A DNA stretch of 64,000 nt from contig NC_043000.1 in NCBI RefSeq assembly GCF_006345805.1, positions 66,588,001 to 66,652,000 of the forward strand. The letters are read 5' to 3'. Shown here one piece after another: positions 1 through 64,000 of this stretch. The DNA is from Octopus sinensis. Lineage: Eukaryota. The first letter of the stretch is position 1. The number at the start of each line of letters is the position of its first letter. The notes under the pieces are model-generated. The model searched no databases. It had not been told where the DNA came from and saw only the letters and a list, made by a program, of their open reading frames with translations. Position numbers and translations under genes: made by a program.

Positions 1-585
1 AATTTGTCTCCAGAATGTTAGTATAACATTTGCAGTATTTCGTTTTCAAAAATGAGCTGCTTAAAATATCCATTCACATTAGCTTTTTATGACCGAAATA
101 GTGTGCCAAAAGTCACTAATAACAATTACAAAAGGTTTTATTTTCATTCACCATGGAGAATGGATGTTAAATGATGATAATGATGCATTTGGAAGTGGGT
201 TTAATTGAGCATGTTGCAACTAAGACCAGTAATTGGAGATGAATTTAGTTATAGTAAAATTGATTTAAAATGTTAGCAATATAAAATGTAGATAGAGGTA
301 AATACATAAGGATATAGAATATGTCATGATATGCATTCCAACAAGAGTTGATAGGAATCTTTTAAGAGAATGGAGGAGACTCCCAGTGTCAAAAATAAAC
401 AAAAAGAGGGATGACTTTTAATGATATATATTTGTATTCTGTGGATTTGGAGAAAATACTTGTGGTTTTGTAATTAATTTTTGAAATAGAATCATGGGAT
501 ATTTTAACATATATTGGGAAAGTAAGAATTATCCCCCTTGTGTTAATTTTATACTTAGTAGTTGTTTTTGTTACTTTGTATTCAG

Positions 586-705
586 TATTTCGAGAAAGTG
601 GCTAAACATCGAGAATTGGAACAGCAGCTAGTAGATACGAAACTGAAGCAAGCAGCAATGCAGTTGGTTGAAGAAAGAGAAAAAAGTAAAAAAGAAAAGG
701 AATTG
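586..705 (+). CDS. TXLNA: Taxilin family coiled-coil protein, internal exon (gene starts upstream of window)
   Basis: ttcag|TAT...TTG|gtgagt; 120 nt, phase 0/0; YFEKVAKHRELEQQLVDTKLKQAAMQLVEEREKSKKEKEL resembles taxilin 'KVFKHKDLQQQLVDAKLQQ'. Alpha/beta/gamma paralog not resolvable. Confidence 0.9.
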
Positions 706-865
706 GTGAGTAAATTTCTTTTCAGATTCCTATTTATAGTTTCAGTGTAAAGATTATTTCTTTAGATTGAAATTAAAAATGTACTTTTTGATCTCCTAAA
801 GTTAGTCATATGTTCAAGTAATTAAGAACACACATCATTATACTATGTAGATTGTGGCCTTGCTG

Positions 866-1200
866 GGCGCCATCATGAAGGGTTTAATCAAACAAATCGA
901 CCTCAGTACATTTTTGTTATGCCTGATACTTATACGATCGATCTCTTTTCACCAAATTGCTAAATTATGGGGATGCAAACCGACCAACACCAATTATCAG
1001 GCAGTGGTAAAGAACAAACACATGCACATACACACACATATGACAAGCTTCTTTCAGTTTCCCTCTACCAAATCTACTCATAAGGCTTTGGTCAGTCTGG
1101 GCCTAATAGCAGAAGAGACTTGCCTGAAGTGCCATGCAGTGGGAGACTGAACCTGAAACCATGTGGCTGGGAAGCAAACTTTTTACCACACAACCATGAT
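866..1200 (-). mobile_element. tRNA-derived SINE family 2, degenerate
   Basis: Reverse complement matches the copy at 50632-51014 (tRNA-like head, 'tcagtttcc..ctaccaaatc..ctca..aaggctttggtc' body, CA tract). Confidence 0.75.
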
Positions 1201-1207
1201 TGCACTT

Positions 1208-1440
1208 CATCATCATCATCATCATTTAGTGTCCTTTGTCTATGCTGGCATGGGTTAGATGGTTTGACCAGGACTGGTAAGCTAAGGGGCTGCACCAAAC
1301 TCCGGTCTCATTTGGCATGGTTTCTATGGCTGGAAGCCCTTCTTAATGCCAACCACTCTGAGAATGTAATGAATGCCTTTACATGTCACTGGCATGGGTG
1401 CCAGTTGTGTGACACCAGTATCTGCCATGACTATGATTTC
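1208..1440 (-). mobile_element. RTE LINE 3' end fragment
   Basis: (CAT)n tail plus sequence similar to 9277-9460. Confidence 0.7.
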
Positions 1441-1699
1441 AAAAAATAAAAATCATAAATCTACTTAATCAAGGGTCACCTGGGCCTAAACAACAATAAA
1501 CAATCCAAATATTAAGGATCTCTTTACACACCACAACCATAATTACATGCTGATAAACATAGTTGCACTAATTCTGTGGGTTTGAGTCACCCAACTCCAT
1601 TAACTGCTCACCTATCCATCCAAATACATCCACACTGATGCTGCATACATTTATTCTCCCATACAAACATCCCCCCACCTCTCTCTCTTCTCTTGGTAG

Positions 1700-1900
1700 T
1701 GGTGGTTGTTGTGTTAGTTTGAAGTCACCCCTATCGAAGATGATCCATGATCAAAGACATTCCAGCTATGACAGTCAGGTCCTCATTCAGATGCAATGCA
1801 TCTTGGACTACATTAAAGAAGATGGTAAGGTGTGATCTGAATGAGATTTGGATGCTATTTCTACAGGTTTAAGCAGCTGTGTAGCAGGCCCTTAGTTGAG
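1700..1900 (+). repeat. Old dispersed repeat (SINE-like) family; other copies ~2680-2820, 8240-8450(-), 13140-13330, 18810-19010, 19920-20095, 50350-50525(-)
   Basis: Shared motifs 'tatgaccatc' and 'gatttggctgctatttctagcaggt' in degenerate form. Confidence 0.5.
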
Positions 1901-2047
1901 TTACTCTATTTTCGGTCAATGCCAATGCTATATGTCTTCATTGATTATTTTGTCTCCATGAACATCCTCATATTTTAGTATTTGATTAGAAAGTATCTGA
2001 TGACCTTCACCATATTGGTTTGTATTATACTCTTATTCTTTAAATAG

Positions 2048-2101
2048 ATGGCACTGAAAACAGTAGAAAGTGAATCAAAAATGGTAATGCTTGAAACACA
2101 G
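2048..2101 (+). CDS. TXLNA: Taxilin internal exon
   Basis: aatag|ATG...CAG|gttagt; 54 nt, MALKTVESESKMVMLETQ; keeps frame between flanking exons. Confidence 0.8.
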
Positions 2102-3039
2102 GTTAGTATAAACGCTCATATTTTCCTTATTGGTTGCCAAACCAGAATTTTCATTTATTAGTTACAGTTTTAATATCTGTCTTTGGTAATTGTTTATAAG
2201 ATTTAAGGTATTTTGTATATTCTCTCTATGTTTTGGTATTAAAATTAAGAAGGATTAAGATAACATACTATGCTAAATTTTTCAAGGGCAAGAGATCATT
2301 AGTATGTGGTGTATGAAAACAGATCTCTTGTAGATCTTGTTACACAGAAACTGTATTAAAGGTTGTTGATAAGGAAACTCCATGTGATAAAGGTAGTGGT
2401 TATTTAGTTATATTAACCAACTTTTAGAGGCGTCATTATTTAGCCATGATTAAGTAGATCTAAATCTAATCTTTGGAATATATGTTCCCTTCACATTCAT
2501 GGCAATGTTATAACCTTGAACATGACTAACTGGCTTCTTTTTGTTAAAAACTGCATCTCTTAGATAATATGAATAATAAAGAATATACTGTTCAACAGTA
2601 TGCAAAAATAAGCTTTAAACTAGCAAAAATATGTTATTGATGTTAATACCATCACACTTATAAAGTTATATGTAAGTTGTTGCAGTTTTTGTTTAACCCT
2701 AGGTCATTGCTGACTGAATAGACCTTTGATTAAATGGATTCCAACTATGACCATCCTATCATTTTATGAATATCTAAAACTACATTATATAATGTGACCT
2801 TCCTTTTTAAGATGGGTCGTTTTTATAAAGATAGATTACAGATTAAAGGTAAAAGATTTATTACATTGAGTGCAAAGAAGACACATTGGAAGTGGATGTT
2901 AAATGCAAAAATGAACAGTTAAATGTACATTGGATCTAGGAAGATTATTTTGACAAGAAATATAGTAAGATTATTATACTTGATAATCAGACTTACAAAT
3001 TAAGATATTTTTTAATATTAAGAATGATTTCTTCTGCAG

Positions 3040-3132
3040 GTAAAGACATACAAAGACCGTTACAGTGAATTCCAGTCAACTATTACAAAAAGTAATGATA
3101 TGTTTAGTAAATTAAAAGGTGAAATGGATAAG
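3040..3132 (+). CDS. TXLNA: Taxilin internal exon
   Basis: ctgcag|GTA...AAG|gtatgg; 93 nt, VKTYKDRYSEFQSTITKSNDMFSKLKGEMDK (taxilin 'KFEEFQNTLSKSxEVFxxFKQEMEK'). Confidence 0.9.
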
Positions 3133-3588
3133 GTATGGTTAATTTTTAATTGTGGTCTTTTTTTGTTTATGATTATGATGATGATTAGAGTATTCATATA
3201 TGTAATTCATTACATTGTTAATGGTATATTACATATTAATCATGAATATTTACATTCATTAGTATTATCAGCAAAATGTTTATTTTGATTTTGCATGTTT
3301 CCACTATGTTAATTGCATGAGGTTAAAATTCTGAAGGTTTTATTTCTGCTATTGTGAACTTTAGTTTGAAAAGTAAGTTATGGTACACACATTCTGAAAT
3401 GAAGATGGACAAAGGAGGACAAATGAAGTAGTTAATTTCATTGTCTGGAAAAGATAGAACTAGTAACTTAATTCAATATTTTTTTTTGATAAATTTTCAT
3501 TGATAAAAAATAAGTAATCTTTAAATTTCTAAATACAACAAATAGAAACAAAAAAAAAATTAAATCTCAGTATTATGCAAATTTTTTT

Positions 3589-3803
3589 AAAGCAACTAGC
3601 TGGCAGAATCATTAGTACACCAGGCAAAATGCTTAATGGTGTTTTGTCCATCTTTACATTCTGAGTTCAAATTTTGCCTAGGTCAACTTTACCTTTTATC
3701 CTTCCAGGGTCAATAAAATAAGTGCCAGTCGAACATTGAGGTTGATGTAACTGACTTAGCCCCTCCCCTGAAATTGCTGGTCTTGTGCCAAAATTTGAAA
3801 CCA
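3589..3803 (+). mobile_element. tRNA-derived SINE family 1, tail type A
   Basis: Head 'agctggcagaatcattag', B-box-like 'gagttcaaatt', tail 'gctggtcttgtgccaaaatttgaaacc'. Confidence 0.8.
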
Positions 3804-6053
3804 GTGTTATGCTATTTTGACTCATACCATTATATTTTAAATTCTAAAGTTATTGTTTCACTTGTAGCAATTTATTTCCTTTGTATTCCTTCTTGACAGT
3901 TGTTTTGTCTTCTGTTGTGGCTGGCACACTTCTCATGTTATTTTTTATTATCTTAAAATTAATTCTGTTATCTTAATGTGTCACTAAATCTATCCTCATG
4001 TTGTGAAAGTGCAGAAATTTTCACACTGTTTTTTGCTGTTTCTTTAAGCCCTAACATTTATTTTTTCCCATGTAATCCCATATGCCTGAACAAAAGAATG
4101 AACTTTCTATCCTCTTCTTCTAATTTTTAAGGCATTTTTCTGTGGATAAATAATTTTATCAACATTTCTGTAGGAGTTTCATCAGTAAGCAATTGACCTA
4201 TCCTGTTCATATGCTTGTTTTCTAGAGAATATGATAATTTTTTTTTATACACAATCTGAAACTTTTTTAAAATTGCAGCAAATAACAGTTAAACAGTGAA
4301 TGAAGTAAAAAAAAAATAATAAAAAAATAAAGATTCCCATTAAATGGAATCAATCTTTGACAAAAACTTAACCAATTTTTCTTAAGTTTCGAAGAAATGT
4401 ATTTTTAGCTATGTGGTACAGTTTAAATCAATCAGTACATAAGTTTACTTGGCTAATGCTACAACCAGTAATTGGCTCACATCATTTAACCTGTTTTGAA
4501 CCATATTTTGTAGGTTCTGTTCCATGTTTCTTGGTCAGTGTTGTATTTTCATCACTGGGAATACAACTTACACATTTTTTTTTGGTCTGGATGTATAATT
4601 TCAGAGAAACTAATAAGCCAGCTTCATCCAGAAGTTTAGTTGACTTTATTCTTGTTGTCTGTTTTCCTTTACTGAAGTCAAATGTTCCTTGTTCTCACAC
4701 ATCATCATATATACATTAACAGTACATCCATTTAATTAACTACAATACATTAAATTAAAAAGTGGAATGATTACACCCACTATCTCATGGATTTTCTATT
4801 TTTACAATAACTTGGTCTCTGTTGACCAGCAGATTTACCAGATGTATGTATTTATTGAAAGTTTTATGGAAGTGGGATAAATCTTTTTCAAGTTGCTGAT
4901 TTTCTGTTGTCTGTTGACAGGCTGCTTGTTCTTATTAGTATTTTTAGATAAGAGCGTTGAGTTCTACTTATCTCTTCAAATTGTGATAATATTATTACCT
5001 TTTTGATTGTGTTTATCATCACTTTGTTTTTCTAATTTCATTTTATCGATATTTCTTGACATTTTCTGTGGATAAATCTGTTGATGAGAAAAATCTGTCA
5101 CAAAAAACCTGATGACCTAAATAAAATATAGGTTCTAATAAATCAATCATGAATCAGCCTTATGAGGCATTTTTGTCATTTTAACATAGTAATTTAAGTA
5201 GCCATTGTGTAGATCAGCAATACCTCTTTCTTGGTCTTAATGGAATATATTATATGTAAATGATAATTGGTCCTTATAAGCAATCATAGATTCAAAAGTG
5301 TATTGCAATATATCCATGTAAAAAAGAAAACACTTGTGTGTGAGTTAATCATGTCTAGGATTGTTCTTCTTGGGTTTTGCTGTTATAATGATGAAAATAT
5401 ATCCTTAAATGTTCCTGAGAAAACATTTATTGTCCCAAATCAATCATATGCTGGATGTATTTCCATCACAATTACACATCACAGAAAGGCTTTCATTTCT
5501 TCAGTTGTATTATACCATTTTCCCTACATCCTATATTTATCTCTATTAGATTTTGCATAAATATGGAAGGTATATTTAAAATTATTTTTTGTCAAGATAA
5601 TTTTATTAAAATTTCTTGCTTTTTAATTTGATTTTCATTACTACTAATGCCAAAAATACTGTGTTAATCTTTACTAAAACTGAAGCTTTTTTTCTCAGTA
5701 TTTTCAGTATACTGGAAAGAGAAACTATACTGAGAAACTAGTTGGTCTCAGTCATGTAGTGTATTTCATTTTAGAAATAAATGTGCAGGAAAAAGAAGAC
5801 TCAAATTAACTATTATAACTAAAATTGTGTTCTAAAAGTTACTATTAATTGTAAAAGGTTTAAGTCAATATAAGAAATTTTTATAGCAACTAAATATATA
5901 CAAGGAAGGGTAGAATTGAGATATATTGGGATTGGCTGTCGATGTACAAGTCATTTTGTTATTAAAACAATGACATTTTAGTTGTTAGGAGATATTTTGT
6001 GATTAGTTGAGTTGAGTTAATCTGTTTTCATTCCATCTATATTATTTACTTAA

Positions 6054-6260
6054 CCCTTTCATTACCAACCCGGCCAAATGTAGTACAAATGTCTTGTTTT
6101 CTTAAGTTTTGAATTAAAATCTTCCACCAAACCTTAGTCACAGTTCATGTTCCTAACACTAGCTTAATGGTAACCGAGTTATTTTACTAAATTCTTTATT
6201 ATATTTAAAATAATTGAAAGAAACACAGAGCATCTCAAAATAAATATGGTAATGAAAGGG
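6054..6260. mobile_element. piggyBac-type MITE
   Basis: 14-bp perfect TIR CCCTTTCATTACCA / TGGTAATGAAAGGG, flanks TTAA / TTAT; degenerate relatives ~17470-17652 and ~19620-19802. Confidence 0.8.
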
Positions 6261-6541
6261 TTATTTTTCCATTGTTGTTGATTTCCTATAGCATGAATTT
6301 ACACTTGTGACATTACCATTATTACCTATTATTCATTATTCTGCAGCATGTTTCTGCTGATTTCAATTTCAAAATTTGATTTTGTTTTTGATTTTCCTGT
6401 TTTCTTATATTTTGTGGTTTTTCTCAGTTATGTATAATAATATTTTGTATATTTCATATTAAAACTAACCATTTTATGAATTTTAATACTTATTTGTTAA
6501 ATATTCAAGTGTCTGTTTCACCTTTCAATTGTTTATTTCAG

Positions 6542-6637
6542 ATGAGTGGAAAAATTAGAAAACTTGAGAAAGATAGCGCTGCATGGAAAAATAAATGGGA
6601 AAATTGTAATAAAGCCTTGATAGGAATGATTGATCAA
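6542..6637 (+). CDS. TXLNA: Taxilin internal exon
   Basis: tttcag|ATG...CAA|gtaaga; 96 nt, MSGKIRKLEKDSAAWKNKWENCNKALIGMIDQ (taxilin 'MTKKIKKLEKE...W...NKALLEM'). Confidence 0.92.
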
Positions 6638-7896
6638 GTAAGATATTTTTCAATAAAATTGCTGTATGGAGCTTAAACAATTAAATGCTTAAAAGGTATA
6701 AAAGTGTTCTATGAAATAGTTTAACAATGGCTAAGTCTATTTTAACCCTTTAGCATTCAAATTAATCTATTAAACATGATGTTTGTTTATTCACATTGTT
6801 TCGAGTTAATCGTACATTATCTCATAGCTTCAAGATTTCAACGATGTGATTGTTTATTTTCAGAATGGCATTGTAGGCTAGGTGTGAGAGGTTGAATCTG
6901 GTTAGTTTTTACATAGTTCTTACATAAAAGGTCTTATCAATATTTAGTAGTCCAAATTTTTAATTGCTGTGGGTACTAGTATGACCATATTGTTAAAGTT
7001 TCCTTTGAGACTATATGGTTTGGTGTTCAGTCTCACTAGGCGGCCTCTTCCACATCTTCTACTGTAGCTGCTGAGTGATCAAAGCTGTAAGAGTGAAGTT
7101 TGGTAGGCAGAAATTGTATGGAAGCCCATTGGAATGACCATTTCTGTTTTGGGAGGTACCTTTAACCCATTACACAGTTTAACTCTACTGGAACCCATTG
7201 TGTTGAAGGATTCAGACTAGGTCTCCAGCCTTACAATAAATTCTCTTCCTCCCACTAGTCTTAAAGACTTTGGAAAAGGTTCCTGTTACATTTTAAATGC
7301 AGTGGATGAGCTTGGTTATTTCTAATATGTAACTCAATTCCATCCTTAGTTTCAGAGAAGCACATCTGCATATCATTCTCAGTTGATAGTCTTGTATGAA
7401 ATTTGTTTTCAGTAATAAACATTGCTGAAAATCCTTGAACATGATAAGTAGATGCGTGTAGAAAAAGGTTCTCCACAGCGTACAAGTTGCATTTAGTTGG
7501 TTGTGATTACTTGAACATTCCACTGTTTTTACAAAGCTTGCATACCTTTGCAATTTTTCATGTGTACTCCTAAGGGGGTACTTGTACTCTGATTTAAGAA
7601 CCCCTGCTCTATGGACTTCTTTAAATTTATGATCTTTACTAAATGATTTTTGGCAAATGCAGGCTATCACTTAGTCTTTAGTTTTTATTTGCTTTAAACT
7701 GCTTGAAATATGTTTAACAGACGATCATATTTGTATCAGGGTTAATATATATGTCTTGAACATGTTTACGAGATTAACAAAACTTAATAAACAGTACAAT
7801 TTCTTCATTTTATTTCATATTTTATTCATTTTATTTCATATTTTATTCATTTTACTTTTTATTTTATTCATTTTACTTTGTGTTTATTTTTTATAG

Positions 7897-8023
7897 AAAA
7901 CTTCAAGTGATAAAGAACGTATATTATTGCTTACAAAAATTCAAAAATTAGAATCCTTATGCAGAGCGCAGCAAGAACGTCTGAGAGCACAGAAAAGTCC
8001 TCCTCCCTCAACTGAAGCAACTT
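7897..8023 (+). CDS. TXLNA: Taxilin internal exon, end of coiled coil
   Basis: ttatag|AAA...ACT T|gtaagt; 127 nt, ends phase 1; KTSSDKERILLLTKIQKLESLCRAQQER matches 'KIQRLEKLCRALQ'. Confidence 0.92.
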
Positions 8024-9150
8024 GTAAGTGAGCAATTAAAAAAAAAAGTTTTAGAATGTGTAACTTTTAGGATGTGCAGCAGCTGCTATTCTCAAAATAG
8101 TCATGTGAGCTGTGGTATCTGAGTGAGGTTAAATTTGAGGATGTCAGACCTCAGTGGCAGAGCTGGCAAGGAGAGATAAATGTTTATATAAGTGATTGGT
8201 GATATCACTGCTATCTCCATTGATGCTGATCCTTCAAGGTTTACAAGCCAATTGTCCAGTCAGTCAGTTAATCTGCCAGAAATAGCAAACAAATCTCCCT
8301 CATATTATATCCCTCCATTGTAAAAATAAAGTTGGACACATTGGATAATGTAGTTTTTGATATACAAAAAAAATGGGATGGTCATAATTGAAAACACTTT
8401 GATCAAAGATTTGCCTGACTAAAGGCTGAACCAGAGCTAAATGACAATTAAATGATCTAAGTGAAAACGTAGTAATGCACTCTTGTTTGCCATTATATTT
8501 TATACATTTTTATTGTGCTGGACTAAGCATTCTTATAAAGGTGTAGACGTTACTCAACTTGTTTTGATAATCTCCAGCACTCCTCTTTAATTCTTACATG
8601 CTGGGATCTTTGTTAACAAACCTACTTGAGGGTGTCTTTCTGGTCACTAACTTGATCTATTAGAAATAAGTCAAATCTTCCCCAGATCACTCCCAAAAAG
8701 AAATACAATTAGAAAATGTAGTAAAAAAAAAACTGCTTGATTCAATTTTTTTTTCCATTTCTTTTTCTTCAGCTCTGGTGTTCAGAAAGAAAAAAACGCA
8801 CTCAACACCAGAGCTGAAGACACCTCTGAAAGCAGGACACTGCAACATCGAAAATGGTAGAGGAGTAGTGGCCGAAACTGGCCGTGGTTCCTCCCGATGA
8901 TGTCTTTAGCTACTTGATCCTATAAAGGAGCTCTTGTGATAATGAACCATGAAACGTGGTTGGAATTCCTGGTTGAAAGGTCTTGATATAACTAACAGCC
9001 ACCTTTCCATCAGACACTTACGACATTTCTCACTTTAGCTATTCTATTTAGTAAATGAAAGGGTTTTCTCTGTTGCTTTTAAATGTTGTTTGAAGTGTGA
9101 TTTTATTCAAATATTTTAGAAATAATTTTCACTCATGCTTTTTTTTCCAG

Positions 9151-9198
9151 GTCAGAAGTGTAAAAATGAATCCATCCCAACTTCACAAAATGTAGATA
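9151..9198 (+). CDS. TXLNA: Taxilin small symmetric exon (phase 1/1)
   Basis: ttttttttccag|GT CAG...GAT A|gtaagt; 48 nt open frame, (C)QKCKNESIPTSQNVD; strong splice sites, no homology support. Confidence 0.7.
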
Positions 9199-9276
9199 GT
9201 AAGTATATTATCCTGTTAAAACTTAATTCTTTAATCCTGTAGCAATTACTCCTTCAAATATAATAGTTCTTTTTTT

Positions 9277-12035
9277 ATCATCATCATCATCGTTGTTTAA
9301 TGTCTGCTTTCCATGCTGACATGGGTTGGACGGTTTGAGGGCTGGTGAGCCAGAAGGCTGCACCAGGCTCCTATCCAATCTGGCAATGTTTCTACAGCTG
9401 GATGCCCTTCCTAATGCCAAACATTCCAAAAGTGTAGTGGGTGCTTTTTACGTGCCACCAGCATGAGGGCCAGTCAAATGCTACTAGCATTGACCACACT
9501 TGGATGGTGCTTTTATGTGCCACAGGCATAGGAGCCAGTCAGGCAGCACTGAGAACGACCATGCTTGAATGGTGCCTTTTACATGCCACTGGCACTGGAG
9601 CCAGTCAGGCAGCACTGGCAATGATCACACTCGCATGATGCTCTTTACGTGCCACCAGCACAGGACCAGTCAGGTGGCATTGGCATTGACCACGCTCAAA
9701 TGGTGCTTTTTATGTGCCACTGGCATGTTTGCCAATCAGGTGGTACTGTCATCGGCCACGACAACGACTTCACTTGCCTCAACAGGTCTTCGCAAGTACA
9801 GTTTATTGCCCAATGATTGAACGGTACTCTTAAATGGGCTGGTTATGCTGCACTGGCATAGGCCACGGTTATGGTCTCACTTGACTTGCTGGGTCTTCTC
9901 AAGCACAGCATATCTCCAAAGGTCTTGGTCACTTGTCATCGCCTCGGTGATGCCCAACATTTGAAGGTTGTGCTTCAACACCTCATCCCAGGCCTGCCTG
10001 AGTTACTTCTTCCACAGGATCACTCTACTGCTAGGGTGTGACACTTTTACACATAGCCGTCCTCATCCATACGCAACACCTAACTGTACCAGTGCAGTCA
10101 TCTCTCTTGCACACCACATCTGATGCTTCTTATGTCCAACTTTTCTCTCAGGGTGCTTACACTCTGTTGTGTATGCACACTGACGTTACACATCCAGTGG
10201 ATCATACTAGCTTCATTCCTTTCAAAGTTATGCATGTCCTCAGCAGTCATGGCCCATGTTTCACTGCCATGTAGCATGGCTGTTCGCACACATGCCTCAT
10301 ACAGTCTGCCTTTTACTCTGAGTGAGAGGCCCTTTGTCACTAGCAGACGTAGGAGCTCTCTGAACTTTGCCCAAGCTATTCTTATTCTAGCAGCTACACT
10401 CTCAGAGCAGCCACCCCCGCTACTGATTTGGTCACCTAGGTAGCGGAAGCTATCAACTACTTGTAGTTTTCCGCCTGGAATATGACTGAAGCCGTTTTCT
10501 GCCCATTTTCAGTGATTAATACCCCTGAGCATTTGCCACGCACAAAAACTATCTTCTCATAGCTTACACCGGGTACATTTTATGGAGTTTCTACCTATGC
10601 CTTTTTTTACAGATTGAGCAGGGCTATCTACCTGAAGGGATTTGTGGTTTGTCTGCCTTCCTACTTATTAAGACTTTGGTTTTTGCTAGATTGATTCTAA
10701 GGCCCTTCACTTCTAGACCTTGCTTCCACACCTGAAACTTCTCCTCTAGTTCTGATAGTGACTCAGCTATTTTGAGCAAGGTCATCAGCATAGAGAAGCT
10801 CCCAGGGCCATACTGTCTTGAATTCTTCTATTATTGCCTGGAAGACTATGATGAATAAGAGGGGGCTGAGGACTGCTCCTTGGTGGACCCCTACTCCTAC
10901 CCGAAATTCTTCACTGTACTTGTTGCCAACTCTCACCTTACTGACAGCATCCCTGTACATGGCTTGTACAGCTCCCACTAACCACTCATCTATCTCTAAT
11001 TTCCACATTGACCACCAGATAAGGGATCAAGGGACCCTGTCAAAGCCTTTCTTCATGTCAACAAAAGCCAGATACAGAGGTTTATCTTTGGCTAGGTATT
11101 TCTCCTGCAGCTGTCTTACCAGAAATATAGCATCAGTGGTACTTTTTCCTGGCACAAACCCAGACTGCATCTTGTCTAGACTGACTCTCTCCCTAATTAG
11201 TTGGGAGACCCTCTCCCAACTATGACCCTCTCCGTGACTTTCATTACCTGATCCAACAACTTGATACCTCTGTAATAATTCATATCTAATGCATCACCCT
11301 TACCTTTGTAGCAGTTGACTATAGTGCTGTTACACCAGACATTGGGTATGACTCCTTCATGTATCACCTGATTGACTATACGGGTTACTAGACTATAGCC
11401 GATACCACCAGATATTTTAAGCATCTCTGTGGTGATTCCTGACGGGCTGGGGGCTTTCCCTATCTTCGTACCCTTAATTGCTTTATCTACCAAGGTACTG
11501 TCAATTCGGATAGCTGGTCACTCTGTTGGGTCAACATTTGGCAGACTCTCTTTCTCCCATTCATTCCCTTCATTTAGCAATCTTTCATAGTGGTGTCTCC
11601 AGGTCTCTCTCCTTGCAGCCTCATCAAATGCAAGTGAACCATCATCCATGCAGACACATTTCTCTCCTATGACATCATGATTCTCTCTCACACACTGTCT
11701 TGCAACATGAAGCACTTCAAGTCTTTGGTCCTCATGATGCAGAGCATTAGCAAATTTTTTCTTATCTGCTTCCCCTCTGGCTAAGTAAACCTGTCTCCTA
11801 GCTTTCCTTCTGGCAATCAGATACAATCCCCTGCTACCACCGTTTTTCCAGTCTTCCATGCCTGTTTCTTTACCTTCATGGCCCTGTTAACTACATTGTT
11901 CCACCACCATGTTATCTTGGGTCGAGAGGGGACTTTGCACCATTTACAGATCTGTAGAAACCTCCAGTTGTCTTCCACATCATGTGATGCTATATCCCTC
12001 TCTATTTTGTCAAAAGCTTCGAGTAATACGTTTTA
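9277..12035 (-). mobile_element. RTE-clade LINE, 5'-truncated and decayed
   Basis: Broken RT frames: GKAPSPSGIT, NYYRGIKLL, VGVHQGAVLSPLLF, LLYADDL, LYEACVRTAMLHGSETW; ~60-bp tandem units in 3'UTR (9430-9730); (GAT)n tail. Confidence 0.9.
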
Positions 12036-12081
12036 AATTAATTGTGCCTTATCTTGTGCCTTCAAGATTTTGATGATGATA

Positions 12082-12230
12082 TCATCATCATCATTGTTTA
12101 ATGTCCATTTTTCATGCTGGTATGGGTTGGATAGTTTGATAGCTGGATGTCCTTCCTAATACCAACCACTTATACTGGGTGCTTTTTTATATGGCACCAG
12201 CACCAATGAAGTTGCCAAGTGTTTGCAAGA
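12082..12230 (-). mobile_element. RTE LINE 3' end fragment
   Basis: (CAT)n plus 'catgctggtatgggttgg...gctggatgtccttcctaat' like 9277-9440. Confidence 0.65.
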
Positions 12231-12399
12231 TAAGACCTCTCAACTGAGCAGGGTATAGACTGCAGGAACAAGAACTATGATAGATGGAGGAGAACATATC
12301 AGTCTAAAAGTCATTCAAATTAGATTAAATCTTCTTTACTAGTTTCTTCAACTTTTGGACATAGAATTATTTTGATTAAAGGTTTAGAACTAGTCATAT

Positions 12400-13059
12400 C
12401 AAGAAACAACTACTGCACCACTTAACCTCTAAACATGAGTGGCATGCAGCCAGAGCCCTCACAGTTACTCCAAATGCTGGGTCTCACTATCACCAAAAAT
12501 CCCACCTGGTGAAAGTATATCCTTAGCATTATTAGGACTGCAGTTCAAAAGACTAGCCCTTCTCTTTAGGACCAGAAGATATTTCAACCCTCAATAGCTG
12601 CTGACACTCTACAAACTCCCATAATGCAGTGTTGCTTCCACCTCTGAGATGGTGTTGCATCTTGGATTGCATCCAGAATAGGGTCACTCAGCTAATTGGT
12701 ATTCAGTCACTAATAGACACACTCCAGTCTGTGGATAACTGATGTGCTGTGTATCACTATTATAATGGTTTCTACTCATTGGAGCTGGTTTATACCTCTG
12801 CTACTCGAGTACCCATGACCAACTCACCTCAACACTCTTGGTGCATTCAACTCTCCCTTCGTCTGCTCTAACCAGTATACCCAATCCTTCATCTCTAAAG
12901 CGTCTTCCTGCTGGAATCTCCTCCTCACATGTCTTTCTTGCAGGTTTTGATTTGTTTAAACAATATTAATGGCATCAATCTCATGGAACTGGAGTTCCCT
13001 GCTAGGGTTTTAGGTTATGCCTCTTCCTTTAGATTCTGGAGAAAAAAAAAGAAAAAAAA
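12400..13059 (+). mobile_element. Decayed CR1/L2-group LINE 3' fragment
   Basis: Residual LGLTITKNPTW..YI and LLTLYK motifs of the post-RT region; A-rich tail at 13042-13059. Confidence 0.55.
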
Positions 13060-13394
13060 CCTTTGTACAAATTGACAATAAAGTTACATCAAGCATCTGC
13101 AAAGTAATCATTATGGGATGCAATGTGTTTTTAAATTGTTGAAGTTTTGTTGCTGTTTTAAACAACAAAATTAGTCCTGATTGAGTACACTAATAGATGT
13201 TTGACTTGTGTCTGTCTTGTAATTTCATATGTACAGGACTACAATGGGTCTGTCTTTTCTTTTAAGATGATTGCAGGTGTTATTTGAGGGAAATTTGGTT
13301 GTGAATTTTAGCTGGTCATGTGGCTACGCATGTTGACTTGAGAAAGTTTTATTAATCAACATTACATGTTTTATATATGAAGTAAAAGAAATGT

Positions 13395-13705
13395 GGCCAT
13401 TCTGTGGCATCACTTTGAAGGGATTTAGTCAAATCGACCCCAGTACTTATTTCTTAAGTCTAGTACTTATTCTATCAGGCTCTTTTTACCAAACTGTTAA
13501 GTTACAAGGATGTAAACAAACCAGTACCAGTTGTCAAGCAGGCTGAGAGGAGCTAACACACATGTACACATGCATGCACGCACAAACACACACACACACA
13601 CACAAAGTAGGCGTTTTTCAGTTTCTGTTTATTAAATCCACTCACAGGGTTTTGGCTGGCTCAGGGCTTTGTTGAAGATACTTACCCAAGGTGTCACACG
13701 GTGAG
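13395..13705 (-). mobile_element. SINE family 2, head-truncated
   Basis: Matches reverse complement of 50700-50975. Confidence 0.7.
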
Positions 13706-14519
13706 TGAACTTGGGTCATCAATAATTCATTGATGACCACAATACTTTAAGGTGTATGCAATTTCATTACATTTTACAATAATCTTCCAACTATTGGTGT
13801 GTGATACACCAGTAGTTATCCTCAAAATAATCTCCTTATCACCAAAATAATCCCATTATTGGTGTTCCATACACCAATAAATGGGTTATTTGCAATGAAG
13901 ACAGCAGTATCTGTGAGTTGCATCATTGTGACCATGTATTATTTCCACATCATTGAGCTAATGATGGAGCACAAGCTGTTAAGGGAGTCTCTAAGTGGGT
14001 ATCAACTTACCAAAAATAGCAGATTACACTATGGCTATGAAAAACAAAGAATTCTATTGCATTAGCAAGGCCTGGGAGATGGATAAGATGGTCAGGACCA
14101 GAATACCTCAGTTCATAGGTTTGCTCTGTTAGAGCTGATCCTGGACTAAACTGCTACAAAAGCAGCAAACTGAGCTGTGTTCAATAACACACCTAAAACA
14201 AAGCAATTATGAAATTTAAAAATGAAAAAGAAATTTTATGATTAAATTCCATTATGTTTCTATAAATAATTTTGGTGTATATCTTTATGGTTGCCTTGTA
14301 ATAATGTAGCATTCATTTTTATAATGTTTCAACAATCAATGTTGTTATATTTTTTATAAAAGTATTACTTTGTGCAGTATTACAATATTGACTATTGGAA
14401 TATAGAATTTTCATTTGCTTCTCTTGCATACACAGAATATTTTCATTTGGAAACATCCATTGAAATAGCATAAATTTTATTTCAGTTGGTCATGTAATTC
14501 ATATGAATGAAGACAGTTG

Positions 14520-14973
14520 CATCAAAAGGTGCTGATCTCTACTTGTAGAGGGAACATGTGGAAAGGGTAGACTCAGGAAGACATGGGATGAAGTGGTGAG
14601 AAAGGATCTACAAATGTTGGGACTCACAGAGGGGATGACAGGGGACTGAAACCCCTGGTGGTTTGCTATGCTTGAAAAGACATGTTAAGCTAAATAAGAG
14701 TGTGGTTGCCCTTGCATACAAACTTGTCCCCTGCAACTCTCTCCAGCTGAGCATCCATAATCTTGCGGGCTCACAGGAGCTGGTGCCATATAAAAAGTAT
14801 CAGTGCTGGTGCTGTGTAAAAGCATCCAGTACACTCTGTAAACTGGTTGGCATTAGGAAGGGCATCCAGCCATAGAACCCATGCCAAAACAGACAGGTAG
14901 CCTCAACAGCCCTTCAGCTGGTCAGCTCCTGTGAAACCATCCAACCCATGCCAGCAAGGAAAACAGATGTTAA
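14520..14973 (+). mobile_element. RTE LINE 3' fragment; its (GAT)n tail resumes at 16464
   Basis: VEGTCGKGRLRKTWDEVV-type C-terminus, 3'UTR 'ccaacccatgccagca.ggaaaacagatgttaa'. Confidence 0.8.
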
Positions 14974-16459
14974 CCCTTTCATTACCAAGCCGCCCAAAAC
15001 CGTCCGTAATTACCTATTCATATTTAAATGAGAATATCATTAAAAATCTCGTTAGTACATTCGTGAAAACACGTGATTATACTTCGTAAACAGTTCATCT
15101 ACAGTTTTGTACAACGATCGACGTGTAATTTTAATTCCCTGAATTTTGGGAGATTTTTTTCCACATTTTTTTCGACATCGATTTTTCTTCAACTTTGAAA
15201 TGGATAGGAGTTTCATGTTATCAAGCATTGATTACGAATTTAAAGCTTTTTCAACGGAAAATAGAGAGATATCGAGAAAAAGAATGAATGAGGTTCAAAA
15301 GCACGTGGTGTACAAAATAATGAATAGGATATTTTTTTATCCGAAACCGAAAAGCAGCGATTTCGAAGAAACAAATCCGCGATGGTGACAGCAAAGACGA
15401 TTTTACATCGGAATGAAGTAAAAAACTTTTAAAATGTTTTTATTAGCAATTTTTCTGAGGAGATAGTTTATCTATATTCTTTCTTAGGAAGCAAAACCGT
15501 TAGACTTTGTTTTTTCTGTATGCTTGTTTGGAGCGATCACTGTGGAAGCAAACTGTTTCGCAGAATGTAAACAAACACAAAATGAGGGATCAAAGTTCGG
15601 AAAATTTGTGAAGTAAATACTGGGCACTGTTGTGGATTTAGTTTTTATACAGGGAAACTAATGTTAGTCAGCATGGCTTAGGGTATGATGGGGTCTGGAA
15701 GTTATTGTTTGAAGCGATCAATGCGGAAACAAATTTACGCAGATTGTAAACAATCACAAAATGGGGGATCAAATTTCGGAAAATTTGTGAAATAAATACT
15801 GGGTACTGTGTGGATTTAGTTTTTATACAGGGAAAATAATGTTAGTCAGCATGGCCTAGGGAACGATGTGGTCTGGAATTTATCACTTCCATACCATAAC
15901 CAGGGCCGTATATTATTTTTTGACCTATTTCTTTAGTTTGGTCAAACTTGCGGTGGATTCCAGTATTTCACTTTATTCCACCTTTATGGTACACCTGTTG
16001 TGCATTAAATTCAACTGATGTGCACAATTCTTCTTTATCAAAATTTTGTTGCATACCCATTTGAATATTAGCTGATGATTCATTTTCTATGGTGATATTT
16101 AAACAAAATTTTAATATTTTTACCTTTTGCTCAATTTAAAATTTAAAAATTTTTGCCTTTTGCTCAATTTAAAATTTTAATATTTTTACCTTTTGCTCAA
16201 TTTAAAATTTTAATATTTTTACCTTTTGCTCAATTTACCTGGATTTACCTGCAATTAAAGTCACTTTGAGACAAAAGTTATGCAATAGAATTGATTAAGA
16301 ACCCTTTCTTTAATTATGTTCCAAATATCACATTAATATGTTGATAAATAAAAAAAGTTACAGTTACTTAATGAAACAAGCCTAAATTCATGATTATTTT
16401 AGAATTTAATTGAAACTCATGAGGGGTGTATTTTGGTCAGAAATATAGTAACGAAAGGG
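14974..16459. mobile_element. Non-autonomous piggyBac-type element, 1486 bp
   Basis: TTAA|CCCTTTCATTAC...GTAACGAAAGGG|TTAA; internal ~178-bp tandem duplication (15525-15880) and ~33-bp minisatellite (16105-16236); no transposase. Confidence 0.88.
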
Positions 16460-16548
16460 TTAAATGATGATGATGATGATGATAATGGTTCATTTGATTT
16501 CATAGAATTATTTCTTCATAAATTTTACTTGATGTTTTTTTAAAATAG

Positions 16549-16895
16549 GTGAATCGACCAACCAGGCAGCAAATAATGATGAAACTGCTATGACTAAAAA
16601 TGCGGATTCATCAGAAACAAGTCCTGCTGCAGATCTTGAAAAAGCAACTGCTCAGAAAAACAAAGCTGAAATTTCTTCACACCCTTCTGAGGAGGTATCC
16701 TTATCCGCTCAAACGCCTGTTGCCACTTGTTCTGAATCTAGCAATGCATGTGAAGCCTCTCAACACATTGAAACTTCTGATAAAGAAAACTTTAGTGAAA
16801 CAGAACATTCAAATAATGTGGAAAGCACTTCATCTGGTTGTAATAATGTAGCAGAAGAAGTCAGACAGGTTGAAACAACTGCATTGGTATCTTAA
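16549..16895 (+). CDS. TXLNA: Taxilin terminal coding exon (acidic S/E/T-rich tail)
   Basis: ttttttaaaatag|GT GAA TCG..., phase 1, in frame with ORF 16590..16895 ending TAA; followed by AT-rich putative 3'UTR. Confidence 0.8.
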
Positions 16896-18655
16896 TAATT
16901 AAAGATCACTGGCAAACTTCTATGTTTGTAGCACGTTTAGTGAACAGCACAACCTTTTTTTAACTGATTTTAAATCTCATTTCAGAAAAAAAATCTTAAT
17001 TTTTTTTTAAGAATCTCAGTCTCTTGTTTGCATTAGATTGGCCTTTTAAATCCCCTTTTCTGTTGGTTTATTCTCTTTTATTTGAACTAAATTATAATAA
17101 CAAACATTCTCAAAATATTAGTATTGCTATACCAGATATAAAATCAGAACTTGCCCTACCTCATCTGATGGAACAATCTAATTTAGCTGAATAGGAAGAA
17201 AAAGAAGAAAGCCTTCAATTTTCGTTTTAAAATCTTTCTGCTCTATATATTGTTTAACCATAACCATCTTTCTGGACTGAATAAAATTAATTTTCGAAAT
17301 AGCAGATATGAAAACCTGTTTGCTGTATAATTAAGAAAGAACTTAATCTTTTCTCTTTAAGATAGAAATAACATTAACTTAATAAGAAAAGATAGAATAC
17401 ATTCTAAAGTTTTGTATATTTTTATGATCATCATGATGTTTCAGATGAATAAAAGTATATTAATTGTTCCTACTCTTTTGATACTAACTTGCCTGAAACC
17501 ATCTCTGGTTCTTTATTACAAAACTGCCAAATTTAATTAAAACCTTCCAGCATAATAATGAAAAATGTTAGTCATTTTACTAACCAAATTCTTGATTGTT
17601 TTAAAATTTAATTGCAACTGTGTATTTCAGAAATATTGCTATGAAAGGTTTTAACTAAGTCTTATGATTATTTTAAAAACTGTTTATCTTTTAAAGACTG
17701 AAGCAATACGTGAACCACTTACTTTTATATATAATCAAACTATTTTAATTCCTCACAATTAGCTCCAACACTTTTCTTCCCTATCCCTTTTGATAAGAGA
17801 TGTTCGCATAAAGATTTTTGTTTTTATTATATTTGAAATATAACAAAGAATTTCTTTGTTGTCTTATTTTGAGCATGGGAATTTGTTTTCATGCAATATA
17901 TCTTCAAAGATTGGATGGTTTTAACATCCAAGCTAAAAAATTTTTTTCTAGTTTAAAAATATGCCTCATTTGTGACCTAAGGAGTCTATTTCAAACTGTC
18001 TCTGCCTTCTAAAAGTAATTTTTAAAAAAATTTTAAATTTGTTTCTTTTATGTTATTATAGAAGCATGAAAGAAGTTTTGGCTGACTTAAAATTTAAATA
18101 ATTTCAATTAGTTTGCTGATAACAAAAAATCAGCCTCTGGCTTTGTACCTATTTTTATATAATAATGCTTTCAATAAATTTATTTATTTATTGTAATATT
18201 TTGCTTATATTTCTTATATCCTTCCATTAATGAAACTGCCAGGTTTATTTCTGAACTTTGTTTTGTTTTTTTCTTTGTAGAATCTCTTGCTAACATAATT
18301 TCCATGCAACAAATGCATAATATATGAATGTGTTGATGTTTGTATTTATGTGTGTGACTTTTTTGAAAAAAAAATGATTGCTAGTGTATAAATCTCCAAC
18401 ATCAGAAAGTTAAGGTTTATATATGACATTGGATTCTTTATATTATTGACATTGAATTATTACATTGGATATTTGTTGCTTGTTTCATTTTTCATGTTGA
18501 TCTCTTAAGATTTACTCTAGTGTCTTAGGAGATAATGAACAGAAACCAAGGAATAACAGTTAAACAAACCCTGTGATATTTATACAGTCCAAGGCTAGTT
18601 ATGTATTCTATTACTCATTTAATATGGGAATCCATGTACCAAATGAATAAACAAT
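16896..18655 (+). other. Putative taxilin 3'UTR with several AATAAA signals
   Basis: AATAAA near 17280, 17448, 18173, 18646; true end unknown. Confidence 0.4.
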
Positions 18656-20799
18656 GGAAATATTTAAGTCTCTTCTAATATGTTTTGTTTATTTATTAAT
18701 GCTTTTTTTTACTAAATTAGATTAAAAATAGAGCATTTTTATTAGTGTTAAAAACTGAATTTTGGTTGGTGTGTTCCATAGTTATTTTCATGTAACTGAT
18801 AGTGTATGTTGTTGTCGTTTAATCTCAGGTCAGTTCTAATTAAGCAGACCTATAACCAATCCTATTTTGACCATCTTGTCTTTTTGTATATTCATGAATA
18901 TATTATCCAATGTGTTCTCATTTGAAGGTGGTTGGGCATGATTTGAGCAAGATTTGGCCACTATTTCTAGCAGGTTCAACCACTGCACTTAAGCTTCTCA
19001 CATTTGGCTTATTAGATTATATCTTTCTATATTGCTACAACTTTTCAGTTGTCTTCATTCTGCCTTAGATTTTGCACACAGCAAAACTTCTTCATTTCCT
19101 TATTTTGCTCTTGGTTAGAGATTGCAGTATACTCTTATATTGACTTTTACCTCTGATAAGCCTCTTTTTAACTAATCGTAAGCCAGTTTCTTTTTTTAAG
19201 TCAACGCCCAAACACACAGCAGTATAGATAATTATCTGTGAGAATTTGAAGAAACTAGGTATTAGTTTGTTTTGAGTAAATGTTTTAGGTTTGGCTATGT
19301 TTCATAAGCACATTTGTCTTAATTGCAGTACTAGAAGCTATGTACATAAGTGATAAGGTGTAGGGAGGTTTAAGCATGTGATTTGGTTCTCTTTGCAGAA
19401 TAAATTCAGAGTTTATTGGAAAAGTTTAAAATATGGTGCTGAGACTGATTGAACATATAGAAAACTAATTAAACTGATAGTTAACAGAAGAGATGTAAAT
19501 GATTCTGTTGTGTAAAGGGGAAGTGACTTCATTGGTTGCAAGAGGAGTGAATAAATAAGGAATACAATTGGTGCATTAGAATCTAATGAAATATCAAATA
19601 CTCTTATAAGGTTTCTACCTTATACCCCTGTGATACTAAGCTGTCCAAGATTGCCATTGGTTCTGCAATACAAATTTCCTGCTTAAAAGTGTTCTTAGTT
19701 GAAACCGTCCATCAAAATTTATGTACCAAACATTGGCTTAATTTTCAAATTAAATTGAAACAAAAGCAGTGTATCTCAACAAAAATACAGTAACAAAAGG
19801 GTTGATGTACAAGATAGCTTAACTGGAAAACAGGAAACTTATATGACTTAACTAGGCCTTAAATTCTTGCAATAATACCAGCAATGGGAAGAAGTTGAGA
19901 ACAGAACCACTCTTTACAGATTACATTTGTTTAACTGCAAGTTAATTCTGATCAAGCATACTGGGATAAAGTTTGACTAACTCAGACACAGTATCCTTTG
20001 AATTTTTTTTTTTTTTGGAGTGGCGTAGTATGAAAGGAATTTATTTGCTACTTCTAGTTGACTGAGTGACTTCATGGAAACTGCCTTGTTGGCTCATATT
20101 TTATCCTGATGCAAGTGCTACTGTAATTTAAGCATAACAGTTGAAGACTTACATTATCTGAATATTATATGCTGTGAAATTTGAAAGTCAGTAATCCATA
20201 AATGGTGGCATAAAATTGCTTGAAATAAGTAACTATGAAAAAGATAAAAACACAAGTTGTACTTTGGCTTGCATGATGATTTTTTCCAAGAACAATCTCT
20301 GGCATTGTATAAGTTGAGTAACATATCACTTATAATTCACTGGTTGAAGATTCTGTATTCTATTTTCTGTTGCTCTTGCAAAATTAGAACTTAAGAGAGA
20401 GATAGAGAGAGAGTTCATAGACTGACCTTCACTAAAAATATAATGAAGAACTGAAATGGAATGAGAAATAGAGCTGAAGTCATTAATAATTAAAAAAAGG
20501 AATCCTCAATTGTATTATGAAATTCTTATTGTAAGATTCTGACTGACTGATTAATAGTTGCTAAAAGTCTTTGAACTGTGACAATTTGCGTTTGGATACA
20601 ACAAAATATTAATGACAATTTTAGGTCACTACCACTTATTCTGGGGATGTCATTACTGGTAATGTGTATTTGAAAATGCTTTGAAATAAATTGCTTCTTT
20701 CTACTATAGGTACAAGGCTTAAATTTTGGGTGAGGGAATTTGAGTTCCTCAAATGGCTTGTCCTTATTATTGTAATGGTAATTCTGTGTTAGCATTGAG

Positions 20800-21500
20800 T
20801 CTCATAATCTTGTTTTTTGCCTCTGAATGTTCAGGCTAACTTGTGCTGACATTGCGATGAGAGGAATTTTCTGCATCTGATGCAAGCAGTACAAGGCCAT
20901 CCACGTAATCAAGATCTTCAAGCATGGTCCACTGAATTCATATCTTTCTGTCTACTACAATAATTCTCATTATCCAATTGATTGCCAAAAAAACAACAAA
21001 GGCTGGTTTTCACTGAAATTTCTTGTTAATCTTCCATCATAGAATCCCACAGGATATTCCCTCTCGTGGTTTCTGTACACATTTCTGTGAGATACTCTGG
21101 TGCTCTACCCATTAGTCACAGTAGACACTATCAAACTTCTTTTCATAAGTCTGAAATTTAAATACAGAAGAGATAATCAAACTATAGACTGATCGACCAT
21201 AGTTCTCAAAGAAGCTATCTAATCCGCACATGACACGTTCTGACGAAATTCTGCTTGCTCTTCCCGTAGACGGGCATTTAGTACTTTTTCGAGTCTTTCC
21301 AGAATAACCCAGTGGAGATCATTCCTGGGACTGACAACCAGCCTACAGTAGTTTTGTATTTGCTAACATCTTTGGGAACTTCACACAGTAGCTTTCTGTC
21401 TAGTTGGTGGAGAATTCCTTCTTGCGCCAAATCTTCTGAAAGGGCAATTATAGCATCTGCATTGTAACCATAGGGTTGATCTCGGGACCCTCTGTCGAGA
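20800..21500 (-). mobile_element. Heavily decayed RTE-like RT fragment
   Basis: LEDLDYVDGLVLL (YADD-equivalent) at ~20885-20922. Confidence 0.5.
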
Positions 21501-21779
21501 TATCGTATAGTAAGACATGGCTTATTGTGTAGACTGCTGCAATCATTAATATTTGTGTCTGCGTGTATCTCTAAATAGCATTGTATCTGGGTAAATATAA
21601 AATGATTATATATTTTTTATTAGTGGAGGAGAATCTAATTGACTTGATCCTAGCATGTCGCTGCTGTGTTTTTTATTGATTAATTGAACTCAAGTAGGAT
21701 TTGAATAATTCAGAAATACGAAACACCAACGAAGATTATATCATAAAACATTAAGCTTGTTTTTATTTTCTTTACTCTG

Positions 21780-22690
21780 GACAATATCTCTGAATTTGCT
21801 AGTTATCGACCTATCGCTCTTACTTCCAGCATTTCAAAGGTCATTGAAACAATTGCTAACAGTTACCTTCTCAGGCCAGATGTACTAGAGATCTACTCTC
21901 ATATGTCACTCACCAGTAGTCTTTTTCTTGAAAAATTTATTGATGCGATTGCTCTTAACAACAGCAAGCCATGTTGGGTCAAGCATGATAATTTCTTGGT
22001 TTAACGGTGTACTTATGGGCACCACTCGTTTCTCTAGTTTTATATTGGAGGTTGTACGCAGTGATACAGTGCTCTCTTTGATCGAATCAACCTTGGTGTG
22101 CTGCAAGGTTCGGTTATATCTCAGCCACTCTTTCTGCACATTTACAACCTACTTGCTATCACCAAACAAGGCTCGTTCCTCCTTTGCAGATGAAATCAGT
22201 TTCTCCCTTTTCTTTCGCACACGGACGTCATCCACATGCAGTTATATACCTCACATAAACCTGCATTTCCTCCATGACCAAAGTCCTAGAAACCTCTCAC
22301 CACAGGGGACCTGCCAATTTTATATCTTTCAACAACACAGCACATATCAAAGGAAATATTTTTGTACTCAATATTCTTCACTCTTGGGCAACGTTCAATT
22401 ATAACACTCAACATTTGCTAGAACTCACTCACATTTACAACATAGCAAAAACTGCTTCCCAAAGATTGGGTTTCTTCTTCTGACCTAGATAATATTTCAT
22501 CTTTGAACACGTGTTTATACTTTATAAAACACAACTAGTGCTCACAACCGTGATATTATTGCAACACACACACACACACACCCTAGAGAGTATACGAAAG
22601 AAATCAATCCGCCCGTTTGGCAGATTAGTCCACCCGTTTGACTGCTCCACACGCTTCCATTCTATCCCACTGATGTGAAATTTCTCCATA
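21780..22690 (+). mobile_element. Decayed CR1/L2-group LINE fragments
   Basis: SYRPIALTSSISKVIETI at ~21801-21855, FADE motif ~22184, HIYNIAKTASQRLGFF. Confidence 0.6.
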
Positions 22691-22857
22691 TTGTCTTTTC
22701 TACCTCTACTATAACGACACTTGGGCCCAAGTTAACTTGCTGCATACCAAGTTCATTACTATATTCATCTCTTGTCATCAGTGTTCCCTCTAATTTGTCT
22801 GTAATGGGTGTGTGCAGAAGTTTGCTTGGGTGGAAATGTTGTCTTTCTTTGCAAAGT

Positions 22858-23640
22858 ATCAGGTGCATTCCAGAGGTTTTGAAACTTTTTCAGAAGACAT
22901 TTATTAATTTCAAAGAAGTACAAAACTAATTTCCTTCAAAGTAGATCCTCTGATCTCAATTGTAGTGATCAGGCCACTTCGTGAAGGCTCCACAAAAGTC
23001 CTCTAAAGTGAACGTGTTCTGGTCCATTGTCACAGCCTCTCCCATCTTCAGCTTCAACCAAAAGTCACAGGTATCAAACCGTGGATTGTAGGTACAATTT
23101 TAATGTCTGGTGCAGGCACTCTGGTTTTTTGCGATGAAATCTTTTCCTGAACTCCTTTAAAATCCCCACAAAGTTCTCTTTGTTGACTGACTGGCCAGAG
23201 GCAACCAAGTGGATGTAGATGATGCCCTTGCTGTCGAAAAAGGGGATCATATGAACTTCCCGGTGGGCTTGCTTTGTCTAGACTCTTGTGCCTGCGAAAG
23301 ACAAATGCTCGGCTCATACAGGTTAATCCATAAGCAGTATGAAGTGTTTCATATGTTTCTATAGCGTTTTTTGCCTAGTTTAACTAAAAAGTTTATTGCA
23401 TAGCAAGTTTCCAAATTGTCTTCACGTTTCAACTGCATTCTACAAACTAGTCAGCTCGACAAGCAGTGTTTAGTAGGGTGTGTTCGAAGTGCTGTTACAG
23501 TCGCCTCTTTCAGTCTGAAATACCAAAATTCGACAGGCCAGCTTATTAGATGTATAATAAAGATAAACTAAAATTACAATGATCTAGGACAGTTATAACT
23601 TCAAAAAATGTCTGAAGACTGCTGGTATTCACCTCTTATA
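22858..23640 (-). mobile_element. Internally deleted mariner remnant
   Basis: C-terminal 'DFCGAFTKW...YFEG' near 22930-23005; degenerate TIRs at both ends. Confidence 0.55.
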
Positions 23641-24290
23641 TGTGTAAATATGTAAGTTACCATCACTCAAATGCTATATTAACCAATTAAGAGTTTAATG
23701 TACAGTAGAAACGTTTGATCACTATAAACAAATCATTTGTGCAGGTTATCCATCAAGAAATTGTAGAGTCATCTTTCTTGGACTGCGAGAGGCTACCATC
23801 ATCATAGGAGTTCACTTAGAAAACTTCACTCCTTAATTCTGATTCCAAACTATTTTTATTTCGTCTATAGGTAGGATTACCATAATTTCCAGAAGTGAAA
23901 CGTGGAACAATTGGAGTTGAAGCCAGGACCATGGGAGTTGATTCCAGGTGCAAAGGAAATTGAAATTGGGACCAATGGAATATCACACATGTTTTTAAGA
24001 GTCGCAACGTGTGAATTGAGTATTAAGGGTGAATTAGTCTCCTCTTCTCACAAGTCAGAGGATCTAGGGATTTCTTTTTACTGCAAATATATTTACATAT
24101 TTGCATGTTTTTTTCTGAATATGAAGGCAGTTCCTAGCAAGTGTTGAAAGGATATGTGAGACAGTAAGATGTACGATTTATCTTTATCACTTAAAAGATT
24201 GAGAATCTGGCCGAGGGATAGAAAAAGGTGAACAGAAACATGTACGAAGCAGCTATTATTTACATGGCAGCACATGCACTTAAAATATTA

Positions 24291-24461
24291 GTTTCAAGTT
24301 TTGGCACCAGGCCAGCAGTTTCGTGAGAGGAGTAAGTCGATTACATTTACTCCCAGTGCCCAACTGGTACTCATTTTATCGATCACGAAAGGCAAAGTCG
24401 AGCTCGACGAATTTGAACTCAGTATGTAGAGACAGACGAAATGCTGCTCAGCTAACGTTTC
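24291..24461 (-). mobile_element. SINE family 1 host copy: body + tail A (head displaced to 30178-30240)
   Basis: Tail A 'ctggcctggtgccaaaacttgaaac'; outer TSD 24272-24290 vs 30241-30259 (17/19). Confidence 0.8.
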
Positions 24462-24646
24462 TTATTTCTTTACTGCCCACAAGGGGCTACACACATAGGG
24501 GGCAAACAAGGACAGACAAACAGATTAAGTCGATTATATCGACCCCAGTGCGCAACTGGTACTTATTTAATCGAACCCGAAAGGACGAAAGGCAAAGTCG
24601 ACCTCAGCGGTATTTGAACTCAGAACGTAACAACAGACGAAATACC
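24462..24646 (-). mobile_element. SINE family 1, tail type B, nested
   Basis: Starts GGTATTTCGTCTG; ends 'ccccttgtgggcagtaaagaaataa', directly followed by head sequence GAAACGTTAGC. Confidence 0.85.
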
Positions 24647-24820
24647 TATTTCTTTACTACCCACAAGGGGCTAAACACAGCGAGGACAGACAAACGGATT
24701 AAGTCGATTACATCGACCCCAGTGCGTAACTGGTACTTAATTTATCGACCCCGAAAGGATGAAAGGCAAAGTCGACCTTGGCGAAATTTGAGCTCAGAGC
24801 GTAACAGCAGACGAAATACG
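24647..24820 (-). mobile_element. SINE family 1, tail type B, nested
   Basis: Starts CGTATTTCGTCTG; ends 'ccccttgtgggtagtaaagaaata', directly followed by GGTATTTCGTCTG. Confidence 0.85.
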
Positions 24821-25056
24821 AATTTCTTTATTGCCCACCGGGGGCCAAACATAGATATGGACAGTACAACTGATGAGATCAGTGAATCGATATGATTTTA
24901 CATAAATGTGACATCAAAAATAAAATACAATACATAAAAATCGAATGGAATACACAGTACAAAAACAATACAAATGAAGCGATGATCAAGTTACGCTCCG
25001 ATCCCACAAGCCCCGATCTACCGCTGATACCTTTTTTTTTTTTTTTTCTCGTCTAT

Positions 25057-28000
25057 TCACACGGTTCCTTGCACGCACAACACTCGTGCAACATACTTCC
25101 ATCTCTTTTGGAACGTACACTCTGACAGACACCTCTTCTCCAGCCACAGTTTCCTTTTCAAATGAAAAGAAAAAAAAAAAGGATCGCAAATTGTCACCAG
25201 AGATAAAGTTGCCTGTCTTAATTCCTTTTATCCTAGTCTTCCATACAGCCTCTTTTGCTATTGCTACAACCGTGAGAAAACAATTCTTACCCTCGTTCGT
25301 TAGAACTCCCGGTGGGTCAATTTTTATAATTGACTCAGTCGACAGCCGTACTCTTCCTTCGCCGGACAACAGATGTTCAGCATAAGCCCACATTTCAGTT
25401 ATCTCCGGACACTGAACAATAGCGTGAGGGACGGTTTCCCTGTCCCCACCGCATCTTGGACAGGTCGGCGACTGACGTTTACCATGTCTTGCGAGCTTAT
25501 CCCAAAGGGGCAAGGCACCTCTGTAGCATTGCCAGGTTAAGGACTTTTGGAAGTTGTCCAACGTTCTCAACCCGAATGTACGATGAAACAAGCTGTCCAG
25601 TTGAATAAATCCGAGACCTAGAGTCGACCCCAGGCCATCGTCGCATTCAGACTCTACCAACCCACTATATAAAATCCGTGTGGAACCCCCCCCCCCCCCC
25701 CGCTGGCGTTGCCCGAGCGCCGGAACAGCAAGAGGGCCTTACGGCACTCTTTATGCCACTCACTCGACCTCGGTCTACGAGAACACCAGGCTTCCTGTTC
25801 GCAAAAACTCTTGAACTCAGGGAACATTTGTCTGGCCAGCGGAGACCACACCCATTCACTATCCAGGAGAATCCAGAGGTGCCTCAACCTCAACGCATGT
25901 CTGCGCATCATTAACCAAGGCATCCCTAAACCTCCATTTAAAGGCTTTTGACAGCAGACAGAGCGTTTCACAAGTGGCGACCTGCCCTTCCACAAAAAGC
26001 GAAAGAGCTGTCTCTCCAACCTGATCAACCACGAATCCGGACGGCACGACGGTCAGGCGGTAGGTAATGACCGATGCGATAAACACATTGGCCACTTCCG
26101 CCCTCCCTTTCAGGGATAGCCATCGCCAAGACCAGGTCTTGACTACTGCAGCCACCCTGCTCAATACCTCCGTCCAGTTCTTCTCTATCTGGAGGCCTGG
26201 TCCAAACCAGACTCCCAGCAACTTAACCGGTCCCTCCGTCCAGCGCCTAACAACACTGTCTGAAGGCATCGACTTGCCAACCCAGGTGCCGAGCTGCAAG
26301 CCGACCGACTTTTCCCGGTTAATCTTTGCTCCTGCTACCTCCTCGTAAGCCTCAATAGTCTTACCTACTTCACGTAGGCGTGCCACTGTGGTTACACTGA
26401 TAGTGATATCATCCGCGAAAGCCGTAACAAACTCCTCTAGTCCTGGTTCTCTCGGGATGCCACTCAACCTTTGCAGTAATGGCTCGAGAGCCATCACATA
26501 CAAAAGTGGTGAAAGCGGACATCCTTGACGAACCGAGCGTCTGATGCAGAACGGCTTCGAAAGGAAACCGTTCACCCGAACTATCGAGTCAATGTTGTGG
26601 TACAAAGCGATAAACCACCCGAGGAAGCCAAGGCCCAGGCCAAACCGCGCAAGTACAGTCGCTAGGTATCGATGGTCAACCCTATCAAAAGCTTTAGACT
26701 GGTCCAAATGCACCAATGCCCCACCTTTGCCAGATTTATTACCAAACCTCTCTATGGTATAGCGAATAAGATGGAGGGTATCTTGAATGGTTCTGCCTGG
26801 GATGGCACATGTCTGTGCCTCCCCGACTATACCAATCGCGACACGCGCCAACCTTTTTGCTAGAACCTTGGCCAAAATCTTCACTTCTGCGTTTAACAGA
26901 GTGATGGGCCTGAAATTATCTAGAACGTCCCCCTTGTCCGGGTCCTTTCTGATCAACGTCACTACTCCCCGGCGCACAGATCTGGGGATAAACCCATTCT
27001 GTTTCCAGTTCGCGTACACGTCAGTCAGTAGTTGCCCGAACAAGTCTGGCATACATTTATACAGCTCGTACGGAAGACCATCAAGTCCCGGTGACTTACC
27101 CGCTTTACAATCGGCCAAAGCCTCCATCACCTCCTCAGGTGTGATTGGCCCTTCGCAAGACTCCGCATCCGACCCCGAGAGGCACGGCAGCCCGGTAAGA
27201 AAGTCCTCGAGGGCTCTCCCACCACCAGGACCGCCGTCACCCCCGAACAGCTGGGCGAAGTACTCCCGAAAGACCTCACACATTTTCTCGGGTTCGTTTA
27301 TCAAGACACCATTTTGATTCGTCAAAGACCGAATAGAGGAACTATTTCCTTGCCGAGCTTCCACCACTCGGGCGCATCCAGCGGCTTTGATTCCTTCACT
27401 TCCCATTGCACGTAACTTAGCTCTGGTAATACTTCCCATGTGGTGGGCTTCAAGATGTTGGTTTAACTCCAGTCTTTTCACCCTCGCTTGGTCTGTATTA
27501 CAAGTCCTCCAGGCTTCTTCTAGTTCCTTAACTAGACCATCTCCTATTTTACGTCCCTTCTTAGCTAAACTTATGCTAAACCTAATAGACTCATATTTGA
27601 TGGCTCTTTTTAGGGCGTACCACCATTTGTTATTAATGATGGTACCTGTTAATGCCCTCTGTATTAACATCTTGATCCGCTTCTCTGTACTCCTCAATCG
27701 CCAAAAGGGACGTATTGAGTTTCCAGTAGCCAGATCCCTGTCTATGCAACTTATCTACCGTCAGTTTACAGGTAACCATCTTGTGGTCACTGTAGCTGAC
27801 TAGAAAAAACTGTGGACACTCAACTATGGACTTATCTTTTTCTCTAATTAAAATCCTATCTAGATATGTTCTGGTAGACCCGTCACTATTTGACCACGTC
27901 CACTGTGGAGTGTTCGGGTGCTCCAACCTATATGGATCTGCTAGCTGAAATTGACTTAGCAGATCCCGAAAGCCTGGGTTACATTTTCTGTTCATGTTCG

Positions 28001-28469
28001 AGTTTGAGCCAACACAATCTGTGTGTGCTGCACATATTGTATTAGAGTCTCCTAACACTACTAGTGAATGCGACGTGGCTAGGAACTTTCCTAGGCCACG
28101 AAAATATTCAGTTTGCGGGCCAATAATGTTTGGTGCGTAAATAGCGACCAGCCTGATTGTCTTGCCACAACTGAATGTCAAATCGAGAACGACCAGCCTG
28201 CCTTCTGGGTCAGAAAAAACCAACTTTTTCTCGGCTACCCGGTTTCTTTTTAGTAGGACCAACACCCCACCCCCACCTCCCGCCCGACTCGGAGAAACGT
28301 ATTTCTCGTAGCCGTTCAGGAGGGGGAGCAGATCTCTTGGTCCCTTCACCCGGGTTTCCGTTGCAACAATTACATCCAAATTTCTCGACCTGATGTCATT
28401 CAGAAAGCGTCCTTGCTTCCAGCTTGACAACAGGCCATGAACATTTAAACAACCAATGTGAATAGCCAT
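25057..28469 (-). pseudogene. Tx1 ORF2: APE endonuclease, reverse transcriptase, C-terminal Cys domain (frameshifted)
   Basis: LNVHGL, ATET, IYAPN, LGDSN, LDRI, SDH; KSPGLDGLP, NFRPITLLN, LDQSKAFDRV, VRQGCPLSPLLY, FADD; GGLGMP; CPRCGGDRETVPHAIVQC; shifts near 27700, 26040, 25690, 25170; inferred stop 25057-25059. Confidence 0.93.
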
Positions 28470-28480
28470 CACTTACCTGT

Positions 28481-30037
28481 TTAATTAGGATTGTCCGGTG
28501 GAGGGGGACCCTCCACCTTTTTTTGATCCAGGGTCGGTGGACGGTCTTGGGAAATAGATTTGTCAAAATCCCGTCTCACCACCGACACAGAATTATCAGG
28601 TGGAGGGGGAATCTCCACCTTTTCCTTTTCTCGCGGGATCGGAGCTGGTAATCCATGAAATATCGACTTGTTAAAATCTAATCTCAATGAAGATACAGTC
28701 TTTCTGTACTTATTTTGTAGAATTCTATAAGTCTTATTTGAGACTTCATATATGTCGTAATTGATAAATTCCTCTGAAAGGTTATCAATTTTTTTTAGTC
28801 TTTATGAGTTGAATGTCTCTCATGAGCTCAGTATCTTTAGTGTATACGGCTATTATGCCTTTTTCTGCTTTTTCTCTTCTGGCAGTCTTTTTTGGTCGTT
28901 GTTCTGTAGTAGTCGCCGCTCTCGGCTGGGTTGCTGGTTGTATTTTTCTTTTGTTTGTTGTTTTTTTCTCATCTGTTTCTTCTTTATCTTCTTCCTCTTT
29001 GTCTTTTTTCTCCTCTTCCTCCTCTTCTTCATTTTCCTTGCAGTTCCTTCGAATGTGGCCTAATTGACCACATAAAAAACATCGAGGTTTTCGGCCCTCA
29101 ACAAACACCACGAGGTTCTCCTCCCCTACCTCAATTGTCTCAGGAATTGTTTGAATTATTTTAGGGTCCGCTTGAATGAGAAGATTAATTGTTTGACCAT
29201 CCCAGCGTGGGTTTTCCGTAGCGGTAGCCTGGAGGAGAGTAATTTTTTTTACCTCTTTGATTAGGACTGCCGCCAACAACCACATAGGTTCGACCTCTGG
29301 CGGGACCCTTGTAATTTTTATTCGCGACGTCCTCATCCCCCTATAATAGGGGATTAACTCCACGTCGTTCGTTTTCAACGTTTCAACTGAGTTCTTGTGT
29401 GCTATTTCTTTATTGGTGAACCTTACTTCCACCGTTCCGAATTTTTTTCCTCTTCTCAGAAATACGTCGCCCAATATTGGCTTTAAGCACTTTTCTATTT
29501 TCTCTTCTGACATTCTGACATTCTTTCAATTTTTCTTTTTTGTAGACAATATGTTTTGAAAATTATTGTTTTTTGCTTTTCTTCCTGTAATAACTTTTGC
29601 GGAGGTTCAATTTTCACACCGTTGTCAGTTATTTCCATCATTTTGCTGTATTTCATAATTTCGCTTTTATTCGTCGACAGTATCTGGGTTCCACCCCCAG
29701 CAGCCAACGCAAAACTTTTTTTTCCATTTTTTGGTTCTATCTGGATGCTAGGCACATCAATTATTCTCTTCGACACAATGCCTTTGTTCTCTGGCAAAGT
29801 CGGAAACTCTTCTGGTGAAAGTTCTGACGAGCTCTCAGACACATCTCCAAAAATATCAAATATATTATCCTCTCTGCTATTCCTTCTTGTAGCGGGGGAA
29901 ACCCCTATTTCCTTGTCTGTAGTTGGCTCCTCGCCGGACATGTATTTCCTCCTCTCAACAGGAGAAACAAGTATTTCTGCTCCAACGGTAGGCTCCATGC
30001 TAGACGACATTCTTCCCCCCAAAGGGGGAATGAACAA
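28481..30037 (-). pseudogene. Tx1 ORF1: gag-like RNA-binding protein (frameshifted)
   Basis: ORF pieces 29495-30037, 28785-29513, 28481-28687; KSFALAAG, RRM-like segment, RCFLCGQLGHIRRNC zinc knuckle, acidic/basic tract. Confidence 0.88.
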
Positions 30038-30177
30038 CGCGTGCTACCACAAGCACTAAGTGTTTTCAATTGAAAACTCCAACAGTTAAGTTATTCAACA
30101 GTTTAACAAGAAACAACAGTTGTTAACAATATTAACACCACGAAACAGCAATTCTTACTTCACGAACACATGTGCGA

Positions 30178-30240
30178 CAGACGAAATACGGCTACGCATT
30201 TCGCCCGGCGTGCTAACGATTCTACCAGCTTCGCCGTCTT
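30178..30240 (-). mobile_element. tRNA-like head of the SINE interrupted by Tx1
   Basis: aagacggcgaagctggtagaatcgttagcacgccgggcgaaatgcgtagccgtatttcgtctg, same head as 33217-33275. Confidence 0.88.
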
Positions 30241-30329
30241 ACATGCACGTAACATATTATCAAGTAGAATTGTAGCGTTTAAAAATATATCAAACACGTG
30301 TTTTTATCAGGTAATATTTCATACAATTA

Positions 30330-30447
30330 CCATCGAGGTCGACTTTGCCTTTCATCCTTTCGAGGTCGACAAAGTTGCGTACTGGGATCGATCTAATAGA
30401 CTGGCCCCTTCCCAAAACTTTCGGGCCTTGTGCCTAGAGTAGAAAAG
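30330..30447 (+). mobile_element. 5'-truncated SINE family 1, tail type C
   Basis: Tail 'gggccttgtgcctagagtagaaaag'; exact 17-bp TSD AATATTTCATACAATTA at 30313-30329 and 30448-30464. Confidence 0.85.
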
Positions 30448-30524
30448 AATATTTCATACAATTATCAGTAATTTCATATTTTTCACTTAAATAACTACTC
30501 TTCTAAGAGATTCATTGTCAATTT

Positions 30525-30610
30525 TGACCCCGGTGCGTAACTGGTACTTATTTAATCGACCCCGAAAAGATGAAAGGCAAAGTCGACCTCGGCGGAATTT
30601 GAACTCAGAA
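30525..30610 (-). mobile_element. SINE family 1 body fragment
   Basis: 'aaaggcaaagtcgacctcggcggaatttgaactcagaa'. Confidence 0.7.
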
Positions 30611-30649
30611 ATCATGAGCAGCTTAGGGAAATGCTCATTTTAATCATCA

Positions 30650-32330
30650 GAAGGCCCTTGATTGTAGCTTCCCCTATATTGCCCCTTCTATTTGACTACA
30701 CATTATTATAGAATACACTCATTCAACTGGTGCAAAAGTATCAAGAAGATAAATAATATTCTTCTACAGCACTAAGATTTTCTTTACTAAAATGCGTTAT
30801 TCTTTGCAATAGAAAAAATTGCCACTTTTCTTCATACTTCAACTTTTGTGTTGTTCAGCCTCCTACCCAAGAAGCCTAAACGCTGTTTGCGATAACAACT
30901 TCAAATAATTTATTAATATTTTTCGCTTTTCCTTCTGTTTTCCCTTAAGACGGCGAGCTGGCTGAATCGTTAGCACACCTGGCGAAAGGCTTTACGTTCT
31001 GAGTTCAAATTTCGCCGAAGCTGACTTTTCCTTTCATCCTTTCGGGGTCGATAAATAAGTACTAGCTGACCACCGGGGTCAATGAAATCGACTTCCCCGC
31101 TACCCTGAAATCGCTGGTTTTGTGCCAAAATTTGAAATCACTATTTGTTACCTCTTTTATAATCTTTACTGCAGACTGTTCTACATTGGGCCATTTCCAT
31201 CTGTTCAAAGTTCTCTTTCCATAGATCTAGGTATGAGAAACATATTTCACAAAAAAAAAAAGACCTCCTTAAATTTTTTACCTTTTCAATGCGTCACTGT
31301 TTTCTTTAAGTTTTCACAGCGCATCCTCTGTATTTTGCGTCCAGATTTTACTTTTCTCGTTTGATACTTGCTGCATTGGAATTGTCCTTCTTCATAGCCA
31401 GAATCAATTTGTTGAGAAAGCTAACTTGTCTTTCTACAAACCATAAATACATTTCTCCAAAATCATTTCAAAGAATTGTTTTATCAGTCCCAGGTATTCG
31501 TTTAAACGCTGGTGGCTTTGACAAAAATCTAGTATTATCATGTTGTGATACCTTTTTGTATTCCACTCCGGTAGCCATAAAATTATTTTAGCTATGTTAC
31601 ACGAATTGTCTATATGTGTGAATAATTGAAATATTTTCACATTAAGTACTTGTATATAAACTGGCAATAGATCAACAACTATTTGGAGACAGTAGTGCTC
31701 AATGTGTGCAGTACAGCTAACAAGGCACTCTCAGGTTTCGTTTTTAATCGGTTAAATATGTTGTGATTGGCTTTTCGTTGTACGTCACCAACATTTGTGT
31801 TGTAGTGGTCTCCATAATATCCCCAAAATTTTTTCATCAATATGTGATTGGCGGTAACTGAGGCAGACATCATTTAAGATCTCAGCTGATCCAACTGTAT
31901 CCAAAAATTTAAGCTGCATCCCTGACCTGGAATGTAATATTAAGTGATGAAAAGTATCATTTTAACAACTTTTCGATTCAAAGCATCCATAGAAATTGTC
32001 ACAAAATTTCCCCCCTCTAAGTCTTTACTGAACTCAGATTTAACCGTTGTTACATTTAAAATTATAGCTTTGCAATTTTGTCTGCGCTAGGCAAAACCTT
32101 TAAAAGTTTCGAGACCAACGTTCACAAACAGTCAGGTGTCTGGAAACTCAGTTTACGAGAAATGGAATAAAAAGCAAAGGTGGTTACTTTAACGGCTACG
32201 AGATGTCCCAATTTGATTTTTCTATTTTTTTTTAAAGTATCTAATCGTGACGAAGTAGCAGCAAAACTCACTTTGTGCTTTTGAGATTTCAAATGGTCTT
32301 TAATATCAAAGTAAAGTGAAATATGAAATA
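30650..32330 (-). mobile_element. Decayed hAT-type transposase
   Basis: DIKDHLKSQKHK (BED-finger end), TFAFYSISRKLSFQTPDC, YGDHYNTNVGDVQRKANHNIFNRLK; many stops; interrupted by a SINE. Confidence 0.65.
30947..31140 (+). mobile_element. SINE family 1, tail A
   Basis: Head, B-box and tail 'tgtgccaaaatttgaaatca'. Confidence 0.82.
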
Positions 32331-32840
32331 TATATCACAATTGATTTATTCTAGGACGCACCAACACTACGCGTCCCAGAATAAATCAATAACATCACTC
32401 CCACAATAAAATACAAAAAACAAAAAATGGCAGCGATGAAATATGCACATCAAATTGCTTACTCATGCAAAAATGAATAAAAATTCTTTGTTACTTAATC
32501 TAAAGGCTTATGAGTGTGTGCGCGCGCACAGCAACAGCTACTGCAAAACGTGAATACTCACAAGAGAGGTGTATGTTTCCATATATGTGTGTGAGAAGGA
32601 AAGTATGGTTGACAATAAAAAAAAAGAGCAATTATGCAGCTACTCTCTGTGGTTTGGTTAAGACAAAGTAAAAGATTAAAGGCACAAAACTGAGTAAGGC
32701 AGATGTTTCACTTGTCGGGGGTGAGTTCTACAGACATCTCTAGCAATTTTGGTTAACTGGCAGTGGTATGAGTTGAATAATCCAAGCTCTGAAGTCTGTC
32801 TTTATTTCTCATGCAAAACATCTTACATAAGTCATAATAT

Positions 32841-33055
32841 TGGTTTCAAATTTGGGCACAAGGTCAGCAAGTTCAGGGGAGGGAGCTAATCTATTATATC
32901 GACTCCAGTGTTCAACTGTTACTTATTTTATCGATCCCGAATGGATGAAAGGCTAAGTCGACGTAGGCGGAATTTGAACTCAGAACGTACCGACGGACGA
33001 AATTCCGCTAAGCATTTCGCCCGGCATGCTAACTATTCTGATAGTTCATCGCCTT
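32841..33055 (-). mobile_element. SINE family 1, tail A, full length
   Basis: Reverse complement of head, body and tail A. Confidence 0.85.
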
Positions 33056-33216
33056 AATAAGACCTGATAATATCATTTATCAATGTGTGAACGAGTTGAG
33101 TTCAGATAATTCTATTGTTTCTCTCAATCCACGAAAACTTCCTGTCGTCAATTGGTTTTTTAATGGCCATCTGGATTTTTAATCGAGGGAACAATTCTGA
33201 ATATTATGGTTTATTG

Positions 33217-33603
33217 AAGGCAGTGAGCTGGCAGGAACGTTAGCACGCCGGGCGAAATGTTTAGTGGTATCTCATCTGCCGCTACGTTCTGAGTTCAAAT
33301 TCCGCCGAGGTCGACTTTGCCTTTCATCCTTTCGGGGTCGATTAAATAAGTTACACACTGGGGTCGATATAATCGACTTAATCCGTTTGTCTGTCCTTGT
33401 TTGTCCTCTCTGTGTAACCCCTTGTGGGTAGTAAAGAAATAGGTATTTCGTCTGTCATTACGTTCTGAGTTCAAATTCCGCCGAGGTCGACTTTGCCTTT
33501 CGTCCTTTCAGGGTCAATAAATTAAGTACCAGTTGCGTACTGAGGCCGACTTAATCGACTGGCCCCTCCCCCAAATTCCGGGCCTTGTGCCTAGAGTAGA
33601 AAA
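33217..33603 (+). mobile_element. SINE family 1 nested dimer (tail-B copy inside tail-C copy)
   Basis: Head, body and tail B end at 33441, then GGTATTTCGTCTG, body and tail C; outer TSD 33199-33215 vs 33604-33620 (15/17). Confidence 0.88.
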
Positions 33604-33839
33604 GAATATTGAGGTTTATTCGTGAGAGTAAAGTAAAGGGTTTTGGTTTCAAATCCTGGTTGAGCTATTGCTAAAAGTGTTTCATAATGTATCAATATAT
33701 TACGACATTTCTGACAGATCAATATAAAAGTCATAACAAATAAAAAATATTCTAAATTTCCGAAAAAACGGAACATAATTTCAAACTAACCGAAGCAATG
33801 ATAATAAACTGGAACGTATCGTAACTACTATATATTGAA

Positions 33840-33847
33840 TACACACA

Positions 33848-33925
<78 letters not shown>
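33840..33925. repeat. (CA)n microsatellite
   Basis: Direct. Confidence 0.98.
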
Positions 33926-33927
<2 letters not shown>

Positions 33928-34599
33928 CCATTAACTGAGATAAAAAGGTGGGGGATGGATTGACCGTGGGAAGTTGGATAAAATATCTTGCAGTATTTGA
34001 CCTGGCTATTTATTTCCCCAAGTTTAAACGGTTCCGTGGTCAACAATACATTCTCTTCTTTCGGAGTCGAAAAGAAAAATGAAGTACCAGTGGCATACTG
34101 AGGTCGAATTATCTGACCGCCCTTTTTTGCATGCCCGTCGCTAAAGGAGTGCACTGGACGGCACTGCCCTCTCACTATTCAATGATGCGCCCTCAGATTT
34201 ACAGTGACACGCCTATTTCGAAACTCCACGTTAGCATTATTACAGATTAGTGCTTACCCAGAATATTCTGAAGCACCACCAGGTACCATAGTCTTGCGAC
34301 GGGTCTGAATTTGTACCAACATATAATGGACAAAATACAATATAGTTACGTGACGCGCTGATGACAGGTAAATAAGACCGGCAGCAAGAATACACTGTTG
34401 CAACATGAATCGTATTTTTGTGTCTACTCTGTATTACATCACCGACACACACACAAACTCTCCCTTAGTAAAAATGAACTCTATCAAACGTGATATTGAT
34501 AAATAGAACCAGATTTCGTTTAAAAAGTAAGTAAACAAAATCTAGTTTCTTTGTAACATTTTCATCGCATCAATACGCATGAATGTGTTTCTAACATAC

Positions 34600-35042
34600 T
34601 GGTTTCAAATTTTGGTACAAGGTAAGTAATTTTGGGATCGGGGTAAGTCGATTATATTGGCCCCAGTGTTCAACTAGTACTTATTTTATCGATCTTGAAA
34701 GGATGAAACGTAAAGTCGACTCGGACAGCTTTTGAACTCAGAACGTAATGTCAGGAGAAATGCCGCTAAGCACTTTTCGCATTGTGGAAACGGTTCTTCC
34801 AGCTCGCCGCCCTTTGTGCTTCTTATATATTGATTTCAAATTTTGGTACAAAGCCAGCAATTTTGGGGTTGGGGTAAGTCGATTACATCGACCCCCGTCT
34901 CCAATTGGTACTCATTTATTTATCCCGAAAGGATGAAAGGTAAAGTCGACTTCGGCGGAATTTGAACGCAAAACTTGAAGATGGACGAAATGCCGCTAAG
35001 CATTTTGCCCAGTGCCGTAACGATTCTGCTAGGCCGCCGCCC
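34600..35042 (-). mobile_element. Two tandem full-length SINE family 1 tail-A copies
   Basis: Units ~34600-34812 and ~34831-35042. Confidence 0.85.
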
Positions 35043-35136
35043 CATGTGTTTCTTATATATTGATTGTAATAATTAATTAGGTATATTTAATTATCGATAT
35101 TACCAGAGAAATATATACTTTAACATTGCTTAACAC

Positions 35137-35190
35137 GAAGGAAGGAAGGAAGGAAGGAAGGAAGGAAGGAAGGAAGGAAGGAAGAAGGAA
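35137..35190. repeat. (GAAG)n microsatellite
   Basis: Direct. Confidence 0.97.
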
Positions 35191-35676
35191 ACAAGTATAT
35201 CCCGCCCCATAAAATGTGTAGGACTAAGACTTGGAGACAATTAGACGGCAATCCTAACAAAAATCTCAAAATGTCAACTGCGAACAAACGGCGCAAATGT
35301 CACTCGAAATTTCGAAATAATAATTATGTTTATCCCCCAAACCAATTAACTTCGTCTAAAGTAGTGTTTTCAGTATATCAGAAAGAAGATCAGAAGCCTA
35401 TTTTAAAGGGAATCTCCGACGTCTTTTTTTTTTGGCAATGCTCCTTATGAAGTCCGATATTACATACAAACACTACGTCACGCACCATCTCTTATATATA
35501 TATATATTATATATATATATAAGGAAAAAAGCACCTTTTATCAATTCAAAATGAACAATTAAATTACACCATCTAGAAAATTACATATAATAGAAATATT
35601 AAAATTAAAATAACAATAAAATACCAATAATTAAGTAAATTGCAAAAAATAAGAAAAACGTATATAATTGGTAGAA

Positions 35677-35780
35677 TAACGACACGTGTTTCGTGGCTAT
35701 ATTTAAGAAATGATTATAGTAAAAAAACTAATAGTAGTAGTAAAATCACTTCGATATAAATATAGCCACTCATCAGGTTA
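35677..35780 (-). ncRNA. Type I hammerhead ribozyme (Penelope-type)
   Basis: UAAC-CUGAUGA-GUGGCUAUAUUUA...UAAAUAUAGCCAC-GAAAC-ACGU-GUC^GUUA: full core, 13-bp stem II, 4-bp stem I, palindromic stem III. Confidence 0.8.
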
Positions 35781-35860
35781 AAAATAAACTAGAATAATAA
35801 AATAATTAATTAATAAATATACTTTAATATACATACATACATATATATATATATATTTTT

Positions 35861-35891
<31 letters not shown>

Positions 35892-36289
35892 TATACATTA
35901 AGTGAAAACTAAAACAATGCTTAAATTATTAAATACTTTAAAATGCTAGTACAAGTTTAGTAATGTTTATTTAGTTAAAATATCTACCCCTTAATTTTGT
36001 TATAAAGTAATTTATTTAACGACTAATTTAGAATTTGCTTGTTACTTCAAGCCACTCAGCATAATAAAACAGACTAATTTCTTGGTTCAAAATGTTAACC
36101 AAAAACAGTAAAGTAACATGACATACATCAGGGTGGATACAATAACATGAAGCACTGCCTATTAAAAACAGTGTCAACCGTGGTATTTACCGAGGATCCA
36201 TCGCTATTTTATAAAATACCAAATTACAGAAAACACAATTCTACATCAGAAGTTGTAGGTGCAGAAGTAGTAGTAGTAGAGTGAAAGAG

Positions 36290-36459
36290 AAAGGGAGAGA
36301 GAGAGAGAGAGAGGCAGAGAGAGAGAGAGAGAGAGGCAGAGAGAGAGAGAGATGGAGAGAGAGAGAGATGGCTAATATACATATCAATTGAATGATATAT
36401 GTTATTGTAATATTTTTTTTACATATATTACCAGATGGCCCCGTTTGGCTATCCATCCC

Positions 36460-36502
<43 letters not shown>

Positions 36503-36515
36503 CACACACACACAC

Positions 36516-36560
<45 letters not shown>

Positions 36561-36566
36561 ATACAC
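36290..36566. repeat. (GA)n and (CA)n/(TA)n microsatellites
   Basis: Direct (36290-36368; 36463-36566). Confidence 0.95.
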
Positions 36567-37015
36567 ATGTATGAAAAATGGAGACCACCTCCTCCTGTGG
36601 GATGGAGTTAAAATAATAGATAGAGAGCACCACTGGAAAATTCGAAAACTAAAAGAAGCAACACATATGCTAGGACACAACAACCTGCTAAGCAGACCGA
36701 GTGCAGATATGTGTAGCATATGGGGACCGGTATTAAGGAAGGATAGGAAAATATTAGATTTATAAGCCCTAAAATTCACTCCATAATTGCCCATGGGAAT
36801 ATGGTTAAGAGCGCGGGCTACTAACCCCATGATTCCGAGTTTGATTCCAGGCAGTGACCAGAATAGTAATAATAATAATAATAATAATAACAATAATAGT
36901 AACATCGAAAAATACCTCAGGAATGAGAACCCAAGTTCGAAATTTCTCTAAGACACCTGATGAAGGCTGAAGGGTGTATCAGCTGAAACGTATCCGACAA
37001 ATGTAAATAATGTAC
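36567..37015 (+). mobile_element. Penelope-like element 3' remnant: GIY-YIG C-terminus, tRNA-like segment, truncated hammerhead
   Basis: HLLLWDGVKIIDREHHWKIRKLKEATHM...LSRPSADMCSIWGPVL; TGGTTAAG...GAGTTTGATTCC; CTGATGA...GAAAC at 36957-36989. Confidence 0.72.
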
Positions 37016-37016
37016 G

Positions 37017-40000
37017 CTAGATAAGTGCTGTAACGGATTACTGGGGCTCCAAGGTTATGGAACATTGTTGCCTCATCCCACTGCAGATATACATTCACGC
37101 ATGTCAGTCTAAAAGTGACAGTGTAATAGTAATGTAATAGTAATACTTTAACACTCAATGGTTTTACACTTCTGTATATGACATGGACCTACTATGTAAG
37201 TGCTTCTTCATATACTGTGTTTTTTGTCTTGCCATGTTTATCCCTGAGAATGTAGAGGTTCTTTTTTTATCTCAAACTCTAGAACATCCAACATACAGCT
37301 GACCATGTGAGAAACAGGATTGAAGGAGTTTAAGATCCACCACCTTTAGAGACTGACCTTGTGCTTTTTTGATAGACATTGCAAAGCTAAGTTTGACAGG
37401 AAATTGCAGTCTCTTGAACTGAAAGGGGAGATCATTTGAGATGAGAGGTATCCTTGGAATGAAGACATTCTCCCCATCATGTTGCCTGTAATTATTGTTG
37501 CTTCCAACACATGAAGCATAGCTATTTTAACAACCAATATTCTTCCATTGCAGAGTCTGGGTGCATCAAGGTTTCTTAATAGCTTTATGGGAGCATCTGT
37601 TTTCACGATCAGAATGTGTGGTGGAAATTCTGGTGGCTGAAGTGAATTGAGGAACTCCACTGGGTAATGCGTTGCCTGTTCTTGATCAGGAACAGAGTCA
37701 ATTGATCTGTACGCAATTGATTAGGTCCTGGAAGCTGAGGCAACAAATTTGAATTCAGCTTGTCTACAGCATCATTCCTTGGTGCCAGAATTGTTCTCCC
37801 ACATAGCCACTTGTGACTTTTATAGTTTGTGGCAATGTTTGGAAACACCTTGCTCTTTAGTTCTTCAACGGAGGCAGTCATATTACCACATGGGAGATGG
37901 TGCAGACATCTTCTGGATCTTGTGGAAGCTTTCCACTTCCAATGTCAAGTAACTTATTGGAGAACTGTGTGGCTAACGGATCACCATGAATGTGGATCCT
38001 CATGTTGCTTGTCAGAGTAAGCTGCTTGACATGTTGCCAGATATATGAAGACTTGATGCAAGCTCTCAGCTCATCTGCCCTTGTTCCTCTGGGAATGACA
38101 AGCAGCGTTTGCCTGAAGTCACTTGCCATGAGGAGGGTGACACCACCCATGATCTAATTGCTTCTGAAGTCTTGTAATGTTGTATCAAGCGCCACAAAGG
38201 CTGCCTTTTGGGACATTGTTGCCTCATCCCAGACGATGAGTTTGGCATCTGTAAGGAGCTTTGCTAATGATGTATTCTTGGATATGTTGCATAAAGGAGA
38301 TTCATTTTGGATGAGGTTCAGAGGCAGCTTGAATGTTGAATGGGCTGTTCTTCCACCTGTCAGAAGTGAAGATGCAATTCCAGAGGATACAACAGCCAGA
38401 GCAATCTTCTGTCTCACCTTGGCAAGGAACTGATTGATCAATAATGTCTTTCATGTGCCTCCAGGAGCATCTAAGAAGAAAACCCCCTCCAGTGTTATTG
38501 TCCACAGATGTAAGAACTTGCCAGTATACCCCCTCTTGATCCTGTAGCAGAATTGGTTCCTTTTCATTGACAACTGCTTGCACACTTTTCAAGTTGTATG
38601 ATGTTTCCCTGATTAGCTCTTGTGCTAACATATATTTAGCATCTCTGACAGGAGCTGGAAGACCATAGATTTCAAGTTTGTTTCCATCCAGTGATTGAAC
38701 CTTGTTGTCTATTAATCTTAATGCTTCATTGAAAATGTCATCATTGAACGTGACATCACAGTCACACTAATATTTAATTCTTTGAAGAATGTCTCCAAAA
38801 AGCCCCTCCTTGTATTTGTACCAAAGTTGATCTGGATTTGACAATCCACAGTTCACCAGCATGATGGAGAAGAGGTTTCTCAGTTGCATAGGAGACTTGC
38901 ACATTTGTGCCTCTGTCAGAGTGACATCCCAGTATGCATCATCTTCCAGAAAACCTCTGAGATGGCAAGCCTGGCGATATGTTTGACATACTGTGTTATC
39001 AACCGTGCATAAAGCTGTAAATGATGTGGGTCCCTTGACATGGTGTAATAGAAGTCTTAGATAGTAGCACTCTGAGTAGTTTGGATGGACAACATAGACA
39101 CTGCCAAGTGTGTCTGATTTTTTGATTCACGGATGATGTGTAGGTGCTCCAAGTGCACGTCTTTTCCATTTGTTTTGGCAACAGGTATGGAATGGTGGAA
39201 CTTCATTGTATAGTAGTGTTGTAACAAATTCATCATCTTGACAGAGCTTGAAGAATACTGTGAGTGTGAGCTTCCATTTGTAGTTGGACTGTGTCTAGGA
39301 TGTAGTAAACCATTTCGCCATTCTCCAAGTGAACTGCAAGATGTTGCACGTGGGGATATCTCTCATGAATGGGGAACCTGAAGATTCTCCAACATGCTTC
39401 ACCACTGTTGATACACCTTCACATTTGGAAGGTCTTGATTTTAGCATTGCTCCCTGAATCCTGGACTGCACAGACTGCCATGTCAGATCCTTTGTTGACA
39501 TATTTGTACACATACTTAATGGATTTCACTGAGTTACAGAACTCAACATTGATGTGTGCGTTGAATATCCTGAAGAGATATTGTCAACGGGAATTTCAGT
39601 TTCAAATAACCTCTTGTTGTTGGTTTCAAACCCATCATCACTTGGCCTTCTTCTTCTGAAGAGTGGATAGCCATCATGTCCAGTCTGTGTCTCTTGAAGG
39701 AACTTCTTTTGAAAGCCTTTTCTACACTTTCTATCCTGCATGCATGGAGCATGTAAGTTGATGTTGCCACATGGACCATGAACCATTTGGGTCTTGACCA
39801 CATTGAAGAGTTCTGGATCTTCTGAGGATCTGGAATCTCTGCACTGATGAACTTATCTATTATCCAGGCATAGATTTAGTCTGTAAGCCACAGCAGGATG
39901 TGTACATGAGGAAGTCCACGTTTCTGCCACTCTATTGTATATATGTGGAATCTAGTGGCACCGAACACTTTATCTTTGGTCAGTAACTGCATGAGCTTGA

Positions 40001-42356
40001 TAACCTTCTGTCTGAAGACCCTTGCCTATCGTTAGGCTGTTGGTTTGAGAAGAGTTCATTTTGAATCTCTTTCCCTTTAGGATTGTATGTGAAGGTTATG
40101 AAGAGGTCTGTTCTGAAGTAGTGTCTAACATATGTCATGGCATCTTCTGTGTGCTCATGCATGTATCTTGGGCTTGCTGTGAATGATGATGGAAGGATGA
40201 TCAGTTGGCCCATGTTGCTGACATCATGATCATTCAGCATTGCATCTTGTAGGTGTGCATATGATTCCACACTCAATTTCTTCTGGTTCAGTCTCAAGTA
40301 GAGTAATCGTTCACTTTCAGTTTATGCATACGTGTCAACAATGAACTGACTGAACAGACCTCTACAATGTAGGATGTGGTTTGAATCTTAACTCCTGATG
40401 TGGAATGCATAGAAGTCATTGGCTGAAACTCGCTTTGAGAAGTTTATCTGACTAATGTCAATGTGGTAAATATTTTGTCCATAACAGAACAGCAATGTAT
40501 ATTGTAGTGCATCATAGGATCTGTGCGTTTCTGAAATCCTCATCAATGTGCTGCCTCTGAGATGGAAGACAATATCACGTTTGTCATGTTCTTGCTCAAC
40601 CAGAAGCACAGCTATTTCATTTACCGTTGGCGCATTAACCCTCTCTCCATGTTGACCAGATGGTTTCTTGTCTGATCTGATAACTACTTTGCAATCCATG
40701 GAGTCAGGTGGAATTGTTTCAAGCGCTGTTTTGAAGCTTCTGATCAGGTTGTTACTGCAATGCAGCATCTTTTGCAGAGACTCTACAATGTTCATCCTGA
40801 TGCCGGAAATGTTCTTGCATTTCTATTGAGAATCATCCATAAAATATATTTGAAGGAATTTTGGTGATTCATTCGACAGAGGTAGTAGAGAGCCAATCCG
40901 ATGATAAATCTGACCTTGGACATTGAAAGTTGGCATGAATCCTGGTTCAATTATATCTCTTGTGGCTCCAAATGATGTCATCTGTAGTGCAGCATTGTAC
41001 TGTCTAACTTTGTTTTGGAAGTGCTTGGAATCTTGGTCAGTTGATGACAACAGTTTCTTCAATGGCTCTGGAGGTAGGGGGATTGCAGGAAATTTAACCT
41101 TTCCACCACCGCAGCACAGTGCAGGTGTTTCTCCAAGCCACTTCCTTGCTTTACAATATATGCACTCCGTTGTCATTGCACCAATAGAAACTCCAATGTC
41201 ATCTGCATAATGAATTGCTGGATCATAATCGAAAGCTGCTTCATAGAAGTTGCTTCTCTGAGCTGTTGCAACTGCTCTTCGTTCTGCAGTGGAGATCCTA
41301 TTCCTTGTCAGTCGTGCATACTTCTGTTCATTACTTTGAGATGTTCTGATTTTTATAGTACACAGCCTGTTCGTTTCTTGGTGTGCTTCCCTTTCTGCAG
41401 CTGTCTCCCTTTCCCTGGACAGAGACATTCTTTTGGCTGACCATGACATTGTAGACAAATTTAATACTTTCCTTCTAGGTATGGTTATATACGTATACAG
41501 AAATACACGGGTGCAGAAGATAGTAAACAAGGTAACGGAAATTATGTTTCTTAACACGACGGGCAGAAAGCAAATAAGAAATTTTAACTGAAAATAAAGT
41601 ATTGTACGGGTTGAAGCGAAATTTGTCACTCAGTTAACCAAAGAGTCAGTATCGAAGGAACCAGAAAAAACCGTACTTCTCTCAGTAAATTATGAAATTA
41701 CATCAGTAATAGTGAAGTTGTCATAAATAGCAATTTAAAACTTAAACTTACAGTCAAAATAATAACGATTGTAGTTAAAGTGAAAAAACAATAGCGTGGG
41801 AAAATTGAAACCGTACGGATTGAAGTGAAATTAATGAAGATACTTCTGTCAGTAAATTATGAAATTGCTTACATCAGTAATTGCGAATTTCTTTCTATCA
41901 GTAATTAGTCGTTGTTTGTTTGTAAATAGTGATTCAAAATTTAGACTTACAGTGAAAACAATAACATGGAAATTAAACAATGGCGTATGAAAATTGAAAG
42001 TGAAAAGAATAGCGTCTGAAAAATGAAAGTGAAAACAAGAGATATAGATAGAGGTAGATAGCGAGAGATTGATGCATAAAGAGAGAGATGGATACATAAA
42101 GAGATATGTTACGTCTTTGATGCTAGAAAATCGGAAGTAAATATTTTCAAATCTTTCAAAGTCGTGAATGTAATATAAAAAGCAATAGCAGCATGTAAAT
42201 ATTTTTTTATTTTTAATAATTTTTAATAAAAAAAAAAAAATCAAATGAATAGCCTATAATTTGTCCGAGGTCAAATTATTCATGCATCACAAGTATGATA
42301 GCAATTGGTGAAGCCGTTTTCCCATGAAAAGTGAATACTCACGCGTCTCTATTATA
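37017..42356 (-). mobile_element. Helitron, autonomous type, decayed
   Basis: 3' CTAG at 37017-37020 with remnant hairpin GTAA-TCCG-TTAC; 5' end '..TATAATAGAGACGCG'; RepHel coding region. Confidence 0.9.
37200..41449 (-). pseudogene. Helitron RepHel (HUH Rep + PIF1-like helicase), multiple frameshifts and stops
   Basis: [125 protein letters not shown]. Confidence 0.93.
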
Positions 42357-42897
42357 TCTCTATATTATAATTCTGAAATGCGAAAAGTTTGTTTGTCTGG
42401 TTTTGGCATTGAGAACGGGTTAAAGGCCACTAGATCCCGTCGGATTGACTCCAAAATTTACAGGGACATGTAAAATGAGGCGAGGATGCGAGTGGGCTAG
42501 AAATCCCCATCTTAAAAGGTGTGGTTGCTAGGGCCAAAAACGTACACTTTGAGTCTTCTCTCATTCTTTTATGTGTCTGTCTTTCTCCATCTCTCACTCT
42601 TTTTCCTCCCTTCCCTTCAATTTCTCTCTATAACGTCGTTTCACAGCGTCTACCTCCCTTCCTTTCAATTTCTCTCTATAACGTCGTTCGATAGCGTCTA
42701 CTATCTTTCCTCCTCCGCCTTCGCCAGCGCTATCACACGCACACTCTCTCTCTCTACGTCTGTCTGCATTCATAGAGAGAATTATCATCGCCACCACCAC
42801 CACCACCACCACCACCACACAACCATGAGAACAAATATTATGAATCAGGTATTTATTAGGTTAATTTATGTGTGTATGTGTGTTCTATATATAAATA

Positions 42898-43696
42898 CTA
42901 GCAGTATTGCTCGGCTTGTGCGCTCGTGCGTTCAATGCAAGCGCGAATTAAGCTAAACTTGGATGAAGTTCAATCAAAATTCAATTATTTTGGTTTTAAA
43001 ATCAAAGATTTAATGCCCTCTATTTTTGCGCTTATGTGTTCCATTTCCTCAATAGGAAGTACGTAGAAGCGTTTCATAAATTTTTGTTGATCAAATAATT
43101 GCATTGTTGAATTATTCTTTTATATCAGTATTTCTCAATGGGGATTTCAAGGGAGAGTTTCAGGGAGTCGCTGGCGATGTATCGTGATGATCAAAAATCC
43201 GGCCTGCTAAAATTTGGTTAAAGTGATTCAAACTGCAGACTCAACGCAAAATGGTCACATTTAATTCAAAGCGTTAAAAATGTTATGAAAACAATTGGTA
43301 TGTGTTCACAAAGTCCAAACGATTAATACGAAAAAGCCCTCCAGGCTACATCCCGAAAATTCATTTCTTTGTCGAATTTCTACAATGTTTACGGCGATTC
43401 GTTTTTATATTTTTATTTTTTATTTTTCATGCTTGCACGCGTGTTGAACACAGTTCACGTCAAAGAGCTGACTGAGTAAAGTTCACTATTCAATGCATGG
43501 GATGAGGCCTAAACAAATACATTATCGATTTTTGCACTTGCGAGATAAATTTCGGAACAGAAATAGCGCAGTTCAATTTTCATTCGCCTAAACTTTAAGT
43601 GACCCATTTTTGGTGGTTCTACGATTTGTTGGCTAGGAGGAGATGTGCCGGGAAGTTAAACACACAGACACACAAGTTGAGTTTTATATATATAGA
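42898..43696 (-). mobile_element. Non-autonomous Helitron
   Basis: A|TCTATATATATAAAACTCAACTTGTGTGTCTG ... GCCGAGCAATACTGCTAG|T. Confidence 0.75.
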
Positions 43697-43711
43697 TGTA
43701 TATATAATGTA

Positions 43712-44106
43712 CTAGCAGTATCGCCCGGCGTTGCTCGGGTTGTAAGGGAAATAACTATATAAGCATTTTTAGAGAGTTATAGCCAAAAAATAGCAAAAAA
43801 ATGCATTAAAAATTGAAAAAAAATTAAGGTAAATTTTTTTTTAAATCGTTGACACATCGTAGATATTTTTAGAGAGTTACTTCCCTTATATAAAAGCGAA
43901 AAAAATGCATTAAAATGGAAAAATATGATGGTAAATTTTTTTTAAATCGTAGACTCATCGTAGACGCGCGCTAATACCCAGAAGGGCTCGATATGAATCA
44001 CGACTATAAGATACCCGCATTTGGTTAAACTGCACCGCAAAATGTGGGAGTAGTTAGGAATCTAAATCGTAGGAGACAGACACACAACTTCACTCTTATA
44101 TAAAGA
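43712..44106 (-). mobile_element. Non-autonomous Helitron
   Basis: A|TCTTTATATAAGAGTGAAGTTGTGTGTCTG ... CCCGAGCAACGCCGGG hairpin, CGATACTGCTAG|T. Confidence 0.85.
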
Positions 44107-44432
44107 TGCTTTTTTTTTTCAGTCATAGAGTTAGATTTATGAAGGTCTTCAGTAGAAAATCCTTCGAATTCTGACTCGCTGCTTGATATCATGAAATTCG
44201 TATCCATTTTTTGTCAGAATTACAAATTTTGAAAACACAATAGGAACAAATTTCGGAAAAAAATCTCCCATAATTCACAGAATTAAAATTACACTTCGAT
44301 TTTTGTACAAAACTGTAGTTGAAGTGTTTACGAAGTATAATACGTGTTTTCACGAATGTACTAAAGAGATTTACTCTGATATTCTCATTTAAATATGAAT
44401 AGGTAAATTCGGGCGGTTTGGTAACGAAAGGG
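44107..44432 (-). mobile_element. piggyBac-type left-end fragment
   Basis: TTAA|CCCTTTCGTTACCAAACCGCCC, similar to 14974-15250; short acidic frame SSSESEFEGFSTED. Confidence 0.7.
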
Positions 44433-45376
44433 TTAAACGGATGCATACATTTATTAATCTCTTATTATAATAACTATATATAAGTATATAAGTGTCGTCT
44501 GTTTATACATAAACACTGTTTCATACTGCAATTATATATACATATATTTATATATAATATTATATAATAAAATATATACAGAGTAAAATAAAAACCAATT
44601 TACCTTTTCTGTATTGTTATAGCAATTCCACCGTCCGTGTGTCTTTGCAAATGTGTTGGAATGATAAGTGAGTTGTGTTTTGGTGCCTTTTTTACTAATA
44701 ACAAACACACACGTGTTTGTATGTAGTTGTTTGAAACGTTTGTGTTTGCCACTCTCATATATGTATGTGTATGCGTGTGTGTGAGGAATGACACACACAC
44801 ACTCACGCACGCACACATGTACATCAATGCTTTCGGAGTGATATGTTAAAATATTGAGTTTTCTCGAATTTTGTCTTAATTAGTGGTAAAATTGAAAGAA
44901 ATTTTTTATGGCATCACCCACTGAAGTACTCTGAAAAATCATGGGTACACTCTAATTGAAGAAATTGTGTGAGGAGTAAATCGTTATGTATTTATTTGTT
45001 TCTGTTTGCTGTGTTTTTTTATTTTTTGAGTAGTGGTTTAAATACTTTCAGTTTAGTCTTCCTCAAATCACTCTGTCGCTATTTACTTTCATTTTATTCG
45101 TTGCACACTGTGTGTGTGCGTGTGCGTGTGGTGTAAACCACATTAAGAAAAGCATTTGGCATACACACCAGAATGTGAGTTTTCTGTAAATTTTGCTTAA
45201 TTGGAGTTTAAATTTTAAAAACTGGACCTGGCATGACCCGATGCATTCTACTCTCAAAAATGCTAGGTAAATTGTAATTGAAGAAATCCTATATTGTAGA
45301 TTTCTATAAGTTACAAAGGGAGGCAGATAAAATCTGCCTTTTATAATAAGAGATATATACAAAGTGTATATATCTG

Positions 45377-45420
<44 letters not shown>

Positions 45421-45577
45421 GTATATATTTATATATATACCACACTCTTACCCGCGCGTAGAGCGGTCACCTTAAGCTAGTATATTATATATATATGGAG
45501 AGAATTCACAAAAAAGAAAACAAAGCACAAAAGACGAAGACAGGTGGTGTAGACAACAAACAGGTGCATTAGTTTAA

Positions 45578-45629
<52 letters not shown>

Positions 45630-46239
45630 GTGGGTACAAGACGTCACCTACATACATACATGTATATACATGTATGGTGAAGCCGTTTTCGCATGAAAAG
45701 TGAATACGCACGCGTCTCTATTATATATATTATATTTATATGTGGAGAATTCACAAAAAAACCCCATAAAAGACGAAGACAGGTGGTGTAGACAACAAAC
45801 AGGTGCATTATTTTAACGCTCTCTCTCTCTATATATATATATACGTAGGTACAAGACGTCACCTACATACATACATGTATATACATGCATACATACATAA
45901 ATATATATATTCTTGATGTCAATTCGTGTGTCGAAAGAAATACTATTGAACCTTGGGAGGTGCATTATGCCACGCATTGTTATTGTTAGTTAATGGGTTA
46001 GTTACTCCGTCAACCAATTTATCGATCAGCCGTTTTTGCTAGTTTTTCAAACTCATATGTTCAACACCTTGGTCAAACAGTTATTTGTTCAAATGTTGAG
46101 CATTGTTAGTGTTATCATTTCTTTTTTTGTCAATTATTTCATCGCATTGTTGCAATCTTTTCAGTGACACGTCTCTCTACTTCCATTTCTTTTGAACTTA
46201 TGTCCCAGCGTTGGGATTCGTCCGAGATCTGTCTAAGAT

Positions 46240-46780
46240 GAGTATGTAAGTGTGTGCATGTCTGCATGTGTGTGTGCTTATACGTAAGTGTGTGCATCCG
46301 TATGTGTGTGTGTTTTAAATACTGACTATGTCATTTTTCATATACATAAGATAGCGGTTTTGGTTTTCTCTTTGTCTTCTTCGCAAACGCACACGTTCAT
46401 CCATATAACGTTCTTCTCAAAGACATTTAAACCGTCTTCTTTGTTTGAGAACTGTTGAATAAATTGATATCTATATACGTGTGAGCATGTGCTTGCGTAT
46501 GCGTGCGCGTTTCCATGTGTATATGGGAGGGAATATGTGCACGAGCGTGTGTGTCTGTGTTTGCGTGAACGTGTCTGTGTTTCAGTGTGTCTTTATGTGT
46601 GTGTGTCTGTGTGTATGTGTTTGCATAGGTGTATGAGTTCCTCTGTGTTTGTGTGTGTGTGTGTGTACTTCTGTATGCATGTTTCCGTGTGTGTGCATAT
46701 GCGTATATGTGTGTGTCCGTGTGGGTGTGAGGGCATGACTGTGTCCTTATTTGTCTTTGCATGTGTATGTGTGTGTGTAA
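46240..46780. repeat. (TG)-rich degenerate microsatellite / low complexity
   Basis: Direct. Confidence 0.85.
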
Positions 46781-47004
46781 TTCATTTTGAGAACCGGATC
46801 TCGAACTACACATACTTGTAAAGCTATAAACAGCAGCATGTAAATGTTGCGTTGAAAAACTCATTTACATAAAAAAAGCCGAAGGCAGCCTTCGACATTT
46901 TTTATTATTTATTGCATTATATGTGCTTCGAGATCCAATTAAAAAAAAACGAATTATCCCACGGTCTCTCAAAAGATTATAAAACCTTATGGTGTCAACT
47001 ATAC

Positions 47005-48380
47005 ATGTTGGCTGCCCCCTCGAGTATAGCCATTGCACGAAGCTTAACTGTTATTGGTGCTGTGATCGAATGTGACTTTTTAGCCCAGCTAAAGATCTAC
47101 AATGTCTTGTGCAGAATTGGCAACTAAAACCTTTACCGGTAATAGCCGGCTGTAGTTGTAACTGGGCTTCATGTACCTTTGCATGTCGTTTAAGTCCTCC
47201 TGCCGAATTACACTCTCTTCCACATGCCTGACAGATATGATTAGTATGGTGTCTAACACCATCACCAGTGGCCAGGTTGTCACTCATCGGTTTTGCTTTA
47301 TGACAACAAAGATGACTCTTGAGTCCAGCTTTACTGAGGCAAGGTCTTGCACAGACACTGCATGTCAGCATCATAGGAATACCCTTCCCATCTGGAAGTG
47401 TAACAGCAATGCTCTTCCTGACATCCCTCCTTACTTTCTCATGCGCAACTCGAGATTTCTCAAAAGTAGCTGTCTCCTCATGCACAATCCTTCTCCACCT
47501 GCTACAATCAATAGCTATGCCCTCCCATGTGTCAGGAGAAATGCAAGCATCTCTTAAGGAAGCCTTCAGCAAGTCCTTATATCTCTTTTTTGGTTTATGT
47601 GGGGGTCGTTCTCCTTCAGCTAACTCTCCATAAAAGTGTTGTTTTGGCATCCTGGAATCCTTCATCCTGATCAGATGACCACTCCATCTGAGCCTTTCCT
47701 TTAACACAAGAGCTTCTATACTTTCGCACCGAGAGCCTTCCAATATTTAAAGATCACCGATGCAGTCCCTCTTAATGCCATAGATCCGTCTGAGACACAT
47801 CTGATGGAAACGTTCCAGTTGTTTAAGGTGGTATCGATAAGTGAACCACGTCTCGCAGGCATAGAGAAGAGAAGGGAGCACACATGCCTTGTGCACCTTT
47901 ATCTTTATCTTTCTGCATATGTCTCGCCGACTCCAGAGGCGCCTTTCTAGCCTTCCGAAAGCATCACTTGCTTTCCCAATTCTGTATGGAATTTCATCAG
48001 CCAAATTGCCATATCTATTAACAGTGCTTCCCAGGTAGACAAACTGATCAACTACATCAAGTCGTTTACCATATACATATATATTTGGTACACTATACTG
48101 CTTACCAAGGGCAGGTTGGTACATGACAAGAGTTTTCTTGAGATTGACTGTCAATCCTAAGGCAGTGCAAGCATCAGAGAATGCATTCAAAATGTATTGC
48201 ATATCAATCTCTGTGTGCGCTACTAGATCACTATCATCTGCACACAAAAGGTCTCTTATGATAGAGGTAAATACCTTTGTTTTTGCAGCAAAGGGCTTGA
48301 TATTAAATATGCTGCCAGAGGTTCGATAATGGATGTAAATACCATATCTGCAGTTTCTGAATGCAATACAGAAAACCATC
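47005..48380 (-). mobile_element. RTE-clade LINE 3' part with C-terminal C2H2 fingers
   Basis: IRDLLCADD, LGLTVNLKKT, FVYLGS, LLYACETW, RLRWSGHLIRM..SRMPK..YGEL, KRYKD. Confidence 0.9.
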
Positions 48381-48519
48381 TGTACATACATCAACTATAC
48401 ATACATACATGCATGCGTGCACACATACAAACGTACATTCATACACTCATATAAGTGTGTGTGTATTTATTCGCAAGGATGACACGCAAATTCGTGAAGC
48501 GTTCCATATTTTTATTACT

Positions 48520-48615
48520 ACGTAGCACCTTGGGTAAGTGTCTTTTACAATAGCCTCGGGCCGATTACAGCCTTGTGAGTGGATTTGGTTGACAGGAACT
48601 GAAAGAAGTCATTCG
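48520..48615 (+). mobile_element. SINE family 2 fragment
   Basis: 'cgtagcaccttgggtaagtgtc...aactgaaagaag'. Confidence 0.75.
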
Positions 48616-48930
<315 letters not shown>

Positions 48931-48949
48931 CTGTTCAAAATCAAGGAAC

Positions 48950-50345
48950 TTAGTTGAAGTACATTTTTTTAGCAATGGGCCAAAATATGTGACTGTATTT
49001 GGAGAAAACCAATAGCCAACTATTAACTTTTTTTAAAAGTATCATTTGCTCTTTTTTCGAAGTTAACCAGAAGGTAACGTCAGAAACCATGAACTTTGAA
49101 GTGTTTTCTACACTGGGGAGATCGATGAGGTTGATGTTCAGCACTCATATCTGTAGCTCCGATGTTTGTTGGGCAAAAATCTCAAAGGTTGTTTTGGGAA
49201 GATAGACTAATGTTTGATCTAGGTATGGCACAATAAATATGACCGAAGGAAAGATAGGTAGGTTTAGGGGGCTTGGGACGAGTGATTATACAAGTAAATT
49301 TAGAAGCCATTGTTGTAGCAATAAATGGGGCAAAAAGAGTATTTTGTGTGAATATTCGGTAGTTTTTAGGATGGGGACATTTTTTCATATGTTCGCATAT
49401 AGAGCAGCAGCATCGTGTGAGCAATACATAGTGAGCAATTTTACTTGAACTTTGCTGAGGGTGAGTAACCGATCAGGGTTGAAGATCTTTATGACCTAAA
49501 AGAGAAGCGCTTGTTATTGTGATGCAGTTTTTGAAATGTTAAATATGTTAGGTTGCCATGGCATATTTTTTTAGCTTTGAAGAAGAAGGCTGGTCTTTCG
49601 GACACCGTTTTGGCTATGAGATCAGCAGAGAGTGTGAGAGCAAGCTTTTTCAGTGATTTTGAGATTTTAACTGTGTATTGTTTTTAGCTAAAGAGAGTAA
49701 AGAACAAGATTATTTCTTGAATGAGATTATCACCGTTAATGTTTAATTTCAATTCCTAAGTTAGCAGCTGAAGGGAAATACTGGCAGTTCTTGACTACGG
49801 TTCAAGATTTTCTTTGCATAAAAACATGACGGATGGTTTTCTCCTAGTCGTTTAACCCATATTCTTCAGCTGGAGCAGCTTCAGCATAGTTGTTGTTAAA
49901 TCATTTGCTGTTTATCCAATTAAAGCTGTGGTTGTCTACGGACTGGAAAGAGTCACGCCTGGAGGGCATGGCGTACACATATACACTTGACAGTTTAACA
50001 CAACATCTGAAGTTGTCCCTGAGAAACAGCTGTATCTTACTCACCTGCTCGTTAAGATTCAGCTTGGTTATGTCATAAATGGCTAAACTTCTGAAAACGA
50101 ACGGTTGTGTGACATGAAAATCTGACTCAGGATAAATTAAAGTGTAACGATGTACTTACGAGTTCTTTCTTGATTTCACATGTAGGACACATCTTGTTGA
50201 ACAGACCGTTGCACTGTGTCTCACAATCTTATATTGATATAATCACAGGGAATGCAGTGAGGTGGTAGATTAAGTGAATTCAAATCCCGTTGAAGCAGAC
50301 ATCTTTCAACTTTTCGTGCTAATCATGTACGCGTCAATGAAAGCC
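48950..50345 (-). mobile_element. Possible highly decayed Penelope-like coding region
   Basis: Weak ordered motifs (FID, FEFT, LHFN, RCCCSICEHM, KFTC, KHFKVHG) in the order RT, Cys linker, GIY-YIG. Confidence 0.4.
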
Positions 50346-50631
50346 TGTATAAGGTCGTTCTATTTTCTAGAGATAACAGTTAAATCTTCTTCAAACTACA
50401 CTCTACCGTCTTAAGAATGTTGCCCACTATTTTTTTTAGATATACACAGTAACAGGATGATCACCGCTGGAATAATATTGATCATAGTCAGAGTTGATCT
50501 GGAGCTAAACAACAACAGCAACAACCAATTATATGTGCTGATGAGATCAATAAAACCGAAATATGTGCGGAATTGTCGCCATATGGACTTCCTGGAAAAT
50601 TTCAGGGTAGGGAATTCCTGGAAAGTTCCGA

Positions 50632-51014
50632 GGATGGCTGTGTTGTAAGTAGCTTGCTTACCAACCACATGGTTCCGGGTTCAATCCCACTGCGTAGCAC
50701 CTTGGGCAAGTGTCTTCTACTGTAGCCTCGGGCCGACCAAAGCCTTGTGAGTGGATTTGGTAGACGGAAACTGAAAGAAGCCTGTCGTATATATGTATAT
50801 ATGTGTGTGTCTGTGTTTGCCCCACTAACATCGCTTGACAACCGATGCTGGTGTGTTTACGTCCCCGTAACTTAGCGGTTCGGCAAAAGAGGCCGATAGA
50901 ATAAGTACTAGGCTTACAAAGAATAAGTCATGCGGTCGATTTGCTCGACTAAAGGTGGTGCTCCAGCATGGCCGCAGTCAAATGACTGAAACAAGTAAAA
51001 GAGTAAAGAGAGTA
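50632..51014 (+). mobile_element. tRNA-derived SINE family 2, full length
   Basis: A-box-like TGGCTGTGTTGTAAG, B-box GGTTCAATCCC, body, 'ctccagcatggccgcagtcaaatgactgaaac' 3' end, (GAGTAAA) tail. Confidence 0.88.
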
Positions 51015-52114
51015 TACTGTTAAAGATCAGACTTACTGTCCACACTATTCTGTATTTTATTAACTTTAATTCCAGGGTAGTCACTCGTGCCTGAATTATG
51101 ATGTTTTTCCTCATTTCTGTGGGTATAATTCTAATTAAGACAAAAATAAATATTCCAAGTTTGAGTGTGGGCCCTTGAGTGGTGTTTTTTTTGTGTTGTT
51201 AAAAAAGTTACATGTGGTGTAGCATAGTTAGAATTCTTGGTATTGTGGACAATTAGTCAATGACAACAAGCACATGGTAGAATTATTATTTTTTAGTCTT
51301 CACAAGTGTATCCTTATCGATGTTATCGATTTGACCTGATTTTAGCTTTTTAGAATTTGTTTTGTTTCCTTTGTCTCTTGTAAACCTTTGAGTGTAAATA
51401 TGCTTAAACACAACAAACATAAACACTAAAATCATAAATCCCAAAGGAAAAATAAAAAGCAATAATAAATATCAGATGGGGGTTTCAACCTACAATCCCT
51501 GGCTGCCCCTGAAGTTGTGAATTTAATCTTTTACATTCTCTGTTTCCACTGGTGTTTAGTCTGAGATCGTAACTATAAGCAAAAATAGAAAAAAGAAAGA
51601 AAAGAAAAATGGTGGGCCAGTAGACTAGGAGCCCCCAACCACCAAGCTGTGGGCCAGTACCGGGCCGCACAGAAAGAATAAATTTTAAAATTTTAATCTT
51701 TCTGTTTGATTGACTATTACAATCTGCAGGGTGTTTTTGCATCATATATGTGTTATATGCGTTGTATATACGTATTATATATGTAATAATTAAATTATAT
51801 ATTATGCACTTTACTGTGCTTTGCTATGCATGTGATCTCTCGGTCTTTGAGAAAATTACCTTGGTTGAAACCGGTTCTCGGTACAACAAAAGTTGGGTGG
51901 CGCTGCATTTGACCATAAATGCATATTCTTTGGTGGATAAACCTAATCAGTCACATGGTTTAACACCACAATCTATTTCTTGGAAGCCCTCAGCAAAGTT
52001 TAAATTGTTGCAGTTATTTAGGTTAGGTTTCCGGGGCTTTCATTGTTTCTCCTTCAATCTTGAAGGACCGACAAAAATACCATAGTGTTGTACTTCTGGT
52101 AAAATTATAAAAAT

Positions 52115-52431
52115 ATATTAATAGTTATCGCCAAGCTAACATGGCAGTCCAGAAAGATAGGACGAATACTGCCGTCGATTAGCTCCAAGAAGATATCGTC
52201 TCTAGCTAGCTATGTGACACACGAACCTGTGTCCATTATAACTTTCCAACGGGGGAGGTCAGCCGTTTCCCCTTGCTGGTCTGGCATCTACAGATGTTCG
52301 AAGGTTATAATGGACACAGGTTCGTGTGTCACATAGCTAGCTAGAGGCGATGGCCTCTTGGAGCTAATCAACGGCAGCATTCGTCCTATTTTACTGGGAT
52401 GCCATGTTAGCTTGGCGATAACTATTAATAT
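52115..52431. mobile_element. Foldback/MITE-like element with ~130-bp inverted arms
   Basis: ATATTAATAGTTATCGCCAAGCTAACATGGCA... mirrored by ...TGCCATGTTAGCTTGGCGATAACTATTAATAT; ~50-bp spacer. Confidence 0.8.
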
Positions 52432-53031
52432 CCAGTACCGCTGCCGTAGTCTCCTTTAGAGAGACTTAGAAATATTAATATTTCTATTTATAAAAATATA
52501 GTAAAAAATATTCTAAAATCAAGACCTCTCCGACGAAGAATTAATCAAGGTCATCATAAATGCACTAAAATCAACTCATGAGTACCTCAAATGCAATAGG
52601 CTACTCATGTTCTTTGAATAATTTAGCATTTTGGAATAAGAAAGATTGATTTAAAGTGTAGTTTTTAGAAATGAAATCCTGGATGCGAATTTTTTAATGT
52701 ATTGATTTTACACCATATTATACGTATTTTGAGAGTGAGGTGCGGGTTGTTAGGGCGGAGGGCCGAAAGGAATGTTTAACGTAATGGAGATGTATGATTT
52801 CTTGGGCACCAAGCGATCGCATAGGGAATTTCTTGTTGGCAAATGGTATTAGCAACCTAGGTGAAGTGAGAACGGTCGAAAGATGTAAACGCATGGGAAA
52901 ATTCAGTGTAATTTTTTTTTGAGAACAATAAGATTTATTGGAAAATATAATACAGCGAGTCATGTTAATGTTTCATAGAGCTGGAAGACAAAATTTTAAA
53001 AAGTTTATGCCCATTCATCGGAGCGATGAGG

Positions 53032-53103
<72 letters not shown>

Positions 53104-53105
53104 CT

Positions 53106-53140
<35 letters not shown>

Positions 53141-53160
53141 ACACCACACATACACACATA
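53032..53160. repeat. (TATC)n/(TC)n/(CA)n microsatellite
   Basis: Direct. Confidence 0.95.
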
Positions 53161-54372
53161 CACACACGAAGTAAATAGACACCCTTATAATCATAAAAAA
53201 AATATTTAAATCTGAAATTATACATTCAAATTATTTATTAATTGTTATAATGTGAATATTTAATATTTAGTAGACGTGCCCTTTGTATTTTTCAATGCAA
53301 GGACCCTATTAGGCATGTTACTGATCAGATGACGAATATTCTCTTGCGGGATTTCTTGCCAAGTTTCATAAAGATACTTTCTTGTTCTTTTTATGAAGTG
53401 ACCTGTCCATTATGTTCCAGTGGTGTTCAATAGGGTTCATATCTAGTGACTGGCTTGGCCATGGAAGCTTTTTAATGCCATTCTCATCCAACAAATCTTG
53501 GGTCATTTTAGCCGTTTGAGATGAAGCCCCATTTTCCATAAATAAAGACTCTACTCCAATCATTTTTCCACCGGAGAAGATTGGAAGGAATCCTTTCTGC
53601 AATATGGACACATATTTATCTGAGTTTATGTTTTCCTCACACTCCACCAGCTCTGATCAACCATTGTTCCAGCTCCAAATTGCTCTCCAGACCATCACAG
53701 AATAGCTGCCGTGTTTCATTGTTTGATGCAATCTTTTCACATCAAATTCTTGATCACAGAGTCTCCAGACTCACACTCGACCACTGCCAAGAAATACAGC
53801 AAATCTGGATTCATCAGAGAATATGACAGTGTTCCAAAATACTAGTGGCCTCTCCACCATCTCACTGGCCCAATCTTTTCTCCGCTTAATGTTGACTGGT
53901 CGAAGAAGTGGCTTCCTTCTTGCTTGCTCTACCAAGGTAACCAGGTTTGTGCAGATACCTGACAGCTGTTCTGAGACTTGACATCAACTTGTTCTGCAAT
54001 GTCGGAGGCGTTGCAACGAGGTTTATCCTCCACACTCCTCTTAACAAAAAGAAGGGTCCTGTCAGAGGGCCCTGGTTGATCTGGGCGAAGTGATGTGGAC
54101 TCCTTCTCTTTCTGGTGAATTGCACAATCACTTTATTAACTGTAGAAAGTGGGATCTCAAGGTTTTCAGAATGACTCACAATACGGCATCTTTGAAATTC
54201 AGATAGTTCCTAGGCTTTTTTTATACATGGCATGATTAAACTGTGACATATAGAACCTGAAGCATAAAAATGTCAATTAATAAAAAAAAACACAAACCTT
54301 TAAAAGTTAGAATAAACATAAAACGATGTTTTATGGGGTGTCTATTTACTTCTGTCGTGCGCGCGCGTGTGT
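53161..54372 (-). mobile_element. Tc1-like transposon, decayed
   Basis: TIR core GAAGTAAATAGACACCC (53168-53184 / 54336-54352); LEIPLSTVNKVI HTH, FMENGASSQTAK, WPSQSLDMNPIEHHW. Confidence 0.88.
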
Positions 54373-54383
54373 ATACACATTCC

Positions 54384-55575
54384 TTATTTAAGAGGGTAGG
54401 GCGTTATCCCAATGAAATTTGGCTGCTATTTCTTGCAGGTCGAGCGGTCATGCAGAAAGATTCCCTCGCCGACTCGAGAAATAGTACGCGTAACAGATGA
54501 GGCAGTGAGTACAGAGTGCTAAGAAACAGTCGATATATGTCGATGGTGGGCAGAGGATTATAGGGTATTAGTGGATGAGGCTTTGCATGTTAGGTGGAAG
54601 GGTTTTTTTTATACATGCATACATCTTTAAGGATAACTGATGGTTTGTTTAAAGTGAAAAAGTGTCTCGCAACGTTAACTTTCCTCTCTGTCGTCTGTGA
54701 CCGATTTTAATCCAGTGGCATGACTATCGAACTACGAAAGTTTCTTCTGCAGAGTCTGCCAGATCCAGTCTTCACATGTATTGGTAGGCAAGCCCTAATA
54801 TGCTACTTAACCTACAGCTGGGACAATGACAAATGTTATTACTCCGGGTCAGAGTAAATCTGGGAAAAATAGTTGCTTAGAGGTGGTTCCATTCTCCTCA
54901 AAAACTCTAGAACACCCGGACCCCTGAAAGAGATGTAGTCTGAAGTCATATCCAGGACAAAATACCCAGACAAAATAGTGAATACATTACCTTCAAAAAT
55001 GGCGAGGAAAAATGTATTGAAAATGCCATTTCATATCACTAGTTTCATTTTTGAGGATGGCAATCTCTATTTCGATTAGACTTTGTGGGCAGGTAAATCA
55101 GGGGCTTACACGCAGGACATTTTCATTAATATAGGTTCCAAAAGGAAGCTGTCAGAGAGTAGCCGGTTCTTGGTCAGCTTACGATCCTTCTATTACTGAA
55201 ATTTGAATTAAGATAAAAATTGCTAATATGAGAAATATTAGTGGTTGCTAGAGCAGATCTACATTCAAAGGTGTTCCGTAATTTTCGCGTATCAATGTCC
55301 ATATTTGCGTATCAATGTCTGTTTTATCGCTCGTTATTTAAGAGGGTAGGGCGTGATCCCAATGAAATTTGGCTGCTATTTCTTGCAAGCCAAGCGGTCA
55401 TGCAGAGAGACCACCCCTCACCGACTTGAGAAATAGTACACACAACAGTACACGAGGCAGTAAGTACAGAGTGCTAAGAAACAGTCGATACAGGTCGATG
55501 ATGGGCAGAGGATTGTAAGGTATTAGTGGATGAAGCTCTGCGTGTCATGTGGGAAGGTTTTTTATATATGCATAC
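54384..55575 (+). repeat. ~240-bp direct repeat pair (54384-54625 and 55334-55575)
   Basis: 'ttatttaagagggtagggcg..atcccaatgaaatttggctgc...gtgctaagaaacagtcgata...ggaagg' occurs twice. Confidence 0.85.
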
Positions 55576-55692
55576 ATACATACATACATACATACATACA
55601 TACATACATACATACATACATACAGACAGACAGACAGACTGGCAGACAGACAAGCAAACAGGCAGACAGACTGGCAGACAGACAGACAGACA
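55570..55692. repeat. (CATA)n/(CAGA)n microsatellite
   Basis: Direct. Confidence 0.95.
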
Positions 55693-56889
55693 ATAACAAC
55701 TGAAGCGTAGTTGCAATTCCATTGGAAGGGGTAGTTTGAACCTAATATAAAGTTCGGGACCGAATTATTTTCTAGTCCTGAAAATATAACCGAAATTTGA
55801 GTTGCAAATATTTGGCTCTGCTACTATTTTTTAGTCTGTACATTTTTTTAATGTTTTCTTCCTGTAATTCTTTGTACTTACTATAACTTTGTTTAGTTAT
55901 ATTTTACGAAGTATTTGTAAGAGACTGGTGAGATGGTTTGTTTGGTTGTTGCTTTGGCAATGTAGTTGATATTTTCCTGACGCATTAAAACGTTTTAAAA
56001 CATCAAGTTTAATAGCTAATGTAGAACTTTTACGGTTCCTTTTTGCACAACGACCTTCAGTTGCATTTGAAGGCTTCTTTCCAGATATCTTGAATTAGTA
56101 ATAAATTCAACAAAGGTGGGGATCAACAATAATCTACGATACATATGAAGTGAAATAAACAGCACCAGAACAGAAGTGTTTTGTAAAAGCGTCAAAAAAG
56201 AAACGAAAGATAAAAATTATCCCTATGGATGTACGAATAGAAACGAGAAGATGAAAAGGTGGGCTAGGTGAGGAAATAACGTTGATTACAGTTAGTTGAA
56301 TGGTTTCTAGGCTCTTGGGTAGTCGACTCATTGTGTCTCTGATTTGAACCATAAAACTCTACACTCTACTTTTTCATACATATGCTAATACACACACACA
56401 CATGCTAGCATCTACCCCCGTTGTGTTGACATACAACATATGTAGCTACAGTCGTTGCTACCATGTTGAAACTACTATTGTTGTTGCCAGTTGGCTATCC
56501 AAAAGCTGGTGAGTTGGTAGTGATGTTAATTTTCGTGTTGGTGATAGTAGAGCATTGTTGTGGTGGCGGTGGTAATATTGTTCTTGTTAATTGCATCAGT
56601 GTTGCTGCTTAGTTTCAAGTTAATCCTCATTGTTCTAAAATGAAAGAAACTAAAAATACACTACAATACCATATGATCTCTTGTGATTGTTTTTATTTCA
56701 AATACAGTAGTTCATCTTGTTCTTACTATTGTTGCTATTGTTGGTCATTAAGGAGCTGGTGGAATGGTAATGGCAGTGATCGTATTGGTTTTGGCGTTGG
56801 TGGTGGTTGTGTGATGGTAAGGATGGATTTATATATATATGAAAAATAATGATGAGAGACAAAATGTCTCTCATCATCATTTTTCCTAT

Positions 56890-57885
56890 TGATATGAAGG
56901 TCAAAATGGAAAAAGTGCTATGACCCAGTTTCGTTGGTTTGGTGCCAGATGGACAGGCGAAAGAAGTTATTTGGCTTTGTCTTGTCATCTGTCGGGAAAA
57001 TTAATGAGTTAGGAAGTGACATTTTGGTCCCTACGGTCAGGGAAAGTTTAAGAAAGAAATAAAAATGCTACCCTTTATAAATGCGGCTGGCATTGGGGTT
57101 AGTGGTCAGTTTGGCGTGAGAGTTTTACCTGAGACAGTCAGTTGGCAACAGGGTAGTTGGCGTGAGGGTCGAGGCAGAGTCGGTTGCAATGGCGAGAAAG
57201 ACAGACACAGGAGATTGAGGACTTGTCAATAGAGAGGAAGTGAGGGAGATTACGGCGAGAAGGCTATTTGTAGTGGGAGCTGAGGTTGTTGCAGACTCGG
57301 AACGTGCGGTAATGTTTATGTTTTTGTTGTTGAATTTTGGATGTTGATGTGAATTGTAAAAGAAAAGAGAAAAGAACTTGTGAATTGTGTCAAAAGAACT
57401 GTAAAAAAGAGAAGAAAAAGAAGGGAAAAGAAGATTGTGACATAAACTGTAATCTATTGAAATGTAAAAAAAGAATTGTTAAAAAGAAAGAGAAAGACTT
57501 TAATTTGGACTGTTTTAGAACTCTGTATTGTGTTGAACATTTGTTTGAATTGTTTTCGGACGTTGTATTATGTTTAAATGCATTGATTGTTTTTCCTTTT
57601 TTTAAACTCAGTACAATTCGTTGAATGTTTTTCTTTAAATGCATCTGACATGTATTACGTTTCGATTGATGTTGTAACAATTGTATAAACTGTCGTTAAA
57701 TGTAAGCAACTACCTTCCGCTGTCTCTCTCTTCCTGTTGTTGTTGTTGTCTCCGGTCACCGGTCTGTGTTCGTTGCCATCCCACCACCGTTTTCTGTGGT
57801 GGATTTCCGTTTGACTGAACGTGGTCGTCGTCGTCGCTCGACATAGGGTCCCGAGTTCGAGTTGAGCGACGGCAGGTTCGTAACA
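56890..57885 (+). mobile_element. Probable solo LTR (996 bp)
   Basis: CTAT|TGATATGAA...TTCGTAACA|CTAT: TG..CA ends, imperfect terminal inverted repeat, 4-bp TSD, TATAAAT near 57077. Confidence 0.65.
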
Positions 57886-58334
57886 CTATTTTCCTATGGC
57901 TCAAATACATTGAGCAATTCGATGTGTCTTATATATATAGAGAAAATTTGATCACTAGCCATGCCTATGATACAAAATTATCACAGGCAATAAAAAACTA
58001 ATATGATGCCACAAGCTTACAACGGGACTGATATGGTATTGAATTTCGAGACCGTTTATTTCAGAAATACCGATAGATATATAGTCATGAAACGCGCGTT
58101 GTCTAAATAATTTAATTTGATATATGATTCAGAATAGTAATTGTAGATATTAATTTTGATAAAAGTTAATCTTATATATCTCTATCCTAGATAATGTCAT
58201 TCAATGTTGTTTGAGTTGCTTGAAGGTGGTTTTGTCTCTTAAACCTATTTATGTATATATATATAAATTCAGGGTGAATACTTGATAAGTATAAGCACCT
58301 GTATATGCCAGCTAGTAGCAGAGGTGAGAGGATA

Positions 58335-58425
58335 TATGTATCAAATGAAATAAAAAACAGAACACAAAGGATGTCGTGGTACATGACATCCTTTGTGTTC
58401 TGTTTTTTATTTCATTTGATACATA
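58335..58425. repeat. Near-perfect palindrome (41-bp arms)
   Basis: 58335-58375 is the exact reverse complement of 58385-58425. Confidence 0.95.
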
Positions 58426-58435
58426 CATACATATA

Positions 58436-58526
<91 letters not shown>

Positions 58527-58589
58527 GTGTATGCATACATACACACTCACTCACACACACACACACACACATATATATATGTATATATG

Positions 58590-58622
<33 letters not shown>

Positions 58623-58791
58623 GTATGTATATGTGTGTGTATATATATATATATATACACACATATATACATACACATATACATATATATATATCCAGAA
58701 AGAAACAAATAGACAGACAAACTTCCTGACGGAGAGACAGACTGAAAAACAGACTGACGGACAGATAGACAGACAGACAGACAGACAGATA

Positions 58792-58829
<38 letters not shown>

Positions 58830-59045
58830 TATGTGGGTAGGTAGGTAGATAAATAGATAAATACTCATTGTGATCCAACAAAATATACACAAACACAAAT
58901 ATTTACAATGAAAAATTTAACTTTACACTCCGTAAGTCGTTGTAGGAGCACACAGCCATGTATGTATGTATGTATGTATGTATGTATGTATGTATGTATG
59001 TATGTATGTATGTATGTATGTATGTACGTACGTATGTATGCATGT
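58426..59045. repeat. Compound (TA)/(CA)/(TATG)/(CAGA) microsatellite cluster
   Basis: Direct. Confidence 0.95.
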
Positions 59046-59805
59046 TTCTATGTATGCTGATTATAGTTTTCTAGATTGTTAACTACTTCGACCTTTTGCG
59101 AAAACACCGAGAATTGGCTTTTTGGTTAAGAAGAAAATGTTTTTAAATTCTTAAAATTTATCCAAGTTTCCACGAGTGCGAAATTACAAGACCGTATCCC
59201 GAAATTATTGGCTATAGTTTACAGTTTTCATAAGCGCAAAATCTCATAAGCAGAAGTAGCCGTAATGCAGAGGAGGCCTGTGCCGTTAAGTATTTATTAT
59301 CTGTGCTTGACAGAATCTCGTCGAAATCAATTTTGCTTCCCAACTCTTCCATGGCTGATAAAATAGTACTTGTCATGTACCTATAATCCACTGTAAATAT
59401 GAATGGAATTAAAATATCGGAGGATTTAATCAGCCATCATATGTATGTCTACTCCACTATACAGCTGTTGGCTTTTGGGTCTCTCTGCTGCAAGTATTCA
59501 AAGTAGGTCTCTGGTTTGCGGGTTATCTATGAACCATATGATCTCTCTTTTTCTCTATGAACCCCAGAGGCTTTGAAATGGGTCACGGGTGCTGCCTTTA
59601 CTCTTCTGACTACGCGCCCTCCCATATCTGTTATAACTGCTAATTTTCTCCAAATTTGTTGATATCACAACTTTAAGCTTTTATATCAGGCTTTGAAATA
59701 CTTGGGAAATTTTATTAAAAAAAGAAAACATATTAGACTTTTCTCAAAATTTCTCCAGGTTTAACTCATTTTTCATCAGCCGTTACATGGACAAATAAAT
59801 GAATT

Positions 59806-60800
59806 ATTGGTTTGGCAAGAAAATAATTTCGTTTTTCGCAAACAGATTGAGTTACGATATTTTTGAATGACTTTTCTCAATGTTATGGTTTTTTTCCTTT
59901 TGACGTTTGATAGCCATTACTTTTAGCTTACTTTAGAAGCAAATTGCGCATAATTTTGTCTACAACTGTTAGTTCAGTGTCAATTTTAACATGGAGTGCA
60001 AAAACGAACATTTTCGCCACATTTTACTTTTTTATTTCTGTAAAGGCAAGAAAACTGCTGAGACTCACATAGAGGTATGCGAAGTTTATGGTGTTGATTG
60101 CTTAACAGAACGCACATGTCAGAAATGGTTTAAAACTTCCGTTCTGGAGATTATTCACTCAAAGACGACCTACTGAAGTTGATGATGACCGAAGAAGTTC
60201 GATATTTGGGTTCTATATAAATTGAAAGAGATTCACTTAACATAACGAACCAATATTTGCGATATGCATCTCAAACGCAATTAAATTGACCTTTTTTGAA
60301 ACGAATCATCACTGGTGATGAAAAATGGATTGTCTACAATAACATCAATCGGAAACGATCATGGTCCAAGCGTAATGAATCAGCACAATCCACATCGAAA
60401 GCCGAATTGCATAAAAAGGGCTATGCTGTCAATTTGGTGGGATTACAAAGGTGTTGTGTATTTTGAGTTGCTTGCAAGGAACCAAACGATCAATTCAGAT
60501 GTTTACTGTCAACAACTAATGAAACTGGAGGAAGCAACCGGCCAGAATTGGGAAATCGTAAAGGAATCGTGGTCCACCATGACAATACTAGACCACATAC
60601 GTCTTTGTTAACTCGTGAAAAATTATTGGAGCTTGGTAAGGAAGTGATGTCACATCTACCATATAGCCCTGACCTTGCACCATCAGATTACCATTTATTT
60701 CGTAGTTTGTAAAACTTTTTGAATGGTAAAATCTGAAATCGCACTTGCTTCACTTTTTGGCTGAAAAGGATCAGAAGTTCTCTGAGCACGGAATCATCTT
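59806..60800 (+). mobile_element. Mariner (DD34D) transposon, decayed
   Basis: HFRHILLFYF.KGK, VYG..CLTERTCQKWF, IITGDEKW, MLSIWWDYKGVVYFELL, HDNTRPH, YSPDLAPSDYHLF. Confidence 0.9.
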
Positions 60801-61364
60801 TAGTCAGTAAGTGTTATCTCCTAGTTGCTTCCCCACTAGAAGTCAAAGGAAATGATTACTATTCCCTTCAAACCTTGCTTTTGTGACGTGGACATCAATG
60901 TTTTCAAACTGGGCTATTTTCCATTACATTTTAGACAGATTCAGCGCTGATTTGCTGAATCAGAAATATCGTTATAACAAATAATCTGCTCAATATCACA
61001 GATTTGCTTGTCAGTTGCTTGACCGTAACCACTTGAGCATGTCCCTTAGTGGTAGACCATATGGGCATCTCTGATCATAAGCAGGAATAGTGGGGTAGTA
61101 TCATAGCTACGTGCTGAGAGGGATTCTTTATGGTTTGAATAAATGTAACAAAAGCAAAATCTGAAAGAAATATTAGAGCCATTTTTCATACTTTCTAGGG
61201 GTACACAAATAGGAAATAACAGTTGCTATCCAAGGACAAAAAATATGCTACCTAGTGTAATTTATAACCTCAACAATATCTCTAGAATTACAAATCTTCT
61301 TCAACTGAACCATGTGTAAAGAGAGGAATAGGTCCAACCACACATTGATAATTGACCATTTTAA

Positions 61365-61697
61365 CCCTTTGCCTGCCTTATGCATTTTCATATGTTAGTC
61401 CGAAACATCCATGCTTGTTTTTTAACTTTTAGTTGGATCTGGTTTCATACGTTATGAGTAATATAAAGCTTTCTTTCCATAAATCCCAACTTATTCGGGG
61501 AGTGGAAAAAATTAGGCAATGTGCATCATATGTGATCATGTGATCTATGGCAGGCCTGTCGCCAGACTTTAATGCCTGGGGATGTTTCAGAATATTCTAG
61601 GTGGGCACTAATTTGTAATAATGCTAATGTGGAGTTTAGCAACGGGCACGGTGCACGAACGCCTGGGAAATATAAGATACACAGGACAGGCAAAGGT
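61365..61697. mobile_element. piggyBac-type MITE (second family)
   Basis: TTAA|CCCTTTGCCTGCCT...AGGACAGGCAAAGGT|TTAA. Confidence 0.72.
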
Positions 61698-62104
61698 TTA
61701 ACTTTAGTGATAACCGAAATATAGTAATTTTCATGGCCGCATTTCTATTAACATATGTTAAGCTTTACCATTTTTAGTCGGTAAGAATTTCACAAATTTG
61801 TCTATAAATATTTGCACAACATGAATTAAGTTTCGTTGCATAAAAAATTCTTGTATTAAACAAACAAAAATTATTACTATTTACGCTGATAATTAATCAG
61901 ACAAAAATATCTGAAATATACCACATGTTTTGAAAAAAATAACAAGAGAGATATTGCCTAATAAACAAATTATATAGAAATAATATATCCTGTTGATATA
62001 GAGACTCATTGTTATACATACATACATACATACATACATACATACATACATACATACATACATACATACATACATACATACATACATACATACATACATA
62101 CACA

Positions 62105-62885
62105 CAGGGGAGTGGTGGGAAAATTGTCGCTATTATATATTTTTTATTTCGCGCATACACATTGTTTGTTTTTGATTTTCCCGACTACACAGTATAGTAG
62201 GGTTCAGTTGGACACCGTCTGTGAGAAAAAAAGCAGCATGACGCAATTCACCCTGCCAGAAATTTGGAAATGACATGCTGTACAGCATGTACCGAGAGTG
62301 ATAAAAATCAAACATTCATGGTGTTTGGAGTGATTATTAGTGATGGCGACATTATGCCTCCATTCATCTTCCCACACGGCCTCAGACTCAACACAGAGAC
62401 CTACATCAAGTGTTTGAATGAGGTAGTGCTGCTCTGGGTCAAGAGGGTGGCTACTGAAAGACTCTATGTCTGGTAACAGGACTCTGCACCATGCCACACA
62501 AGCAGACAATTTCTGTGACCACATCACCCCTAACACCTGGCTACCTAACTCTTCAGACTGCAACCCCCGTGATTATAATGTGTGGGGCGCAGTTGAGCGA
62601 GAGATGAACAAAACTCCTTGTAACACCGAAGATGAACTGAAGGCAAGGATTATAGCAGTTGGTAATTATAGCAGCATTCACCAACTTAAACAAGGAGACC
62701 GTGCAAGAAATTCCGAAGTCATCTAGAGGATGCGGTTGAAGCCAATAGCGATTTTATTGAATAAATTTATTCTTTAGCATTTCAAGATATTTTTATGTAA
62801 TTTTGGTAAATATATCTGTTAAAATGAGATATCTGTTATTTTCATTTTTGCGTTATTTAGACGACAGTTTATTCACCGCACCCTG
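62105..62885 (+). mobile_element. Tc1/mariner-superfamily (maT/DD37D-like) internally deleted element
   Basis: TIRs CAGGGGAGTGGTGGGAAAATTGTCG / CGACAGTTTATTCACCGCACCCTG|TA; MVFGVIISDG, QDSAPCHT, WLPNSSDCNPRDYNVWG; flanked by (CATA)n and (TATG)n. Confidence 0.8.
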
Positions 62886-62917
<32 letters not shown>

Positions 62918-63335
62918 TGTATGTATGTATGTATGTATGTATATGTATGTATGTATGTATGTATTAGTACGTCGCCTGATTTCCTCCTGACCATAAATTA
63001 ACACTAATGGTATATTACAAGAACGAAAAATTTAATTTCTTTGCAACACACTTCTACAAGTCCTTGAATGAACTCTAAATGACCACTGTTAAGATATAAA
63101 TTTAATTGGAAACATCAAAGTTTCTAACTTCTTGAGTTTAAACGTTATATCCGACATTCGTGTAATTTCCTATCCTTCAAGCTGACTTTGCACTTACAAT
63201 AAAGTTCAACTGTAACACAAAAAGCACACAATCTTTGTTGTAAAACGTTAGCAAAATAGCAAAACTCTTCCTACAAGAGAATACCCCATGAAAACCGAAT
63301 AATAAAAGATGCTGTTACAGATGCTGCTGCTGCTG

Positions 63336-63336
<1 letters not shown>

Positions 63337-63417
<81 letters not shown>

Positions 63418-63427
63418 CAACAACAAC
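63337..63427. repeat. (AAT)n/(AAC)n microsatellite
   Basis: Direct. Confidence 0.97.
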
Positions 63428-64000
63428 GCCGCCGACGATGATGGTAACGTCGACAACGATGATGGCAGGGACTGCAGTGACTACAACGACGACGATGATT
63501 ATGAGGATGCAATAATTATTTTGGGCAGCTGCTGTTCTCTTTATAAAATTAAGCGTAGTTCTCGAATGCTGTACTGTTGCCGAAGGTTCTGAATTCCTTT
63601 TCATTTCAAGTCTATTAGATACTACTCAAAGCTCATGAACATAAATTTTTAGCTTAATTTTCAGGCTTGGAACATTTTTTTTTTATAGTTAATGACAGTT
63701 CAGTCCATATTCTATACATAGTCATTGGTTATAAGAAAAGTTTGTGGGAGATTATGGGAGAACACCAGAAAAGAACGCATCCACAGCACAGCGTAACTGC
63801 GACTAGAATCACCAGCATTTAGGATTTAACACACACAATCACATGTATGCATGTACGTCTGCCTGTCTGGATAGATGGATGTGTGTGTGTGTGTGTGTGT
63901 GTGTATAGGCACACAACTATATCGGTTTTCTTTATGACGTACTACTCAAAGTTCATGAAAATAAACTTTTAGCTTTTGAGGCTGAAACATTTTTTAAAAA

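Follow-up and report, generated by a model that had tools for sequence, protein, structure and literature searches.

In the 64,000-nucleotide stretch of octopus DNA analysed here (the window), a SINE on the minus strand, at 24272..30259, has been enlarged by a LINE and by further copies of its own kind whose 3' ends abut SINE heads at internal sites. The order of the parts, the duplications around them, the homology between the LINE's 3' end and one of the SINE tails (tail B), and the positions of the junctions are all established. They point to a mechanism in which the tail-B SINE probably uses the endonuclease and reverse transcriptase (RT) of this LINE, or of a close relative, and inserts at two sites within SINE heads. 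Read along the minus strand from 30259 to 24272, the array runs from a flank copy through the SINE head (30178-30240 in its whole span, including site 1), the LINE, two units of body and tail B, and a tail-A host remainder to the second flank copy. SINE sequence makes up 2.8% of the window. The parts of the array, and of a second one nearby, are as follows.

30241..30259, minus strand: outer target-site duplication (TSD), 5' copy, 17/19 to 24272-24290, adjoining the SINE head
30191..30240, minus strand: the array's sole head, tRNA-like; the free SINE heads of the window match it at 80-88%
30178..30190, minus strand: site 1, the left one of the two 13-bp copies around the LINE, identical to the right one at 24808-24820
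24821..30177, minus strand: full-length LINE of L1/Tx1 type (5,357 bp), here with frameshifts, recognized by Pfam domains
28788..30010, minus strand: ORF1 of the LINE, in two frames, with a CCHC zinc knuckle (PF00098)
24989..28469, minus strand: ORF2 of the LINE, in four pieces, with APE endonuclease (PF03372), RT (PF00078) and zf-RVT (PF13966)
24821..24870, minus strand: 3' end of the LINE, homologous to SINE tail B (79% over 48 nt; shuffle tests)
24647..24820, minus strand: unit B1, consisting of site 1 (24808-24820), SINE body and tail B
24463..24646, minus strand: unit B2, consisting of site 1, SINE body and tail B
24291..24462, minus strand: host remainder, consisting of site 2, a head stub that lacks 16 nt, then the body and tail A
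24272..24290, minus strand: outer TSD, 3' copy, 17/19 partner of 30241-30259
33217..33610, plus strand: second array, with head, body and tail B, then site 1, body and tail C
33199-33215 and 33604-33620, plus strand: outer duplication of the second array, 15/17

The coordinates and strings given by the first-pass annotation of this locus are right, and its order of parts (head, LINE, B, B, tail-A host) is confirmed. The 19-bp outer repeat that it reported is real: the two copies agree at 17/19 positions, and in about 1,500 random pairs of 40-nt flanks the best 19-mer match was at most 15, none reaching 16/19. This repeat sits exactly at both SINE ends, and its first bases may overlap the end motif of tail A. 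It starts with an AATAT-type motif, as do the duplications around further tail-A/C copies in the window: 20/21 at 34.8 kb, 19/20 at 30313/30448 and 15/17 for the second array. The inner repeat around the LINE is exact, as had been claimed (13/13). The string GTATTTCGTCTG stands at 30178-30189, 24808-24819 and 24634-24645, and again at 33443-33454, while GAAACGTTAGC stands at 24451-24461 and is matched at 10/11 positions by 30212-30222 of the outer head (site 2, 30212-30223); two junctions at site 1 and one at a second head site are therefore found as they had been placed, and both sites recur elsewhere. Unit B1 has a 10-nt deletion inside tail B. The host remainder has diagnostic bases common to free tail-A copies, along with private deletions of 16 and 8 nt. 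The outer head carries the B-type base at site 1 and is free of the host's 16-nt deletion, which would be explained if the incoming copy, joined seamlessly at its 5' end, had supplied the inner part of this head.

Rfam and ARAGORN gave no tRNA match in the SINE head, where the box-like motifs were judged by eye against the consensus; on that footing the A-box-like motif of the array head is at about 30217-30227. No ribozyme or tRNA family scored usefully. A search of the window for snRNA gave no match, and the SINE is one without a U1- or U2-derived head; its probable target is the SINE head.

Other repeats surround the array. Fifty-five bp outside it lies a 5'-truncated tail-C SINE with a 19/20 duplication (30313-30467, plus strand), followed by a lone SINE body on the opposite strand (30515-30610). 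Two full tail-A SINEs stand in tandem at 34583-35065 (minus strand) with a common duplicated site of ~21 bp (20/21 and 18/23), apparently one AT-rich site hit twice, or else duplicated between TSDs. At 47051-48394 (minus strand) an RT fragment is followed by C2H2 zinc fingers, presumably a decayed RTE-type LINE, and frames picked out by eye at 38302-41629 (minus strand), without a Pfam hit, resemble Helitron Rep/helicase remnants. The window also has a 178-bp two-copy tandem at 15524-15883 (89%) and a 65-bp tandem array at 9440-9727.

All three tail-B ends in the window run into a site internal to a SINE head, as does the single LINE end. Three of these four ends are at site 1 and one is at site 2, and all of them have the same orientation. 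Nesting by target-directed insertion, as proposed at first pass, is supported, as is the recurrence of both sites. None of the eight tail-A/C ends in the window is at a head-internal site, and several have duplications of 17-21 bp that begin with AATAT. The partners downstream of tail B differ (tail A, tail B and tail C), and sites 1 and 2 have no clear common sequence. That the LINE itself targets site 1 we regard as very probable.

LINE contigs from four other runs (X1, X3, X4 and X9, 4 of the 24 listed) extend this picture beyond the window, each junction being reached in two of the four. The LINE's 3' end continues into SINE sequence for 12 nt in an X1 contig (depth 87) and for 28 nt in X4 (depth 9.8), and its 5' end does so for 27 nt in an X3 contig (depth 10.3) and for 13 nt in X9 (depth 24.2). 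No contig in the four runs bridges a LINE junction with 31 letters on each side. Because the depths of the junction contigs are far above that of the flank bin (0-1.85), we infer that these contigs merge several copies and stop where entry into a high-copy repeat makes the assembly branch. Contigs of two other runs also have, at the 5' junction of the LINE, the extra C that makes the duplication 13 rather than 12 bp long; this base is thus a variant that several copies share and does not mark the present insertion alone. The variant of the outer head beside the LINE is likewise found in the X3 and X9 contigs, since their 15 and 16 recorded differences are all explained by those listed inside the LINE; this points to a preference of the LINE for one SINE subfamily or to carriage of that stretch of head in its RNA.

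For tail B, the joints and ends cited here are among those listed, of 492 joints and 1,541 loose ends. In X1, loci other than this one also join tail B to site 2 under an intact head, and the joint takes two forms that differ by 3 nt (24630>24451, in 5 contigs, and 30218>24462). Three of 21 spurious ORFs (P0198, P0202 and P0205) likewise have tail B on site 2, the spacer varying in length among them, in a sample that is biased because the query favours arrays; in one more (P0207) tail B is followed by other sequence, and the rest have no tail end or are ambiguous. A further entry, P0199, was excluded from this sample as an unrelated repeat protein. Besides P0207 there is one other counter-example, an X3 contig in which a tail end is followed by 26 AT-rich bases and then a new head (joint 30230>24822), and tail B is not always nested. 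Neither a 5'-truncated tail-B insertion nor an empty orthologous site was seen, and no contig among those listed lies over the orthologous flank. Depth over tail B is about one third of that over the body in three runs (in X3, 8,496 at 24502 against 26,669 at 24611), a ratio that serves as a hint of abundance and not as a copy number.

The link between the SINE and the LINE is made by their 3' ends. Over its final 48 nt the LINE agrees with tail B at 79%, terminus to terminus, and in shuffle tests of three tail-B copies only 0, 0 and 1 of 2,000 shuffles did as well. The same test gave 156-1,871 of 2,000 for four tail-A/C copies, which have no homology to the LINE end. Given the 21% gap between tail B and the LINE end, a sister LINE family may be the real partner; contigs diverged by 10-15% from the window LINE are abundant over its RT region. 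A hairpin of 3-4 bp precedes the A-rich end in the LINE and in two of the three tails, with z-scores that are not significant and a stability no greater than that of shuffles. DNA pattern scans of metagenome, viral and prokaryote collections gave no match to tail B or to the SINE body.

In architecture, with two ORFs, a CCHC knuckle in ORF1, and an APE endonuclease, RT and zinc domain in ORF2, the LINE is of the Tx1 type. A quick tree places its RT region in a clade of its own with 13 unnamed proteins (support 99, best identity 55%), beside the U2- and 5S-linked elements. The 66 rows of this tree come from 24 of 120 listed proteins and from 41 of 80 loci, elements other than named Tx1 or L1 references. 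The RT frame scores 250-295 bits against six U2-linked elements and 232-245 bits against three that are 5S-linked or have 5S-like flanks, compared with 134-137 bits against human L1 ORF2p. An Rfam scan of 40 related loci placed U2 beside the element in 6, 5S in 2 and U1 in 1, and the nearest relatives with readable flanks adjoin U2 or 5S RNA genes; Mutsu is a 5S-targeting Tx1 family. The LINE works like a Tx1 element, and its formal membership of the Tx1 clade is likely. The metagenome relatives used are the best 80 of 471, and the 40 best tabulated among them include no member of the window LINE's own clade. Alignment of the LINE to viral contigs found no relative. The LINE occurs under seven organism codes; some of the runs may be gut or environmental samples, and we therefore make no claim for several species. 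Among the listed runs, none that carries the LINE is recorded as RNA. For O. vulgaris, 13 L1-Tx1 families with recent activity and a mean length close to this one have been described, with no analysis of targets in the portions available of PMC13282606.

Several features of the LINE and its relatives are noted in passing. Two related strong hairpins, 102 bp apart (28487-28521 and 28589-28623), lie in the inter-ORF region just before ORF2 and are a possible translation signal. A clade of ORF2 proteins of ~1,150 aa (P0001 and P0003-P0025), some in clusters of hundreds, is sister to the window LINE. Related LINEs with a U1 gene downstream (L033:9202-9356, by Rfam), a U1-like 5' end (L005:1-110, by eye) and a tRNA-like 5' stub (L025:1-120, by eye) are candidates for further target-specific families.

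We envisage the following course of events. The SINE would have gained tail B from the 3' end of a Tx1-type LINE, in place of tail A or C at the end of the body. The LINE protein would nick SINE heads at one of two places: site 1, which lies between the A- and B-box-like motifs, or site 2, in the A-box-like motif, the latter perhaps through a sister LINE family or through pairing of tail and target. RNA would be copied at the nick starting from tail B, and the head sequence of the incoming copy would pair with the cut host head, giving a seamless 5' joint. Each event would add only a body and tail B under one head, and the upstream unit would again be an intact SINE with both sites, making the process repeatable. 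At this locus the host would have received B2 first, at site 2, B1 next, at site 1, and the LINE last, unless B1 and B2 came in as one RNA. For R2, co-transcription with the target can strengthen targeting, according to the text available from PMC4494074.

How many events there were, and in what order, is settled only in part. Of the three successive insertions first claimed, a layered nesting with the LINE last holds, but the number may be two rather than three, since B1 and B2 could have come in together as one RNA. A diverged outer and an exact inner repeat had been read as giving the order of events; they separate the LINE from the rest but do not order the host and the B units among themselves. 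The idea that each insertion regenerates the target fits the intact head-plus-body upstream of each B unit, but the LINE insertion restores only about 13-16 bp downstream of the site and so less than the whole target. The LINE differs from X9 contigs at 39/5,423 positions (about 0.7%), against 22/240 for the B bodies, and on divergence it is clearly the youngest layer. Few differences from the X9 contigs, which lack several of the indels in the window, indicate that the LINE family is young; the window copy is damaged, or mis-assembled at homopolymers. Between the host and the B units the difference in age is not significant (15/111 against 22/240, p=0.26). Neither array has a run of four T on its sense strand, so multi-unit RNAs are possible, and with them either two events or ready-made dimers.

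These last observations bear on an unlikely alternative, in which the arrays descend from master multimers. Rare tail-B insertions would have made head-B-host dimers, which would have been transcribed whole, spread by the partner LINE of tails A and C, and entered AT-rich sites; site-specificity would then be true of the LINE only, with one or two founding insertions. As four T in a row are absent, pol III could read through either array. Both arrays lie within outer duplications of the AATAT type that goes with tail-A/C insertions; the two joints of tail B to site 1 found in the window, at 24646 and 33442, are letter-identical, as expected of one founder's copies, and the host is not significantly older than the units within it. 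A small set of founders is, however, hard to square with hosts of three tail types, two sites and several forms of site-2 junction, with the private 16- and 8-nt deletions of the host, or with the use of site 1 by the very LINE that has the matching tail.

Local tandem duplication, or unequal crossing-over at homologous bodies or duplicated sites, taking a dimer to a trimer before the LINE arrived, is quite improbable. TRF does call a 174-bp tandem here (2.0 copies, 87%), and unequal recombination between TSDs has been proposed for SINE arrays of bivalves in the text available from PMC11481361. A duplication should leave neighbouring units most alike, but B1 and B2 differ by 19/174 (about 11.7%) and B2 differs from a unit 9 kb away by 17/176 (9.6%), so that the refuting case foreseen at first pass finds no support. 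One variant is common to B1 and B2 and absent from both of the other window copies, whereas each of them shares other variants with the distant array; neither unit has the other as its closest relative, a point against duplication, and duplication gives no origin for the joints of tail B and head themselves. Chance nesting by A-rich microhomology in a SINE-rich genome, with no targeting enzyme, is extremely unlikely: SINEs form 11.6% of the O. vulgaris genome (PMC13282606, in the part available), the AGAAA of the tail resembles the start of site 2 and two off-target tail ends were found, but 4/4 ends lie at two exact positions in one orientation, site 1 has no such microhomology, and tail-A/C ends are never so placed in the window.

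If the tail-B SINE does enter SINE heads with borrowed LINE machinery, a broader reading can be offered tentatively. One of the most abundant SINEs of octopus, with a captured tail from a site-specific LINE, might parasitize its own family, entering SINE promoters by seamless joining of head to head, rebuilding its target, and leaving a large share of young SINE bodies of octopus genomes in self-grown arrays and not at new sites; the basis for "a large share" is the read-depth hint of about a third. Were this so genome-wide, the SINE would spare genes by landing in its own kind and would multiply its own target; the targets described to date are fixed ones in rRNA, snRNA or a third-party transposon. 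The SINEs of O. vulgaris have been split into about 900 recently active families, with no target analysis in the sections available of PMC13282606; nested multimers, if genome-wide, could inflate such family counts and blur age profiles. The young, probably active LINE family and its 13-bp site also form a compact test pair for how APE endonucleases gain specificity.

A chance antisense frame of the array matches mis-predicted proteins of Octopus bimaculoides, and the SINE is thus an octopus family; octopus SINEs have been named OR1, OR2 and OK. Its body matches a SINE-like stretch in an otherwise unrelated contig (L024) at 83% over 52 nt. The closest parallel lies in crocodilians, where the target of SINEU and Tx1-Mar is inside Mariner-N4 (Kojima 2015; PMC4494074). 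As far as the text available goes, a Tx1-clade LINE and a SINE there also share a target inside another transposon, with two preferred sites, and tandem copies that sandwich a TSD are read as sequential insertions, hitchhiking being the rival explanation there too. SINEU differs in having snRNA heads and no 3' end in common with the LINE, and its target is a third element (PMC4494074, same text). The octopus SINE has a tRNA-like head and, on the reading proposed here, a LINE-derived tail and its own head as target, and each SINE insertion would therefore rebuild the whole target.

Other fixed-site Tx1 elements include Tx1L in Tx1D of Xenopus, Keno in U2 snRNA, and Kibi and Koshi (PMC4494074, in the part available). 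Together with Mutsu, and within the limits of the descriptions available, these resemble the window LINE as APE-type LINEs with an ORF1 knuckle, a zf-RVT domain and a fixed site in a multicopy sequence; the window LINE differs in its separate lineage in the tree and in its probable SINE-head target. The accessible part of PMC4758252 added nothing on targets. Zepp of green algae likewise piles retroelements in nested clusters at one locus, but it is an autonomous LINE with one large cluster per chromosome, in contrast to the small dispersed arrays of a non-autonomous SINE in octopus (PMC3446292, from the portions available). MetaSINEs (MESC), marked by a 66-bp Meta domain after the tRNA head, also combine a tRNA-like head and a common body with several tails, which lead to different partner LINEs (PMC4824008, available text), and bivalve SINEs also form short tandem arrays (PMC11481361, available text). 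In the available text of these two sources neither a Tx1 partner nor self-targeting is described, and "Tx1" has 0 matches in that of PMC11481361. Nothing in the open-access literature searched describes insertion of a SINE into its own head, or the octopus system. Tx1 LINEs that enter transposons, nested clusters, tail exchange and arrays are thus the known parts of this system, and the proposed self-targeting of the SINE is the new one.

What the first reader, a model, noticed from the sequence alone, without database searches (positions are those of the whole stretch)
24462..24865. SINE tail type B resembles the Tx1 3' end: a SINE mobilised by the LINE that targets it
Seen (- strand): the LINE ends '...tgtccatatctatgtttggcccccggtgggcaataaagaaatt'. 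Tail-B SINEs end '...tgcccccTatgtgtgtagccccttgtgggcagtaaagaaataa' and '...tgtgtttagccccttgtgggtagtaaagaaata'. Both keep a GCCC...GGG stem-loop followed by (A/G)TAAAGAAAT and lack a poly(A). Established: SINEs often share 3' tails with their partner LINE. Inference: a 5'-truncated Tx1 landing in or next to a SINE may have donated this tail, so the SINE subfamily now inherits the LINE's target, which is its own head.
Basis: partly seen in the sequence, partly recalled or inferred. Interest (0 to 1): 0.82.

Follow-up and report, generated by a model that had tools for sequence, protein, structure and literature searches.

The report
Octopus SINE that targets its own head
A very abundant short repeat (SINE), likely from an octopus, has a subfamily that ends in the same 35-55 bases as a rare long jumping gene (LINE) found inserted in the SINE's own front end, and every copy of this subfamily in the window sits in such a front end too, so it likely borrows the LINE's enzyme and landing site and stacks up inside its relatives.

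Summary
Observation confirmed. The 3' end of a full-length, frameshifted L1/Tx1-type LINE (24821-~30175, minus) matches SINE tail B: scores 38-51, best of 3000 shuffles 28-29, the 8 other SINE tails 10-14. The LINE lies in a SINE head with a 13/13 target duplication. All 3 tail-B copies are followed directly by head sequence, 2 at the LINE's exact site; 0 of 8 tail-A/C copies are. The whole 6-kb stack is bracketed by one host SINE's duplication (17/19), and B bodies resemble a distant B copy more than their neighbours, so the stacks are nested insertions, not local duplications. Best reading: tail B came from, and is mobilised by, this LINE family or a sister, and inherits a target inside its own head. 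Weak points: two loci only, no genome; the hairpin is no better than shuffles; its loop matches older SINE tails rather than this LINE; the direction of transfer is inferred. Shared tails and inherited targets are each known; I found no paper with both plus self-targeting. This scan noted SINE-targeting Tx1-like LINEs before in other genomes, without a self-targeting SINE in the lines shown.

The parts
30241..30259 (-). 5' copy of the host SINE's target-site duplication, bracketing the whole stack
   Evidence: 17/19 match to 24272-24290, score 13; random pairs reach 12 or more in 1 of 300
30191..30240 (-). Single SINE head 5' part (tRNA-like, putative A box; tRNA origin recalled, not detected by ARAGORN or Rfam); holds the 5' copy of target site 1 at 30212-30223
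   Evidence: negative
30178..30190 (-). 5' copy of the LINE's target-site duplication (target site 2 in the SINE head); extends to 14/16
   Evidence: 13/13 with 24808-24820; both copies begin with C where other heads have G
24821..30175 (-). Full-length L1/Tx1-type LINE, broken by frameshifts in this copy; 5' end between 30173 and 30177
28785..30043 (-). ORF1 in two frames, with a CCHC zinc knuckle (about 29034-29084)
   Evidence: PF00098, E 3.5e-5
27633..28469 (-). ORF2 AP-type endonuclease domain
   Evidence: PF03372, E 1.3e-11; best solved match human L1 ORF2
25859..27754 (-). ORF2 reverse transcriptase
   Evidence: PF00078, E 1e-28; closest named relative from Argonauta, 62%
24986..25738 (-). 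ORF2 C-terminal part with zf-RVT
   Evidence: PF13966, E 3.2e-8
24821..24874 (-). LINE 3' terminus shared with tail B (firm over 24821-24855, weaker to 24874); 4-bp stem 24845-24842/24836-24833, loop CCGGU, then AATAAA, no poly(A)
24647..24820 (-). SINE unit B1: starts at target site 2 (the LINE's 3' duplication copy, 24808-24820), then B box, body and tail B (about 24647-24700)
24463..24646 (-). SINE unit B2: starts at target site 2, then body and tail B (about 24463-24526); its own 3' junction is at site 1
   Evidence: site-1 duplication 11/12
24291..24462 (-). Remainder of the host SINE A1 (tail A), starting at target site 1
24272..24290 (-). 3' copy of the host's target-site duplication
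33216..33441 (+). Second locus: one head plus body plus tail B (B3), followed directly by target site 2
33442..33603 (+). Remainder of the host SINE C1 (tail C); the pair is bracketed by a 15/17 duplication at 33199-33215 and 33604-33620

Best explanation
Tail B is a SINE 3' end homologous to the 3' end of a LINE that sits inside a SINE head, and tail-B SINEs are likely copied by that LINE family (or a close sister) into the same short stretch of SINE heads, including heads of their own kind. Shown: homologous tails, shared insertion point, nested structure. Inferred steps: (1) RNA polymerase III reads a tail-B copy from the head's A and B boxes and runs on through tail B, since no TTTT lies before 199-361 nt downstream. 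(2) LINE ORF2 binds the 35-55 nt tail, probably at the small hairpin. (3) Its endonuclease cuts a head at site 2 (or site 1, about 33 nt upstream; both follow TRGC). (4) Because the SINE RNA itself carries the target, the cDNA can pair with the upstream head, giving a seamless 5' joint: one head and a 12-16 bp duplication. (5) The insert thereby takes over the host's A box and leaves the host headless; repeats give 174-184 bp tandem stacks. The tail most likely went from LINE to SINE, as AATAAA plus a short A-rich end is how related target-specific LINEs end.
For: Tail similarity: 0 of 3000 shuffles, 0 of 8 other tails. LINE duplication 13/13. 3 of 3 B tails followed by head sequence against 0 of 8 A/C tails (Fisher p 0.006; 2 of 2 against 0 of 7 loci, p 0.028). 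Three kinds of junction (B into C at site 2, B into B at site 2, B into A at site 1) need separate events. Host duplications bracket both stacks (17/19, 15/17). B bodies are 92-94% like the B copy 9 kb away but 84-88% like adjacent units. A/C copies instead land at AT-rich sites, with clear 17-21 bp duplications in 4 of 8. The RT falls among elements joined to U2 and 5S genes (support 0.89), and 4 such ends printed show AATAAA-like plus A-rich ends. In runs X1 and X15, 34 and 31 contigs lie on the LINE's last 35 nt and continue as tail B; contigs of X8 and X15 run from ORF1 into the head at the same 5' junction. Precedents: SINEU with Tx1-Mar (PMC4494074), R2/R1 SIDEs (PMC3414825), cDNA-target annealing in R2 (PMC3774820).
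Against: Only 3 B copies at 2 loci and 1 LINE copy; no genome held. LINE-B identity (23-25/30) is lower than B-B (28/30), and the loop differs from the CUUGU shared by B, C and A tails, so the donor may be a sister family or the tail partly SINE-born. The hairpin is not above shuffles. One of three B copies uses a site where the LINE was not seen. one search shows only 24 of 3450 loose ends and 15 of 2331 joints, so it gives no genome-wide fraction; its contigs may be alleles of this locus. No activity was tested.
Confidence: 0.7

Rival explanations
1. The tail moved the other way or is private to this copy: reverse transcription began on a tail-B SINE RNA and jumped to the LINE RNA, so the LINE carries a SINE-derived end and tail B grew out of the older A/C hairpin tails.
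For: B, C and A tails share the loop CUUGU in a 4-bp stem at a similar distance from the end (8 of 11 fully paired). Contigs show B variants closer to the LINE end than the window's copies (loose ends at 24855 and 24683).
Against: No target-site copy lies between the LINE UTR and the tail (the site motif occurs at 4 places only). Contigs covering 24876 in X12, X1 and X15 all differ from the window there and reach 37, 84 and 51 letters from their ends, so the UTR-tail joint is probably not private. B and the LINE end align with A/C tails only at shuffle level or just above (10-22). Even so, a jump by this ORF2 would mean that it accepts tail-B RNA.
Confidence: 0.12
2. Hitchhiking: tail B entered heads only a few times; the compound units (B+C, B+B+A) are then transcribed whole and spread by the LINE partners of tails A and C, so most B copies are passengers.
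For: Host duplications bracket the whole compounds, as a single insertion would also give. Pol III would read through tail B (no TTTT for 199-361 nt). Dimeric SINEs are known (PMC10702118, passages).
Against: Three different junction types in 3 copies still need at least three targeted insertions. Host A1 is 76-81% like other A copies and 84-86% like its B neighbours, while B copies are 88-94% alike, which fits later B insertion. This rival can add to the best reading rather than replace it.
Confidence: 0.12
3. The stacks arose at DNA level (unequal crossing-over or slippage between SINEs or their duplications), and tail B has no target preference.
For: TRF sees a 174-bp two-copy repeat. Tandem SINE-TSD arrays in a clam were ascribed to unequal recombination (PMC11481361, passages).
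Against: Neighbouring units differ in tail type and are less alike (84-88%) than distant B copies (92-94%). Unit borders fall on the LINE's insertion point, which has its own duplication.
Confidence: 0.05

Closest known systems
SINEU-1/2/3 with Tx1-Mar LINEs in crocodilians (Kojima 2015, PMC4494074; parts 2-4 of 5 of the text read)
   Same: SINE and Tx1-group LINE share a target in another repeat; tandem copies sandwich a duplication (16 bp); mobilisation was inferred from the shared target.
   Different: SINEU have snRNA heads and poly(A) tails, no LINE sharing the SINEU-1 3' end was found, and the target is a separate DNA transposon. Here the tail is shared, there is no poly(A), and the target is the SINE's own head.
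Stringent SINE-LINE pairs with common tails (Ohshima 2013, PMC3747384; passages and section 1.4; Table 1 not seen)
   Same: Shared 3' end with a predicted stem-loop; 35-61 bp at 72-95% identity in bivalve pairs (PMC11481361, passages), the same range as here.
   Different: Of 58 pairs only 3 had L1-clade tails; the passages read name none for Tx1 or for a site-specific LINE. Bivalve partners are CR1, CR1-Zenon, L2 and Nimb.
R2 and R2/R1 SIDEs of Drosophila (PMC3414825; abstract and passages)
   Same: A non-autonomous element with a LINE 3' end inherits that LINE's exact site and its 14-bp duplication.
   Different: SIDEs are internal-deletion derivatives in rDNA, with a ribozyme and no Pol III head; they do not carry their own target.
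Tx1-group LINEs targeting U2, 5S or transposons (targets listed in PMC4494074; the names Keno for U2 and Mutsu for 5S are recalled)
   Same: AP endonuclease, CCHC ORF1, RT grouping with U2- and 5S-joined elements.
   Different: The target is a SINE head; the 3' end has almost no A-run; the RT forms its own cephalopod-containing branch (support 1.00).
MetaSINEs (PMC4824008; passages and part 2 of 6)
   Same: tRNA-like head, conserved central part and exchangeable tails; a cuttlefish member exists; partner LINEs stated as unknown. The resemblance of the body to the Meta domain is recalled.
   Different: Membership not confirmed: the consensus is in a figure; three 7-mers found nothing in supplement file 2, and file 1 was not searchable.

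Membership tests
L1-clade LINE | ORF2 with AP endonuclease, RT and C-terminal zinc motif; RT nearer L1 than R2 | tested here: met
   L1 ORF2 E 1e-38 against R2 6e-21; endonuclease best match L1
Tx1 group | ORF1 with CCHC knuckle rather than Transposase_22 | tested here: met
   PF00098, no Transposase_22 hit; criterion from PMC5203782 passages
Tx1 group | RT groups with target-specific Tx1 elements | tested here: inconclusive
   Inside a clade (0.89) with 6 U2-bearing and 1 5S-joined loci, FastTree on 114 sequences, midpoint root, no named Tx1 or L1 reference
Tx1 group | Sequence-specific insertion across many copies | tested here: inconclusive
   1 copy with a 13/13 duplication; same 5' junction in contigs of 2 of 4 runs, which may be alleles
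Stringent SINE-LINE pair | Significant shared 3' end | tested here: met
Stringent SINE-LINE pair | Conserved 3' stem-loop with covariation | tested here: inconclusive
   16 of 16 cells paired, 1 two-sided change, 250/500 shuffles as high; folds not above shuffles
Stringent SINE-LINE pair | Same insertion signature for SINE and LINE | tested here: met
   2 of 3 B copies at the LINE's site, 1 of 3 at a second head site
Stringent SINE-LINE pair | Trans-mobilisation depends on the tail | not testable with these tools
   needs a cell assay
tRNA-derived SINE | tRNA-derived head with A and B boxes | tested here: inconclusive
   B-box-like GTTCAAAT in most heads (consensus recalled); no tRNA hit by ARAGORN or Rfam
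MetaSINE | 66-bp Meta domain after the head | tested here: inconclusive
   consensus not available as text; negative for three 7-mers in 1 of 2 files
SINEU | U1/U2 head and poly(A) tail | tested here: not met
   no Rfam hit in the window; no poly(A)

The most novel reading that the evidence does not exclude
Tail B is a self-homing SINE: by taking the tail of a LINE that cuts SINE heads, it became a parasite of its own family. Each insertion pairs with the host head, captures its promoter, beheads the host and leaves a fresh target, so tail B converts tail-A and tail-C copies into tail-B sources and builds tandem arrays genome-wide. A tail swap would here switch both enzyme and landing site, and the three tails, with one loop in three different stems, would record successive swaps between related LINE partners.
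Probability: 0.4. Interest if true: 0.8.

Novelty: new variant of a known kind. Interest (0 to 1): 0.62.

Why it matters
SINEs make up 11.6% of the Octopus vulgaris assembly, most recently active copies are unclassified, and 80 L1-Tx1 families are counted there (PMC13282606). This finding would name a partner for one SINE subfamily and explain its tandem stacks. It would add a rare L1-clade tail pair (3 of 58 in PMC3747384) and show stringent 3' recognition without poly(A) in the Tx1 group. It would also give a natural case in which a SINE's spread feeds on its own family, with one tail exchange changing the target. It is directly testable by counting junctions in any octopus assembly. A site-specific AP-endonuclease LINE with a short cis signal may also interest retrotransposon-based gene insertion.

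Tried and rejected
No genome was held, so no genome-wide count. An exact 24-nt tail-B pattern found 0 matches in viral, genome and metagenome contigs, as expected for animal DNA. The metagenome scan for LINE relatives gave 80 distant loci (best HSP 37-41% to the RT), none with the tail or the SINE; they served only as tree anchors. The group of relatives at about 50% identity came without DNA, so their tails and targets are unseen. The Atlas gave only generic RT clusters. No RNA holder was listed; X15 is only guessed to be RNA, so nothing is said on expression. Depth is no copy number; it only suggests the SINE is 10^3-10^5 times deeper than ORF1. None of the 24 loose ends shown is a tail-B end running into unrelated DNA, but 3426 were not shown, so I give this little weight. 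Folding and covariation did not support the hairpin beyond chance. Chance similarity is rejected; local duplication is nearly rejected; a separate truncated SINE insertion behind the LINE is rejected, as no target copy lies between UTR and tail. Two SINE fragments without a recognisable tail (30526-30610, about 34018-34136) were left out of the 11 ends counted. No partner for tails A or C was found in the window: the loop-in-stem scan hit only SINE tails, the LINE end and one SINE body. Nine paper searches found no report of this pair or of a self-targeting SINE. Repbase Reports, SINEBase and the 1994 octopus SINE paper are outside the library and could hold it.

Full report
Setting. The window is animal DNA, likely from an octopod: the closest named relatives of the LINE's reverse transcriptase are from Argonauta (62%) and a cuttlefish (46%). 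No whole genome was held, so the argument rests on the window, on contigs of four public runs, on distant relatives and on papers.

The observation. The quoted ends are correct. The LINE's last 60 nt score 51, 43 and 38 against the three tail-B copies in the window; none of 3000 dinucleotide shuffles reaches these (max 28-29), and the 8 other SINE tails score 10-14. In the last 30 nt the LINE matches the B tails at 25, 25 and 23 positions, B tails match each other at 28, and the next best place in the window reaches 19-20. The match is firm over the last 35 nt and weaker to about 55 nt. In runs X1 and X15, 34 and 31 contigs lie on the LINE's last 35 nt and then continue as tail B, so some B variants are closer to the LINE end than the window's copies. 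Neither end has poly(A). The 4-bp hairpin can pair in 4 of 4 sequences, with G-C, G-U and A-U at the outer pair, but this is not above shuffles.

The LINE. It spans 24821 to about 30175 on the minus strand, with a CCHC ORF1 and an ORF2 holding endonuclease, RT and zf-RVT in separate frames. Contigs of 4 of 4 runs carry indels against the window at five places inside it, two of them where frames change, so some breaks are probably private to this copy or assembly errors. Its best solved relative is human L1 ORF2. In a tree of 114 RT segments it groups with Argonauta sequences (0.99) inside a clade (0.89) that holds 6 loci bearing U2 and 1 joined to 5S. Three U2 and one 5S junction printed show the LINE end running into the RNA gene after an AATAAA-like signal and an A-run. 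This fits the target-specific Tx1 group, but no named reference or L1 outgroup was in the tree. The element sits in a SINE head between the putative A and B boxes, with a 13/13 duplication whose two copies share a first base that other heads lack. Contigs of X8 and X15 run from ORF1 into the head at the same junction; they may be alleles or other copies.

The SINE and its three tails. Eleven SINE 3' ends were recognised: 6 tail A, 2 tail C, 3 tail B; two tail-less fragments were dropped. A and C copies end at AT-rich sites, with clear 17-21 bp duplications in 4 of 8 (scores 11-18; the other 4 score 4-8; random pairs reach 10 in 3 of 300). All 3 B copies are followed at once by head sequence: 2 at the LINE's exact site, 1 at a site about 33 nt upstream. 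Both sites follow TRGC in intact heads. The contrast is 3 of 3 against 0 of 8 (p 0.006), or 2 of 2 against 0 of 7 loci (p 0.028). The 6-kb stack head-LINE-B1-B2-A1 is bracketed by a 17/19 duplication and the pair B3-C1 by 15/17, so each stack lies inside one host insertion. Bodies of B1 and B2 are 92% and 94% like B3, 9 kb away, but 88% like each other and 84-86% like their host; B3 is 88% like its host. These are insertions of a younger subfamily, not local duplications. Each stack has only one head: the B units join it without a seam.

How it likely works. Shown: shared tail, shared site, nesting. Inferred: Pol III transcribes a B copy and reads past tail B, as the first TTTT lies 199 and 361 nt further on. 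LINE ORF2 binds the tail and cuts a head. The transcript holds target sequence on both sides of the unit, which could replace poly(A) at priming and let the cDNA pair with the upstream head. Such pairing is proposed for the uniform 5' junctions of R2 (PMC3774820, abstract and passages). The result would be a working head on a tail-B body, a beheaded host and a fresh target, hence stacks. The direction LINE to SINE is favoured by the AATAAA end typical of the relatives and by the absence of a target copy between UTR and tail. Contigs spanning 24876 in 3 of 4 runs differ from the window there and lie 37-84 letters from their ends, which suggests the UTR-tail joint is not private.

Against this reading. 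The sample is small. The B, C and A tails share the loop CUUGU in stems of different sequence (8 of 11 fully paired), while this LINE has CCGGU. The true donor may therefore be a sister family, or tail B may descend in part from older SINE tails. Compound units could also spread as passengers of tails A and C, though three junction types still need three targeted events. one search was cut to a few rows and gives no genome-wide fraction.

Comparison with what is known. Crocodilian SINEU share targets with Tx1-Mar and form tandems around a duplication, but have poly(A) tails, no shared LINE end was found for SINEU-1, and they target a separate transposon (PMC4494074, parts 2-4 of 5). Shared tails are common, yet only 3 of 58 pairs were L1-clade (PMC3747384, section 1.4; Table 1 not seen). 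Bivalve SINEs use CR1, CR1-Zenon, L2 and Nimb, and clam tandem arrays were ascribed to recombination (PMC11481361, passages). R2/R1 SIDEs inherit a LINE's site but are not SINEs (PMC3414825, passages). Tail exchange is documented (PMC5786205, passages). Two cephalopod repeat surveys list L1-Tx1 and abundant SINEs with no pairing in the passages seen (PMC8967140; PMC13282606 with its supplement). Also seen as passages: PMC4758252, PMC5203782, PMC5753468, PMC10702118. MetaSINE membership is recalled and unconfirmed. Nine searches found no report of this system; Repbase Reports and subscription papers were out of reach. Earlier notes of this scan describe Tx1-like LINEs at SINE sites in other genomes; I did not test them, and no look-alike of this sequence was listed.

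Verdict. Each part has a precedent; the combination of an L1/Tx1-type shared tail with a target inside the SINE's own head appears undescribed in what I could search. New variant of a known kind, interest 0.62; confidence in the mechanism 0.7.

Noticed in passing
window tails at 3801, 24291, 30445, 31137, 32843, 33603, 34601, 34832: Tails A and C carry the same CUUGU-type loop as tail B in different 4-bp stems (TGGC/GCCA, GGGC/GCCT, GCCC/GGGY) and insert at AATAT-like sites with 17-21 bp duplications; their LINE partner is unidentified.
   Followed up: partly
window 34601-35063 (-): Two full tail-A SINEs in tandem separated by one copy of a ~20-bp duplication (three copies in all): repeated insertion at one AT-rich site or recombination between duplications.
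   Followed up: partly
window 24451-24462 (-): Host A1 lacks about 16 nt of the head right after target site 1, while the single 5' head has them, so that head is probably a mosaic of host and insert.
   Followed up: partly
window 47051-48394 (-): 3' part of another LINE, RTE-like by recalled motifs, with C-terminal C2H2 fingers.
   Followed up: no
window 38100-41700 (-): Decayed reading frames that look like a Helitron Rep/helicase (recalled motifs; no Pfam hit for the two ORFs tested).
   Followed up: no
L015 5806-5947, L012 5815-5977, L001 4675-4885, L017 5495-5618, L033 9076-9230: Metagenome contigs with full L1/Tx1-type LINEs ending in U2, 5S or U1 genes; L013, L014, L015 and L019 also have a U2-like stretch near the element's 5' region; the U1-joined one may be a less-known target.
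   Followed up: partly
window 9440-9727 and 15524-15883: Tandem arrays of 65-bp (4.4 copies) and 178-bp (2 copies) units, unrelated to this SINE by the searches run.
   Followed up: no
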